Virus genome (UHGV): UHGV-0258858
Source of the DNA: a virus
Direction: 5' to 3' (one strand)
Length of the DNA stretch: 13,232 nucleotides
In this document: piece after piece, positions 1 to 13,232 of the stretch
Layout: every line of letters starts with the position of its first letter
Position numbering within the stretch: position 1 is the stretch's first letter
Translations under genes and position numbers: made by a program
The notes under the pieces: generated by a model
The model's database searches: none
What the model saw: the letters and a program-made list of their open reading frames with translations, nothing else
Told to the model about the DNA's origin: nothing

Positions 1-849
1 CTGGTCATCAAACCCTTTCGTTGCGGCCTCGTTCGCCGCCTGCAATGCCCCGGCTTCATCGCCGGAACGCTGCAACTGAGCAACATACGCAATCTGCTCT
101 GCCGTCACGTTACGGAACTGGCGCGCCATCGCCATCAGTCCCGACGTCGGGTCAGTGGCCAGCTTCCCGAAGGCTTCAGCGACTTTATCCACCTCCACAC
201 CGGATGCAGACGCAAAACGCGCGACACTCTGGTTAATGGCATCAAACTGTTCACCACCACGCACACCGGCATTCACCAGGGCTGCCAGTGACTCTCCCGC
301 CTGGTTAAACGTCAGCCCTGCTGCCTGCCCGGCTCTTGAGAGCGTCAGCATACGATCGGCAGTCAGTCCGGCCTGATTGCCGGAAAGGACCAGCGTTTTA
401 TTAAATTCTGAAAGCGTGGAATCCCCCTGGTACCAGGCGTACGCCAGCGCACCGGTCGCCACCGCCAGCGAGGTGACCCCGACCATCGGCAGGCTGATCG
501 CACCGGCAAGCCCCCTGAACATGGGGATCATCCCGCCGAAGGAGTCCTTCACCTGACCGCCCTGTTGCAGCAGGATGAGCCAGGGATTCTGACCACCGGC
601 AAGCTGCGTGGCGATATCCGTAAACTGTGCGGGCAGGGTACGCATGGCTGCTTTATACTGCCCGACGGAAATCCCGGCTTTTTGTGCGGCCAGCGCCTGA
701 CGGTTCAGACTCTGCTCAACGGCACCGGCGGTTTTTCTGGCGTCGGTATCCAGTCCTGAAAAATGACGCCTTACCCGGCTCATCTGCTCATCGAAACGGA
801 CAGCATCCAGACTCAGGTCAATAACAAGATCACCAACCGGCTGGGACAT
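1..849 (-). CDS. H: Tail tape measure protein (lambda gpH-like), N-terminal 283 codons; gene continues beyond the window start
   Basis: ATG at 849-847 preceded by GGAGG (minus strand GGAGGTGTGAGATATG). Translation MSQPVGDLVIDLSLDAVRFDEQMSRVRRHFSG...AANEAATKGFDDQ closely matches the lambda gpH N-terminus as recalled. Frame stays open to position 1. Start overlaps the end of the G-T frame by 20 nt. Confidence 0.9.
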   Translation of the reverse strand, partial: MSQPVGDLVIDLSLDAVRFDEQMSRVRRHFSGLDTDARKTAGAVEQSLNRQALAAQKAGISVGQYKAAMRTLPAQFTDIATQLAGGQNPWLILLQQGGQVKDSFGGMIPMFRGLAGAISLPMVGVTSLAVATGALAYAWYQGDSTLSEFNKTLVLSGNQAGLTADRMLTLSRAGQAAGLTFNQAGESLAALVNAGVRGGEQFDAINQSVARFASASGVEVDKVAEAFGKLATDPTSGLMAMARQFRNVTAEQIAYVAQLQRSGDEAGALQAANEAATKGFDDQ

Positions 850-1701
850 ATCTCACACCTCCGGAAATCCCCGCTGAAGCCATCATTAATGCAACATCAT
901 CCTCGCTGACATCCACCACATCTGCAGAAGGTGAAATATCGCCCCCTCCCTCCCCACCGAACCGGACGCCTCCGGCAAGTCCTGCCGCTTTCTGCATCAG
1001 CATGTCTTCCTCATCCGGCATCTCCGTCTGCGCTTCCTCTCGCCGGGGAGCCAGCAGACTGAAATCCGAGGGATGCATATCCGGATCGCAAAAAAACAGG
1101 CTGAGTACGGCGTACATCAGCCCGGAAAAATGCATATCCAGTTGGGTATCCTGAAAATAATGCGTGCGGTAAAAACGGTGCCAGTCGGCATATTCGGTGG
1201 ATGTCATCCCGGCAAGCATGGCGCGCCAGTCGGGTCTCCCCATCTCACGCGCCAGTCTGAGGGCAAAGTTCAGCTCGCCGTCGAAGACTTTCCCGCAGAA
1301 AAATCATCATCAGTAAGCACGTTATTTTTCGCCACTTCGGTGCTGTCAGTATCCGCATGAACAGCCCCGCTCATCCCGGACAGACGTAACACCACCTCTT
1401 CCGCCCGGGCAATGGCATCAGCCGGCCAGGTCGTCAGCACATCCTGTTCGATCTGCATCACGGCCTCATTCATTGACAGCAGCTGCACTTTCTCCGGATG
1501 GTTATGCCACAGGGACATCGCCACCAGAAACGCGCCGGTTCTGACAAGATCTTCCACACTCACCTGCAGGTTGCCGCTGGCTTCAGCCTCTTCTGCCCGC
1601 CGTTTCAGCAGGGCAAGATGCTCGATACGCTGCAGCGCAGACAGCTCCGAAAGCGTGACAGACACACCGTTATATTCAAATTGTTCTGTTTTAAGAAACA
1701 T
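830..1701 (-). CDS. T: Tail assembly chaperone G-T fusion product made by programmed -1 frameshift (lambda gpGT-like); T-domain frame runs 830..1294
   Basis: The -1 frame following the slippery site reads KVFDGELNFALRLAREMGRPDWRAMLAGMTSTEYADWHRFY...GGVRYVPAGW (tracked ORF 830..1243), matching the lambda gpT domain. It has no independent start near the slip site. Confidence 0.8.
1270..1701 (-). CDS. G: Tail assembly chaperone (lambda gpG-like), 143 aa
   Basis: ATG at 1701 preceded by AGGAGA at 7-nt spacing. Product MFLKTEQFEYNGVSVTLSELSALQRIEHLALL... aligns with lambda gpG along its length. The 6 codons upstream in the tracked ORF start from a GTG with no ribosome-binding site and are rejected. 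Confidence 0.9.
   Translation of the reverse strand: MFLKTEQFEYNGVSVTLSELSALQRIEHLALLKRRAEEAEASGNLQVSVEDLVRTGAFLVAMSLWHNHPEKVQLLSMNEAVMQIEQDVLTTWPADAIARAEEVVLRLSGMSGAVHADTDSTEVAKNNVLTDDDFSAGKSSTAS
1288..1294 (-). promoter_or_regulatory. Programmed -1 ribosomal frameshift slippery heptamer G GGA AAG at the G/T junction
   Basis: Minus-strand GCG GGA AAG sits 7 codons before the G stop, the same heptamer and position used for lambda G-T frameshifting. The T-domain frame is open immediately downstream in -1. Confidence 0.8.
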
Positions 1702-1722
1702 GCGTGTTCTCCTAAACACCCG

Positions 1723-2811
1723 TTACGCGGCAGGGACATTAACGGTTACTGTCGCCAGAGCGACAAAATTACCGTTATCACTCATGACCACGACCGACGT
1801 TGTTCCTTTCTCAAGTGCGTTTACCGTCACTGTGTTCTCCTTCAACGTGGCTGTGGCCACCGCACGATGCACGGTCGACACCCTTAATGAAGGATCAGAC
1901 GCATTATCCGGCAACACAGCCACAGTAAGTGTGCCTGCCTTCCCTTTTTCTAGGGTCAGGGTTTCCGGTTTAATGGTCACACCGGAAACCGGCGTAATTT
2001 TAGTGAGATTTTCAGCCATCGACGGGCGTCCCACATTGGTAACTTTCACCGTTCTGGTGATCACTTCCTTCGCCGTCACGGCCTTACCGATACTGCTGAC
2101 CCAGCCACTGAACACATCCACCGTACCATTCGGGAACCGGATTTTATAGGCCCTGACATCCCCGCTTTCAAACCATGCGATAAGCCCTTTCTGACCTTTC
2201 TCACCCGGTTTCCAGGCCAGCGTAAAACTGGTATCACCTGCAGATTTCTGTCCCTGCCCGGTCGCGGTCCAGTCCGCGTCTTCATCATCCAGGTAGTTAT
2301 CATCGTAGGATTCAGCCGTCATCTCGCCCGGCGTCAGATCCTTCACCTTAGCCAGTCGCTGCCAGTCATCGTCTGACAACGGGTTTGCATAAGCATCAGC
2401 CTTGCCGTTGTAAACCCACAGAGTGGTACCGGCACCTTTTACCGGCTCCAGGGGATTTGGTGTTGCCATATCGTCATCACGATGATACTCATAGCCCTGC
2501 GTAACCATCGTGGTAATCAGTCCTGCCAGTGCCGGGATCGCAGTCATCGCCGGATAAATCCGGCTTTCCATCCACTGATCGAGCTCCGAATCAGGTACCT
2601 GTGCCGGTAAAAACACCTCAATATGCAGTGTGGCCCGCCAGGTATCTGCATCCAGCTCTTCACCGGTATACTCTGCATCCGTCAGATAAACCGCGATCGC
2701 AGGAAAATCCTCTTCGTCAAAAACAACGGGGCGACCATCAAACAGCGTCGCCCCGTGTTCATGCTGCTCGAGTGCATCCAGCACTGCGGCACGAATGTCA
2801 GTGTGTTTCAT
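1723..2811 (-). CDS. Single 362-codon ORF: tail terminator (lambda gpU-like, residues 1-114, 2470..2811) fused in frame to major tail protein with C-terminal Ig-like domain (lambda gpV-like, 248 aa, 1723..2469)
   Basis: N-terminus [28 protein letters not shown]...[10 protein letters not shown] matches lambda gpU residues 1-114. It is followed directly by [20 protein letters not shown]...VTVNVPAA, which matches lambda gpV from its initiator Met. There is no stop, intergenic spacer or ribosome-binding site between the two parts. The U start overlaps the Z stop (ATGA). Confidence 0.85.
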
Positions 2812-3341
2812 CGTTTTATCGCAATCCTCAGTTGTTGTTTCAGCGCGTATGCCAGTTCTTTAGGCAGGCGTTCACGCCGGATACGGTCAACATTCTCATC
2901 AAATGCCTGTTTCAGTGGGGCCGCCATCGGGATTTTCACCACATCAATGGGGTAACGGTTTTTCCCGGCCACACGCTGCATGACATGCCAGCGACCATTT
3001 TTTAATCGCTGAATAAATGCCCGCTGATACCGATGCTGACCGGCTTTAAGTATGCTGTTCGGGCGACGCCCCAGCATCCTGATCCCCAGCTTAATCACAG
3101 GGAGATCACCGCGGTTAACGATAATTCTGGCATTCGGATTTCTGACCGTCGCCCGTTTCAGTCTGGACCGTTCCTTAACCAGTTTCCGGCGAACCTTTGT
3201 CTCCCGGGCAACCTGTGACGAAGACTGATTAATCGCCGTTGTGGCCACGCGGTTAATCGTCATTGCTGAAGCCGCCGGAATGGCGTTTTTACGAACCCGG
3301 CTCAGATTATCAATCGCCTGATCAAGCCCTTTTATCGCCAT
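2808..3341 (-). CDS. Z: Tail completion protein (lambda gpZ-like), 177 aa
   Basis: [16 protein letters not shown]...[23 protein letters not shown]...[26 protein letters not shown]...[15 protein letters not shown] aligns with lambda gpZ. ATG at 3341 is preceded by AGGGTGA. Confidence 0.9.
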
Positions 3342-3356
3342 AATTTCACCCTGCGT

Positions 3357-3710
3357 TTATCGTCGCCGGTTAACAGCGGGTGGTTGCCCACGGTTGAGCC
3401 AGAGATAACAGCTTCCCCCGTCATCCGGAGAAACACGATCCACCCAGAACATCTCGCCGTTAATGGTCAGCGTGTCACCACGCTGCACGGCACGCACCGT
3501 ATCCGTCCGCACAAATAATGACGGGCTGCTTCCTTCAATACGGACCCCGCCACCGGCAAAACCCAGCGACTCCGGATCGTCAAAAACCCCCTGAACTTCG
3601 CTTCCACGCTGTGCTCCCGAGGTGAACTGCGCACAGAGCCCCATCACTTCAACAATCGTGCTGTCCACCCCGGCAAGGGCAGCATCAAAGGCATTCTGAA
3701 AATCACGCAT
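3357..3710 (-). CDS. FII: Head-tail joining protein (lambda gpFII-like), 117 aa
   Basis: MRDFQNAFDAALAGVD...GVFDDPESLGFAGGGVRIEGSSPSLFVRTDTVRAVQRGDTLTINGEMFWVDRVSPDDGGSCYLWLNRGQPPAVNRRR is near-identical in length and motif order to lambda gpFII. Confidence 0.92.
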   Translation of the reverse strand: MRDFQNAFDAALAGVDSTIVEVMGLCAQFTSGAQRGSEVQGVFDDPESLGFAGGGVRIEGSSPSLFVRTDTVRAVQRGDTLTINGEMFWVDRVSPDDGGSCYLWLNRGQPPAVNRRR

Positions 3711-3939
3711 GCTCAGCCGTTCCGTGCTGTATCATGGCTGTCGCCAGTGGTGATGGCACCATAACACGCATGCCCCGGTACGTCAGTTCAACGGGACGGC
3801 CTGTCTCCGGGCAATACCCCATCACATGCAGGCATTTCCGCACACGGACCGCTTTAACATCATCCGTAGCATCCGTGTTGTGCAACTGCTCACCATCGTC
3901 TGTGTGATTTTGATCAGCCCCGCTCTCATCAGAGTGCAT
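3703..3939 (-). CDS. FI: C-terminal portion of DNA-packaging protein FI (lambda gpFI-like), 78 aa, separated from the N-terminal portion by an in-frame TAA
   Basis: ATG at 3939 preceded by GGAGGG at about 6-nt spacing. Acidic linker-like N-terminus (SDESGADQNHTDDGEQLHNTDATDD) followed by a region resembling the lambda FI C-terminal domain. Same frame as the N-terminal piece. Confidence 0.6.
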   Translation of the reverse strand: MHSDESGADQNHTDDGEQLHNTDATDDVKAVRVRKCLHVMGYCPETGRPVELTYRGMRVMVPSPLATAMIQHGTAEHA

Positions 3940-3969
3940 AATGCCCTCCGGGGAAACAGCAAGCTCCTC

Positions 3970-4086
3970 TTACCACTCAGACACACGTTGAGCAATATCC
4001 GCAGCACTCCCCGACATATCCGCCTCTCGCCCCAGCAGGCCAGCCAGTTCACGAAGGCGATTCAGATTTTCTTCTTTTGTTGCCAT
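3970..4086 (-). CDS. FI: N-terminal portion of DNA-packaging protein FI (lambda gpFI-like), 38 aa, ended by an in-frame TAA
   Basis: ATG at 4086 preceded by AGGAGA at 7-nt spacing. MATKEENLNRLRELAGLLGREADMSGSAADIAQRVSEW resembles the lambda FI N-terminus (MTKDELIARLRSLGEQLNRD...LALRVAEL). TAA at 3970-3972. Not in the ORF track because it is shorter than the cut-off. Confidence 0.6.
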   Translation of the reverse strand: MATKEENLNRLRELAGLLGREADMSGSAADIAQRVSEW

Positions 4087-4099
4087 CTCAGTCTCCTGT

Positions 4100-4131
4100 G
4101 AAAAAAGACACGGGGGCATTTCGCCCCCGCT
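4100..4131 (-). terminator. Rho-independent terminator immediately downstream of the major capsid gene
   Basis: Minus-strand CGGGGGC-GAAAT-GCCCCCG (7-bp GC stem, 5-nt loop; 4111-4117 pairs with 4123-4129) followed by GTCTTTTTTC. It starts 7 nt after the gpE stop. Confidence 0.7.
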
Positions 4132-4137
4132 CACGGA

Positions 4138-5166
4138 TTATTTCACCTGCACCACCACAAACTCATCCGGATCCGGCAGCACCATCAGCGGTGCGGACTG
4201 CGTCATGGTGAATTCACGGGCCGGATCGCCCACAGTCAGCCAGTGTTTCGGATAACGGGAAGAGGCCACCACACCTTCGGACAACGCCTGCGCATCCTGA
4301 ATGGCACCATAGCAACGAATGCCCTCTGCTGCCGTATTCCCCAGGACCAGTGTGCCCTCCGGCAGATAACGTTTTTCGGTACCGTCCTCTGCCACATAAG
4401 ACGTTTTCGCCACCACAATGGCCAGATCGCCGTAATACCCCTTGAAGGACACCACCGCCCCCAGGTCTTTCACTGCCGTTTCGAGTTGTGAATTTGAGCC
4501 GCGACGGGTATCCAGGTTTTCGCGGAACAGCTTAAAGCCATTCAGCAGACGCCAGACCGTACCGTCCATAATGGCGATATTCACAAGGCCGCTGGCCTGA
4601 TCGCAGTAGAGGTCAATATCATGCGTCGGATCAAACGTATCACGGTCCTGCTCAGACCATTTTTTACCGTCAGCCTGCTCAATGTTATTTCCTTCAGAGC
4701 GCCCGAAATCCACCTCGACAGTATCAAACTGATCCCCTTCCATGGTGTATTTGCCATACAGCACGGCATTCACCGCCTGCATTTCTTCCACCTGGACAAT
4801 GGCGTGCTCTTCCTGTTTGAGGTTATCGGTAATGATACGCAGACGACGGTAGGCCGGGTCGTTCAGCTGAGCCGGATCTTCACCGGGAAGGCGCTCAACC
4901 GCCTGCTGGTAATTAAATTCGTGTTTCGGCTTAACGTAGCCCGGACGTAACACGCGGGTTTCACCACCGCGATGGCGAAGCACTTTTCCTTCAACGATCG
5001 GGGAGACATAGGCCGCCACCGGCGTTTTTCCGGTAATTTTGTCCAGCATCACCTCTTCGGTGTGGAAATTCACCGTACGGCGGAAAAACAGCTCCAGAAA
5101 CAGCGCACGGAATTTAACTTTTTGTTCGGTATAACCGAGTAACTGGCGGGTCGTAAACAATCCCAT
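4138..5166 (-). CDS. E: Major capsid protein (lambda gpE-like), 342 aa
   Basis: MGLFTTRQLLGYTEQKVKF...PGYVKPKHE...VQVEEMQAV...KYTMEGDQFD...LDTRRGSNSQLETAVKDLG...GDPAREFTMTQSAPLMVLPDPDEFVVVQVK is collinear with lambda gpE (341 aa). AGGA ribosome-binding site 8 nt upstream of the ATG. Confidence 0.95.
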   Translation of the reverse strand: MGLFTTRQLLGYTEQKVKFRALFLELFFRRTVNFHTEEVMLDKITGKTPVAAYVSPIVEGKVLRHRGGETRVLRPGYVKPKHEFNYQQAVERLPGEDPAQLNDPAYRRLRIITDNLKQEEHAIVQVEEMQAVNAVLYGKYTMEGDQFDTVEVDFGRSEGNNIEQADGKKWSEQDRDTFDPTHDIDLYCDQASGLVNIAIMDGTVWRLLNGFKLFRENLDTRRGSNSQLETAVKDLGAVVSFKGYYGDLAIVVAKTSYVAEDGTEKRYLPEGTLVLGNTAAEGIRCYGAIQDAQALSEGVVASSRYPKHWLTVGDPAREFTMTQSAPLMVLPDPDEFVVVQVK

Positions 5167-5194
5167 AAATCAGTTCCTTTCATTCAGAAATCAG

Positions 5195-5216
5195 TCAGGC
5201 CACCATGGTGGCCTGA
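5195..5216. repeat. Perfect 22-bp palindrome TCAGGCCACCATGGTGGCCTGA in the gpD-gpE intergenic region
   Basis: Every base pairs with its mirror partner (5195 with 5216 through 5205 with 5206). Lies between the gpD stop (5224) and the gpE start (5166). No flanking U-tract. Confidence 0.8.
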
Positions 5217-5223
5217 TAACGTG

Positions 5224-5571
5224 TTACGGCAGAGCCGCGTGACTCAGGGCTGTACCGGCAAAGGCATTTGCCTTTTTGTGTTCATCCACACTGTCAGGCC
5301 AGCGGATTGCCTCCGTCGCAAAGGTCCCCGACTTGTAATAGGTCAGCACCGTCTCTGTGCCTTCAAGCGGCAGTACCAGTATGCCAGCCGCACTACCGGC
5401 TTTCTGTCCATCCCAGACCACCAGTTTCCCGGTGGCTTCATCCAGCATCAGGGGCGTCAGAGCCGGTGTTGCCTGAGAAATCCCGCTGCTGCCTGTGGCG
5501 ATATGAGCCGGATCATTACCGGCAAAAATACGTACTTCTGCACGTTGTTCAGTGATGGTTTTCGTTACCAT
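5224..5571 (-). CDS. D: Head decoration protein (lambda gpD-like), 115 aa
   Basis: Motifs DPAHIATG...TPLMLD...KLVVWDG...GILV...YYKSGTF...FAGTA match lambda gpD. ATG at 5571 with GAGGT about 9 nt upstream. Confidence 0.9.
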   Translation of the reverse strand: MVTKTITEQRAEVRIFAGNDPAHIATGSSGISQATPALTPLMLDEATGKLVVWDGQKAGSAAGILVLPLEGTETVLTYYKSGTFATEAIRWPDSVDEHKKANAFAGTALSHAALP

Positions 5572-5607
5572 ATTGTAAAAACCTCATATTGATGGTCAGC
5601 ACTGACT

Positions 5608-7113
5608 TCATGGCATGGCCATGAGCATTTTCACGTCCGCATCACCGTCTGCTGACGTCTGTGACACGCCACCCTGCACGGCTGCCGGTGAATGGTTCGC
5701 CATGAAATGTTCAAACAGGGCGGTTGTGGATGCAGAGACCGGTTCTGCTTTATCCGGCAATGAGGACAGAATGTCGCGGGCAGCCTCCACCGTCATTCCG
5801 GGAAACGCCGCCAGTTTTTCAGCCTGCGCCTCAGCCCCTTTTGCCTCATCCAGAGCCATAATCTGATCACGGAGTGAGGGTCCGGCATCCGCCTGCGGTG
5901 AAGCCGCCAGGATCGGGCGGGCTTTTTCCACCGTCATCTCCGGCATCGCCGCCAGCGTTGCCGCCAGTTGTTCACGACCTTTAGCCTCTTCACACGCCAT
6001 AATGCGATCGGCTTCACTCTGCGTGGATGCCACCGGCTGCTGTGGTGCTGCCGCGGTCAGAATCGCCCGGGCCTGTTCAACGCTCATGCCCTGTTGTCCT
6101 GCCAGCATCGTGGCAAGGTGTTCACGTCCTTTCGCTTCCTGACACGTCAGGATCCCCATCACTCGCTGGTTCTCCTGCGCGGCAGCTTCCGTTGCAGTTA
6201 ATTGCGGCATAGTGCCTCCTGTATCATGTGTGTTCAGCGCCGCAGCCATCACGCTGATGGCATCCGACGCATTGATTAATTCATCCGCCAGCCCGGCCTC
6301 AATGCCGGACTGACCTTCAAAAACGGCGGCCTCTGTTCCCGTGACTGCATCAACAGACAGACCGGTATACATCGCCACTTTTTCGGCAAACATCCGGCGC
6401 GCCGCATCAATCCGCTGCTGCATGTCCTGGCGAACCTCTTCCGGCAACGCTTCAAACCGATTGCCATCCACCTTGTGCGCCCCTGAGTAAATCAGCGTGA
6501 TATCCACACCGGCCTGCGCCAGATGACCGGCATAGCTGACATGGCTCATCATCACGCCAATGGAGCCGATACGGGATGTCTGGGTAACCAGCCGTCGGGA
6601 GCAGGCCGACGCCAGCAGCATGGCTGCAGAACAGGCCGTGTCATTGCACAGTGCCCAGACCGGCTTCTGCTGACGGAGGCGGTAAATCATGTCAGCACAG
6701 TCAAACGCACCGGCGGCCTGCCCGCCCGGACTGTCAATGTCCAGCAGTACACCCCGCACCTGGCTATCCGCCATTGCCTGCTGAAGACAGGCGACAATGC
6801 CGTCATAGCCTGTCATTCCGGAAAATGGCCGCATACCCCCCAGCCGGTGCACCAGCGTGCCTGTCACCGGCAGTACAGCAATACCGTTCACCACCCGGTA
6901 AACACGGGCCGGTCGTTTACCTCCGGCCATGTACTCGTCCGTTTCAGCCAGCATTCCGGGTGCATCAAGCTGTACCTGCTGTTGTGGTACCGAAAGACTT
7001 GCTGCCCCCATCTCGCGCCCGAGCGCGCAAAAGAAAACCCGCGCATAGGCGGGCTCCAGAAGCAGCGGTTCATTGAATGCTGCTGCAATAATGTGTGAAA
7101 GATTACGTCTCAC
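5608..7113 (-). CDS. C: Prohead protease / scaffold (lambda gpC-like, S49 ClpP-fold peptidase N-terminal domain with Nu3-like scaffolding C-terminal region), 501 codons from a GTG start
   Basis: N-terminal LSHIIAAAFNEPLLLEPAYARVFFCAL...VNGIAVLPV(T)GTLV...GMTGYDGI...LLDIDSPGG...AFDCAD...KPVWAL...SRRLVTQTSRIGSIGVMM...VDITLIYSGAHKVDGN aligns with lambda gpC. GTG at 7113 preceded by AGAGGAGA and overlapping the portal stop. Confidence 0.9.
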   Translation of the reverse strand: MRRNLSHIIAAAFNEPLLLEPAYARVFFCALGREMGAASLSVPQQQVQLDAPGMLAETDEYMAGGKRPARVYRVVNGIAVLPVTGTLVHRLGGMRPFSGMTGYDGIVACLQQAMADSQVRGVLLDIDSPGGQAAGAFDCADMIYRLRQQKPVWALCNDTACSAAMLLASACSRRLVTQTSRIGSIGVMMSHVSYAGHLAQAGVDITLIYSGAHKVDGNRFEALPEEVRQDMQQRIDAARRMFAEKVAMYTGLSVDAVTGTEAAVFEGQSGIEAGLADELINASDAISVMAAALNTHDTGGTMPQLTATEAAAQENQRVMGILTCQEAKGREHLATMLAGQQGMSVEQARAILTAAAPQQPVASTQSEADRIMACEEAKGREQLAATLAAMPEMTVEKARPILAASPQADAGPSLRDQIMALDEAKGAEAQAEKLAAFPGMTVEAARDILSSLPDKAEPVSASTTALFEHFMANHSPAAVQGGVSQTSADGDADVKMLMAMP

Positions 7114-8695
7114 GTGGTGTTGTCTCCTCTTCCGGCCTGCGACTCTCCGCTATCTGCTGCTGATACGCCTGCACTATCCACACCGGACGTGAGAGTCCGG
7201 CTTTTTCCCGCTCTGCAGATTCCCTGACCTGCTGGCGGAAAATGTCCTGATAATCCTCGCCCATCAGCGCCAGCTCTTTCTCATACGTGCTCAGTCCGGC
7301 CTCAATGCGCATCACTGATTCCTGAACCTCCTTGAGCCCGTCAATGGCCATTCTTCCGGCTCCAATCCACTCAGCCCGTGACCAGGCTGATCGCGCCTGA
7401 TAAAAATCAAAACGTGCCCGTGGCGGACGAATAATCCCCCGAAGAAGTGCCTCTTCCAGCCAGCAGGAAAACATCTGCGTGGCCAGCCGGGACGCAATAA
7501 ATTTTCGCCGCCCCATAAAATAGCGCCACGACTCATTGGCGGATGCGCGGGCACTTGAATAACTGACCTTCGAGTAATCACGGGACAACTGTTCGTAGGA
7601 AACGCCAAGACCGGCGGCGATATACCGCAGCAGCGCCTGTTCAAGCGCCGAAAATCCATTGTCTGAATCCTGCGCGGTCTGAAGTTTCAGATCATCACCG
7701 GGGAAAAGGTGCGGAATTTTGACACCGCCCAGCGTCACGCTATTCGTGTCATACCAGGTGGAGAACTTATCCAGAATATTAATAAGCGGATTATCCTTCT
7801 GCCCCTGCGGCGCACCGGCGATATATTCAAAGGCCTTTTCGGTATCAAGGTCACTTTCAATCGTCGCTGCATACATCGCCTTCACTATGGCCGACTGAAG
7901 CTGTGTTGCCTGCAGGGAATCCAGCATCTTCAGCCGTTCCATAACGCTGTAAAACTGATTGGCTCCACGGGTCTGCCCGTCCTCCACCGGCTCGAAAATA
8001 TGCAGCATGGCCGGACGCCCGGTGGGAAGTTCACGCGGGATCCGTTCCCATCGTCCACTCCCGGAGCGAGGAAAATCATCCTCACAGATATGGTACGCAA
8101 CGGCACGGCCATATCGATCAACCTCCACACCGGCCCGCAGAAAACGGTTCCCGATACCGTGTCCTGGCGTGTCCACCCGTTTCGGACTCACGGCTTTAAA
8201 ACGCGTACGAAACAGTTGCGTGCTCTCCGTATCCCAGACCGGCTGCACAAAGATTTCGCCGTTAAACGCATGAACGCCCACACCTTCACGGATAAATTCC
8301 GTAAACGTGCGTTTCCCTTCCACGTCGATCTCACCAAACATCCCTTCTGCGTATTCTGACCAGGCCGCCTCCACCTCATCGACAAAACTTTTTGCCGCGG
8401 TCTCCCGCATCCCCAGCCAGCGCCAGTTCGGACGGTAGCTAATCAGAAACATATGCCCGACAATGTGATCCTTATGCAGGGCCACCGCATTGGCCGCTAT
8501 TCCGTTATTGCGCACCAGATCATCTGCACGGGCATTCCCCAGACGCAACGCGGGCAGCAGGGCCGCATCGGCACTCTGCGAGGGTGGCAACCACTCTGCC
8601 ATTTGCCCGCCAAATCCTGCGCCGCCCCCGTTGTAGCTTAGGCTCTCCCGAAGCGGAACGCCGTTCACATCAATCAGGACAGGCGTTCGTTTCAT
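7103..8695 (-). CDS. B: Portal protein (lambda gpB-like), 530 aa
   Basis: MKRTPVLI...FEPVEDGQTRGANQFYSVMERLKMLDSLQATQLQSAIVKAMYAATIESDLD...SYEQLSRDYSKVSYSSARASANESW...RMAIDGLKEVQESVMRIEAGLSTYEKE is collinear with lambda gpB (533 aa). Confidence 0.95.
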   Translation of the reverse strand: MKRTPVLIDVNGVPLRESLSYNGGGAGFGGQMAEWLPPSQSADAALLPALRLGNARADDLVRNNGIAANAVALHKDHIVGHMFLISYRPNWRWLGMRETAAKSFVDEVEAAWSEYAEGMFGEIDVEGKRTFTEFIREGVGVHAFNGEIFVQPVWDTESTQLFRTRFKAVSPKRVDTPGHGIGNRFLRAGVEVDRYGRAVAYHICEDDFPRSGSGRWERIPRELPTGRPAMLHIFEPVEDGQTRGANQFYSVMERLKMLDSLQATQLQSAIVKAMYAATIESDLDTEKAFEYIAGAPQGQKDNPLINILDKFSTWYDTNSVTLGGVKIPHLFPGDDLKLQTAQDSDNGFSALEQALLRYIAAGLGVSYEQLSRDYSKVSYSSARASANESWRYFMGRRKFIASRLATQMFSCWLEEALLRGIIRPPRARFDFYQARSAWSRAEWIGAGRMAIDGLKEVQESVMRIEAGLSTYEKELALMGEDYQDIFRQQVRESAEREKAGLSRPVWIVQAYQQQIAESRRPEEETTPRET

Positions 8696-8896
8696 AACCT
8701 CACTCCCAGCGGACGACGGCGACGGCGGGTTGTCCCCAGTACCGACTCCGCATCATTGAGCCCGGTTAAGCTCATCCAGAGAAGCTGCCGTATATTCAAT
8801 TCTGCGACCATCTTTCTGGACAGACACCACCCGTTTACCGGTTAATAAATCAAGGCGCGCCTGACGCAGCGCCTGCAGTTCAGCGACTGTAACCAT
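8692..8896 (-). pseudogene. W: Head-tail joining protein W (lambda gpW-like) split across two reading frames by an apparent frameshift
   Basis: Frame a: ATG at 8896 (GGAGGAG ribosome-binding site) gives [47 protein letters not shown], then a stop at 8753-8755; this matches lambda gpW residues about 4-50. Frame b (+1): ...[21 protein letters not shown] ends in a TGA that overlaps the portal ATG (ATGA) and matches the lambda gpW C-terminus (...[21 protein letters not shown]). One gene, two frames. Confidence 0.6.
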
Positions 8897-10808
8897 TCAC
8901 TCCTCCGGACAGCTTCGCTGCCAGTTCTTTAAGGGTTGGCCGGGTCGTCTCTTCTTCCCGGGATTTTGCCAGTACAGCCAGATCAAGCTGCCAGCGTTGC
9001 ACGGACACACGTAATGCCGCGTAGGCATACACCAGGCAGTCCAGCGCTTCGTTACGCCGCTTTTTGTTATCCCACAGCAGACGCATCTTTCCTTTTTCCC
9101 ACTTCTCCACAAGCTCTTCCGCCACCAGTTGCTGCGCCTCTGTCTGCGAAAAAATCTCCGGATCATCAGGAAAACGGATGGCATACGACGTGGCTTCATC
9201 CGCAGGCGTGGGATCGGCTTTCATACGGGCATAGAGAATTTCTTTTGCGGTGTCCGTCCCCACTTCGCACAGATACACGCCCCGCTGATTGCGGGTTTTT
9301 GGCATGGTGATCACCGGCTTGCCATAAACAGATGCACCTTTTACCGGCAGCCCCCGGAAAACACCGTGTTTTTTTGACCTCTGATAGACAATTTCGCCAT
9401 CGATCCCCCCGGTGTCCCAGCAGACACGGGAAATGGTCATTTCGGTTCCGTCTGCATGGCGGTATTTTTTGTTGATCGCCACATCCACACGTAACAGCGT
9501 CTCTTCCTCATCGGGACGCCCCATAATGATGATTTTATCCACCAGAAAGGCTTCCTCTCCCGGAGCCCATCCCCAGACATACATCTCAAAACGGTTTCGC
9601 TGCGAGTCAATGCCCGCCGTCAGATAAACCACCCGGGCAGGCACCGCCGCCGTGTAACGCACAACCTTATCCATCAGTACCTGGTGATCGAGTTTTTCGC
9701 CCACGGCCTCTTCCCAGGTCTCGCCCAGCGTGGTGTTCACAAAGGTTTTCAGGCCGTTGGGATCTTTCAGTGCATCCAGCCAGTCATAGACAATCTGTAC
9801 CCAGGTGGTGAACGGACTGTACGCCGTCCAGATATGGAATGTGATGGAGCGCGGCGGCGGAATTTCATTACCCGCAGCGCTGAAAAACGTCAGGCCGTCA
9901 CGGGTCCACATGCCCGTGTTTTCACAGATCCACCGCCCGTTGCTCTGGTCAAGATCAGACTGATGGATCACGCAGCCATGATGTTCACAGAGGTAGAAAA
10001 CACTTTCTGGACTGTCCTTCTCCCATTTAAGGCCAAAAGGCGTGGACTCATCGCCAAATTTCAGATACTGCGCCTCCCCACAGTGTGGGCAGGGCACATA
10101 AAAACGCATGAAATGCGCCGACTCGTTGGCCGCTTTTTCGATCTGGCAGGAGCCTTTTATTTTAGGCGTCGAGCCGCGAATGGATTTTGGCCATACCGAG
10201 CCCTCAATACGCTTATCCCCCAGCAGGGTTGGCGAGCCCTCTTTTTCGACATCCGGCTCGAACGAGGAAAGTTCGTCATAGCAGACCACGTCCACGGATT
10301 TTTCACGGTAGTTTTTTGCTGCCGCACCACCCAGGCACCAGAAGCCCACCCCCGATGAAAAGCGTTTCAGCGTGAGAGTATTGTCACGATGTTTACGACC
10401 CAGCCACGGGGAAAGATCTTTCAGGCATGGCACGTCCCGAATCGTCGCCTCCACGTGAGACTTCATAAAATCTTCAGCGGCAGAATCCGTGGGCTGAAAA
10501 AGCAGACTGTTTCGGGATTTATGCTCAATAAAATACCCGGCGACTCCCAGCAACATCTTTGTATAGCCAACACGGGCAGATTTAATCAGATTAACAGTGC
10601 GGATCTGATCATTCCCCATACTGTTCATGATGGCGATCTGGAACGGCAGCGTTTTCCATTCGCCGTCACCGTATGAGGATTCTTTCGGCAGATAATAATA
10701 CTGGTCAGCCCATTCAACTGCCGTCATCGGTACAACCCTGACCAGAGGCTGCAGCGCAACCGAAACGGCGGCCACCATATTATTCAGTTGTTGCTCTGAT
10801 ATATTCAT
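8880..10808 (-). CDS. A: Terminase large subunit (lambda gpA-like), 642 aa
   Basis: [10 protein letters not shown]...[37 protein letters not shown]...[32 protein letters not shown]...[26 protein letters not shown]...CPHCGE.QYLKFGD...[18 protein letters not shown]...[11 protein letters not shown]...KRRNEALDC is collinear with lambda gpA (641 aa). Start chosen by alignment; the 19-codon upstream extension in the tracked ORF overlaps Nu1 and is rejected. Start overlaps the Nu1 3' end by 29 nt, as in lambda. Confidence 0.95.
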
Positions 10809-11286
10809 CGAGTAAATCCGGTAATTTATCCCCCGCCCGCGCACACTGATTTGCCCCCTTCGCAATAAGGGTTTTCAGATGGTCAAGATGGCGCGGTGTT
10901 AAATCAGGAAACTGTCGCTGCATGGATAACGGAATGGAATCAAGCGTACTGGACAATGCCATCGCCAGTTTGCTGAGGGCGAAAACGCAGAAGTCTGAAT
11001 CGATGAGCTTACCTTCGGTTACCTGATTTTTAAGTTTTTGAGCTACAGCCTGTTCTTCTGTCAGTTCAGCTCTGGCCCGAAGCAGCCTTTCCTCCAGTTC
11101 TCCCCCGTCATCAGGTGTTCTCTGATTGTGTTGTCGCCGCTCGCGATCTATCTCCAGTACAGTTTTAACGTCATATAAAACTTCCCTCCCCCGACGTTCA
11201 ACAGGAGGAACGCCCCATTTATCAAATGCCTGAACAGAGATACCGATGGAGGAGGCCATATCACTTTTATTCAATAAAAAGGCCAT
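10780..11286 (-). CDS. Nu1: Terminase small subunit (lambda gpNu1-like), 168 aa
   Basis: ATG at 11286 immediately preceded by GGAGAGGAG. MAFLLNKSDMASSIGISVQAFDKWGVPPVERRGREVLYD... aligns with the lambda Nu1 N-terminal DNA-binding region (MEVNKKQLADIFGASIRTIQNWQEQGMPV...GNEVLYD); C-terminus ...RQFPDLTPRHLDHLKTLIAKGANQ resembles lambda ...RRFPELENRHVDFLKRDIIKAMNK. The 35-codon upstream extension in the tracked ORF is rejected. Confidence 0.85.
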   Translation of the reverse strand: MAFLLNKSDMASSIGISVQAFDKWGVPPVERRGREVLYDVKTVLEIDRERRQHNQRTPDDGGELEERLLRARAELTEEQAVAQKLKNQVTEGKLIDSDFCVFALSKLAMALSSTLDSIPLSMQRQFPDLTPRHLDHLKTLIAKGANQCARAGDKLPDLLDEYIRATTE

Positions 11287-11502
11287 CTCCTCTCCATAAG
11301 TCATCGATAAAAAGCGAAACAACAACCATGTGTTTTTGCAAAACCATTTGATATCATTGATATTTTTCGCATTGACGACATCAAAACACATCGTAAGGTT
11401 GTTGTATTTATTTTATTTTCACCTTACTTATCAATTAGATATACAAAACAATTAAACAACAACCACCCCCTCAAAAAATCTCATAAATAGTGAAAACGCG
11501 CG
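11287..11502 (-). promoter_or_regulatory. cosB-like terminase-binding region between cosN and the Nu1 start: three copies of a GGTTGTTGT element in direct/inverted/direct arrangement around an AT-rich segment
   Basis: Minus-strand GGTTGTTGTTT at about 11455-11465 and 11317-11327; inverted copy (plus-strand GGTTGTTGTATTT) at 11398-11410. The AT-rich stretch 11410-11455 lies between them. The arrangement parallels lambda R3 / IHF site / R2 / R1, but the repeat sequence is not the lambda one. Confidence 0.6.
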
Positions 11503-11514
11503 AGGTCGCCGCCC
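11503..11514 (-). other. cosN cohesive-end site, exact match to the lambda 12-nt cohesive end GGGCGGCGACCT
   Basis: Minus strand reads ...CCGTTACGGGGCGGCGACCTCGCGCGTTTTCACTATTTATGAGATTTTTT..., matching lambda cosN and its flank (GGGCGGCGACCTCGCGGGTTTTCGCTATTTATGAAAATTTT) with only a few substitutions. Orientation is correct relative to Nu1. Confidence 0.85.
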
Positions 11515-11881
11515 CGTAACGGCCCGGATCGCCGGAAAGGACCCGAGAAAATGATAATGGTTATCAGTTGCAACAAAATCCAGTTTCTTCCACCATCGCA
11601 CCGGACGAGCGACCATGAGGGGACAACGCCACGCTCCGTTAACGCGGTAAACTCCGGTGTTTATCGTTTTTGATTATCCCCGCACACTCGCGCAGAGGAG
11701 TCTCCCGGTAGGGCTGCGGTCTCTGTTCATGTGGGAATACGGCGACGATACTGCGCAAAGACATGCTTCAGAAATACATAAGTAAACTAAAATATTGTAT
11801 CTCTGTGGCTAATTACGTAAATTGGTGGCTTGGCCCCTTTAGCCACCGGCAAATCTTCAGCGGATTATCCTTGGCCGGTTT

Positions 11882-12340
11882 TTATCTGAGGCATTGCTCA
11901 CGAATGTATAGCTGTGCCCCTTCCAGCTGCTTCTGCATTGTCATCAACCGTTCTCTGAGGATGAAATAATCCCGTTCAGCGGCGTCTGCCAGTCTGGGGC
12001 CGGTTGCATTATCCACGCCGGAGGTGGTGGGGGCTTCACGCACGGAGCCTGGACAGGTGGCGTTGATCCGCAGGCGCTTACGACCAGCGGCAACGTCAGC
12101 GCGAAGAGTTTCATTTTCAGCTCTCGCATCGGCTAATTCCCTCGAGTATTTTGCATCGAGCGCAGCAACATCGCGCTGGCGCACCTGCATATCAGTAATG
12201 GTTGCGTTCGCCAGCTTCAGTTCACTGGCTTTGTTATCGCGCTGCGCTTTGTAGGTAATCGCGTTATCACGGTAATGGTCTGTTGCCATCCACAGCGCTC
12301 CACAGGCCACCAGCAGAATAACGATAAACGCGGAAAGCAT
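11882..12340 (-). CDS. Rz: Inner-membrane spanin (lambda Rz-like), 152 aa from ATG 12340; alternative GTG start at 12355 overlaps the upstream stop
   Basis: [90 protein letters not shown]...[43 protein letters not shown] is near-collinear with lambda Rz (153 aa): N-terminal transmembrane segment then coiled coil. Confidence 0.92.
11944..12129 (-). CDS. Rz1: Outer-membrane lipoprotein spanin (lambda Rz1-like), 61 aa, embedded in the +1 frame of Rz
   Basis: [61 protein letters not shown]: signal peptide with lipobox (VSAC), penta-proline stretch, and near-identity to lambda Rz1 (...[32 protein letters not shown]). Lies entirely within Rz. Confidence 0.85.
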
Positions 12341-12351
12341 TCGGTTTATGT

Positions 12352-12483
12352 TCACCCCAGCAGCCCCGACGAAGACAACATCATCCAGGCCATGGAAAGA
12401 AAAAGAGCAACCAGCATTAGTGAAAATGAAATGCCGACAATTACACAGAGGATCTTCGCCAGCGTTATGAGTTTGTCTGACAT
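12352..12483 (-). CDS. Small hypothetical membrane protein, 43 aa ([43 protein letters not shown]), between the endolysin and Rz
   Basis: ATG at 12483 preceded by a strong ribosome-binding site (AAGGGAGGA, 7-nt spacing). Single predicted transmembrane helix. Stop TGA overlaps the GTG at 12355 of the Rz frame. No family recognised. Confidence 0.55.
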
Positions 12484-12497
12484 GCTTAATCCTCCCT

Positions 12498-12680
12498 TCA
12501 CGATTTCAACGCAATGACCAGTTTTGCCAGCCCATACAGCATCGGGGACACAGCAACACCGACCGCCACCCACTTAATGGCAAAAGCCAGTGCTCTGCTG
12601 ATGTCATCAGTTACAGGCGCTTTCAGTTCAAGGCCGTTTTTCATAGTCAACCTCAACAGAATTCGTTTATACTTTTCCAT
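12498..12680 (-). CDS. Small hypothetical protein with C-terminal transmembrane anchor, 60 aa from ATG 12680 (71 aa if started at GTG 12713)
   Basis: [60 protein letters not shown]: basic N-terminus and hydrophobic C-terminal segment. AGGGAGA precedes the ATG at a short (3-4 nt) spacing. Stop TGA sits inside the ribosome-binding site of the next small ORF. The GTG alternative lies inside the terminator hairpin. No family recognised. Confidence 0.45.
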
Positions 12681-12707
12681 GTTCTCCCTTGCCTTATCCA
12701 AGGTCAG

Positions 12708-12747
12708 AAACACAAAACCCCGCTTGCAGCCAACAAACGGGGTTTTT
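12708..12747 (-). terminator. Intrinsic terminator hairpin between the endolysin stop and the small ORFs; U-tracts on both sides, better stem on the minus-strand transcript
   Basis: Plus strand CCCCGCTTG-CAGCCAA-CAAACGGGG (12718-12742) followed by TTTTTACTTTTATT. On the minus-strand RNA the single C/A mismatch becomes a G-U pair, giving a 9-bp stem with a 7-nt loop followed by UUUUGUGUUU. Confidence 0.65.
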
Positions 12748-12836
12748 ACTTTTATTCACTTAGTTTTTGTCAGTTCGCAGGATTTCGTGTTATCCGTCCG
12801 TGTGAGCAAACCGCATTTTTCAGCAAAATATTCTGC

Positions 12837-13232
12837 TTATCTGTCAATTCCCCAGCACGCCAGCGCGCTCTCCTGGTCACGCCGCGATACCTGCCCGTAA
12901 CAGTTATTTGAGCGATTCCGACAGTCCCTGCCGCCGTCATATATCCATCGGCGGATTTCAGCACATGCACCTTTCCGGTCTCCGGCGTTCAGTTTCCGGT
13001 AAAACGTTGAGGTGAAGCATTTCGAAGGCCCGATGTTGTACGGACAGAATGACGCGATGCCCGCTTTCTGCGGTTCAGTCAGTGGCAATTTGATGTTTTT
13101 CTCCACCCATGCCAGCGCCTTATCACGTTCAATGGCATTAACCTGAGCGCATTTTTCCTTCGACAACTTCATGCCCGGGACGACAGGTTTGCCATCCACC
13201 ATGATGGCACCACGGCAGATGGTCCAGATACC
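12837..13232 (-). CDS. R: Endolysin, T4/phage-21-type lysozyme (glycoside hydrolase family 24), C-terminal 131 codons; 5' end lies beyond the window end
   Basis: Frame open from the window edge: GIWTICRGAIMVDGKPVVPGMKLSKEKCAQVNAIERDKALAWVEKNIKLPLTEPQKAGIASFCPYNIGPSKCFTSTFYRKLNAGDRKGACAEIRRWIYDGGRDC...ALACWGIDR resembles phage 21 R / T4 lysozyme-type endolysins (GVWTVCHG...GACDQLRRWTYAGG). TAA stop at 12837-12839. Confidence 0.9.
   Translation of the reverse strand, partial: GIWTICRGAIMVDGKPVVPGMKLSKEKCAQVNAIERDKALAWVEKNIKLPLTEPQKAGIASFCPYNIGPSKCFTSTFYRKLNAGDRKGACAEIRRWIYDGGRDCRNRSNNCYGQVSRRDQESALACWGIDR

Follow-up and report, generated by a model that had tools for sequence, protein, structure and literature searches.

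Lesions in W, FI, U and V of a lambda/phage-21-type late operon: probable stepwise decay of an Escherichia coli prophage

Why does an apparently complete phage head-tail module carry disruptions in W, in FI and at the U-V junction, and what could such an element still do? It is likely that the window (the whole 13,232-nucleotide stretch analysed here, virus genome UHGV-0258858) represents part of the late operon of a temperate E. coli siphovirus of the lambda/phage-21 type and that, as the best explanation of its damage, three inactivating mutations were gained in succession across four genes for morphogenesis, each of them essential in lambda; this likelihood applies to the two statements jointly. 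The element is very probably a recently decayed prophage, unable to make infectious particles unaided. Prophage decay by small lesions is well known, and this main finding, correct but ordinary, adds little; its use is as a clean and well-documented case, and as a warning to annotators that a 'complete-looking' head-tail module like this one can be dead. What is new here is the recurrence of the W deletion across haplotypes.

The window is 100% identical to the gut metagenome contig ERZ27281170:k141_1491 (ENA), which comes from a short-read metagenome assembly. Both contig termini lie within phage genes, R at one and H at the other, and no longer contig with the lesion alleles was present among the contigs searched; integration is out of view, and we therefore infer the prophage state. 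The late-operon genes follow the order known from lambda, all on the minus strand: H', T, G, U::V, Z, FII, FI, E, D, C/Nu3, B, W, A, Nu1, cos, Rz/Rz1 and R'. Annotated relatives and Pfam identify the canonical order Nu1-A-W-B-C/Nu3-D-E-FI-FII-Z-U-V-G-T-H and the matching protein families.

At the lysis end, the 3' part of the endolysin gene R (12837..13232, recognised by comparison with relatives) is cut by the contig end, and the spanin genes follow as Rz (11882..12340; Pfam Phage_lysis) with Rz1 embedded at 11944-12129 (lipobox LVVSAC). The lambda-type 12-nt cohesive end cosN, which the first-pass annotation had named, is present as an exact GGGCGGCGACCT on the minus strand at 11503..11514, upstream of Nu1. 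The terminase small subunit Nu1 (10780..11286; Pfam Phage_Nu1) is intact and 100% identical to that of the prophage of strain NCTC9112, and sequence comparison finds the frame of the large subunit A (8880..10808) intact, with V486G (SNP at 9352). Comparison with relatives likewise gives intact frames for the portal gene B (7103..8695), where the overlap of the W stop codon with the B start has been lost, and for the prohead protease/scaffold gene C-Nu3 (5608..7113), and an intact gene for the head decoration protein D (5224..5571). The frames of the major capsid gene E (4138..5166) and the head-tail joining gene FII (3357..3710) are intact in sequence comparison, with the lineage-specific changes K217N and R76Q, respectively. 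The tail completion protein Z (2808..3341) is intact, with the same 177 aa as in phage PhiR12_4 and NCTC9112. The tail assembly chaperone gene G (1270..1701; Pfam Phage_TAC_2) contains, close to its end, the slippery heptamer GGGAAAG (1288-1294, minus strand), a putative -1 frameshift site for the G-T product, whose tail assembly part T (830..1243; Pfam Phage_tail_T) is 100% identical to NCTC9112. The 5' part of the tape-measure gene H (1..849), cut by the contig end, is collinear with H of PhiR12_4 and NCTC9112. Viable relatives have the terminase, portal, capsid and spanin genes and cosN in the same collinear arrangement. The reading of terminase, portal, protease, capsid, gpD, FII, Z, G/G-T and the spanins as intact holds; apart from the lesioned genes, the window shows no indel in any gene against intact relatives.

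Damage to U, V, FI and W

The nearest relative, the NCTC9112 prophage (NZ_LR134079.1, about 2.04-2.09 Mb), is integrated in an E. coli chromosome. Pairwise alignment over the whole window gives 99.7% identity with 41 SNPs and four indels, and the three lesions are three of these differences. The first-pass annotation had proposed a comparison with the closest intact relatives, and in both NCTC9112 and the PhiR12 phages W, FI, U and V are intact.

The loss of the U C-terminus and fusion of U to V, placed near 2469 from the sequence alone, is seen as a 61-bp deletion at 2464/2465 relative to NCTC9112. It ends within a perfect 11-bp direct repeat, GCCATATCGTC (plus strand), of which the window keeps one copy (2465-2475) and intact relatives have two, 61 bp apart; slipped mispairing between the repeats would account for the loss. 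Gone with it are the 16 C-terminal residues of U and its stop codon, the spacer between the two genes and the V Shine-Dalgarno sequence (GAGG). Alignment and Pfam define the resulting 362-aa ORF (1723..2811, minus strand), in which U residues 1-115 run in frame into the complete V (248 aa) from V Met1, with Phage_tail_U positions 1-118 of 130, full Phage_TTP_12 and Big_2 in that order. The V start codon is still present inside the fusion ORF. With the V ribosome-binding site gone, the tube protein V would be produced only as the U-V fusion, from the U start codon. U, the tail terminator, is collinear, position by position, with the 131-aa gpU of lambda, whose fold takes in all 131 residues, and the deleted segment, LWSSADLTYSITYEM, is near-identical to its lambda counterpart.

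In FI, the gene for the packaging chaperone, position 3972 of the window is A and that of NCTC9112 is C, a G>T change on the coding strand that converts codon 39 from GAA, as in relatives, to the in-frame TAA at 3970-3972 that had been read at first pass. The N-terminal remnant (3970..4086, minus strand), 38 codons followed by TAA, covers positions 1-36 of 131 of Pfam Packaging_FI, and an identical 38-aa product is indexed in 35 collection blocks. The orphaned 3' part (3703..3939, minus strand) forms a 78-codon in-frame ORF whose ATG is preceded by GGAGG with a 5-nt spacer. Inspection of the ORF and its Shine-Dalgarno sequence makes reinitiation there possible, and so the FI nonsense allele alone may be leaky. 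The lambda requirement for FI can be bypassed through suppressors in terminase or capsid genes (PMC13595911).

The frameshift in W, the head-tail adaptor gene, called within 8692..8896 is a 2-bp deletion relative to NCTC9112, between 8759 and 8760, in which GA is lost from the coding strand (GCGATC to GCTC). The truncated gene (8753..8896, minus strand; Pfam gpW positions 3-43 of 66) encodes 46 native residues, a Gln and a stop, a product of 47 aa versus 68 aa for intact W, and its 3' end (8692..8752) is now out of frame. W aligns position by position with the 68-aa gpW of lambda, where helix 2 comprises residues 37-54 and the C-arm, residues 55-68, binds the portal (PMC10721106); in lambda numbering, what drops out of the frame is the final part of helix 2 together with this C-arm.

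Table 1 of PMC10695390 scores each of W, FI, U and V as essential in lambda, and by analogy with lambda loss of function is expected for all four. If induced, the element could replicate, cut cos and lyse the host, and its heads could be filled, less efficiently without FI. By the same analogy, the filled heads would be neither closable nor joinable, since W is missing, and normal tails would be neither built nor terminated, since free V and functional U are missing. Infectious particles would be expected only if a co-resident lambdoid prophage provided W, FI, U and V. 'Defective' means no unaided completion of virions, and packaging, lysis and helper-assisted transfer would be compatible with the lesions.

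Linkage and order of the lesions

Each lesion is found again in contigs from other samples and assemblers: the U::V allele, encoding the same protein, in 6 independent contigs, the W deletion in 15, and the FI nonsense allele in 35 collection blocks. They form nested haplotypes, with the FI stop alone in two contigs (L019 and L022), the FI stop and U::V with W intact in two more (L023 and L024), and all three in the window and in L014 from another assembly (ERZ28631070), whose gene segments over ~12 kb are all 100% identical to the window, with one difference in the cos region. Contigs of SRR7351995 likewise have all three lesions, although ERZ28631070 and SRR7351995, two of the three triple-lesion sources, may be one biological sample. 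Such a nested series is what stepwise decay predicts, and the contigs show the lesions to be independent events in the order FI nonsense mutation, then U/V deletion, then W frameshift. Public metagenomes thus keep intermediates with one, two and three lesions, so that the order of decay in one prophage lineage can be read. Contigs L020 and L021 are 99.0-100% identical to the window per segment over ~9 kb and differ from it, besides the W GA, mainly by the terL SNP (V486G) and a few positions in the cos region, and L020 in addition departs from the window within U, where that contig ends. The early decay of a resident prophage suggested at first pass is supported by the nested series and by the rest of the module, which is 99.7-100% identical to intact relatives and so dates the decay as recent.

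Derived changes on the window lineage number 8 nonsynonymous to 3 synonymous, versus 134 to 268 between viable relatives (Fisher p about 0.01-0.03, in a post hoc test on few sites), an excess that may reflect relaxed constraint. TerL V486G is among them; the valine that it replaces is conserved in lambda, phage 21 and PhiR12.

The FI and U::V alleles were found in 0 of 5,426 complete E. coli genomes and the W allele in 1 of the 5,426. A search of about 50,000 phage records found none of the lesion alleles, the genes being intact in all of the best matches, and the alleles were likewise absent from the viral contigs of IMG/VR, at least 120 of which have the intact W sequence. The absence from IMG/VR, the integrated state of the nearest relative and the recurrence in separate metagenomes are consistent with a prophage state. 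The genotype could persist only through vertical inheritance as a prophage, which would explain its base-for-base recurrence in several gut metagenomes.

Could the element nevertheless move? A reading that adds to stepwise decay and does not displace it, possible but a good deal less probable, is that it is defective alone and mobile with help, the other prophages of a polylysogen giving W, FI, U and V in trans so that its cos genome is packaged and transferred. The element keeps cosN and intact terminase, portal, protease, capsid and decoration genes, the median number of homologous module places in E. coli genomes having them is 2 (up to 19), and defective prophages of O157 Sakai get packaged and some are transferred (PMC2669165). 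The FI and U::V alleles also occur on mosaic backgrounds (L019 differs in segments of Nu1, the 5' part of A and Z, L005 in G, and L024 and L025 in the FI 3' end and FII), which shows that other lambdoid elements have recombined with them, but recombination between prophages without particles can give the same mosaicism. The lesion alleles are, moreover, absent from IMG/VR, and the U::V fusion protein could poison the tail assembly of a helper.

That the phage is alive, its mutations tolerated or compensated, is very improbable. Survival could rest, for example, on a fin-like bypass of FI (through changes such as E K217N or through terminase changes), on an internal ATG for V, or on a W that is dispensable or restored by frameshifting. 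Suppressors that bypass FI do exist in lambda, and the FI nonsense allele is the most widespread and lies on several mosaic backgrounds, but lambda needs W, U and V. The V start codon is kept within the fusion, but its GAGG is deleted and a conserved terminal segment of the U fold is lost; the W C-terminal coding sequence is open in the +1 frame, but the W stop has no evident slippery or recoding signal nearby. The absence of the alleles from the phage records and IMG/VR also weighs against viability.

We give equally little credence to a chimera, that is, real lesions on a contig merged from co-occurring strains, with no single genome having all three. Metagenome assemblers can merge near-identical strains, and one- and two-lesion haplotypes do coexist in nature, but L012 and L014, from different samples, have the three lesions and ~12 kb of gene segments that are 100% identical, with one cos-region difference. 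Pairs of lesions are also linked on single contigs (W and FI in L015, FI and U::V in L023 and L024), and TerL V486G is a private marker, found among the compared contigs only in the triple-lesion haplotype.

Least credible of all are sequencing or assembly errors in one metagenome contig, which the first-pass annotation had offered for some or all lesions: the source is a short-read k141 assembly and the W lesion takes out part of a GATC site, a motif known for base-calling trouble on some long-read platforms, but the sharing of every allele by independently assembled contigs, from other samples and other assemblers, excludes assembly error, the near-identical L020, with similar k141 naming, has W intact, none of the 3 events falls within a homopolymer or simple repeat, the W deletion is the sole indel in 12.5 kb with about 50 GATC sites at the phage-21-like loci that have it, and PGAP calls the W gene frameshifted in a complete genome too.

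Recurrence of the W deletion

Within the model of stepwise decay, the W lesion stands apart. The identical deletion lies on 4-5 flank haplotypes, separated from each other by 5-16 mismatches. Over about 620 nt, 4 of these match an intact twin with 0 mismatches. The markers that set the L011 type apart are found 3 nt upstream of the deletion and 10 nt downstream of it. The complete genome of FEX669 (E. coli O150:H6, NZ_CP065152.1) has the same 2-bp deletion, in a W annotated as 'frameshifted' by PGAP, within a phage-21-like prophage at the DLP12 site. Unlike the window, this prophage is about 98.5% identical to phage 21 and has FI, U and V intact, and it differs from the window by 13-14 mismatches in the 620 nt flanking the deletion.

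Occurrence on several haplotypes with intact twins indicates a recurrent mutational hotspot, and the flanking sequences tip us slightly towards a true one in lambda/21-type prophages, with at least two and probably 4-5 independent origins. The deletion may arise by template switching within a short quasipalindrome or through an event of some kind at the GATC site. The deletion makes TGAGC-N8-GCTCA, a perfect 5-bp stem, and takes the DNA hairpin energy from -1.3 to -3.7 kcal/mol, although 26 of 200 shuffles fold equally well. By the standards of classical quasipalindrome hotspots, a 5-bp stem is short. The same W frameshift in several unrelated backgrounds hints at a site-specific mutational bias in prophage inactivation, and if the hotspot is true, head completion would be a preferred first failure point in the decay of lambda/21-type prophages.

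Comparison with related phages and prophages

NCTC9112 shares gene order, Nu1/cos type and the U-V direct repeats with the window. It has damage of its own: terL is annotated as frameshifted (an extra T, one of the four indels), DUF1627 is a pseudogene, and an IS3 element adjoins an integrase pseudogene. The phages PhiR12_1, PhiR12_2, PhiR12_4 and PhiR12_5 (PV340549-PV340554) align to 97% of the window at about 97% identity and have the same module, with both copies of the 11-bp repeat where U meets V. Unlike the window, they have all morphogenetic genes intact, with separate U and V, full FI and full W, and a different Nu1 5' end and cosB segment (11068-11473 of the window is unaligned). Their records are of complete phage genomes and name E. 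coli C or K-12 as the host, which indicates that intact versions of the module work.

Lambda and phage 21, both fully functional phages, have the same head-tail gene order as the window. The lambda cosN is identical and its W (68 aa) and U (131 aa) are collinear, but lambda is without the U/V direct repeat found in the window's relatives; the head genes of phage 21 are 90-98% identical to those of the window and its tail genes from Z to T only 72-82%. Sp3-Sp15 of O157 Sakai and DLP12, Rac and Qin of K-12 are also lambdoid prophages with disabled morphogenesis genes, through point lesions, IS insertions or deletions, with terminase and lysis functions kept and some packageable with help (PMC2669165). 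Most of these are more degraded, with IS insertions, large deletions and loss of repressor or integrase genes, whereas the window has small lesions only, in surroundings essentially as in functional relatives, which places it at an earlier stage of decay than the Sakai and K-12 prophages.

Gene content and the three lesions

What kind of phage element carries a frameshift, a nonsense codon and a gene fusion in one head-tail module? The minus strand of the 13,232-bp window encodes the late operon of a lambda/phage-21-type siphovirus, as recognized from annotated relatives and Pfam, in the order R 3' part, two small ORFs, Rz/Rz1 (with a lipobox in Rz1), cos, Nu1, A, W, B, C/Nu3, D, E, FI, FII, Z, U, V, G, T and H 5' part. 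Three features, namely this gene order, a cosN at 11503-11514 that is the exact lambda 12-mer, and the G-T slippery heptamer at 1288-1294, place the element in the lambda/21-type head-tail family. The best annotated match is the E. coli prophage of NCTC9112, with 99.7% identity across 100% of the window. The PhiR12 phages, whose deposited records give E. coli C or K-12 as the host, are ~97% identical to the window, and phage 21 is ~90% identical in the head genes. The ENA metagenome contig ERZ27281170:k141_1491 is 13,257 bp long and 100% identical to the window, which is thus approximately the entire contig; phage genes are cut at both window ends. The segment 11068-11473, comprising the Nu1 5' part and the cosB region, does not align to PhiR12_4 and is ~99.9% identical to NCTC9112, with one SNP at 11391; it represents a mosaic swap of the terminase-specificity segment beside a lambda-type cosN.

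Aligned to the NCTC9112 prophage, which served as the reference for lesion calling, the window differs by four indels and 41 SNPs. One of the indels, an extra T in terL relative to the window, is NCTC9112's own defect: its terL is annotated as frameshifted, which could be real decay or a long-read error, and the same prophage has an IS3 beside an integrase pseudogene and a DUF1627 pseudogene; these damaged segments lie at 26943-28872 and 42779-44430 of L003, the NCTC9112 locus. The first-pass annotation had claimed a W frameshift, an in-frame TAA in FI and a deletion of the U C-terminus that fuses U to V, and all three are present, as two of the remaining three indels and one SNP. In W, GA is lost between 8759 and 8760, converting GCGATCAAT to GCTCAAT, and the mutant protein consists of 46 native residues, one Gln and a stop, compared with 68 aa. 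In FI, a coding-strand G>T at 3972 changes codon 39 from GAA to TAA, and 38 of the 127 residues remain. At the U-V junction, 61 bp are deleted at 2464/2465. Because 61 is 3n+1 and V sits +1 relative to U, the U::V fusion ORF (1723..2811) is in frame, and its 362 aa comprise U 1-115 and then the whole of V, starting at V's Met1. Pfam recognizes Phage_tail_U (positions 1-118 of 130), a complete Phage_TTP_12 and Big_2, in that order. What the deletion removes is the final 16 residues of U, LWSSADLTYSITYEM, which are nearly identical in lambda, along with the stop codon of U and V's Shine-Dalgarno motif, GAGG. None of the three lesions lies in a homopolymer or simple-repeat context. All genes outside them are collinear with intact relatives; terminase, portal, protease/scaffold, capsid, decoration and lysis are all encoded by intact genes, and cos is intact too.

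The U-V deletion has a likely molecular cause. Intact relatives (PhiR12, NCTC9112) contain GCCATATCGTC twice, 61 bp apart, as an 11-bp perfect direct repeat (3965-3975 and 4026-4036 in the intact relative L001), the first copy providing the DDDMA codons near the U end and the second lying across the V start. One copy is left in the window, at 2465-2475, and a single remaining copy is what slipped mispairing of short direct repeats typically leaves behind. The 11-bp repeat would predispose these intact relatives to exactly this U::V deletion, unlike lambda, which is without the U/V direct repeat.

Replication of the alleles and probable order of acquisition

The first-pass annotation had allowed that some or all of the lesions were assembly errors, but sequencing or assembly artefact is ruled out by the repetition of the alleles in independent assemblies. 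The exact 362-aa U::V protein is found on 6 contigs from differing samples and assemblers, the 47-aa W on 15 contigs, and the 38-aa FI fragment is indexed in 35 collection blocks, human-gut metagenomes among them. All three lesions are present on ERZ28631070 (L014), whose gene segments (~12 kb in all) match the window at 100% identity, with one cos-region difference. The same lesions also occur on contigs L015 and L008 of SRR7351995, which may derive from the same biological sample as ERZ28631070. The W deletion in the window lineage comes from k-mer-assembled metagenome contigs, and L020, a contig with a k141-style name that is otherwise near-identical to the window, has an intact W. The window has one private SNP, at 11661 in the cos-Rz intergenic region, that is absent from L020, L021 and the otherwise identical triple-lesion L014.

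Typing of every retrieved contig resolved three lesion classes: the FI TAA alone, with W and the U/V junction intact (L019, L022); the FI TAA with the U::V fusion and intact W (L023, L024); and the triple-lesion class (window/L012, L014). No typed contig combines the fusion with an intact FI. L020 and L021 are 99.0-100% identical to the window per segment over ~9 kb and, besides the GA in W, differ from it mainly by a terL SNP at 9352 and a few cos-region differences; L020 also diverges from the window at its contig end in U. In the light of the nested classes and this near-identity, the most parsimonious order of acquisition is the FI TAA, then U::V, then the W deletion, the latter with the terL SNP. 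That SNP encodes TerL V486G, which among the contigs compared is confined to the triple-lesion type (window, L014). Lambda, phage 21, PhiR12 and every other contig compared share the valine at 486, and its replacement may be a fourth, missense, hit.

The U::V fusion appears to have one origin, because all copies have one flanking haplotype, save for a recombinant block in L023; its independent recurrence is accordingly not supported. The FI TAA and U::V alleles are also found on mosaic backgrounds, in which the Nu1, A 5' and Z segments (L019), the FI 3' end and FII (L024 and L025) or G (L005) differ, which shows that recombination with other lambdoid elements took place in a lineage that already bore the lesions. 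With SNPs polarised by outgroups, the derived changes of the window lineage are 8 nonsynonymous (nonsense included) to 3 synonymous, compared with 134 to 268 between the viable relatives PhiR12_4 and phage 21 (Fisher p ~0.01-0.03); in the same genes only, the ratio is 5:1 (p = 0.019). These small numbers and post hoc test lend support to relaxed constraint on the window lineage, as a supplementary indication.

Recurrence of the W deletion

Prophages of quite distinct backgrounds in which FI, U and V are intact have the same GA deletion (L009, L010, L011, L013, L016, L017, L018 and L026), giving 4-5 unrelated lambdoid haplotypes overall. Phage-21/DLP12-like elements carry it in L009 (a 3.47-Mb contig), L010, L013, L016 and FEX669, a complete E. 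coli genome with a phage-21-like prophage at the DLP12 site, whose W gene is annotated as frameshifted by PGAP; L011, L017 and L018 are further backgrounds. Did this allele arise once and spread by recombination, or has it arisen repeatedly? We compared ~620 nt flanking the deletion. The deletion haplotypes differ from each other by 5-16 mismatches, and for four of them there is a twin with intact W and no flank mismatch: L019-L021 for the window type; phage 21 itself, L035 and L071 for the 21 type; L080, L116 and L121 for the L011 type; and L073, L114 and L126 for the L018 type. Markers that distinguish the L011 type lie 3 nt from the deletion on its upstream side and 10 nt from it on its downstream side, so close that recombinational import is practically excluded. 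A single origin spread by recombination is ruled out for at least this type and is unlikely for the others. A generic Dam-site or long-read error is likewise ruled out, because in the 21-like loci the deletion is the lone indel relative to phage 21 in 12.5 kb with ~50 GATC sites. The best reading of these haplotypes is independent recurrence at a mutational hotspot.

The deletion abolishes a GATC site, and loss of the GA from TGAGC-N8-GC(GA)TCA leaves a 5-bp inverted repeat without mismatch, which is weakly suggestive of quasipalindrome template switching; the hairpin, at -3.7 kcal/mol, is equalled by 26 of 200 shuffles. An ectopic 9-nt match in B is at chance level. In L018 (SRR34286546), one of the W-deleted loci, terL (255-2184) is split at a G-run into 94-aa and 528-aa ORFs, representing either further decay or a homopolymer sequencing error.

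Predicted functional consequences and probable prophage state

The functional meaning of the lesions is inferred from lambda, in which none of W, FI, U and V is dispensable (PMC10695390 Table 1). W and U can be aligned with lambda gpW and gpU position by position. In gpW, helix 2 covers residues 37-54 and the portal-binding C-arm residues 55-68 (PMC10721106). By this comparison, a W that stops at residue 46 would have lost the end of helix 2 and the entire C-arm, and loss of U residues 116-131 should destroy the fold, because all 131 gpU residues belong to it. V would be produced only as the fusion, initiated at the U start codon. Lambda needs gpFI in vivo, although suppressor mutations in its terminase and capsid genes can make the protein dispensable (PMC13595911). 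An in-frame ATG at 3939, ten codons past the FI TAA and separated by 5 nt from a GGAGG ahead of it (window 3925-3972), begins a 78-codon ORF that covers the C-terminal part of FI. FI might therefore be expressed in two pieces and not be fully null. Since bypass suppressors are known and this ORF remains, the FI TAA alone may be leaky, and this would agree with its place as the oldest and most widely distributed lesion. No suppressor tRNA reading TAA was found within the window, and FI has no match among PDB sequences. The major capsid protein of the FI TAA lineage has a derived K217N (E codon 217, window 4516). In lambda, mutations in the capsid 'EFi domain' can bypass FI. With all three lesions combined, heads would take up DNA but stay uncompleted, functional tails would not form, and infectivity would require a helper.

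Early mutational decay of a resident prophage, the interpretation first offered for these disruptions, is supported by three real lesions and a stepwise series, with the prophage state as the inferred component. The contig has no host-DNA junction. A prophage state is indicated because the nearest relative, in NCTC9112, is integrated, because so many lethal lesions cannot persist through lytic spread, and because intact W is found on at least 120 IMG/VR contigs and the W deletion on none. None of the three alleles had a match in IMG/VR, and the FI TAA and W deletion had none in JGI metagenomes or GTDB representative genomes. Of the 5,426 complete E. coli genomes scanned, one has the W deletion and none has the FI TAA or U::V.

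Helper-dependent mobility of the element could be added to defectiveness and is a live hypothesis. Homologous modules are often present several times per E. coli genome (median 2, up to 19 places), and for defective O157 prophages, help from other prophages is known to permit packaging and even transfer (PMC2669165). A prophage with three lesions is in itself an ordinary finding, and only two features here are mildly novel, namely that the W frameshift recurs and that a series of intermediates is preserved. The evidence supports a defective prophage at an early stage of decay, of the same kind as those recorded in O157 Sakai and K-12, most of which are more degraded than the element described here.

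Follow-up and report, generated by a model that had tools for sequence, protein, structure and literature searches.

The DNA analysed here, hereafter the window, is a stretch of 13,232 nucleotides from the virus genome UHGV-0258858. According to the ORF list and the Pfam assignments of an identical contig, all of its long open reading frames (ORFs) lie on the minus strand and follow the order of the lambda late operon, namely lysozyme, Rz/Rz1, Nu1, A, W, B, C, D, E, FI, FII, Z, a fusion ORF, G, T, and the start of H. The coordinates of the features discussed below are summarized in Table 1.

Table 1. Features of the lambda-like late region discussed in the text, with positions in the window.
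Feature	Position	Strand	Basis and remarks
W (head-tail adaptor), remnant	8753..8896	minus	2-bp deletion near 8760; frame shifts after residue 46; 47 aa versus 68
FI (DNA-packaging protein), split	3703..4086	minus	TAA at 3970-3972 (GAA in NCTC9112); 38-aa N-terminal fragment and 78-aa C-terminal ORF
Z (tail completion protein), intact	2808..3341	minus	ORF list; PF06763 in the identical contig; overlaps the fusion start
U(deltaC)-V fusion ORF	1723..2811	minus	ORF list; Pfam PF06141, PF16461 and PF02368; exact protein on at least 6 metagenome contigs
U-derived part, codons 1-114 of 131	2470..2811	minus	lambda gpU match; own Shine-Dalgarno sequence; start overlaps the Z stop (ATGA)
Deletion junction, surviving 11-nt repeat copy GACGATATGGC	2465..2475	minus	contains the V ATG at 2469-2467
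V-derived part, complete, 248 codons and stop	1723..2469	minus	tail-tube domain and C-terminal Ig-like Big_2
G (tail assembly chaperone), intact	1270..1701	minus	slippery site GGGAAAG at 1288-1294 for the G-T frameshift
T	830-1243		

The fusion ORF encodes a protein of 362 aa, followed by a stop codon at 1723-1725. A preliminary description of this DNA had claimed that the tail terminator gene U is joined here in frame to the tail tube gene V, that a V-type ATG lies in frame with U, and that the product would be about 39 kDa in size. The ORF list, BLASTP, and Pfam confirmed the ORF exactly as claimed, the V ATG was located within it, and the calculated mass was 39.2 kDa. In a BLASTP comparison with lambda proteins, residues 1-114 of the fusion were 79% identical to residues 1-114 of gpU, and residues 115-357 were 67% identical to residues 1-243 of gpV; the V part was also 98% identical to P0002, the representative of a cluster of 248-aa V proteins. 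The Pfam domain Phage_tail_U (PF06141) was detected with 177 bits against a cut-off of 25, and the match covered only positions 1-118 of the 130-position profile, whereas the intact relative covered positions 1-130. Together with the alignment, this result indicated that the gpU-family domain is incomplete in the fusion, with the C-terminal residues 115-131 deleted. In contrast, the V domains are complete, as the tube domain Phage_TTP_12 (PF16461) matched over positions 1-135 of 135 with 231 bits, and Big_2 matched with 42 bits.

The preliminary description had also noted that the V ATG has no ribosome-binding site, and this was borne out by the predicted pairing with the 3' end of 16S rRNA. 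The pairing energy at the V start was +0.3 kcal/mol in the window, compared with -5.9 kcal/mol (UGAGGA) in the intact relative, while seven other gene starts in the window ranged from -3.9 to -9.0 kcal/mol. Unlike an independently translated protein with a free N-terminus, the V part has lost its own ribosome-binding site, and its ATG is internal to the U frame. These predictions suggest that the V ATG would be used only weakly as a start of its own, although some Shine-Dalgarno-independent initiation may take place there. Since the start of U keeps a good Shine-Dalgarno sequence (-5.9 kcal/mol) and its overlap with the Z stop, the chimera is expected to be made at U-like levels, and ribosomes starting at this site would produce a 39-kDa U(1-114)-V(1-248) protein.

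Alignment to three intact relatives revealed a single clean gap of 61 bp at the junction and no other junction change. The missing segment comprises the last 17 codons of U (residues 115-131, MALWSSADLTYSITYEM, all absent from the window lineage), the U stop codon, and the V ribosome-binding site. A deletion of roughly 60 bp had been proposed from comparison with lambda; the deletion itself was confirmed by the alignment, and its size was corrected to exactly 61 bp. The accompanying proposal that the last 17 or so residues of U, its stop codon, and the U-V spacer had been lost was likewise upheld, both by the alignment to the intact relatives and by BLASTP against lambda, in which the gpU match ends at residue 114 of 131.

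In the intact relatives, an 11-bp direct repeat, GACGATATGGC, flanks the missing segment on both sides. The two copies in the intact alleles, GTGATGACGATATGGC and GTGAGGACGATATGGC, are identical at 15 of 16 positions, share an identical core of 11 nt, and are separated by 61 nt from start to start. The length of the deletion is equal to this spacing, and one hybrid copy of the repeat is left in the window, where the fused junction reads GTGATGACGATATGGCAACACC. The first copy corresponds to U codons 113-116 (GAC GAT ATG GCG, encoding D-D-M-A), and the second consists of the tail of the V Shine-Dalgarno sequence, the spacer, the ATG, and the second codon (GA GGA CGA TAT GGC A). The 11-bp repeat was not found in lambda itself, and it was conserved as a pair in the EC2, NCTC9112, IAI39, and L019 allele types. 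Slippage or template switching between short direct repeats is an established process that deletes one repeat spacing and keeps one copy, and one example of such deletions in E. coli has reportedly been published. Because the deletion length equals the repeat spacing, one copy is kept, and the crossover falls inside the 11-nt core, the deletion appears to be repeat-mediated. Read in this way, the 61-bp loss bears the usual mark of an exchange at direct repeats, whether by slippage, by template switching, or by short-homology recombination, and the sequence is compatible with each of these pathways. The ancestor would have carried an allele of the EC2/NCTC9112/PhiR5_1 type, in which U codons 113-116 happened to repeat the start region of V. 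One slippage, template-switch, or short-homology recombination event between the two copies would then have removed the 61 bp, placing V in frame with U and depriving U of its final 17 residues and stop codon and V of its Shine-Dalgarno sequence.

To place the fusion allele among its relatives, 5,426 complete E. coli genomes and 50,697 phage records were searched. Thirteen E. coli genomes and five phage records matched the whole ORF at 98.6-99.8% identity, and all of these matches spanned 1150 bases for the query of 1089 bases, that is, 61 bases more. The closest relatives of the U-V region were the prophages of E. coli NCTC9112 and EC2 and the phages PhiR5_1, PhiR12_1, _2, _4, and _5 (99.1-99.8% nucleotide identity), and in the annotation of the matching records, U (131 aa) and V (248 aa) are two distinct proteins. 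No identifiable publication on the PhiR phages emerged from a search of the literature. The fusion junction was not found in any of the complete genomes or phage records searched. When the counts were restricted to records with this type of U-V region, the fusion was present in 0 of 71 matching phage records and in 0 of approximately 1,635 complete E. coli genomes, all of which keep the 61 bp. A contiguous U-V frame in intact relatives, which would have spoken for a natural fusion in this lineage rather than a deletion, was thus seen in none of these phage records or genomes. Likewise, a 32-mer spanning the junction had no exact match in the GTDB representative genomes, IMG/VR, or the JGI metagenomes, and the U-V weld allele was not found in literature searches, which were not aimed at U-V fusions.

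The exact fusion protein was found through an exact-protein index, and it occurred only in Logan and ENA assemblies, on five contigs by cluster look-up and on at least six by exact protein. The window itself is 100% identical to the ENA metagenome contig ERZ27281170 k141_1491. Altogether, the identical junction was present in nine independent metagenome samples (ERZ27281170, ERZ28616250, ERZ27958133, ERZ28617216, SRR7351995, ERZ28631070, ERZ917635, ERZ27263511, and ERZ925135). The contigs bearing the fusion differ from the window by 0 to 1.2% in their flanks and represent at least four flanking haplotypes; all are 13.3 kb or shorter, none reaching a chromosome junction. Their naming styles vary, including k141, k119, and k127 names, "-scaffold_" records, and Logan contigs. 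In the protein clustering, the fusion protein sits in a cluster of 486 members made up of ordinary 248-aa V proteins. The fusion allele is rare, compared with hundreds of contigs for the normal V allele.

We also asked how often U and V domains occur together elsewhere. In a library of 5.8 billion proteins, a few other proteins carried both domains, each arising from a different lesion. One of them (P0018), encoded on a single lambda-like contig, results from a 37-bp deletion at a CGAT microhomology at the same boundary, and another (P0026) results from a larger deletion extending into V. In three more (P0027, P0030, and P0045), a frameshift leads the reading from U into V; P0027 is encoded in three assemblies, all with a split portal gene and two of them with a split tape-measure gene as well, probably owing to indel errors. 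In a library of 1.84 billion representatives clustered at 50% identity, none of the best 150 matches spanned both halves of the fusion. Odd long matches in this library were unrelated chimeras. A natural U-V fusion family was rejected, as the 90% and 50% protein libraries gave only one-off lesions and unrelated chimeras. As far as these sequence collections indicate, a terminator-tube fusion is not an evolved architecture, either in viable phages or in a conserved lineage.

The U-V deletion is not the only lesion in the window. Compared with its nearest relative, NCTC9112, the window shows 44 differences, consisting of 41 substitutions and three indels; the indels are the 61-bp U-V deletion, the 2-bp deletion in W, and a 1-bp terminase frameshift that belongs to NCTC9112 itself. 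The lesions of the window are accordingly three, the U-V deletion, the FI nonsense codon, and the W frameshift, and phage isolates keep all three genes intact. The W frameshift allele was detected on 15 contigs, and at least 24 contigs carried the FI nonsense allele. The truncated W allele was present in 0 of 19 matching phage records, all of which keep a W gene of 207 bases. When the 205-base W gene was used as a query, no match above 99.0% was obtained in the complete E. coli genomes, and every match listed spanned 207 bases. All three lesions occur together in the window contig and in contig L014, and also in sample SRR7351995, across two contigs. Two contigs (L023 and L024) combine the fusion and the FI nonsense codon with an intact W, and one (L019) carries the FI nonsense codon with intact W, U, and V. 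The FI nonsense codon was present in every fusion contig that covers FI, and the W frameshift was present in a subset. This distribution suggests the order FI nonsense codon, U-V deletion, and W frameshift, the first place of FI following from L019, in which the nonsense codon accompanies intact U and V genes. The U-V lesion would therefore have arisen in a prophage lineage already bearing the FI nonsense codon, with the W frameshift added later in the sub-lineage of the window.

Whether the deletion arose once or several times was considered next. The repeat pair is found in more than a thousand prophage alleles and in all four allele types mentioned above, the fusion alleles lie on different flanking haplotypes, and a separate microhomology deletion (that of P0018) has occurred at the same boundary, all of which would be expected if the site were a hot spot at which the same 61 bp had been lost repeatedly and independently. 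However, all fusion alleles share EC2/NCTC9112-type bases beside the junction, e.g., an A at window position 2483, and the same FI nonsense codon wherever FI is covered. Moreover, the variants of the L006 and L007 haplotypes were found in no intact allele of the complete genomes, nor was there an exact intact counterpart for the L023 variants, and the deletion itself was absent from all of the approximately 1,635 complete genomes that bear the repeat. Independent recurrence is consequently unlikely, and these sequences are most simply explained by one deletion event and later mosaic recombination. Mosaic recombination among lambdoid prophages is said to be the subject of one published study. 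Such recombination has been documented for lambdoid prophages (PMC2669165), and a trace of it can be recognized here, since four of the five differences of L023 form one tract (window 2593-2554) that is identical to the intact IAI39-type allele. After the single event, the lineage would have been inherited vertically and remodelled by recombination with further lambdoid prophages of E. coli in the human gut. The fusion haplotypes differ from each other at nine sites of the ORF, nine of them synonymous and none nonsynonymous. Selection on the chimera was considered as a cause of this pattern and rejected, because the L023 tract represents imported polymorphism that had already been filtered by selection.

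In classical lambda genetics, mutants in V are tailless, and mutants in U produce inactive polytails of excessive length. The fold of gpU takes up all 131 residues and consists of an antiparallel sheet of five strands with two flanking helices; three of the strands precede residue 68, and the E-loop (residues 45-58) contacts gpV (PMC10721106). The N- and C-terminal loops of gpV make the ring-to-ring contacts, and terminal loops also take part in the U-V contacts (PMC10721106). The terminator of T5 has its C-terminus within the interface between subunits, and adding a tag at this end leads to aberrant polymerisation (PMC11784142). An AlphaFold2 model of the fusion, built from an alignment of 19 sequences, had a mean pLDDT of only 58.6, with values below 50 over almost all of residues 1-128, a quality too low to bear on the folding of the truncated U; within this poor model the helices extend up to approximately residue 104. 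Because three strands precede residue 68 and the helices of this model reach about residue 104, we infer that the last two strands of U lie in residues 105-131, so that the deletion would take the final strand. The U part, without its last beta-strand and with no free C-terminus, would not form the terminator hexamer, the cap that stops tube growth and binds gpFII, while the V part would carry a 114-residue extension at its N-terminus, where the N-terminal arm of V makes ring-to-ring contacts. On this analysis, the chimera would not be expected to work as a terminator or to serve as a normal tube subunit, and little free V would be available. The prophage would then be unable to build normal tails alone and, as W and FI are damaged too, should need co-resident prophages to form particles.

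Some observations could be taken to mean that the fusion is tolerated or even functional, in a phage kept viable by internal initiation of V with the chimera serving as both last tube ring and terminator, or by U and V supplied in trans. The allele has persisted on several haplotypes and in several samples, its ORF differing among them at synonymous sites only, E. coli genomes carry about two such U-V loci (a median of two places per genome), and co-resident lambdoid prophages of O157 Sakai complement each other's morphogenetic defects (PMC2669165). On the other side, the fusion was found in no viable phage isolate, and the five isolates at 99% identity or above keep separate genes. V has no Shine-Dalgarno sequence and U presumably no C-terminal strand, the fusion is accompanied by the FI nonsense codon in every contig that allows the check and often by the W frameshift as well, and the synonymous-only pattern is accounted for by the imported recombination tract. 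Complementation in trans, for its part, would rescue the particle and would not make the fusion functional. A tolerated or working fusion in a viable phage is therefore improbable, somewhat more so than a repeated origin of the deletion.

It is very improbable that the junction is a sequencing or assembly artefact, with separate U and V genes in the real DNA and 61 bp lost in assembly. The window is indeed a metagenome contig, its allele is missing from all complete E. coli genomes and phage records searched, and the junction 32-mer is missing from the GTDB, IMG/VR, and JGI collections. Nevertheless, the same junction recurs in nine samples, under differing styles of contig name and on at least four flanking haplotypes. 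A repeat much shorter than the k-mer does not collapse a de Bruijn graph, and the 11-bp repeat is far below the k-mers of 119-141 implied by the contig names. Because the identical junction is present in nine independent assemblies, a stop codon and a ribosome-binding site between U and V in the real DNA are unlikely.

Equally hard to credit is an exaptation in which the chimera has been kept as a dominant-negative tube subunit that poisons the tails of related superinfecting or co-resident lambdoid phages, the late operon being trans-activated by a compatible Q: the ORF is open across all haplotypes, the complete V domain could co-polymerise, and the C-terminally modified T5 terminator does polymerise aberrantly (PMC11784142), but there is no sign of selection beyond the imported synonymous polymorphism, the allele is rare, and the neighbouring genes are decaying too. 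There is accordingly only a very slight chance that the chimera, upon infection by a related phage or induction of a co-resident one, co-polymerises through its V domain and blocks or derails the tube growth of related phages; if it did, it would constitute a prophage-encoded defence by assembly interference, and only with such a dominant-negative effect on related phages would the fusion have greater importance.

Taken together, these data make it highly probable that a repeat-mediated 61-bp deletion has produced a U/V pseudogene fusion in the late region of a lambda-like E. coli prophage, as a stage in the decay of a prophage without normal tails of its own. The window has the makeup of a decaying lambdoid prophage, that is, a late operon in lambda order in which genes that are intact in viable close relatives bear inactivating lesions. 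Such events are familiar, and the prophage decay seen here is ordinary; the appropriate annotation for the 362-aa ORF is a U/V pseudogene fusion in a defective prophage rather than a novel tail protein. The finding is of value mainly for annotation and bookkeeping, and it offers a clean natural gene weld by slippage at an 11-bp repeat made of coding sequence and a ribosome-binding site. In addition, the FI nonsense codon, the U-V deletion, and the W frameshift provide a short dated succession of decay steps in a prophage, which can be traced across human-gut metagenomes.

Compared with lambda gpU (PDB 1Z1Z, 3FZ2, and 3FZB; PF06141), the fusion is alike over its first 114 residues and occupies the same gene place after Z, with the same overlapping ATGA start. 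Unlike gpU, it has no U stop of its own and none of residues 115-131, which are inferred to hold the last beta-strand of the five-strand sheet, and its C-terminus runs on covalently into V. Compared with lambda gpV (PF16461 and Big_2), the V part is full-length with both domains whole; unlike gpV, it lacks its own Shine-Dalgarno sequence and follows 114 U residues in the same reading frame. Among the sister alleles of NCTC9112, EC2, and the PhiR phages, NCTC9112 is 99.7% identical over the whole 13.2 kb and has the same gene order, but all of them keep the 61 bp and separate U and V genes, and their W and FI genes are intact. The sporadic fusions P0018, P0026, and P0027/P0030/P0045 resemble the window in having U and V in one ORF, whereas their lesions differ and none is common to the window lineage. 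With respect to deletions between short direct repeats in E. coli, nothing is mechanistically different here, as the length equals the spacing, one copy is kept, and the crossover falls in the identical core. Finally, the window resembles the defective lambdoid Sp prophages of O157 Sakai in its multiple small morphogenetic lesions, lambda gene order, mosaic recombination, and possible complementation in trans (PMC2669165), and it differs from them in that its lesion is an in-frame weld of U to V.

The U-V fusion, which joins the tail terminator U to the tail tube protein V, and the nonsense codon in FI, the DNA-packaging protein gene, were detected only in ENA and Logan metagenome assemblies, on the contigs L004-L008, L012, L014, L015 and L019-L025, which carry one or both. 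The third lesion, a frameshift in W, which encodes the head-tail adaptor, was found in metagenome assemblies and in one NCBI assembly, on a contig of 3.47 Mb (GCA_964040045.1). A search of 5,426 complete E. coli genomes found none of the three lesions. The positions of the FI and W lesions, together with other features discussed here, are listed in the table.

The FI nonsense codon, carried by at least 24 contigs (35 index blocks), was more widely distributed than either of the other lesions. It was observed both with and without the U-V fusion, and every contig bearing it was shorter than 20 kb. The TAA ends the N-terminal fragment of FI after 38 aa, and a second ORF of 78 aa, starting at an internal ATG, spans the C-terminal domain.

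The 2-bp deletion in W cuts its product to 47 aa, and the identical 47-aa protein was encoded on 15 contigs. These contigs include the 3.47-Mb contig and L009-L011 and L013, prophages in which FI, U and V are all intact and the Z (tail completion protein) and V alleles differ. The truncated allele was absent from all 19 phage records, and its best match among the complete E. coli genomes was at most 99.0%. The occurrence of this allele across such different prophage backgrounds could reflect either recombination or recurrence.

The closest complete-genome relative, the NCTC9112 prophage, carries a 1-bp insertion at position 6858 of its locus L003 (approximately 9376 of the window) in its terminase large-subunit gene, which is annotated as "frameshifted". 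Unlike in NCTC9112, the terminase gene of the window is intact at this site, and the two relatives thus carry different lesions.

Features of the window and of other U-V fusion loci.
Feature	Locus	Coordinates	Strand	Details
FI nonsense codon	window	3970-3972	minus	GAA to TAA; fragments 3970-4086 and 3703-3939
W frameshift	window	8753-8896	minus	2-bp deletion near 8760; GCGATCAAT to GCTCAAT
Slippery heptamer GGGAAAG near G 3' end	window	1288-1294	minus	
P0018, in-frame U-V weld	L027, lambda-like contig (ENA ERZ28656739)	579-1685		37-bp deletion at 4-bp CGAT microhomology
P0027, 384-aa U-V read-through fusions	L028-L030, Gifsy-like prophage (GCA_020556355.1, GCA_020556385.1, GCA_020556345.1)	8001-9155		

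The database proteins P0018 and P0027 also contain the U and V domains in one ORF. The junction of P0018 (...AGLWSSAD followed directly by MPVPNP...) arose in an event independent of the window fusion, showing that more than one microhomology deletion can strike the region between the U 3' end and the V start. In P0027 the fusion results from a frameshift located at the 3' end of U. The portal gene is split in all three P0027 assemblies, the tape-measure gene in two and the protease-capsid gene in one, with differing break sites; these splits look like long-read indel error rather than biology.

Contig L005 has the same U-V fusion as the window. Its G gene (tail assembly chaperone) differs from that of the window at 32 positions in about 180 bp (1315-1495), half of them nonsynonymous, and a further dense cluster of differences lies in H (640-754). 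Both clusters, with the fusion upstream of them, are typical of mosaic recombination tracts with another lambdoid allele as the source. In the window, the tail chaperone pair appears intact, and the GGGAAAG heptamer near the 3' end of G resembles the site of the programmed -1 frameshift of lambda G-T.

What the first reader, a model, noticed from the sequence alone, without database searches (positions are those of the whole stretch)
3703..4086. FI packaging gene interrupted by an in-frame TAA, with a ribosome-binding site before the next ATG
The N-terminal 38 codons resemble the lambda gpFI N-terminus and end at TAA (3970-3972). Ten codons later in the same frame, an ATG (3939) preceded by GGAGGG opens a 78-codon ORF resembling the FI linker and C-terminal domain. 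This is either a nonsense mutation inactivating FI or FI expressed as two separate polypeptides. FI is dispensable-but-stimulatory for packaging in lambda, so such a lesion could be tolerated.
Basis: partly seen in the sequence, partly recalled or inferred. Interest (0 to 1): 0.55.

Follow-up and report, generated by a model that had tools for sequence, protein, structure and literature searches.

The report
Nonsense-mutated FI gene, decaying prophage
A lambda-type prophage of gut E. coli carries a single-base change that turns codon 39 of its DNA-packaging helper gene FI into a stop codon; this is ordinary gene decay in a prophage that also has two other broken assembly genes, not a new two-part gene design.

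Summary
FI runs 4086→3703: 38 codons, TAA (3972-3970), 10 in-frame codons, GGAGGG-N4-ATG (ATG at 3939), then a 78-codon ORF. With the stop masked, the sequence matches Pfam Packaging_FI end to end, and it lies between capsid gene E and FII.

The stop is a lesion. The closest relatives have GAA (Glu) at this codon in a 384-bp ORF of the same length. Counts of GAA versus TAA are 872 versus 0 among 5,426 complete E. coli genomes, and 88 versus 0 among IMG/VR contigs, where all 86 complete FI ORFs are intact.

The GGAGGG-ATG is already present inside the intact alleles, so it was not acquired to serve a split gene.

The stop is not a sequencing error. The same TAA occurs in at least 12 independently assembled gut-metagenome or SRA contigs, on several mosaic prophage backbones.

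The window equals ENA contig ERZ27281170:k141_1491. It also carries a 2-bp frameshift in W and a 61-bp deletion that fuses U to V.

Best reading: an ochre pseudogene allele circulating in a pool of defective, recombining lambdoid prophages. Whether the 78-residue fragment is made is untested. Interest is low.

The parts
3703..4086 (-). FI (DNA-packaging chaperone) gene, 384 bp, interrupted by one in-frame ochre codon; a pseudogene allele
   Evidence: Translation. Pfam PF14000 over the full length when joined. Same length as, and 98.8% identical to, the intact CFT073 FI.
3970..4086 (-). 5' ORF: 38 codons plus TAA, equal to the N-terminal helical segment of gpFI
   Evidence: PF14000 model positions 1-36, E=1.6e-9. 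Called as a 38-aa gene with PF14000 in independent assemblies.
3970..3972 (-). Premature TAA stop (codon 39): GAA to TAA, a G-to-T change on the coding strand at window position 3972
   Evidence: Alignments with PhiR12_1, CFT073 and NCTC9112. 41-mer test: 0 genomes with TAA versus 872 with GAA. 88/88 GAA in IMG/VR.
3944..3949 (-). Shine-Dalgarno-like GGAGGG, 4 nt upstream of the internal ATG; also present in intact alleles
   Evidence: It encodes Pro-Glu-Gly of the linker in intact FI.
3703..3939 (-). 3' ORF: 78 codons from Met49, covering the acidic linker plus the C-terminal domain (the part homologous to the solved lambda gpFI C-terminal domain)
   Evidence: Alignment to lambda gpFI. PDB 2LSM covers lambda residues 72-132.
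3357..3710 (-). FII head-tail joining gene; its ATG overlaps the FI stop (ATGCGTGA), so its translation may be coupled to FI
   Evidence: Pfam Phage_attach E=1.4e-18.
4138..5166 (-). Major capsid protein E (binding partner of gpFI); intact. Carries K217N (codon at 4516-4518), which is private to this TAA lineage
   Evidence: Pfam Phage_cap_E E=3.7e-66. Substitution table. N217 41-mer absent from 5,426 genomes.
8753..8896 (-). W (head-tail joining/head completion) truncated to 47 aa by a 2-bp deletion at about 8759/8760; intact W is 68 aa
   Evidence: Same truncated gene called in L008/L016, L013 and L017.
1723..2811 (-). In-frame U-V fusion ORF (362 aa). A 61-bp deletion (junction at about 2475/2476) between 11-bp direct repeats GACGATATGGC removes the last 20 codons of U (19 sense codons plus the stop) and the ribosome-binding site of V
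   Evidence: Pfam Phage_tail_U + Phage_TTP_12 + Big_2 on one product.

Best explanation
This is a loss-of-function ochre allele of FI in a lambdoid (lambda/21-type head module) prophage of E. coli. A single G-to-T transversion changed Glu39 (GAA) to TAA at the end of the N-terminal helical segment. Shown: the stop is real; it is derived; it is absent from all intact relatives; it is inherited and reassorted among several mosaic prophage backbones; and in this window it sits with two further lesions in assembly genes (W frameshift, U-V fusion). Inferred: translation ends after Trp38 and gives a 38-residue peptide. Ribosomes may restart 30 nt downstream at the pre-existing GGAGGG-N4-AUG. That would make a 78-residue linker plus head-binding-domain fragment and would keep ribosomes flowing to the overlapping FII start. 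gpFI is thought to act as one chain whose C-terminal domain binds the gpE lattice while the rest promotes docking of the terminase-DNA complex. Separating the two parts should therefore abolish or strongly reduce chaperone activity. The allele persists because the prophage is inherited with the host chromosome, is already defective, and can receive FI, W and tails in trans from co-resident lambdoid prophages and recombine with them.
For: Sequence and frame. FI identity and gene order. GAA in PhiR12_1, CFT073 and NCTC9112, which is 99.7% identical over the whole window. 41-mer tests: TAA in 0, GAA in 872 of 5,426 complete genomes. 88/88 GAA and 86/86 intact 127-aa ORFs in IMG/VR. TAA absent from GTDB representative genomes, IMG/VR and JGI metagenomes. 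The same TAA is in L007, L008/L016, L010-L014 and L017-L020, from different ENA and Logan samples. The 38-aa products are on 17 + 12 contigs. Mosaic flanks lie around a near-identical head module. W is truncated and U is fused to V in the window and in independent samples. The SD+ATG pre-exists in intact alleles. Fi, W, U and V are all listed as essential in lambda (PMC10695390). For gpFI function and gpE binding, see PMC4856287 and PMC7889075. The C-terminal domain structure 2LSM covers residues 72-132. Defective lambdoid prophages are complemented by, and recombine with, co-resident ones (PMC2669165). A W-frameshift patch is shared with an otherwise roughly 94%-identical prophage in strain FEX669.
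Against: No expression or phenotype data exist. The allele is not private: it occurs on at least three mosaic backbones, and several carriers (L010-L012, L014) show no other lesion in the 8-9 kb that is visible. It may therefore be tolerated in otherwise competent phages. The break falls neatly between the N-terminal segment and the linker plus C-terminal domain, and a strong SD/AUG follows, so a stable C-terminal fragment is plausible. The host genome context is unknown, because all carrier contigs are 17 kb or shorter. Co-resident helper prophages are therefore assumed, not shown.
Confidence: 0.85

Rival explanations
1. The split is functional. FI works, fully or partly, as two polypeptides (a 38-aa N-piece plus a 78-aa linker/C-domain piece), or the C-terminal fragment alone suffices. 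The allele is then neutral or selected rather than a pseudogene.
For: The break lies at the boundary between the N-terminal segment and the linker. A GGAGGG-N4-ATG follows 30 nt later. The allele is on at least three mosaic backbones and 29 or more contigs. Some carriers show no other visible lesion.
Against: The SD/ATG is ancestral and lies inside the intact ORF. No diverged relative has the split: 0/872 genomes and 0/88 viral contigs, with 86/86 viral FI ORFs intact. Carriers are nearly identical in the head module, so the allele is young. Most carriers for which the region is covered also have the U-V fusion. A tethering model needs both parts on one chain (PMC4856287).
Confidence: 0.08
2. 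Full-length FI is still made by read-through or suppression of the TAA (host ochre suppressor, phage suppressor tRNA, or programmed recoding).
For: gpFI is a non-structural accessory factor, so small amounts might help. This is the reporter's own reasoning and was not tested.
Against: There is no tRNA gene in the window. The stop is not conserved in any relative. There is no unusual RNA structure around it (z=0.26). UAA is read by both release factors and is the least leaky stop in E. coli (general knowledge).
Confidence: 0.03
3. The TAA is a sequencing or assembly artefact of a metagenome contig.
For: The window is a MEGAHIT-type metagenome contig, ERZ27281170:k141_1491. Co-resident lambdoid prophages can yield chimeric assemblies.
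Against: The identical TAA appears in at least 12 contigs from different projects, assemblers and samples: ENA ERZ1303504, ERZ27291998, ERZ27268006, ERZ27263511, ERZ28631070, ERZ28638997, ERZ917635 and ERZ925135, and Logan SRR36641741 and SRR7351995.
Confidence: 0.01

Closest known systems
Lambda gpFI (DNA-packaging chaperone FI, NP_040588; Pfam PF14000; C-terminal domain PDB 2LSM)
   Same: Same family, same position between E and FII, and the same layout of N-terminal helical segment, acidic linker and C-terminal domain.
   Different: About 28-33% identity to lambda gpFI. Here the ORF is cut by TAA at codon 39. FI overlaps FII by 8 nt (ATGCGTGA), whereas in lambda the two genes are 11 nt apart.
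Intact FI of the E. coli CFT073 prophage (WP_000201498.1), the NCTC9112 prophage and the PhiR12 phages
   Same: 384-bp gene, 95-98.8% identical in DNA, with the same internal GGAGGG-ATG and the same neighbours.
   Different: They have GAA at codon 39 and encode one 127-aa protein.
Laboratory FI amber mutants of lambda and their 'fin' bypass mutants (Murialdo et al. 1981; Murialdo & Tzamtzis 1997; seen here only in reference lists; content recalled from memory)
   Same: A premature stop in FI, with an expected packaging defect that can be alleviated by other changes or by FI supplied in trans.
   Different: This is a natural ochre allele circulating in gut E. coli. No bypass mutation has been shown. 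E K217N is linked to it, but I could not compare it with the published EFi positions.
Defective lambdoid prophage pool of E. coli O157 Sakai (PMC2669165)
   Same: Lambda-type morphogenesis modules with scattered inactivating lesions. Near-identical genes are shared among prophages, and complementation and recombination between them occur. Here there are three lesions in 13 kb, and lesion-bearing patches are shared across mosaic backbones.
   Different: The host strain and the number of co-resident prophages are unknown for this contig. Nothing was tested experimentally.

Membership tests
Packaging_FI / lambda gpFI | Sequence match above the curated family threshold | tested here: met
   PF14000: 57.6 bits against a cut-off of 27, model positions 1-130 of 131, when the two ORFs are joined. 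The N-piece alone scores 38.7 bits.
Packaging_FI / lambda gpFI | Position between major capsid gene E and head-tail joining gene FII | tested here: met
   Phage_cap_E lies upstream and Phage_attach downstream on the same strand. The order is the same as in lambda.
Packaging_FI / lambda gpFI | One uninterrupted ORF of about 125-132 codons joining the N-terminal segment to the C-terminal head-binding domain | tested here: not met
   TAA at codon 39. Relatives have an intact 127-codon ORF. It is therefore a disrupted member (pseudogene allele), not a functional one.
Packaging_FI / lambda gpFI | C-terminal domain with the 2LSM fold that binds gpE | tested here: inconclusive
   Residues of the 78-aa ORF align with lambda 72-132. 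A direct sequence search of the PDB with this protein found nothing significant. No structure was predicted and binding cannot be tested here.
Defective (cryptic) lambdoid prophage | Inactivating lesions in genes essential for particle formation | tested here: met
   FI nonsense, W frameshift (47 versus 68 aa), and U-V fusion with loss of the V ribosome-binding site. All four genes are listed as essential in lambda.
Defective (cryptic) lambdoid prophage | Integrated in a host chromosome and unable to form plaques by itself | not testable with these tools
   All carrier contigs are 17 kb or shorter and lack host flanks. No culture is available.
Evolved split gene (two-polypeptide FI) | Split state conserved among diverged relatives | tested here: not met
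   0 of 872 genome copies and 0 of 88 viral contigs have the stop. Carriers share a near-identical head module.
Evolved split gene (two-polypeptide FI) | Translation signals for the second piece acquired with the split | tested here: not met
   GGAGGGCATTATG is identical in the intact CFT073, PhiR12_1 and L009 alleles.
Programmed stop-codon read-through / recoding | Conserved stop with a conserved stimulatory context or a dedicated tRNA | tested here: not met
   The stop is not conserved. The local fold is no better than shuffles. There is no tRNA in the window.

The most novel reading that the evidence does not exclude
The ochre allele is not simply dead. The 78-residue linker plus head-binding fragment would be translated from the pre-existing internal SD/AUG. 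It would keep FII translationally coupled. It would also either retain partial chaperone activity or act as a decoy that occupies gpE sites on proheads of related co-resident or superinfecting lambdoid phages. This would explain why the allele persists on several mosaic backbones in gut E. coli.
Probability: 0.08. Interest if true: 0.4.

Novelty: already known. Interest (0 to 1): 0.18.

Why it matters
It matters little beyond correct annotation. The two small ORFs (38 and 78 aa) should be annotated as one FI pseudogene, not as two genes. The contig should be treated as a defective prophage rather than a viable phage genome.

The locus does give a snapshot of prophage decay. Three small lesions (a nonsense codon, a 2-bp frameshift, and a 61-bp slippage deletion between 11-bp repeats) are shuffled among mosaic lambdoid prophages in human-gut E. 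coli.

It is also a ready-made natural allele for asking whether the two halves of gpFI must be on one chain.

Tried and rejected
- **PDB sequence search.** A search with the joined protein found only noise. The link to 2LSM had to go through lambda gpFI.
- **Primary literature.** The Popovic et al. 2012 gpFI paper is not held. Searches for 'EFi domain' and 'fin mutations' gave only reference-list hits. I therefore could not test whether E K217N lies in the published bypass region.
- **Compensatory change in E.**
  - The D260/V270 allele seen in one set of TAA carriers also occurs in 118 complete genomes that lack the TAA allele, so it is not specific.
  - K217N is private to the other TAA lineage, but nothing shows it to be compensatory.
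- **Suppressor tRNA.** None in the window.
- **RNA structure around the stop and restart.** Unremarkable, z=0.26.
- I replaced it with a window-derived 43-mer next to the codon.
- **Linear order of lesions (FI, then U-V, then W).** Rejected as strict.
  - The W 2-bp deletion also occurs in strain FEX669 with an intact, different FI allele.
  - Loci L006-L020 were ascertained through products of disrupted FI alleles, mostly the TAA allele.

Full report
**Observation.**
The genes in this part of the window lie on the minus strand. Read that way, the finding is accurate.
- An ATG at 4086 opens 38 codons (MATKEENLNRLRELAGLLGREADMSGSAADIAQRVSEW) that end at TAA, 3972-3970.
- Ten in-frame codons follow.
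- GGAGGG (3949-3944) lies 4 nt before an ATG at 3939.
- That ATG opens a 78-codon ORF ending at TGA, 3705-3703.

The gene is FI.
- The 38-residue piece alone hits Pfam Packaging_FI (PF14000) at E=1.6e-9.
- The two pieces joined across the stop hit it at E=2.4e-15 over model positions 1-130 of 131.
- BLASTP against lambda gpFI gives E=6e-9.
- The neighbours are the major capsid gene E (5166-4138) and FII (3710-3357), as in lambda.

**The stop is derived.**
- Phage PhiR12_1 (95% identical) and the CFT073 prophage (98.8%) have a 384-bp FI of exactly the same length. They have GAA (Glu) where the window has TAA.
- The NCTC9112 prophage is 99.7% identical to the whole 13.2-kb window and also has G at that base.
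- I searched a 41-mer centred on the base with megablast, whose 28-nt word must span the centre. The TAA version matched none of 5,426 complete E. coli genomes. The GAA version matched 872.
- The TAA 31-mer is absent from the GTDB representative genomes, IMG/VR and the JGI metagenome contigs.
- A 43-mer taken from the window just downstream of the codon retrieved 88 IMG/VR contigs. All 88 have GAA. All 86 in which FI is complete have an intact 127-codon ORF.

**The 'ribosome-binding site' is not an adaptation.**
GGAGGGCATTATG is identical in the intact alleles. There it encodes Pro-Glu-Gly-Ile-Met of the linker. It could support restart after the stop, but it was not acquired for that purpose. 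The local RNA fold is unremarkable. The window has no tRNA gene.

**The stop is not an error and not private.**
- The reverse complement of the window is identical to the first 13,232 nt of ENA metagenome contig ERZ27281170:k141_1491.
- Exact look-ups of the two small products found the same TAA in contigs from many other samples: L007, L010-L014 and L017-L020.
- The 38-residue product occurs in two forms, Glu13 and Gln13, on 17 and 12 contigs, all from ENA or Logan assemblies.
- Across carriers the head module, from the 3' part of A to FII, is nearly identical. The Nu1/5'-A and Z-U-V-G flanks differ by up to tens of percent. The allele therefore sits on at least three mosaic backbones.

**Surroundings: the prophage is multiply defective.** Compared with NCTC9112, the window has two more lesions.
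- A 2-bp deletion truncates W to 47 residues instead of 68.
- A 61-bp deletion between 11-bp direct repeats (GACGATATGGC) removes the last 20 codons of U (19 sense codons plus the stop) and the ribosome-binding site of V. It fuses U and V in frame into a 362-residue ORF.

All other head and tail ORFs in the window keep their normal lengths. Fi, W, U and V are all listed as essential in lambda (PMC10695390).

The lesions are distributed among TAA carriers as follows.
- The U-V deletion is present in both TAA haplotypes.
- The W deletion is present in only a subset of TAA carriers.
- L010 has an intact U, but on a recombinant Z-U module.

The W deletion also occurs in one complete genome, E. coli O150:H6 FEX669. 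That prophage is roughly 94% identical, has an intact phage-21-type FI, and shares only a near-identical patch of about 1 kb around W. Lesion-bearing patches are therefore exchanged among prophages, and no strict order of events can be claimed. The carriers were also ascertained through products of disrupted FI alleles, mostly the TAA allele, which biases any inferred order.

**Mechanism.**
- Shown: a G-to-T transversion creates an ochre codon at the end of the N-terminal segment.
- Shown: the solved lambda C-terminal domain (2LSM, residues 72-132) aligns entirely within the 78-codon ORF.
- Inferred: a 38-residue peptide is released, and ribosomes may restart at Met49. That would give a linker plus C-domain fragment and would preserve flow to FII, whose ATG overlaps the FI stop (ATGCGTGA).
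- From the literature: gpFI assists docking of the terminase-DNA complex on the prohead and binds the gpE lattice (PMC4856287 and PMC7889075).
- From my own recollection of Popovic et al. 2012, which is not held in the library: the C-terminal domain does the head binding.
- Inferred: separating the halves should remove the bridging activity, so the allele is expected to behave as null or strongly hypomorphic.

Persistence is explained by vertical inheritance of a prophage that is already defective. Complementation by, and recombination with, co-resident lambdoid prophages are documented for O157 Sakai (PMC2669165). Up to five FI-homologous places per genome occur among complete E. coli genomes.

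**Rivals.**
- A functional two-piece FI cannot be excluded. It lacks support because the split is not conserved, the restart signals are ancestral, and most carriers also have the U-V fusion.
- Read-through and artefact are very unlikely, for the reasons given above.

**Comparison and novelty.**
The gene is a disrupted member of a well-known family, in a well-known kind of element (a decaying lambdoid prophage). FI is independently disrupted in relatives as well: a 1-bp deletion in phage 204576 and a 10-bp deletion in L009. This is ordinary. The only mildly interesting aspects are that the allele circulates on several mosaic backbones and that it cleanly separates the two halves of gpFI.

Noticed in passing
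window 8753-8896 (-), deletion at about 8759/8760: Gene W carries a 2-bp deletion (...NRAQ*; 47 aa instead of 68). The same deletion occurs in L008/L016, L013 and L017. It also occurs in the complete genome of E. coli O150:H6 FEX669, where PGAP marks W as frameshifted, on a roughly 94%-identical prophage with an intact, different FI.
   Followed up: yes
window 1723-2811 (-), junction at about 2475/2476: A 61-bp deletion between 11-bp direct repeats GACGATATGGC fuses the tail terminator U (first 112 codons) in frame to the tail tube protein V and removes V's GAGG ribosome-binding site. It is present in both TAA haplotypes. No complete E. coli genome matches the junction.
   Followed up: yes
window 4516-4518 (-), codon 217 of E: The major capsid protein has K217N (AAA to AAC). 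This is found only in the Glu13 TAA lineage and is absent from 5,426 complete genomes. It could be a hitch-hiker or a 'fin'-like compensator of FI loss. I could not compare it with the published EFi positions.
   Followed up: partly
window 4110-4130 (-), between E and FI: A GC-rich hairpin (GCGGGGGCGAAATGCCCCCGT) followed by a T run lies in the 51-nt E-FI spacer and looks like an intrinsic terminator. It is conserved in CFT073 and phage 204576. It may attenuate expression of FI and downstream genes relative to E.
   Followed up: no
window 3703-3710 (-): The FI stop and the FII start overlap (ATGCGTGA), which suggests translational coupling. In lambda the two genes are 11 nt apart. A premature stop in FI could therefore be polar on FII unless ribosomes restart at Met49.
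   Followed up: no
L002 (phage 204576, CP025907.1) about 614-1000; L009 (ERZ28567805) 7864-8237: There are independent FI lesions in relatives: a 1-bp deletion near codon 18 in phage 204576 and a 10-bp deletion near codon 20 in L009. A second 78-aa FI C-terminal product (P0020, MPGDESGPEQ...) is recorded on 61 contigs, with an unknown upstream lesion.
   Followed up: partly
L005 (E. coli NCTC9112) 5425-7354; window about 9376: The closest complete-genome relative has one extra base in the large terminase gene, annotated as frameshifted. The window's terminase ORF is intact. That prophage is defective in a different gene, or the extra base is a long-read assembly error.
   Followed up: no
window about 10480-11700 and about 1200-2300, compared with L007/L010: There are sharp mosaic boundaries. 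The Nu1/5'-A module (168-aa versus 182-aa Nu1) and the V-G-T module are swapped among carriers of the same head module. One recombination breakpoint lies inside the first 60 nt or so of FI in L007-type contigs.
   Followed up: partly

Follow-up and report, generated by a model that had tools for sequence, protein, structure and literature searches.

The gene for the head–tail joining protein gpW in the virus genome UHGV-0258858 lies in two pieces in two reading frames, which raises the question of whether it was broken by mutation, misread by sequencing, or encodes its product in some other way. The window, by which we mean the whole stretch of DNA analysed (13,232 nucleotides), matched MEGAHIT contig k141_1491 of ENA assembly ERZ27281170 base for base and is therefore a short-read metagenome contig. 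No attachment sites were found on this 13-kb contig, and its relatives are chromosomal. The genes run on the minus strand in the order large terminase, W and portal, in agreement with the original prediction. The features at the locus are the following:

8880..10808, minus strand: large terminase subunit, gpA-like, 642 residues, intact, with its ATG at 10808 and its stop at 8882..8880 (residues counted to the first stop; annotation of relatives; codons from the sequence).
8900..8906, minus strand: Shine–Dalgarno sequence GGAGGAG of W, within the 3' end of the terminase gene (sequence).
8896..8692, minus strand: W, broken, gene length 205 bp.
8753..8896, minus strand: N-terminal part of gpW, a 47-residue product (ORF list and translation; Pfam PF02831).
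8759..8760, minus strand: junction of a 2-bp deletion (alignments with SCU-106, NCTC9112 and phage 21 gene 3).
8692..8757, minus strand: C-terminal remnant of gpW, 21 codons plus TGA, in the +1 frame (translation; alignment with 1HYW).
7103..8695, minus strand: portal protein, gpB-like, 530 residues, intact (ORF list; Pfam Phage_portal_2).

The terminase of an identical locus, L007, carried the Pfam domains GpA_ATPase and GpA_nuclease, and the last 17 bases of the terminase gene overlap the start of W. A mechanical ORF list places the terminase at 8880..10865 on the minus strand, with a TTG start at 10865 and 661 residues; relatives and the overlap with Nu1 identify ATG 10808 (642 residues) as the real start.

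Translation upheld the two-frame layout of W and adjusted the sizes of its pieces. The strong ribosome-binding site that had been proposed is present as GGAGGAG at 8906..8900, ahead of the W ATG, and the phage 21 record M81255 annotates the ribosome-binding site of gene 3 at the same position. Frame a runs from ATG 8896..8894 to a premature TGA at 8755..8753, and the N-terminal piece predicted to hold 47 codons comprises 46 native codons and one aberrant Gln. The C-terminal piece exists as well, with 21 codons instead of about 20, and is read in the +1 frame over 8757..8692; its stop, TGA 8694..8692, overlaps the portal ATG at 8695..8693 as ATGA, as had been noticed. We take lambda W to end likewise in an ATGA overlap with the portal start. 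In terms of the protein, the remnant corresponds to the end of helix 2 plus the portal-binding C-arm (domain limits from PMC10721106).

Matches to Pfam PF02831 and PDB 1HYW bore out the claimed homology of both pieces to lambda gpW. The 47-residue product alone scored 58 bits against PF02831, covering profile positions 3–43 of 66 (curated cut-off, 22.5 bits). With GA restored, W encodes a 68-residue protein identical to WP_000259002.1, which scored 79.9 bits against PF02831 and aligned with lambda gpW in PDB 1HYW over residues 4–66 (E = 3e-15). The location between terminase and portal and the ATGA coupling to the portal are those of the gpW family; the single frame of ~68 codons that would include helix 2 and the C-arm is interrupted. 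Since the frame meets a premature TGA after codon 47 and the last 21 codons stand in the +1 frame, the locus is a gpW-family pseudogene and not a functional member.

Alignment to related W genes, which had been proposed as a check, was performed and yielded one lesion, a GA gap at 8760/8759. GA is missing from GCGATCAA, and the window reads GC followed directly by TCAA; the k-mer spanning the deleted junction is CTTAACCGNGCTCAATGATG. This was the single gap in the alignments with E. coli SCU-106, E. coli NCTC9112 and phage 21 gene 3. It was the sole difference from SCU-106 over 401 bases, and one of two small indels relative to NCTC9112, the nearest relative. The frame switch, predicted within 8750–8775 near a CCGGGC run, is thereby pinned to 8760 (C)/8759 (T), directly after that run. 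A 401-base query around W matched 1,863 E. coli records, and the best of the E. coli matches spanned 403 bases. The phage records (19 of 19) also spanned 403 bases per 401 of query and are thus intact at the site. The suggestion that this lineage's homologues may encode W differently was not borne out: the gene was single-frame in all 19 phage records and in 116 of the 119 IMG/VR copies that could be read through, and the two-frame arrangement is accordingly not conserved among these homologues. The best explanation, to which we assign a probability of about 0.93, is a genuine loss-of-function W allele in a lambda/phage-21-like E. coli prophage, created by the GA deletion.

The loss of GA destroys a GATC (Dam) site, and methylated Dam sites are known to give systematic long-read base-calling errors. 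The window being a metagenome contig, its gap might accordingly reflect a sequencing error at the Dam site or an error of MEGAHIT, with the real W intact. The contig is, however, a short-read MEGAHIT assembly, and an independent run has the same sequence: the assembly of SRR7351995 (L011) showed one mismatch and no gap over 8,732 bases against the window, deletion included. An exact look-up in NCBI, ENA and Logan returned at least 15 contigs, taken from different samples, that encode the identical 47-residue product and have the same junction. The same GA deletion was present in the finished genome of E. coli O150:H6 FEX669, where the gene has the PGAP annotation "frameshifted", and a dozen assemblies besides L011 and FEX669 have it as well. 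Near-identical alleles are intact in most assemblies, so the error would not be systematic, and the carriers form clonal groups with other mutations in common, which fits inheritance. Two more specific versions were also discarded, namely a long-read error at the Dam site (the contig is short-read and independent runs agree) and a window-wide change of GATC sites, since only 2 of ~45 differences from NCTC9112 touch GATC, without a pattern. One of these two stands three bases from the contig end, at window position 13230, where TATC replaces the GATC of NCTC9112 and may be a contig-end assembly error. We regard the artefact reading as largely refuted and very improbable. Of the two options originally offered, frameshift mutation or sequencing indel, the former is favoured, the latter being contradicted by the independent run, FEX669 and the other assemblies; on the agreement among assemblies, the GA loss is judged to be a genuine inherited mutation.

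In IMG/VR, no contig carried the deleted junction, compared with at least 120 with the intact site. Scans of JGI metagenome contigs and of GTDB species representatives each returned zero, and the deletion was absent from the phage records (0 of 19). Among complete E. coli genomes it occupied about one of ~2,978 places, and a 61-base probe across the junction aligned without a 2-base gap to FEX669 only. Every other E. coli copy examined or listed was intact. Given the null scans of IMG/VR, JGI and GTDB, the allele is rare outside isolate and Logan assemblies. IMG/VR also contains W variants of other kinds, on contigs L026, L035 and L065: different frame-breaking indels in two of the 119 copies, and, in one copy, a 6-bp loss that keeps the frame and shortens the arginine run from RRRRR to RRR. 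Other W entries of 46–50 residues in protein clusters, considered as candidate frameshift alleles, turned out to be contig-end partials ending in NRA or NRAI.

The consequence for the protein can be gauged from lambda, whose gpW has helices at residues 4–22 and 37–54, a hairpin at 23–36 and a C-arm at 55–68 that binds gpB by beta-sheet augmentation; in the virion, 12 copies form a 12-mer adaptor ring under the portal (PMC10721106). With GA lost from GCGATCAA, ribosomes that initiate at the usual start codon, which is well placed, would terminate after 47 residues. If lambda gpW is taken as a guide, this product would retain helix 1, the beta-hairpin and 10 residues at the beginning of helix 2; the remainder of that helix would be missing, as would the entire portal-docking C-arm. 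As half of helix 2 and the C-arm are gone from the truncated protein, neither folding nor docking is expected. DNA-filled heads would gain no adaptor ring and would not join tails; judging from lambda structure and genetics, head–tail joining from this W allele should fail.

Such a failure would be averted if ribosomes shifted frame by +1 (or −2) at CAA UGA U, much as in RF2, and so joined the two pieces in translation. The product would be a 67-residue W with Gln in place of Ile-Asn, and some adaptor would still be made. The stop codon does lie exactly at the frame junction, a one-base skip gives a protein that matches the whole Pfam gpW profile at 72.3 bits, and a virion needs only 12 gpW copies (PMC10721106). 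According to codon–anticodon rules, however, tRNA-Gln on CAA should not re-pair on AAU or UCA, and no AGGGGG-type stimulator stands correctly spaced upstream in the sequence. The rarity of the deleted allele also argues against a functional split (none versus at least 120 intact in IMG/VR, 0/19 cultured phages, ~1/~2,978 complete-genome places), as does its company in the window, where two other inactivating lesions occur. Programmed frameshifting of the known types (RF2 prfB, +1; lambda G/T, −1) was rejected on slippery codon, stimulator and conservation alike. We therefore give very little credence either to the frameshift or to its 67-residue product, and treat W as inactivated.

The two other lesions emerged from comparison with the NCTC9112 prophage and from domain annotation:

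3970..4086, minus strand: FI packaging gene, nonsense-truncated (comparison with NCTC9112).
1723..2811, minus strand: in-frame U–V fusion of tail terminator U and tail tube V, with its junction at ~2465..2480.

The window was 99.7% identical to the NCTC9112 prophage over 13.2 kb, the differences being 42 substitutions, the W deletion, one terminase homopolymer base and a 61-bp deletion. NCTC9112 was the best match among complete E. coli genomes, none of which held an exact copy of the window. In FI, codon 39 is changed from GAA to TAA at 3972..3970 (minus strand), which leaves 38 codons compared with 127 in NCTC9112; this stop is common to the window and L011 and was absent from the complete E. 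coli genomes searched. The U–V fusion was caused by the 61-bp deletion, which lies between the 15-bp direct repeats TGATGACGATATGGC and TGAGGACGATATGGC, of the form TGA(T/G)GACGATATGGC, and takes the last 15 codons of U together with the ribosome-binding site of V. Gene calling gave a single product longer than 362 residues with both Phage_tail_U and Phage_TTP_12, and none of the complete E. coli genomes searched has the fusion. The remaining 14 genes in the comparison were full length. With W, FI and U–V, several independent inactivating lesions affect essential morphogenesis genes, and the window is therefore a defective prophage: on its sequence, it is decaying and is predicted to be unable to make infectious particles on its own.

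Two further observations concern neighbouring genes. The terminase gene has a run of seven A at window position 9375 and of eight at position 4358 in NCTC9112 (L003), where the gene is annotated as frameshifted; the window copy is intact, and the extra A of NCTC9112 could be either a homopolymer error or a real lesion. Near the end of G (1701..1270) and ahead of T (1243..830), the slippery heptamer GGGAAAG, at which −1 programmed frameshifting usually takes place in tail assembly chaperones of the lambda type, stands at 1294..1288 (minus strand) and appears intact.

Whether the GA deletion arose once or several times was approached by comparing its carriers over 2.2 kb centred on W. They fell into at least four groups, 44–72 substitutions apart over that distance, on backgrounds that differ by 2–3%:

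Group 1: the window and L011; nearest intact relative SCU-106, with 9 differences.
Group 2: L004, L006, L009, L010 and L012, and also L013 and L005; nearest intact relative phage 21.
Group 3: L008; nearest intact relatives 315 complete genomes at least 99% identical.
Group 4: L014; no intact relative among the compared loci, with at least 51 differences from all of them.

Within group 2, L013 differs from phage 21 at 2 sites and L005 at 7, and the five others are clonal, 0–1 sites apart. Intact near-twins were found for three of the four groups among the sequences examined (those of L013, the window and L008). For L008, the 12 matches listed differ by GA only, and the intact L008-type allele is present in 15 IMG/VR copies. 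L008 itself has private markers on both sides of the junction, 3 bp away upstream and 11 bp away downstream, so a recombination tract that moved the deletion would have to be under 14 bp long. For L008, the deletion is more simply read as having recurred independently, which is also likely for the other groups. Taken further, the GA deletion would be a site-specific hotspot and a recurrent decay route, not a one-off lesion, by which lambda-like prophages on at least four backgrounds were disarmed independently, a proposition to which we give about even odds.

Alternatively, the allele may have a single origin, with homologous recombination or gene conversion then carrying it from one lambdoid prophage to another and no hotspot involved. 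Lambdoid prophages are mosaic, E. coli genomes hold a median of two and up to five copies of the region, and five of the carriers (L004, L006, L009, L010 and L012) are clonal; in principle, patch repair of heteroduplexes formed between prophages in the same cell could transfer the deletion and leave the flanking markers behind. This scenario has to accommodate carriers on at least four backgrounds with background-specific markers within 27–36 bp of the junction. It must also explain L008, whose markers at 3 and 11 bp leave far less than the identity that RecA exchange needs, and which is otherwise identical to common intact alleles. We consider a single origin rather unlikely; it bears on the origin of the allele only and is compatible with the assignment of W as a pseudogene.

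If the deletion did recur, the local sequence offers a candidate mechanism. Loss of GA turns TGAGC-N8-GC(GA)TCA into the perfect 5-bp inverted repeat TGAGC-N8-GCTCA, and the predicted DNA hairpin changes from −1.4 to −4.4 kcal/mol, which is ordinary when compared with shuffled sequences (z = −1.5). The quasi-palindrome perfected by the loss may itself template the deletion through a template switch; as the stem is short (5 bp) and the fold energies are unremarkable, such templating is only weakly suggested.

For annotation, these results mean that the locus should be recorded as a gpW pseudogene in a defective prophage and neither as two small genes nor as a new way of encoding W. The lesion itself is already known, in that PGAP flags the same deletion in finished FEX669. 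It adds little to biology, because frameshifted morphogenesis genes are commonplace in decaying E. coli prophages. Wider interest attaches only to the recurrence of the same 2-bp deletion on unrelated backgrounds, which, if true, would constitute a small natural case of a sequence-directed hotspot contributing to prophage inactivation.

Set beside known systems, the window W occupies the same position between terminase and portal as lambda gpW (PDB 1HYW, 8K38) and has 68 codons once repaired; it differs from lambda in that the frame is broken after codon 46 by the 2-bp deletion. In DNA, the window is 97.8–99.5% identical to gene 3 of phage 21, which encodes a head completion protein (M81255), and to the E. 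coli prophage gene for WP_000259002.1, both of which are intact. A direct parallel to the lesion is H7994_RS16550 of FEX669, annotated as a phage head–tail joining protein, which has the same GA deletion and the same 205-bp length as the window W. It lies on a different background, a phage-21-like prophage with 70 differences from the window over 2.2 kb, and the other annotated genes there are intact in a 6-kb stretch that ends inside the protease, with FI, U and V outside it. As to mechanism, quasi-palindromes are template-switch hotspots in E. coli under the Ripley model, and Lovett and colleagues reportedly described one at thyA. Unlike such hotspots, W has a stem of 5 bp only and a fold energy that is ordinary relative to shuffled sequences; like them, its deletion perfects an imperfect inverted repeat and recurs identically on different backgrounds.

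What the first reader, a model, noticed from the sequence alone, without database searches (positions are those of the whole stretch)
11287..11560. Lambda-identical cosN combined with non-lambda cosB repeats and a diverged Nu1 DNA-binding N-terminus
The 12-nt cohesive-end sequence and its immediate flank match lambda almost exactly, yet the three putative terminase small-subunit binding elements are GGTTGTTGT-type rather than lambda R-sites, and the Nu1 N-terminal region differs from lambda Nu1. This is the situation known for lambda versus phage 21 (same cosN, different cosB/Nu1 specificity), so this prophage probably has its own packaging specificity. The internal position of cos confirms an integrated or circularly permuted context.
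Basis: partly seen in the sequence, partly recalled or inferred. Interest (0 to 1): 0.45.

Follow-up and report, generated by a model that had tools for sequence, protein, structure and literature searches.

The report
Prophage cos site, N15/Monarch type
This is the DNA-packaging start site (cos) of a lambda-like E. coli prophage: lambda's exact cutting site is joined to three binding sites and a small-terminase DNA-binding domain of the phage N15 type, a combination already published as the "Monarch" type, so it is real but ordinary.

Summary
All features lie on the minus strand.

- **cosQ:** GGGTCCT at 11544..11538.
- **cosN:** GGGCGGCGACCT at 11514..11503, 12/12 identical to lambda, 21 and phi80.
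- **Repeats:** three exact GGTTGTTGT copies (0.12 expected by chance), arranged R3 direct, R2 inverted, R1 direct.
- **IHF-like core:** lies between R3 and R2 at the same position as lambda I1.
- **TerS gene:** a 168-aa Nu1-family protein at 11286..10780.

The R core equals phage N15's mapped R3. The TerS recognition helix (ISVQAFDKW) is identical to N15 gp1. The DNA-binding domain is 72% identical to N15, against 35% to lambda and 21% to phage 21.

N15-type sites in a lambda-like tripartite cosB, with no remote rR2 site, is the "Monarch" prophage group (Feiss et al. 2015). All 26 diverse bacterial loci encoding this domain carry the motif at the same offset. About 5% of complete E. coli genomes carry this cosB.

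Relative to phage PhiR12_1, a 389-bp cassette (cosB plus the TerS DNA-binding domain) has been swapped.

Side observation: EcCICFT073-family satellite islands carry a second cos copying helper-type cosB, including this type.

The parts
11538..11544 (-). cosQ (GGGTCCT), the packaging-termination subsite
   Evidence: Exact 7-mer with the same 23-bp distance to the cosN nick as in lambda. It is invariant in an alignment of six diverged cos regions. PMC4669245 describes the 7-bp cosQ as highly conserved in lambda-like phages.
11503..11514 (-). cosN, the 12-nt cohesive-end sequence GGGCGGCGACCT (cos bp 1-12)
   Evidence: 12/12 identical to lambda, 21 and phi80; N15 matches at 10/12.
11482..11491 (-). 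Conserved CTATTTATGA block in the cosN-to-R3 spacer (cos bp 24-33)
   Evidence: Present in lambda, 21, phi80 and N15. It is recognisable in most of the 26 diverse loci, and in those the R3 motif starts 23-27 bp after it.
11454..11467 (-). R3, the critical TerS binding site: GGTGGTTGTTGTTT (cos bp 48-61, core GGTTGTTGT at bp 51-59)
   Evidence: GGTTGTTGTTTAAT is 14/14 identical to N15 bp 50-63. N15's R3 was mapped to bp 48-60 by block mutagenesis (PMC4669245 and PMC9026076). All 26 loci encoding this DNA-binding domain carry (G/A)GTTGTTGTTT upstream of the TerS gene.
11429..11441 (+). Candidate IHF site I1: TATCAATTAGATA (cos bp 74-86)
   Evidence: 12/13 match to WATCAANNNNTTR. It sits between R3 and R2. 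It has the same position and orientation as the YAANNNNTTGATW-like core I read at lambda bp 74-86, and as the annotated phage 21 IHF sequence 2 at bp 75-85. The TATC...TTGATAA sequence is kept in diverged relatives L036 and L037. This is a consensus match only.
11397..11407 (+). R2, an inverted TerS binding site (cos bp 108-118; minus strand reads ATACAACAACC)
   Evidence: Exact inverted core. The R3-R2 centre-to-centre distance is 59 bp, against 61 bp in lambda. The ATACAACAACCTGA block is well conserved among diverged complex cosBs.
11317..11327 (-). R1, a direct TerS binding site: GGTTGTTGTTT (cos bp 188-198)
   Evidence: Exact core. It is conserved in L036 (one mismatch), L037 and L012. 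The R2-R1 distance is 78 bp, against 41 bp in lambda.
10780..11286 (-). terS (Nu1 homologue, 168 aa). Codons 1 to about 50 form the N15-type winged-helix DNA-binding domain. Codons from about 67 on form the self-assembly and TerL-binding part.
   Evidence: Pfam PF07471 Phage_Nu1, E = 4e-21, 75.7 bits against a cut-off of 30. Residues 1-26 are 24/26 identical to N15 gp1, and the ISVQAFDKW helix is identical. The DNA-binding domain is 72% identical to N15. The C-terminal part is 88% identical to PhiR12_1.
11085..11473 (-). The 389-bp specificity cassette (cos bp 42 to TerS codon 67) that differs from PhiR12_1-type relatives
   Evidence: Local blastn: the flanks are 98.2% (12400..11474) and 94.4% (11084..9205) identical to PhiR12_1, with no alignment between them. 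In that interval PhiR12_1 has CATGTCCGGTT-type repeats and a DNA-binding domain with no detectable similarity to the window's.
8880..10808 (-). terL (gpA homologue), the endonuclease/ATPase that would nick cosN; it overlaps terS by 29 nt
   Evidence: Pfam GpA_ATPase 2.6e-54 and GpA_nuclease 4.6e-70. It is 85.6% nucleotide-identical to phage 21 gene 2. The start position is transferred from the RefSeq annotation of strain SCU-106.

Best explanation
The region is the cohesive-end packaging site of a lambda-like E. coli prophage, organised as cosQ - cosN - (conserved spacer) - R3 - I1 - R2(inverted) - R1 - terS - terL.

Inferred mechanism, by analogy with lambda. A TerS dimer docks its two winged-helix domains on R3 and R2. 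An IHF-induced hairpin at I1 brings these two sites face to face, and R1 adds affinity. The C-terminus of TerS holds TerL about 47 bp away, over cosN. TerL makes nicks staggered by 12 nt, leaving the 5' overhang GGGCGGCGACCT, and packaging then proceeds through terS. cosQ plus cosN terminate packaging at the next cos.

The recognition pair (the GGTTGTTGT sites and the ISVQAFDKW helix) is the phage N15 / Monarch specificity, not that of lambda or 21. Here it sits on a lambda/21-like cosN, cosQ and TerL backbone as a discrete 389-bp cassette.

Shown here: sequence identities, architecture, co-occurrence of motif and domain, and the cassette boundaries. Inferred: binding, bending, nicking and the specificity phenotype.
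For: - cosN is 12/12 identical to lambda, and cosQ is exact at lambda spacing.
- Three exact GGTTGTTGT copies lie in direct/inverted/direct order. Expectation is 0.12, and 0 of 200 shuffles reach 3.
- R3 sits at bp 48-61, against N15's mutationally mapped R3 at bp 48-60, with a 14/14 identical GGTTGTTGTTTAAT.
- TerS is a Nu1-family protein, and its recognition helix is identical to N15 gp1.
- Twenty-eight loci were collected by protein similarity only. Of these, 26 encode the N-terminal DNA-binding domain (the other two matched only the C-terminal part). They come from Escherichia, Trabulsiella, Pluralibacter, Erwinia, Aeromonas, Pseudomonas, Halomonas, Marinobacter and others. All 26 carry (G/A)GTTGTTGTTT upstream of terS, 24 of them the exact 9-mer, usually 23-27 bp after the CTATNTATGA block. 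There are 30 hits in 8.6 kb upstream, against 11 in 79 kb elsewhere, and most of the copies found inside or near terS are the known rR2 site at +149..+161.
- In diverged complex cosBs (69% mean column identity across the alignment), cosQ, R3, the IHF-like core, R2 and R1 stand out as conserved blocks.
- The literature describes exactly this architecture as the Monarch group.
- The cassette boundaries against PhiR12_1 fall at cos bp 41/42 and TerS codon 67/68.
Against: - No experiment exists on this prophage. TerS binding, IHF binding and end formation are inferred.
- The IHF match is a 12/13 consensus hit in AT-rich DNA. The window-wide count of such hits is not above chance (6 found, 7.95 expected).
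- Gene W carries a 2-bp deletion relative to strain SCU-106, so this copy may not make infectious particles, or the assembly has an error.
- The R2-R1 spacing is 37 bp longer than in lambda. The role of R1 is therefore less certain.
- I could not obtain the Monarch sequence itself, so membership rests on the features stated in the paper.
Confidence: 0.9

Rival explanations
1. The cos site is intact in sequence, but the prophage is defective. The site would then be a relic, used only if another phage or satellite supplies functions.
For: Gene W (head-tail joining) has a 2-bp deletion relative to strain SCU-106 that splits it into two ORF fragments. The closest complete genome, NCTC9112, has its TerL annotated as frameshifted.
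Against: terS, terL, portal, protease and capsid ORFs are full length in the window. All cos subsites are exact. A 2-bp indel could be an assembly error. PhiR12 phages, deposited as phage genomes with laboratory E. coli K-12/C hosts, share 94-98% identical flanks. This rival concerns the activity of this copy, not what the element is.
Confidence: 0.25
2. The prophage has a private, previously unseen packaging specificity. This is the strong form of the first reader's reading.
For: No record among 50,697 phage genomes aligns across R2-R1 of this cosB. The closest phage DNA-binding domain is N15, at 78% identity over 45 residues.
Against: The recognition helix is identical to N15's, and the R core plus its flank (14 bp) is identical to N15 R3. 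The same pair is conserved in 26 diverse loci. The Monarch group with this architecture is published. 287 of 5,426 complete E. coli genomes carry at least 80% of this cosB, and 99 IMG/VR contigs carry the exact tripartite pattern.
Confidence: 0.05
3. The GGTTGTTGT repeats are not terminase sites. They would be chance repeats in AT-rich DNA, or operators for some other regulator of late or terminase gene expression.
For: The cosB interval is AT-rich, at 23-33% GC. The cores are short (9-11 bp). No binding data exist for this element.
Against: 0 of 200 shuffles give 3 copies. The motif sits at a fixed offset from cosN and strictly co-occurs with one TerS DNA-binding domain type across distant genera. 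When the domain changes (PhiR12_1, phage 21, lambda, the O157 island), the repeats change with it. Block mutations in N15 R3 affect packaging (PMC4669245).
Confidence: 0.03
4. The cos belongs to a phage satellite (PICI) rather than to the prophage.
For: Satellite islands do carry the same tripartite cosB type.
Against: Here cos is followed directly by terS, terL, W, portal, protease, decoration, capsid and tail genes, and preceded by lysis genes. There is no convergent second cos and no rpp-like gene.
Confidence: 0.02

Closest known systems
Monarch group of N15-like prophages (Feiss et al. 2015, Virology 482:260; PLoS One 10:e0141934 = PMC4669245)
   Same: It has lambda-like cohesive ends and cosQ. 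It has a complex cosB with three R sequences, R2 inverted, and an IHF site between R3 and R2. R3 strongly matches R3 of N15. The TerS recognition helix equals N15's. There is no rR2. The window shows every one of these features.
   Different: Nothing detected. The Monarch sequence itself was not available to me (PMC4461450 is not held). I therefore cannot give the identity to Monarch, or say whether Monarch's cosN is also 12/12 lambda.
Bacteriophage N15 cos / gp1
   Same: The R3 core and flank match (GGTTGTTGTTTAAT) at the same distance from the end, within 1 bp. The recognition helix is identical, and the DNA-binding domain is 72% identical.
   Different: N15 has a simple cosB: R3 only, terS ATG at bp 89, and a remote inverted rR2 inside gene 1. 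The window has I1, R2 and R1, with the ATG at bp 229 and no rR2. N15's cosN differs from the window's at 2 of 12 positions. The TerS C-terminal part is only 38% identical.
Bacteriophage lambda cos / gpNu1
   Same: Identical cosN and cosQ, with the same cosQ-to-nick spacing. The same R3-I1-R2-R1 order and orientation. R3-R2 spacing is 59 bp against 61 bp. The IHF-like core lies at bp 74-86 in both.
   Different: The R sequences are unrelated (CGTTTCC-type in lambda). The DNA-binding domain is 35% identical. R2-R1 is 37 bp longer here, and the terS ATG is at bp 229 rather than 191.
Bacteriophage 21 cos / gp1, gp2
   Same: Identical cosN. The first 47 bp are 89% identical. TerL is 85.6% nucleotide-identical. 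This is the textbook case of one cosN with a different cosB/TerS pair.
   Different: The R sites are of TGTCGG type, and the DNA-binding domain is 21% identical.
Phage PhiR12_1 (PV340549) and the CFT073 potB prophage
   Same: The same lysis-cos-terminase-head backbone (98% and 94% identical flanks). The TerS C-terminal part is 88% identical. cosN and cosQ are the same.
   Different: The 389-bp cassette is replaced. It carries R sites of CATGTCCGGTT type and a DNA-binding domain (VATQTEVARHLSLTDRQLRRL...) with no detectable similarity to the window's.
EcCICFT073-family PICI satellites (Fillol-Salom et al. 2018, 2019)
   Same: They carry lambda-type cosQ and cosN. In strain-142-type islands one of the two cos sites has the same R3-I1-R2-R1 GGTTGTTGT cosB as the window. 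It is 78% identical overall, with the R cores exact.
   Different: No terS follows that cos. It faces a second, Rpp-associated cos across an rpp-like gene. It lies in an island of about 11 kb, not in a prophage.

Membership tests
Lambda-like cos site (cosQ-cosN-cosB) | A 12-base cohesive-end sequence with strong identity to lambda's | tested here: met
   GGGCGGCGACCT at 11514..11503 is 12/12 identical to lambda, 21 and phi80.
Lambda-like cos site (cosQ-cosN-cosB) | A 7-bp cosQ upstream of cosN | tested here: met
   GGGTCCT at 11544..11538, 23 bp before the nick as in lambda. It is invariant in alignment A3.
Lambda-like cos site (cosQ-cosN-cosB) | Terminase makes 12-nt staggered nicks here, giving 5' overhangs on virion DNA | not testable with these tools
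   This needs end mapping of packaged DNA.
Monarch-type complex cosB with N15 specificity (PMC4669245) | R3 strongly matching R3 of N15, at about bp 48-60 | tested here: met
   Window bp 48-61 reads GGTGGTTGTTGTTT. GGTTGTTGTTTAAT is 14/14 identical to N15 bp 50-63, offset by 1 bp.
Monarch-type complex cosB with N15 specificity (PMC4669245) | [quoted passage not shown] | tested here: met
   Exact cores at bp 51-59 (direct), 110-118 (inverted) and 188-196 (direct).
Monarch-type complex cosB with N15 specificity (PMC4669245) | [quoted passage not shown] | tested here: inconclusive
   TATCAATTAGATA matches the consensus at 12/13, at bp 74-86. This is the same place and orientation as lambda and 21 I1, and it is conserved in L036 and L037. 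The consensus count is not above chance window-wide, and there are no binding data.
Monarch-type complex cosB with N15 specificity (PMC4669245) | rR2 (a remote inverted R inside terS) is absent | tested here: met
   No copy with at most 1 mismatch lies inside terS. Most simple-type loci have one at +149..+161.
Monarch-type complex cosB with N15 specificity (PMC4669245) | A TerS recognition helix identical to N15's | tested here: met
   ISVQAFDKW is identical, and residues 1-26 match at 24/26.
Monarch-type complex cosB with N15 specificity (PMC4669245) | Packaging specificity shared with N15 (functional) | not testable with these tools
   This needs helper-packaging assays. Even for Monarch the paper only proposes it.
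Nu1-family small terminase (Pfam PF07471) | Profile match above the curated threshold, covering both the DNA-binding domain and the C-terminal part | tested here: met
   75.7 bits against a cut-off of 30. Residues 6-149 align to profile positions 4-163 of 164.
Nu1-family small terminase (Pfam PF07471) | An N-terminal winged helix-turn-helix fold like gpNu1 (PDB 1J9I) | tested here: inconclusive
   Single-sequence AlphaFold gives a strand-helix-helix-hairpin-helix topology for residues 4-53, with pLDDT 78-88. Sequence matches to 1j9i and 6hn7 are weak (E = 0.2-0.4). Foldseek found nothing at E <= 0.001; only MerR-type domains appear among the top hits.
Nu1-family small terminase (Pfam PF07471) | Followed by an overlapping gpA-type large terminase gene | tested here: met
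   GpA_ATPase and GpA_nuclease domains, with a 29-nt overlap by transfer of the annotation.
N15-type simple cosB | A single R3 with terS starting about 40 bp later, plus rR2 in the gene | tested here: not met
   The window has R2 and R1, the ATG lies 170 bp after the R3 core, and there is no rR2.
Lambda or phage 21 packaging specificity | R sequences and recognition-helix residues of lambda or 21 | tested here: not met
   There is no GTTGTTG-type core in the lambda, 21 or phi80 left ends, and the reverse also holds. DNA-binding domain identity is 35% and 21%.

The most novel reading that the evidence does not exclude
The cosB plus TerS-DBD cassette is a swappable specificity allele, and satellites track it.

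EcCICFT073-family PICIs carry two convergent cos sites. One is the Rpp-dependent site. The other has had no phage cosB identified in it in the published work. My comparison indicates that this second cos is a full copy of a helper-type cosB, and that it switches allele in parallel with the helper prophages.

- In CFT073 it is the PhiR12_1 type, matching the potB prophage that sits a few kb away in the same genome.
- In strain-142-type islands it is the GGTTGTTGT (Monarch) type found in the window.

On this reading, prophages like the one in the window would be natural helpers of that island variant, and would need no Rpp to recognise it. I found no statement of this in the three papers I read, but I cannot exclude that it is published elsewhere.
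Probability: 0.35. Interest if true: 0.5.

Novelty: already known. Interest (0 to 1): 0.2.

Why it matters
For the window itself it matters little. It is a correct annotation of a cos site, and it tells an annotator which packaging specificity class the prophage belongs to (N15/Monarch, not lambda or 21).

It has some practical use. It helps predict which co-resident prophages, cosmids or satellites this terminase could package, since N15-type terminase is reported to package lambda DNA but not the reverse.

The comparative data add modest support to published proposals:
- The R3/recognition-helix pair is conserved from Escherichia to Pseudomonas and Halomonas.
- The simple (R3 + rR2) and complex (R3-I1-R2-R1) architectures are cleanly separated.

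The satellite observation, if confirmed, would explain the unexplained second cos of EcCICFT073.

Tried and rejected
- **Rfam scan of 11000-12000:** one sub-threshold snoRNA hit (E = 0.57), so no RNA element.
- **Promoter/terminator scan:** counts at or below shuffle expectation.
- **PDB sequence search with TerS:** only weak matches to lambda TerS structures, 6hn7 and 1j9i at E = 0.2-0.4. The alignments look sensible but are not significant.
- **Single-sequence AlphaFold plus Foldseek against PDB:** the DNA-binding domain is confidently folded, but the whole model is poor (pTM 0.32) and no hit reaches E <= 0.001. I did not pursue this further, because the Pfam match already covers the domain.
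- **The Virology 2015 paper that defines Monarch (PMC4461450):** not held, so there is no direct comparison with the Monarch sequence.
- **Megablast and blastn against 50,697 phage genomes:** no phage record aligns across R2-R1.
- **The repeats as chance or a regulatory operator:** considered and rejected (see rival explanations).
- **A possible rR2 relic in the window's terS at about +152:** only 6/9 matches, so discounted.

Full report
**What is there.** The window is part of a lambdoid E. coli prophage. It is 99.7% identical over 13.2 kb to strain NCTC9112. The 1.2 kb around cos is 99.7% identical to strain SCU-106, which matches the whole window at 97.8%. All genes run on the minus strand in the order lysozyme, Rz-like lysis gene, cos, terS, terL, W, portal, S49 protease, decoration, major capsid, FI and tail genes. 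On the minus strand, GGGCGGCGACCT lies at 11514..11503. It is 12/12 identical to the cohesive ends of lambda, 21 and phi80; N15 matches at 10/12. I number cos positions from bp 1 = window 11514. The first 25 bp match lambda at 23/25 and the first 41 bp at 90%. cosQ (GGGTCCT, 11544..11538) is exact, with the same 23-bp spacing to the nick as in lambda. The coordinates in the finding, 11287-11560, run from just upstream of the terS start codon to just beyond cosQ.

**The repeats.** GGTTGTTGT occurs exactly three times in the window, all inside the finding. The copies lie at bp 51-59 (direct), bp 110-118 (inverted) and bp 188-196 (direct). Chance expectation is 0.12 copies, and 0 of 200 shuffles give three. 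The extended forms are GGTGGTTGTTGTTT (R3), ATACAACAACC (R2) and GGTTGTTGTTT (R1). The direct/inverted/direct order matches lambda R3/R2/R1. The R3-R2 centre distance is 59 bp, against 61 bp between the lambda CGTTTCC cores. R2-R1 is 78 bp against 41 bp, which accounts for terS starting at bp 229 rather than 191. Between R3 and R2 lies TATCAATTAGATA (plus strand, 11429-11441, bp 74-86), a 12/13 match to the IHF consensus. Read on the top strand as YAANNNNTTGATW, it occupies the same bp 74-86 as the corresponding lambda sequence, and it overlaps the annotated phage 21 IHF sequence 2 at bp 75-85. The consensus count over the whole window is not above chance, so this site is positional and comparative evidence only.

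**The small terminase.** The ATG at 11286 is preceded by GGAGAGGAG. It opens a 168-aa protein that matches Pfam Phage_Nu1 at 75.7 bits (cut-off 30) across nearly the whole profile. terL follows, overlapping by 29 nt, with GpA ATPase and nuclease domains. The N-terminal 50 residues are 35% identical to lambda Nu1 and 21% to phage 21 gp1, but 72% identical to N15 gp1. Residues 1-26 match N15 at 24/26, and the predicted recognition helix ISVQAFDKW is identical. A single-sequence AlphaFold model gives the expected strand-helix-helix-hairpin-helix topology for residues 4-53 at pLDDT 78-88. The structural search returned nothing significant.

**Identification.** The N15 left end reads ...GAGGTTGTTGTTTAAT..., with GGTTGTTGT at bp 50-58. 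N15's critical R3 was mapped to bp 48-60 by block mutations (PMC4669245 and PMC9026076). The window's R sites are therefore N15-type sites. [quoted passage not shown] These have a strong match to N15's R3 and to the N15 TerS recognition helix. [quoted passage not shown] The window meets each sequence-level criterion. There is no copy with at most 1 mismatch inside terS. The finding is therefore another member of a published class. The specificity, however, is the N15/Monarch one rather than a private one. [quoted passage not shown]

**Independent comparative support.** Twenty-eight loci were recovered from a one-genome-per-species collection by protein similarity to TerS alone. Of these, 26 encode the N-terminal DNA-binding domain. 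They span Escherichia, Trabulsiella, Pluralibacter, Pseudocitrobacter, Erwinia, Aeromonas, Oceanimonas, Pseudomonas, Halomonas, Marinobacter and several MAGs. All 26 carry (G/A)GTTGTTGTTT upstream of terS, and 24 carry the exact 9-mer. In most of them the motif starts 23-27 bp after a conserved CTATNTATGA block. There are 30 exact hits in 8.6 kb upstream, against 11 in 79 kb elsewhere. Most of the copies found inside or near terS are the known inverted rR2 at +149..+161 in simple-type loci. Loci with an upstream inverted R2 (the window, L008, L009, L011, L012, L017) lack rR2, which reproduces the published dichotomy of simple versus complex cosB. An alignment of diverged complex cosBs shows conserved islands at cosQ, the CTATTTATGA block, R3, the IHF-like core, R2 and R1. 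The spacers drift, and so in some relatives does cosN itself.

**Prevalence.** At least 80% of this cosB is present in 287 of 5,426 complete E. coli genomes. The exact tripartite pattern occurs in 99 IMG/VR contigs. In 77 of these it is followed by a TerS with the QAFDKWG motif, and most carry the lambda-identical cosN. No record among 50,697 deposited phage genomes aligns across R2-R1. The closest phage DNA-binding domains are those of N15 and an Enterobacter phage, both at 78% identity.

**Mosaic structure.** Against phage PhiR12_1 the window is 98.2% identical from the lysis genes to cos bp 41, and 94.4% identical from TerS codon 68 through terL. The 389 bp in between (11473..11085) do not align. 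In that interval PhiR12_1 has CATGTCCGGTT-type repeats in the same direct/inverted arrangement. It also has a DNA-binding domain with no detectable similarity to the window's. The TerS C-terminal part, which in lambda holds TerL, stays with its TerL at 88% identity. The specificity determinant is thus a discrete cassette on a common backbone, as in lambda/21 hybrids.

**Caveats.** Nothing here demonstrates binding, bending or cutting. Gene W carries a 2-bp deletion relative to strain SCU-106, so this copy may be defective or the assembly imperfect. I could not read the paper that defines Monarch, so membership rests on the criteria restated in PMC4669245.

**Seen in passing.** A diverged copy of the window's cosB (78% identical, with all three R cores exact) lies in an island of about 11 kb between phoQ and roxA in E. 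coli strain 142. The island carries an integrase, a RepA-type helicase, SSB, capsid and decoration genes, and a 146-aa HTH protein with a weak N-terminal resemblance to TerS DNA-binding domains (20% identity). That cos faces a second, convergent cos across the HTH gene. The second cos has the geometry described for PICI cos and rpp, with the start codon about 101 bp from cosN. EcCICFT073 is known to have two cos sites in which no phage cosB could be identified (PMC6092414 and PMC6739421). In CFT073 I find that the corresponding cos carries the PhiR12_1-type cosB. It aligns with the cos of the lambdoid prophage at potB, a few kb away in the same genome, through about bp 148. In IMG/VR, 19 of the 22 tripartite GGTTGTTGT cos sites that lack a following TerS have a convergent second cos within 900 bp. 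In one source genome the island co-occurs with a TerS-bearing prophage of the same cosB type. This suggests that the second PICI cos copies the cosB allele of natural helpers. It is a lead, not a result.

**Verdict.** The element is a lambda-like cos of the published N15/Monarch class, common in E. coli. Interest is low.

Noticed in passing
window 8692-8899 (minus strand), deletion near 8758: Gene W (head-tail joining protein) has a 2-bp deletion relative to strain SCU-106. This splits it into ORF fragments 8896..8753 and 8811..8692. The prophage copy may be defective, or the assembly may have an indel error.
   Followed up: partly
L039 (E. coli strain 142, NZ_CP048337) 12065-12895; L042 (CFT073) 326-1136; L043 20533: EcCICFT073-family islands have two convergent cos sites flanking an rpp-like gene. 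In strain 142 the second cos carries a full GGTTGTTGT R3-I1-R2-R1 cosB like the window's. In CFT073 it carries the PhiR12_1-type cosB, which matches the neighbouring potB prophage. The published papers I read say that no phage cosB was identified in these cos sites.
   Followed up: partly
IMG/VR loci L044-L142: Of 99 contigs with the exact tripartite pattern, 22 lack a following N15-type TerS, and 19 of those 22 have a convergent second cos within 900 bp. In one source genome (taxon 2585427729) such an island (L133) co-occurs with a TerS-bearing prophage of the same cosB type (L057). The R3-to-R1 span falls into two main length classes, 146 bp and 134 bp.
   Followed up: partly
L038 (E. coli O157:H7 ECP19-2498) 901-1588: An island with capsid and decoration genes has a lambda-type cosN followed by variant repeats (GGTGGTGGTGGTTT, ACACCAACC, GTTGGTGT). 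It also has a 180-aa TerS-like protein whose helix reads SATAFDKW instead of SVQAFDKW. This may be a co-varied derivative of the N15-type specificity. About 750 E. coli records match the window cosB at 60-80% identity, and the sampled rows in that band look like this class.
   Followed up: partly
L006 (PhiR12_1) 1887-2290 versus window 11473..11085: A cassette swap on an otherwise 94-98% identical backbone. PhiR12_1 has CATGTCCGGTT / AACCGGACATG repeats and a TerS DNA-binding domain with no detectable similarity to the window's (VATQTEVARHLSLTDRQLRRL...). This would be a further specificity class.
   Followed up: partly
L036 (E. coli OkiPb01701), L012, L010, L018: The same N15-type cosB and TerS DNA-binding domain is combined with non-lambda sequences at the cosN position (for example GGGGTCGGTAGACGCG or GGGTGCGTATACCCGC), while cosQ is kept. 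The cosB/TerS-DBD and cosN/TerL modules therefore assort independently.
   Followed up: no
L015-L035, L040 (Pseudomonas phage F10), L005 (N15): The R3 motif and the inverted rR2 at +149..+161 inside terS are conserved in simple-type loci from Pseudomonas, Aeromonas, Halomonas, Oceanimonas and others. This extends the N15 rR2 pattern well beyond enterics.
   Followed up: partly
window 11545-11881: There are about 340 bp of non-coding DNA between the Rz-like gene and cosQ. The cos-proximal part is about 91% identical in many Stx-converting phages. In other relatives this position holds inserted DUF1398 and YlcI/YnfO genes. There is no Rfam match, and one weak promoter-like site on the minus strand (11821..11794).
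   Followed up: partly
L041 (NCTC9112) 2425-4354: In the closest complete genome the terL of this prophage is annotated as frameshifted. That locus is also 64 bp longer than the window.
   Followed up: no

Follow-up and report, generated by a model that had tools for sequence, protein, structure and literature searches.

Two small membrane-protein genes as exchangeable cargo of the endolysin-Rz junction in Stx-like lambdoid prophages

This work describes two small genes, ORF1 and ORF2, located between the endolysin and spanin genes in a 13,232-nucleotide stretch of the virus genome UHGV-0258858 (referred to here as the window). ORF1 and ORF2 are optional, recombinationally swappable cargo of the pinholin/SAR-endolysin/Rz-Rz1 cassette of Stx-like lambdoid prophages and, judged from selection and translation signals, they are genuine small membrane-protein genes. 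We favor, at a probability of roughly 0.4, the reading that this lysis-cassette cargo supplies late-made membrane peptides that tune lysis as accessory modulators; a moron-type role with no link to lysis is nearly as likely.

Results

Organization of the endolysin-Rz junction. An earlier note on this DNA had placed two tightly packed small ORFs between the endolysin gene and Rz/Rz1. The layout of the locus agrees (Table 1): the interval 12352-12680 is bounded precisely by the stop of ORF2 and the start of ORF1, and matches to PF00959, PF03245, and PF06085 establish the flanking genes as endolysin, Rz, and Rz1. All of these genes, together with a hairpin described below, lie on the minus strand, which is the late-gene strand. 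The 5' end of the endolysin gene falls beyond the edge of the window, and a full 177-aa homologue (locus L001) starts with MSRKLHYGLSVAVLALIATGASAPEIL, a signal-anchor-release-like N terminus. The lysis cassette at this locus already has its own class II pinholin. In prophage DLP12 of Escherichia coli K-12, the endolysin gene overlaps Rz directly, leaving nothing between the two.

Table 1. Features of the endolysin-Rz interval (window coordinates)
Feature	Position	Strand	Evidence or remarks
SAR-type endolysin gene (R), 3' part	12837..13232	minus	Stop TAA 12839-12837; PF00959, E=2.9e-20
Conserved non-coding spacer 3' of endolysin stop	12747..12836	minus	Alignment of 51 distinct junction sequences
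Terminator-like hairpin, AAAACCCCGTTTGTTGGCTGCAAGCGGGGTTTT then GTGTTTCTGA	12704..12746	minus	Terminator scan; A-run and T-run flanks
ORF1, 60 aa, tail-anchored small membrane protein (predicted)	12498..12680	minus	ATG 12680, TGA 12498; phrog_1115/phrog_4493
Internal GAGG (12654-12651), 6 nt before internal ATG (12644-12642; Met13)	12642..12654	minus	
ORF2, 43 aa, very hydrophobic single-pass peptide	12352..12483	minus	ATG 12483, TGA 12352; phrog_4906
Rz, inner-membrane spanin	11882..12355	minus	PF03245, E=1.3e-48; GTG start 12355
Rz1, outer-membrane lipoprotein spanin, in another frame within Rz	11944..12129	minus	PF06085, E=1e-21

In the 51-sequence alignment, the spacer comprises a variable block (~12813-12797) and an inverted repeat, CGGATAACACGAAATCC, at 12796-12780. 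A further spacer motif, GGATAACAC(G/A)AAATCC, is also found upstream of the hairpin at two loci with another endolysin type (L101 and L104). Between the endolysin stop and ORF1 lies a 33-nt hairpin (12746-12714) that is absent from the earlier note. A promoter scan of the endolysin-to-Rz interval detected no sigma-70 promoter on the gene strand, and promoter-like sites in the region are as numerous as expected by chance.

Sequence evidence that ORF1 and ORF2 are genes. Both ORFs are real genes, as they show frame-specific purifying selection and have their own ribosome-binding sites. In the named frame, ORF1 has a dN/dS of 0.15 and ORF2 one of 0.41, compared with 0.8-1.5 in the other two frames, and the substitutions in ORF2 retain its hydrophobicity. 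The ORF1 site is AAGGGAG (12690-12684), with a predicted anti-Shine-Dalgarno duplex of -7.2 kcal/mol; that of ORF2, AAGGGAGGA, reaches -11.3 kcal/mol and is the strongest of the region. Conservation in related prophages had been named as a check, and both ORFs recur in many relatives.

Hydropathy analysis bears out the architectures originally assigned, i.e., a C-terminal anchor in ORF1 (best 19-residue hydrophobic stretch at residues 38-56) and an ORF2 made up mostly of one helix (hydrophobic core at residues 11-29, mean Kyte-Doolittle value of 2.89). The N-terminal flank of the ORF1 segment has a net charge of +4, which predicts a tail-anchored, N-in topology, and an AlphaFold2 model (mean pLDDT of 76) comprises a helix at residues 2-16, a loop, and a second helix at residues 23-59. 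At a Kyte-Doolittle value of 1.88, the ORF1 membrane segment is weakly hydrophobic, akin to the SAR domain (1.78) and the second pinholin segment (1.70). Derivation of ORF1 from that pinholin segment was considered but is not supported: there are only 8 identities in 16 positions (E=0.001, for a single comparison), and the chimeric protein that prompted the idea (P0120) is known from one 554-nt metagenome contig.

Neither protein had been recognized previously, and this still holds, as searches of Pfam, NCBIfam, PADLOC, and PHROG gave significant matches only to PHROG families of unknown function. ORF1 matches phrog_1115 (E=1.4e-42, residues 1-60) and phrog_4493 (E=2.6e-30, residues 1-56), and ORF2 matches phrog_4906, both in its 43-aa form (E=2.1e-23) and in the 48-aa form of Stx phages (E=7.1e-30). 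NCBIfam gave no match at all for either ORF, and the PADLOC defense-protein models gave none at E values up to 1. In Pfam, a few ORF1-family members showed sub-threshold matches (E=0.03-0.2), ORF1 itself had no match, including to the holin families and the phage 21-type pinholin family PF04971, and the sole candidate for ORF2 was DUF3930, whose E value (E=0.08) does not reach the family cutoff. The 48-aa form of ORF2 resembles phrog_13249, annotated "holin," weakly (E=0.079). The N-terminal likeness of ORF2 to the WKF(L/I)L(V/I)W family (phrog_6632) had suggested that it might be a diverged member; this was discarded at a profile-profile probability of 1.5%. A profile search of PDB sequences yielded nothing below E=0.1.

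The ORF1 family extends to distant relatives (P0242, P0253, P0248, and P0251) that match the same two PHROG profiles, and it is kept down to 32-45% identity in hosts with loci of 46% to 63% GC. A profile search of 1.84 billion representatives retrieved only 20 small proteins, all from the query's own family. The ORF1-family profile matched nothing when run against one genome per species. Peptide strings do not occur in the searchable full texts, and a paper on Stx-phage genomics does not mention these ORFs (PMC8136144).

A probable second start within ORF1. ORF1 probably has a second start at Met13, preceded by an internal GAGG (Table 1), that would give a 48-aa product. The Arg codon that forms this GAGG is AGG in all 16 distinct family members, whereas AGG accounts for 2 of 28 Arg codons elsewhere in that stretch. 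In addition, the spacing between GAGG and the internal ATG stays within 6-9 nt across the family, Met13 is nearly invariant, and many database entries of the family start there. Because the GAGG before the internal ATG is conserved, ORF1 may encode two nested products of 60 and 48 aa. Such an arrangement recalls the dual-start holin/antiholin genes of lambda (S107/S105) and phage 21 (S71/S68), which produce two nested membrane products differing by a positively charged N-terminal extension. ORF1 likewise has a conserved internal ribosome-binding site and ATG, and its extension carries a net charge of +4. However, its putative starts—the dual use of which is suggested by sequence only—are 12 codons apart rather than 2 to 3, its membrane segment is C terminal, and it matches no holin family.

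The hairpin and the ORF1 cassette. A terminator-like hairpin occupies the same spot before every ORF1-family gene examined. The stem sequences differ, and compensatory double changes are found in 6 of 11 stem pairs. The family travels as a portable cassette of hairpin, ribosome-binding site, and small ORF that lacks a promoter; 16 relatives share this layout, with the hairpin upstream and no promoter on the gene strand. Relatives of ORF1 adjoin the 3' side of four different endolysin types, and 9 of 16 distant loci lie in tail, baseplate, or head operons, where cassettes separate tail gene K from I, the tail tube gene from the chaperone gene, or the capsid gene from the connector gene, or else follow gpV. 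For relatives ending in ...RWW, the ATG of the next gene follows 0-6 nt past the stop in eight distinct settings, and the RWW-stop end itself resembles a Shine-Dalgarno sequence for that gene. Spread of the cassette between hosts at the DNA level was also considered and not upheld: for the high-GC locus L090, blastn of the cassette portion yielded no phage match.

We tentatively raise, as a somewhat doubtful extension, that the ORF1 cassette represents an undescribed portable late-gene unit of gammaproteobacterial and probably betaproteobacterial phages. Such a unit would combine the hairpin, a ribosome-binding site, and a dual-start, tail-anchored mini-gene that in many relatives ends in RWW-stop, with this 3' end also serving as ribosome-binding site for the gene that follows; it could insert into translationally coupled operons without polar damage, and its nested products could form a self-contained effector/inhibitor pair, like holin and antiholin, that controls a late membrane event.

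The hairpin also bears on a reading modeled on type I toxin-antitoxin systems, in which ORF1 encodes a toxic peptide and an antisense RNA of ~75 nt covers the ORF1 start and ribosome-binding site and ends at the hairpin. Type I toxins (Hok/Gef, Ldr, Ibs, and Zor) are often prophage borne and consist of 40-60 aa with a single membrane helix, and the size and hydrophobicity of the peptide fit this description. The hairpin is flanked on both sides by A-runs and T-runs and also reads as a plus-strand terminator, and a promoter-like TAGTCA-18 nt-TATACT lies on the plus strand at 12644-12673, in the 5' end of ORF1, in the right place and orientation. Antisense -35 and -10 hexamers with 18-nt spacing recur in most KYKR-type relatives, some of which have a perfect TATAAT. 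However, for most members, 20-40% of synonymous-codon shuffles score as high as the observed promoter, such that the protein sequence alone could account for the antisense motif. Owing to G-U pairs, the sense hairpin is usually more stable than its antisense counterpart (here -20.5 kcal/mol for sense RNA and -13.6 kcal/mol for antisense RNA), Rfam gave no match, promoter-like sites do not exceed chance, and papers on Hfq-bound and Pas small RNAs contain no small RNA at this junction. With neither a type I family match, a supported antisense RNA, nor a promoter of its own, ORF1 is very unlikely to be such a toxin.

ORF2 and its proposed translational coupling to Rz. The tight packing and the ORF2-Rz linkage described previously were both recovered. 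The TGA of ORF1 lies directly before, and overlaps, the ORF2 ribosome-binding site, consistent with the original placement of this stop within it, and the ORF2 stop in turn overlaps a GTG of the Rz frame at 12355 (GGGGTGA). This GTG is likely the Rz start, rather than the ATG annotated in RefSeq, because locus L020 has Ile at the position of the downstream Met. In all junction classes, the Rz start overlaps, or follows by no more than 12 nt, the stop of whichever ORF precedes it. ORF2 was observed only in the endolysin-Rz junction and usually abuts Rz.

These features raise the question of whether the insert acts mainly in cis, i.e., whether any insert must end in an ORF that stops at the Rz start to keep Rz/Rz1 coupled, with peptides of little or no function. 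The invariable position of the Rz start, regardless of the preceding ORF, is in line with such a role, as are the strong ribosome-binding site of ORF2, its fairly relaxed dN/dS, and the Shine-Dalgarno-like RWW-stop ends. Coupling needs no membrane helix, yet all peptides in this slot are single-pass membrane peptides. The low dN/dS of ORF1, the persistence of its family across divergent sequences and base compositions, and the hydrophobicity-preserving substitutions of ORF2 likewise argue for selection on the peptides, and we consider a mainly cis role improbable.

Translation of ORF2 is consistent with published ribosome profiling of E. coli O157:H7 Sakai in LB, in which the ORF2 homologue XECs191/ECs_1966 has an RNA RPKM of 30.0, a footprint RPKM of 12.6, and a ribosomal coverage value (footprints/RNA) of 0.43, these being low signals from uninduced cultures that possibly include multi-mapping reads (PMC5597208).

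Distribution and mosaicism of the junction. At a coverage of at least 80%, 990 of 5,426 complete E. coli genomes contain the ORF1-ORF2 interval. Carriers of this arrangement include PhiR12_2, PhiR5_2, and strain NCTC9112. Homologues of ORF2 occur in 276 phage records, mostly of Stx phages, and are often unannotated (e.g., in phi24B). IMG/VR contains 383 ORF2 matches; among the best 80 of these, ORF1 lies directly upstream in all whose sequence extends that far, and Rz lies directly downstream in 78.

Across 80 related loci, the junction is empty, encodes one to three small single-pass peptides (which belong to three or more unrelated families), or carries the gene of an antirepressor or a DNA methylase, and the slot also accepts a 231-aa protein. 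At 7 of the 80 loci the cargo is absent and the endolysin gene abuts Rz; one of these, L070, nevertheless has the same holin type as cargo-bearing loci. One holin type is combined with nearly every cargo class. Because the junction is mosaic in this manner, the cargo is dispensable and not tied to one holin type. The two ORFs do not form an obligate pair, as either one can be present where its partner is missing. Holins with a Lys-bearing dual start, which in phage 21 marks the antiholin form, are restricted to loci where the endolysin gene directly abuts Rz. A separate antiholin function for the cargo was considered on this basis and set aside: holin start type and cargo do correlate, but lineage confounds the relationship and L070 contradicts it.

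Discussion

In the favored reading, that of accessory lysis modulation, ORF1 and ORF2 would be transcribed only as part of the late transcript, under a late-gene antiterminator (Q in lambda) that reads through the hairpin. ORF1 would be made in two nested forms, one of 60 aa with a basic, amphipathic N-terminal helix and one of 48 aa that lacks it, and the ORF1 and ORF2 proteins would insert into the inner membrane in an N-in/C-out orientation. Termination on ORF2 would pass ribosomes on to Rz, restoring the endolysin-to-Rz translational coupling that the insertion disrupts. Most speculatively, the peptides may tune pinholin firing or SAR endolysin release late in infection, in an accessory and non-essential capacity. 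As an observation on related loci, the terminator also occurs in operons of phages possibly devoid of antitermination (L099, beside the gpV baseplate gene), which fits the readthrough idea poorly.

The earlier note had proposed a lysis-timing or antiholin role, with P2 LysA as a comparison, next to two other options, a toxic peptide pair and an exclusion moron. In keeping with a link to lysis are the occurrence of ORF2 at this junction only, the position of ORF1 relatives after four endolysin types, the SAR-like hydropathy of the ORF1 membrane segment, and the confinement of Lys-bearing dual-start holins to cargo-free junctions. A dedicated lysis-regulator role is weakened by the loss and exchange of cargo, by holin mixing, and by the tail and head relatives of ORF1. 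In particular, the cargo-free loci, L070 among them, and the 9 of 16 distant ORF1 loci outside lysis cassettes weigh against lysis tuning, and interaction with a specific holin or endolysin partner is disfavored because unrelated cargo swaps against a near-constant holin and endolysin. P2 LysA, encoded between the endolysin gene K and the spanin genes lysB/lysC, is a dispensable membrane protein with a proposed role in lysis timing. The likeness in position stands, but Pfam and PHROG provide no link in sequence; P2 LysA is a much larger, multi-pass protein, while the present locus encodes two single-pass peptides of 60 and 43 aa from slot families that vary by phage.

A second comparison is provided by the Mu releasin gp25 (DUF2730), a membrane-tethered cytoplasmic protein of 99 aa that is needed for SAR endolysin release; its topology is N-out/C-in, its membrane segment is N terminal, and its acidic cytoplasmic domain spans 73 aa (PMC9239132). 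ORF1 similarly encodes a small membrane-tethered protein with a cytoplasmic part, a few genes from a SAR endolysin and spanins. Unlike gp25, it is predicted to be tail anchored and N-in, with a basic cytoplasmic part of 35 aa, and Pfam gave no match to DUF2730 (PF10805) for ORF1, ORF2, or 13 ORF1-family members.

The strongest competitor to lysis modulation is that ORF1 and ORF2 are moron-type accessory genes, the peptides of which act on the host envelope (in blocking superinfection, in counter-defense, or on host physiology) at a junction that merely tolerates insertions. Lambdoid morons (HK97 gp15, lambda bor, and lom) are extra, mosaic insertions among late genes that are unneeded for lytic growth and often encode small envelope proteins, and the patchy insertion of ORF1 and ORF2 between conserved neighbors is of this kind. 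A hypervariable slot that takes several unrelated peptide families as well as an antirepressor, a 231-aa protein, and a DNA methylase is also readily understood in these terms, as are the low RNA and footprint levels in uninduced Sakai cultures and the ORF1-family cassettes between tail, baseplate, and head genes. Morons such as HK97 gp15 occupy comparable places. Classical morons, however, are lysogen-expressed genes with a dedicated upstream promoter and a downstream terminator, whereas the ORF1 unit has no detectable promoter, its hairpin lies upstream, and its 3' end appears built to hand ribosomes onward. Expression in the lysogen, which exclusion requires, is not expected because of the missing promoter and the upstream hairpin. 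PADLOC provides no match, and ORF2 was observed at this one junction only, mostly joined to Rz. We regard a moron-type role as possible but, taken by itself, rather unlikely.

Significance

The lysis cassette of Stx phages is usually described as consisting of only a pinholin, a SAR endolysin, and Rz/Rz1 (PMC8136144). In these phages, the timing of lysis determines both the moment and the amount of toxin and phage release. A 43- to 48-aa membrane peptide, often unannotated, is encoded directly before Rz in 276 phage records, mostly of Stx phages, and a second peptide family is present in about one-fifth of complete E. coli genomes. Because they are this frequent in Stx phages and E. coli, the peptides are candidate components of a lysis system with medical relevance. 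With the ORF1 cassette, moreover, the spread of small genes through tightly coupled phage operons can be studied in a simple setting, and the cassette is a test case for whether nested dual starts may be a general device of small membrane proteins.

A pair of small genes between endolysin and Rz

The window covers part of a lambda-like siphovirus prophage. It reads, on the minus strand, in the order endolysin (3' part), ORF1, ORF2, Rz with embedded Rz1, a non-coding stretch with cos, Nu1, terminase A, portal, protease, head decoration protein D, major capsid protein E, and tail genes. Between Rz and cos, where phi24B has bor, the window has none. The terminase large subunit is an intact 661-aa ORF; in strain NCTC9112 (locus L001, 6093-8022) this gene is annotated as frameshifted beside an otherwise near-identical cassette. 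Tail genes U and V, separate in lambda, are fused in a single 362-aa ORF without a stop between ...YHRDDD and MATPNPLEP, comprising Phage_tail_U (residues 1-117), tail tube (132-266), and Big_2 (275-355) domains.

The earlier note had described two tightly packed small ORFs between endolysin and Rz. On re-reading of the sequence, its coordinates and description proved exact, including the ORF1 stop adjoining the strong ORF2 ribosome-binding site AAGGGAGGA and the ORF2 stop overlapping a GTG in the Rz frame (GGGGTGA). A terminator scan added a feature that the note did not mention, a hairpin that has A- and T-runs and precedes ORF1 in the gap after the endolysin stop; the same scan found no sigma-70 promoter on the gene strand from endolysin to Rz.

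Coordinates of features in the window, with predicted anti-Shine-Dalgarno duplex energies
Feature	Position	Strand	Duplex (kcal/mol)
Variable spacer block, ~17 nt	12813-12797	minus	
Conserved inverted repeat CGGATAACACGAAATCC	12796-12780	minus	
Hairpin, 33 nt	12746-12714		
ORF1, 60 aa	ATG 12680 to TGA 12498	minus	-7.2
ORF1 probable internal start	GAGG 12654-12651, ATG 12644-12642	minus	-6.3
Promoter-like TAGTCA-18 nt-TATACT	12644-12673	plus	
ORF2, 43 aa	ATG 12483 to TGA 12352	minus	-11.3
Rz GTG and RefSeq Rz ATG 15 nt downstream (L001 4546-4561)	12340-12355	minus	-5.0 (GTG), -6.0 (ATG)
Non-coding stretch between Rz and Nu1	11400-11880		
Lambda-type cos (cohesive-end) sequence GGGCGGCGACCT, within ACGGGGCGGCGACCTCGCG	about 11514-11503	minus	
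Fused tail U/V ORF	1723-2811	minus	

RefSeq starts Rz ("lysis protein") at the downstream ATG. Because a related locus, L020, has ATT (Ile) at that position, Rz most likely starts at the GTG overlapping the ORF2 stop, and the RefSeq annotation is probably too short.

ORF1 itself may have two starts. In all 16 distinct ORF1-family sequences, AGG encodes the Arg 3 or 4 codons before an invariant internal Met, and a G always stands in front of it, so that GAGG lies 6 to 9 nt before the internal ATG; elsewhere in this N-terminal stretch, only 2 of 28 Arg codons are AGG. At the protein level the region ahead of the internal Met is conserved, with mostly synonymous differences among relatives, in which it begins with ATG, GTG, or TTG. 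The internal Met is the start of many database entries. The simplest reading of this codon pattern is that ORF1 would yield two nested products of ~60 and 48 aa, differing by a basic amphipathic helix.

ORF1 has a 37-residue basic N-terminal flank (net charge, +4) and a weakly hydrophobic C-terminal membrane segment of 19 residues, followed only by ALKS. The mean Kyte-Doolittle value of this segment (1.88) lies near those of the endolysin SAR domain (1.78) and the second membrane segment of the pinholin (1.70). An AlphaFold2 model built from a 10-sequence alignment (mean pLDDT, 76) has helices at residues 2 to 16 and 23 to 59, with a loop at GLELKAP. ORF2 is a single very hydrophobic helix (2.89) between a 10-residue stretch and SSSGLLG. 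By the positive-inside rule, both peptides would be oriented N-in/C-out.

Conservation and expression

ORF1 and ORF2 are real genes, located on the late-gene strand. The 601-bp interval occurs at at least 80% coverage in 990 of 5,426 complete Escherichia coli genomes (median of two copies per positive genome) and in temperate phages PhiR5_2 and PhiR12_1 to PhiR12_5, where both ORFs are annotated as hypothetical proteins. Across 80 IMG/VR loci and two annotated reference loci, Nei-Gojobori dN/dS in the named frames was 0.15 (ORF1) and 0.41 (ORF2), against 0.8 to 1.5 in the two other frames; Rz, endolysin, and holin gave 0.40, 0.09, and 0.11, respectively. ORF1 matches phrog_1115, phrog_4493, and phrog_3246, and ORF2 matches phrog_4906, all families of unknown function. 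In keeping with the earlier reader's failure to recognize either protein, there was no supported match in Pfam, NCBIfam, or PADLOC, and a PDB sequence search gave none below E=0.1.

A homologue of ORF2 has been seen in ribosome profiling. XECs191 (MMGWLMISDKLITLVKSLCVLVGISFLVMLVAIFFSTAWRVLTLSGLVG) is one of 465 small ORFs of O157:H7 Sakai listed as translated and at that time unannotated, with an RNA RPKM of 30.0, a ribosome-footprint RPKM of 12.6, an ORF coverage of 0.55, and a ribosomal coverage value (footprints/RNA) of 0.43 in LB (Hücker et al. 2017, PMC5597208). It is the present ECs_1966, located in prophage Sp10 between an antirepressor gene and Rz. Since the signal is low and the cultures were uninduced, support for expression is modest.

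ORF2 homologues occur in 276 phage records, mostly of Stx1- and Stx2-converting phages, including phi24B, Min27, PA2, POCJ13, and 75/02 Stx. Many of these records leave the gene unannotated; in phi24B it occupies the d_ant-Rz gap. A survey of Stx-phage lysis cassettes describes pinholin, SAR endolysin, and Rz/Rz1 only (PMC8136144). All organism-named protein matches are from E. coli. Among the best 80 of 383 IMG/VR matches, ORF1 is directly upstream in all whose sequence reaches that far, and Rz is directly downstream in 78. Wherever neighbors were checked, ORF2 lies in the endolysin-Rz junction.

The junction is a cargo hot spot

We classified the endolysin-to-Rz content of 80 IMG/VR loci fetched with a 177-aa SAR endolysin query (87 to 99% identical).

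Content of the endolysin-Rz junction in 80 loci
Cargo	Loci
ORF1 and ORF2 (arrangement of the window)	20
189-aa antirepressor and 48-aa ORF2 homologue (Stx-phage type)	15
Unrelated peptide ...MAEKLSTWKFILIW...IRWW (phrog_6632)	12
50-aa ORF1 relative ending ...IRWW, without ORF2 (one copy frameshifted)	11
231-aa protein, phrog_6632 peptide, ORF2	4
phrog_6632 peptide, ORF2, ORF1 remnant, short ...IRWW peptide	3
Antirepressor, ORF2, short ...IRWW peptide, DNA methylase	2
phrog_6632 peptide and ORF2	1
ORF1 and short ...IRWW peptide	1
None; endolysin abuts or overlaps Rz as in DLP12	7
Unclassified; contig ends	4

ORF1 and ORF2 can thus occur apart, a cassette is complete without either, and the slot accepts unrelated cargo. 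The common holin type (N-terminus MYQMEK) accompanies almost every cargo class, including one empty junction (L070). A conserved spacer of ~110 nt follows the endolysin stop in all classes except the empty one and leads into one of two alternative terminator-like hairpins. One spacer block is strongly variable among relatives; the inverted repeat adjoining it also lies upstream of hairpins in L101 and L104, Salmonella-type cassettes with a phage-21-like endolysin.

Frameshifted copies of ORF1 or its 50-aa relative (L042, L047, and L081) show that cargo decays in some prophages. Database entries P0090, P0094, P0098, and P0114, in which ORF2 (in some out of frame) is fused to the C-terminal half of ORF1, reflect rearranged junctions with ORF2 ahead of an ORF1 remnant (L061, L082, and L083). 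A pinholin N-terminus is joined to the C-terminus of ORF1 in another entry, P0120 (locus L086), whose source is one metagenome contig of 554 nt. In some relatives, Rz is immediately preceded, or the ORF1-like gene immediately followed, by an inserted DNA methyltransferase-like gene of 254 or 327 aa (L020, 5148-5915; L023; L104, 2625-3608). A second hot spot for insertions, outside the window, is the junction of holin and endolysin (L003, L038-L084, and L186), with gaps of 8, 403, 601, 935, 963, 1040, 1101, or 1320 nt; the 403-nt insert carries the gene for a 114-aa hypothetical protein, named ECs_1963 in Sakai.

ORF1 relatives in other late operons

When 1.84 billion representative proteins were searched with a profile, only 20 ORF1 relatives were returned, of 20 to 90 aa apart from one 4,413-aa outlier. 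The family shares a basic stretch, x-Y-(K/R)-(K/R)-(I/F)-(L/F)-x-x-R-L-(T/S), a nearly invariant Met with K-N-G-L-E-x-D-A-P after it, a membrane segment, and a C-terminus of ...ALKS, ...LK, or ...IRWW. For distant members, 17 IMG/VR loci were fetched, and 16 were used after one proved cut by a contig end. Seven lie directly after an endolysin, in four cassette types: phage-21-like SAR endolysin followed by Rz or by a methylase, SAR endolysin followed by a DUF2514-type spanin, and GH19 endolysin followed by lipoproteins. The other nine occupy late-operon sites that include the interval between lambda-like tail genes K (JAB and NlpC/P60 domains) and I, positions after tail-fibre genes and after baseplate gpV, and the tail tube/tail chaperone and capsid protein/DUF4054 connector gaps. 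GC content ranges from 46% to 63%, and at the high-GC loci the tail genes are similar to Ralstonia phage ones. Where the ORF1-like gene sits among tail-fibre or baseplate genes, it can be followed by a second small single-pass peptide, namely a phrog_6632 member (L089, 2818-2964), another ...IRWW peptide (L092, 2149-2298), and one phrog_6632-like by resemblance (L099, 2590-2769); tandems of two peptides thus occur outside the lysis junction as well.

All distant loci carry a GC-rich hairpin with A- and T-run flanks 36 to 67 nt upstream of the conserved Tyr codon near the 5' end of the ORF (that of L089 was read off the sequence rather than taken from the script's top pick). Structure rather than stem sequence is conserved, with compensatory double changes in 6 of 11 stem pairs. 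After ...RWW-ending peptides, the next ATG follows the stop by 0 to 6 nt in eight distinct settings, and the RWW codons TGGTGGTGA appear to resemble a Shine-Dalgarno sequence. From hairpin and stop coupling together, the unit looks made to fit into operons with translational coupling. In all classes of the endolysin-Rz junction, the Rz start overlaps the preceding stop or sits at most 12 nt after it. That the peptides act mainly in cis through such coupling seems to us improbable.

Possible roles

We tentatively favor modulation of lysis, at a probability of about 0.4. Expression would come only from the late transcript under the phage late-gene antiterminator, with the hairpin blocking stray transcription; both peptides would insert N-in in the inner membrane, ribosomes would be handed from ORF2 to Rz, and the peptides might, more speculatively, modulate the membrane step of lysis, either pinholin firing or SAR endolysin release. 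This reading draws on the finding of ORF2, wherever neighbors were checked, only in the endolysin-Rz junction, the enrichment of ORF1 relatives after four types of endolysin, the dual-start layout of ORF1, and its SAR-like weak hydrophobicity. Holin start type also goes with the presence or absence of cargo: Lys-bearing phage-21-type dual-start holins occur only in cargo-free loci (L004, L021, L050, L056, and L057), and MYQM- or IHQM-type holins nearly always accompany cargo. This correlation is weakened by following cassette lineage and by the exception L070.

Several findings speak against a lysis role: cassettes can do without the cargo, holin and endolysin stay constant while unrelated families replace one another freely, and 9 of the 16 distant loci are non-lysis sites. 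A moron-type role unrelated to lysis would share with classical morons this patchy, dispensable nature; those, however, have a promoter upstream and a terminator downstream, a layout absent here, and we consider such a role rather unlikely. Size and hydrophobicity also recall type I toxins, and a promoter-like site antisense to the ORF1 5' end faces the hairpin. That site is no better than the protein sequence alone predicts, however, and an antisense RNA is without support, making a type I toxin-antitoxin-like unit very improbable.

Comparison with other systems gives partial likenesses. The earlier note's parallel with P2 LysA holds for position, the sole common feature, and goes no further. 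Mu releasin gp25 (DUF2730) has N-out/C-in topology, its cytoplasmic domain is acidic, and no sequence match links it to ORF1 or ORF2. Dual-start holins share the logic of nested products with ORF1 but differ in family and geometry. The observation of two small membrane-protein genes is confirmed, and the genes are common; it is not new in itself, as they are already catalogued, though only as hypothetical. What we believe to be previously undescribed in the searchable literature is the mosaic character of the junction, the near-universal and often unannotated ORF2 homologue of Stx phages, and an ORF1 cassette, made up of a hairpin, a dual-start ORF, and a coupling end, that recurs across different late operons.
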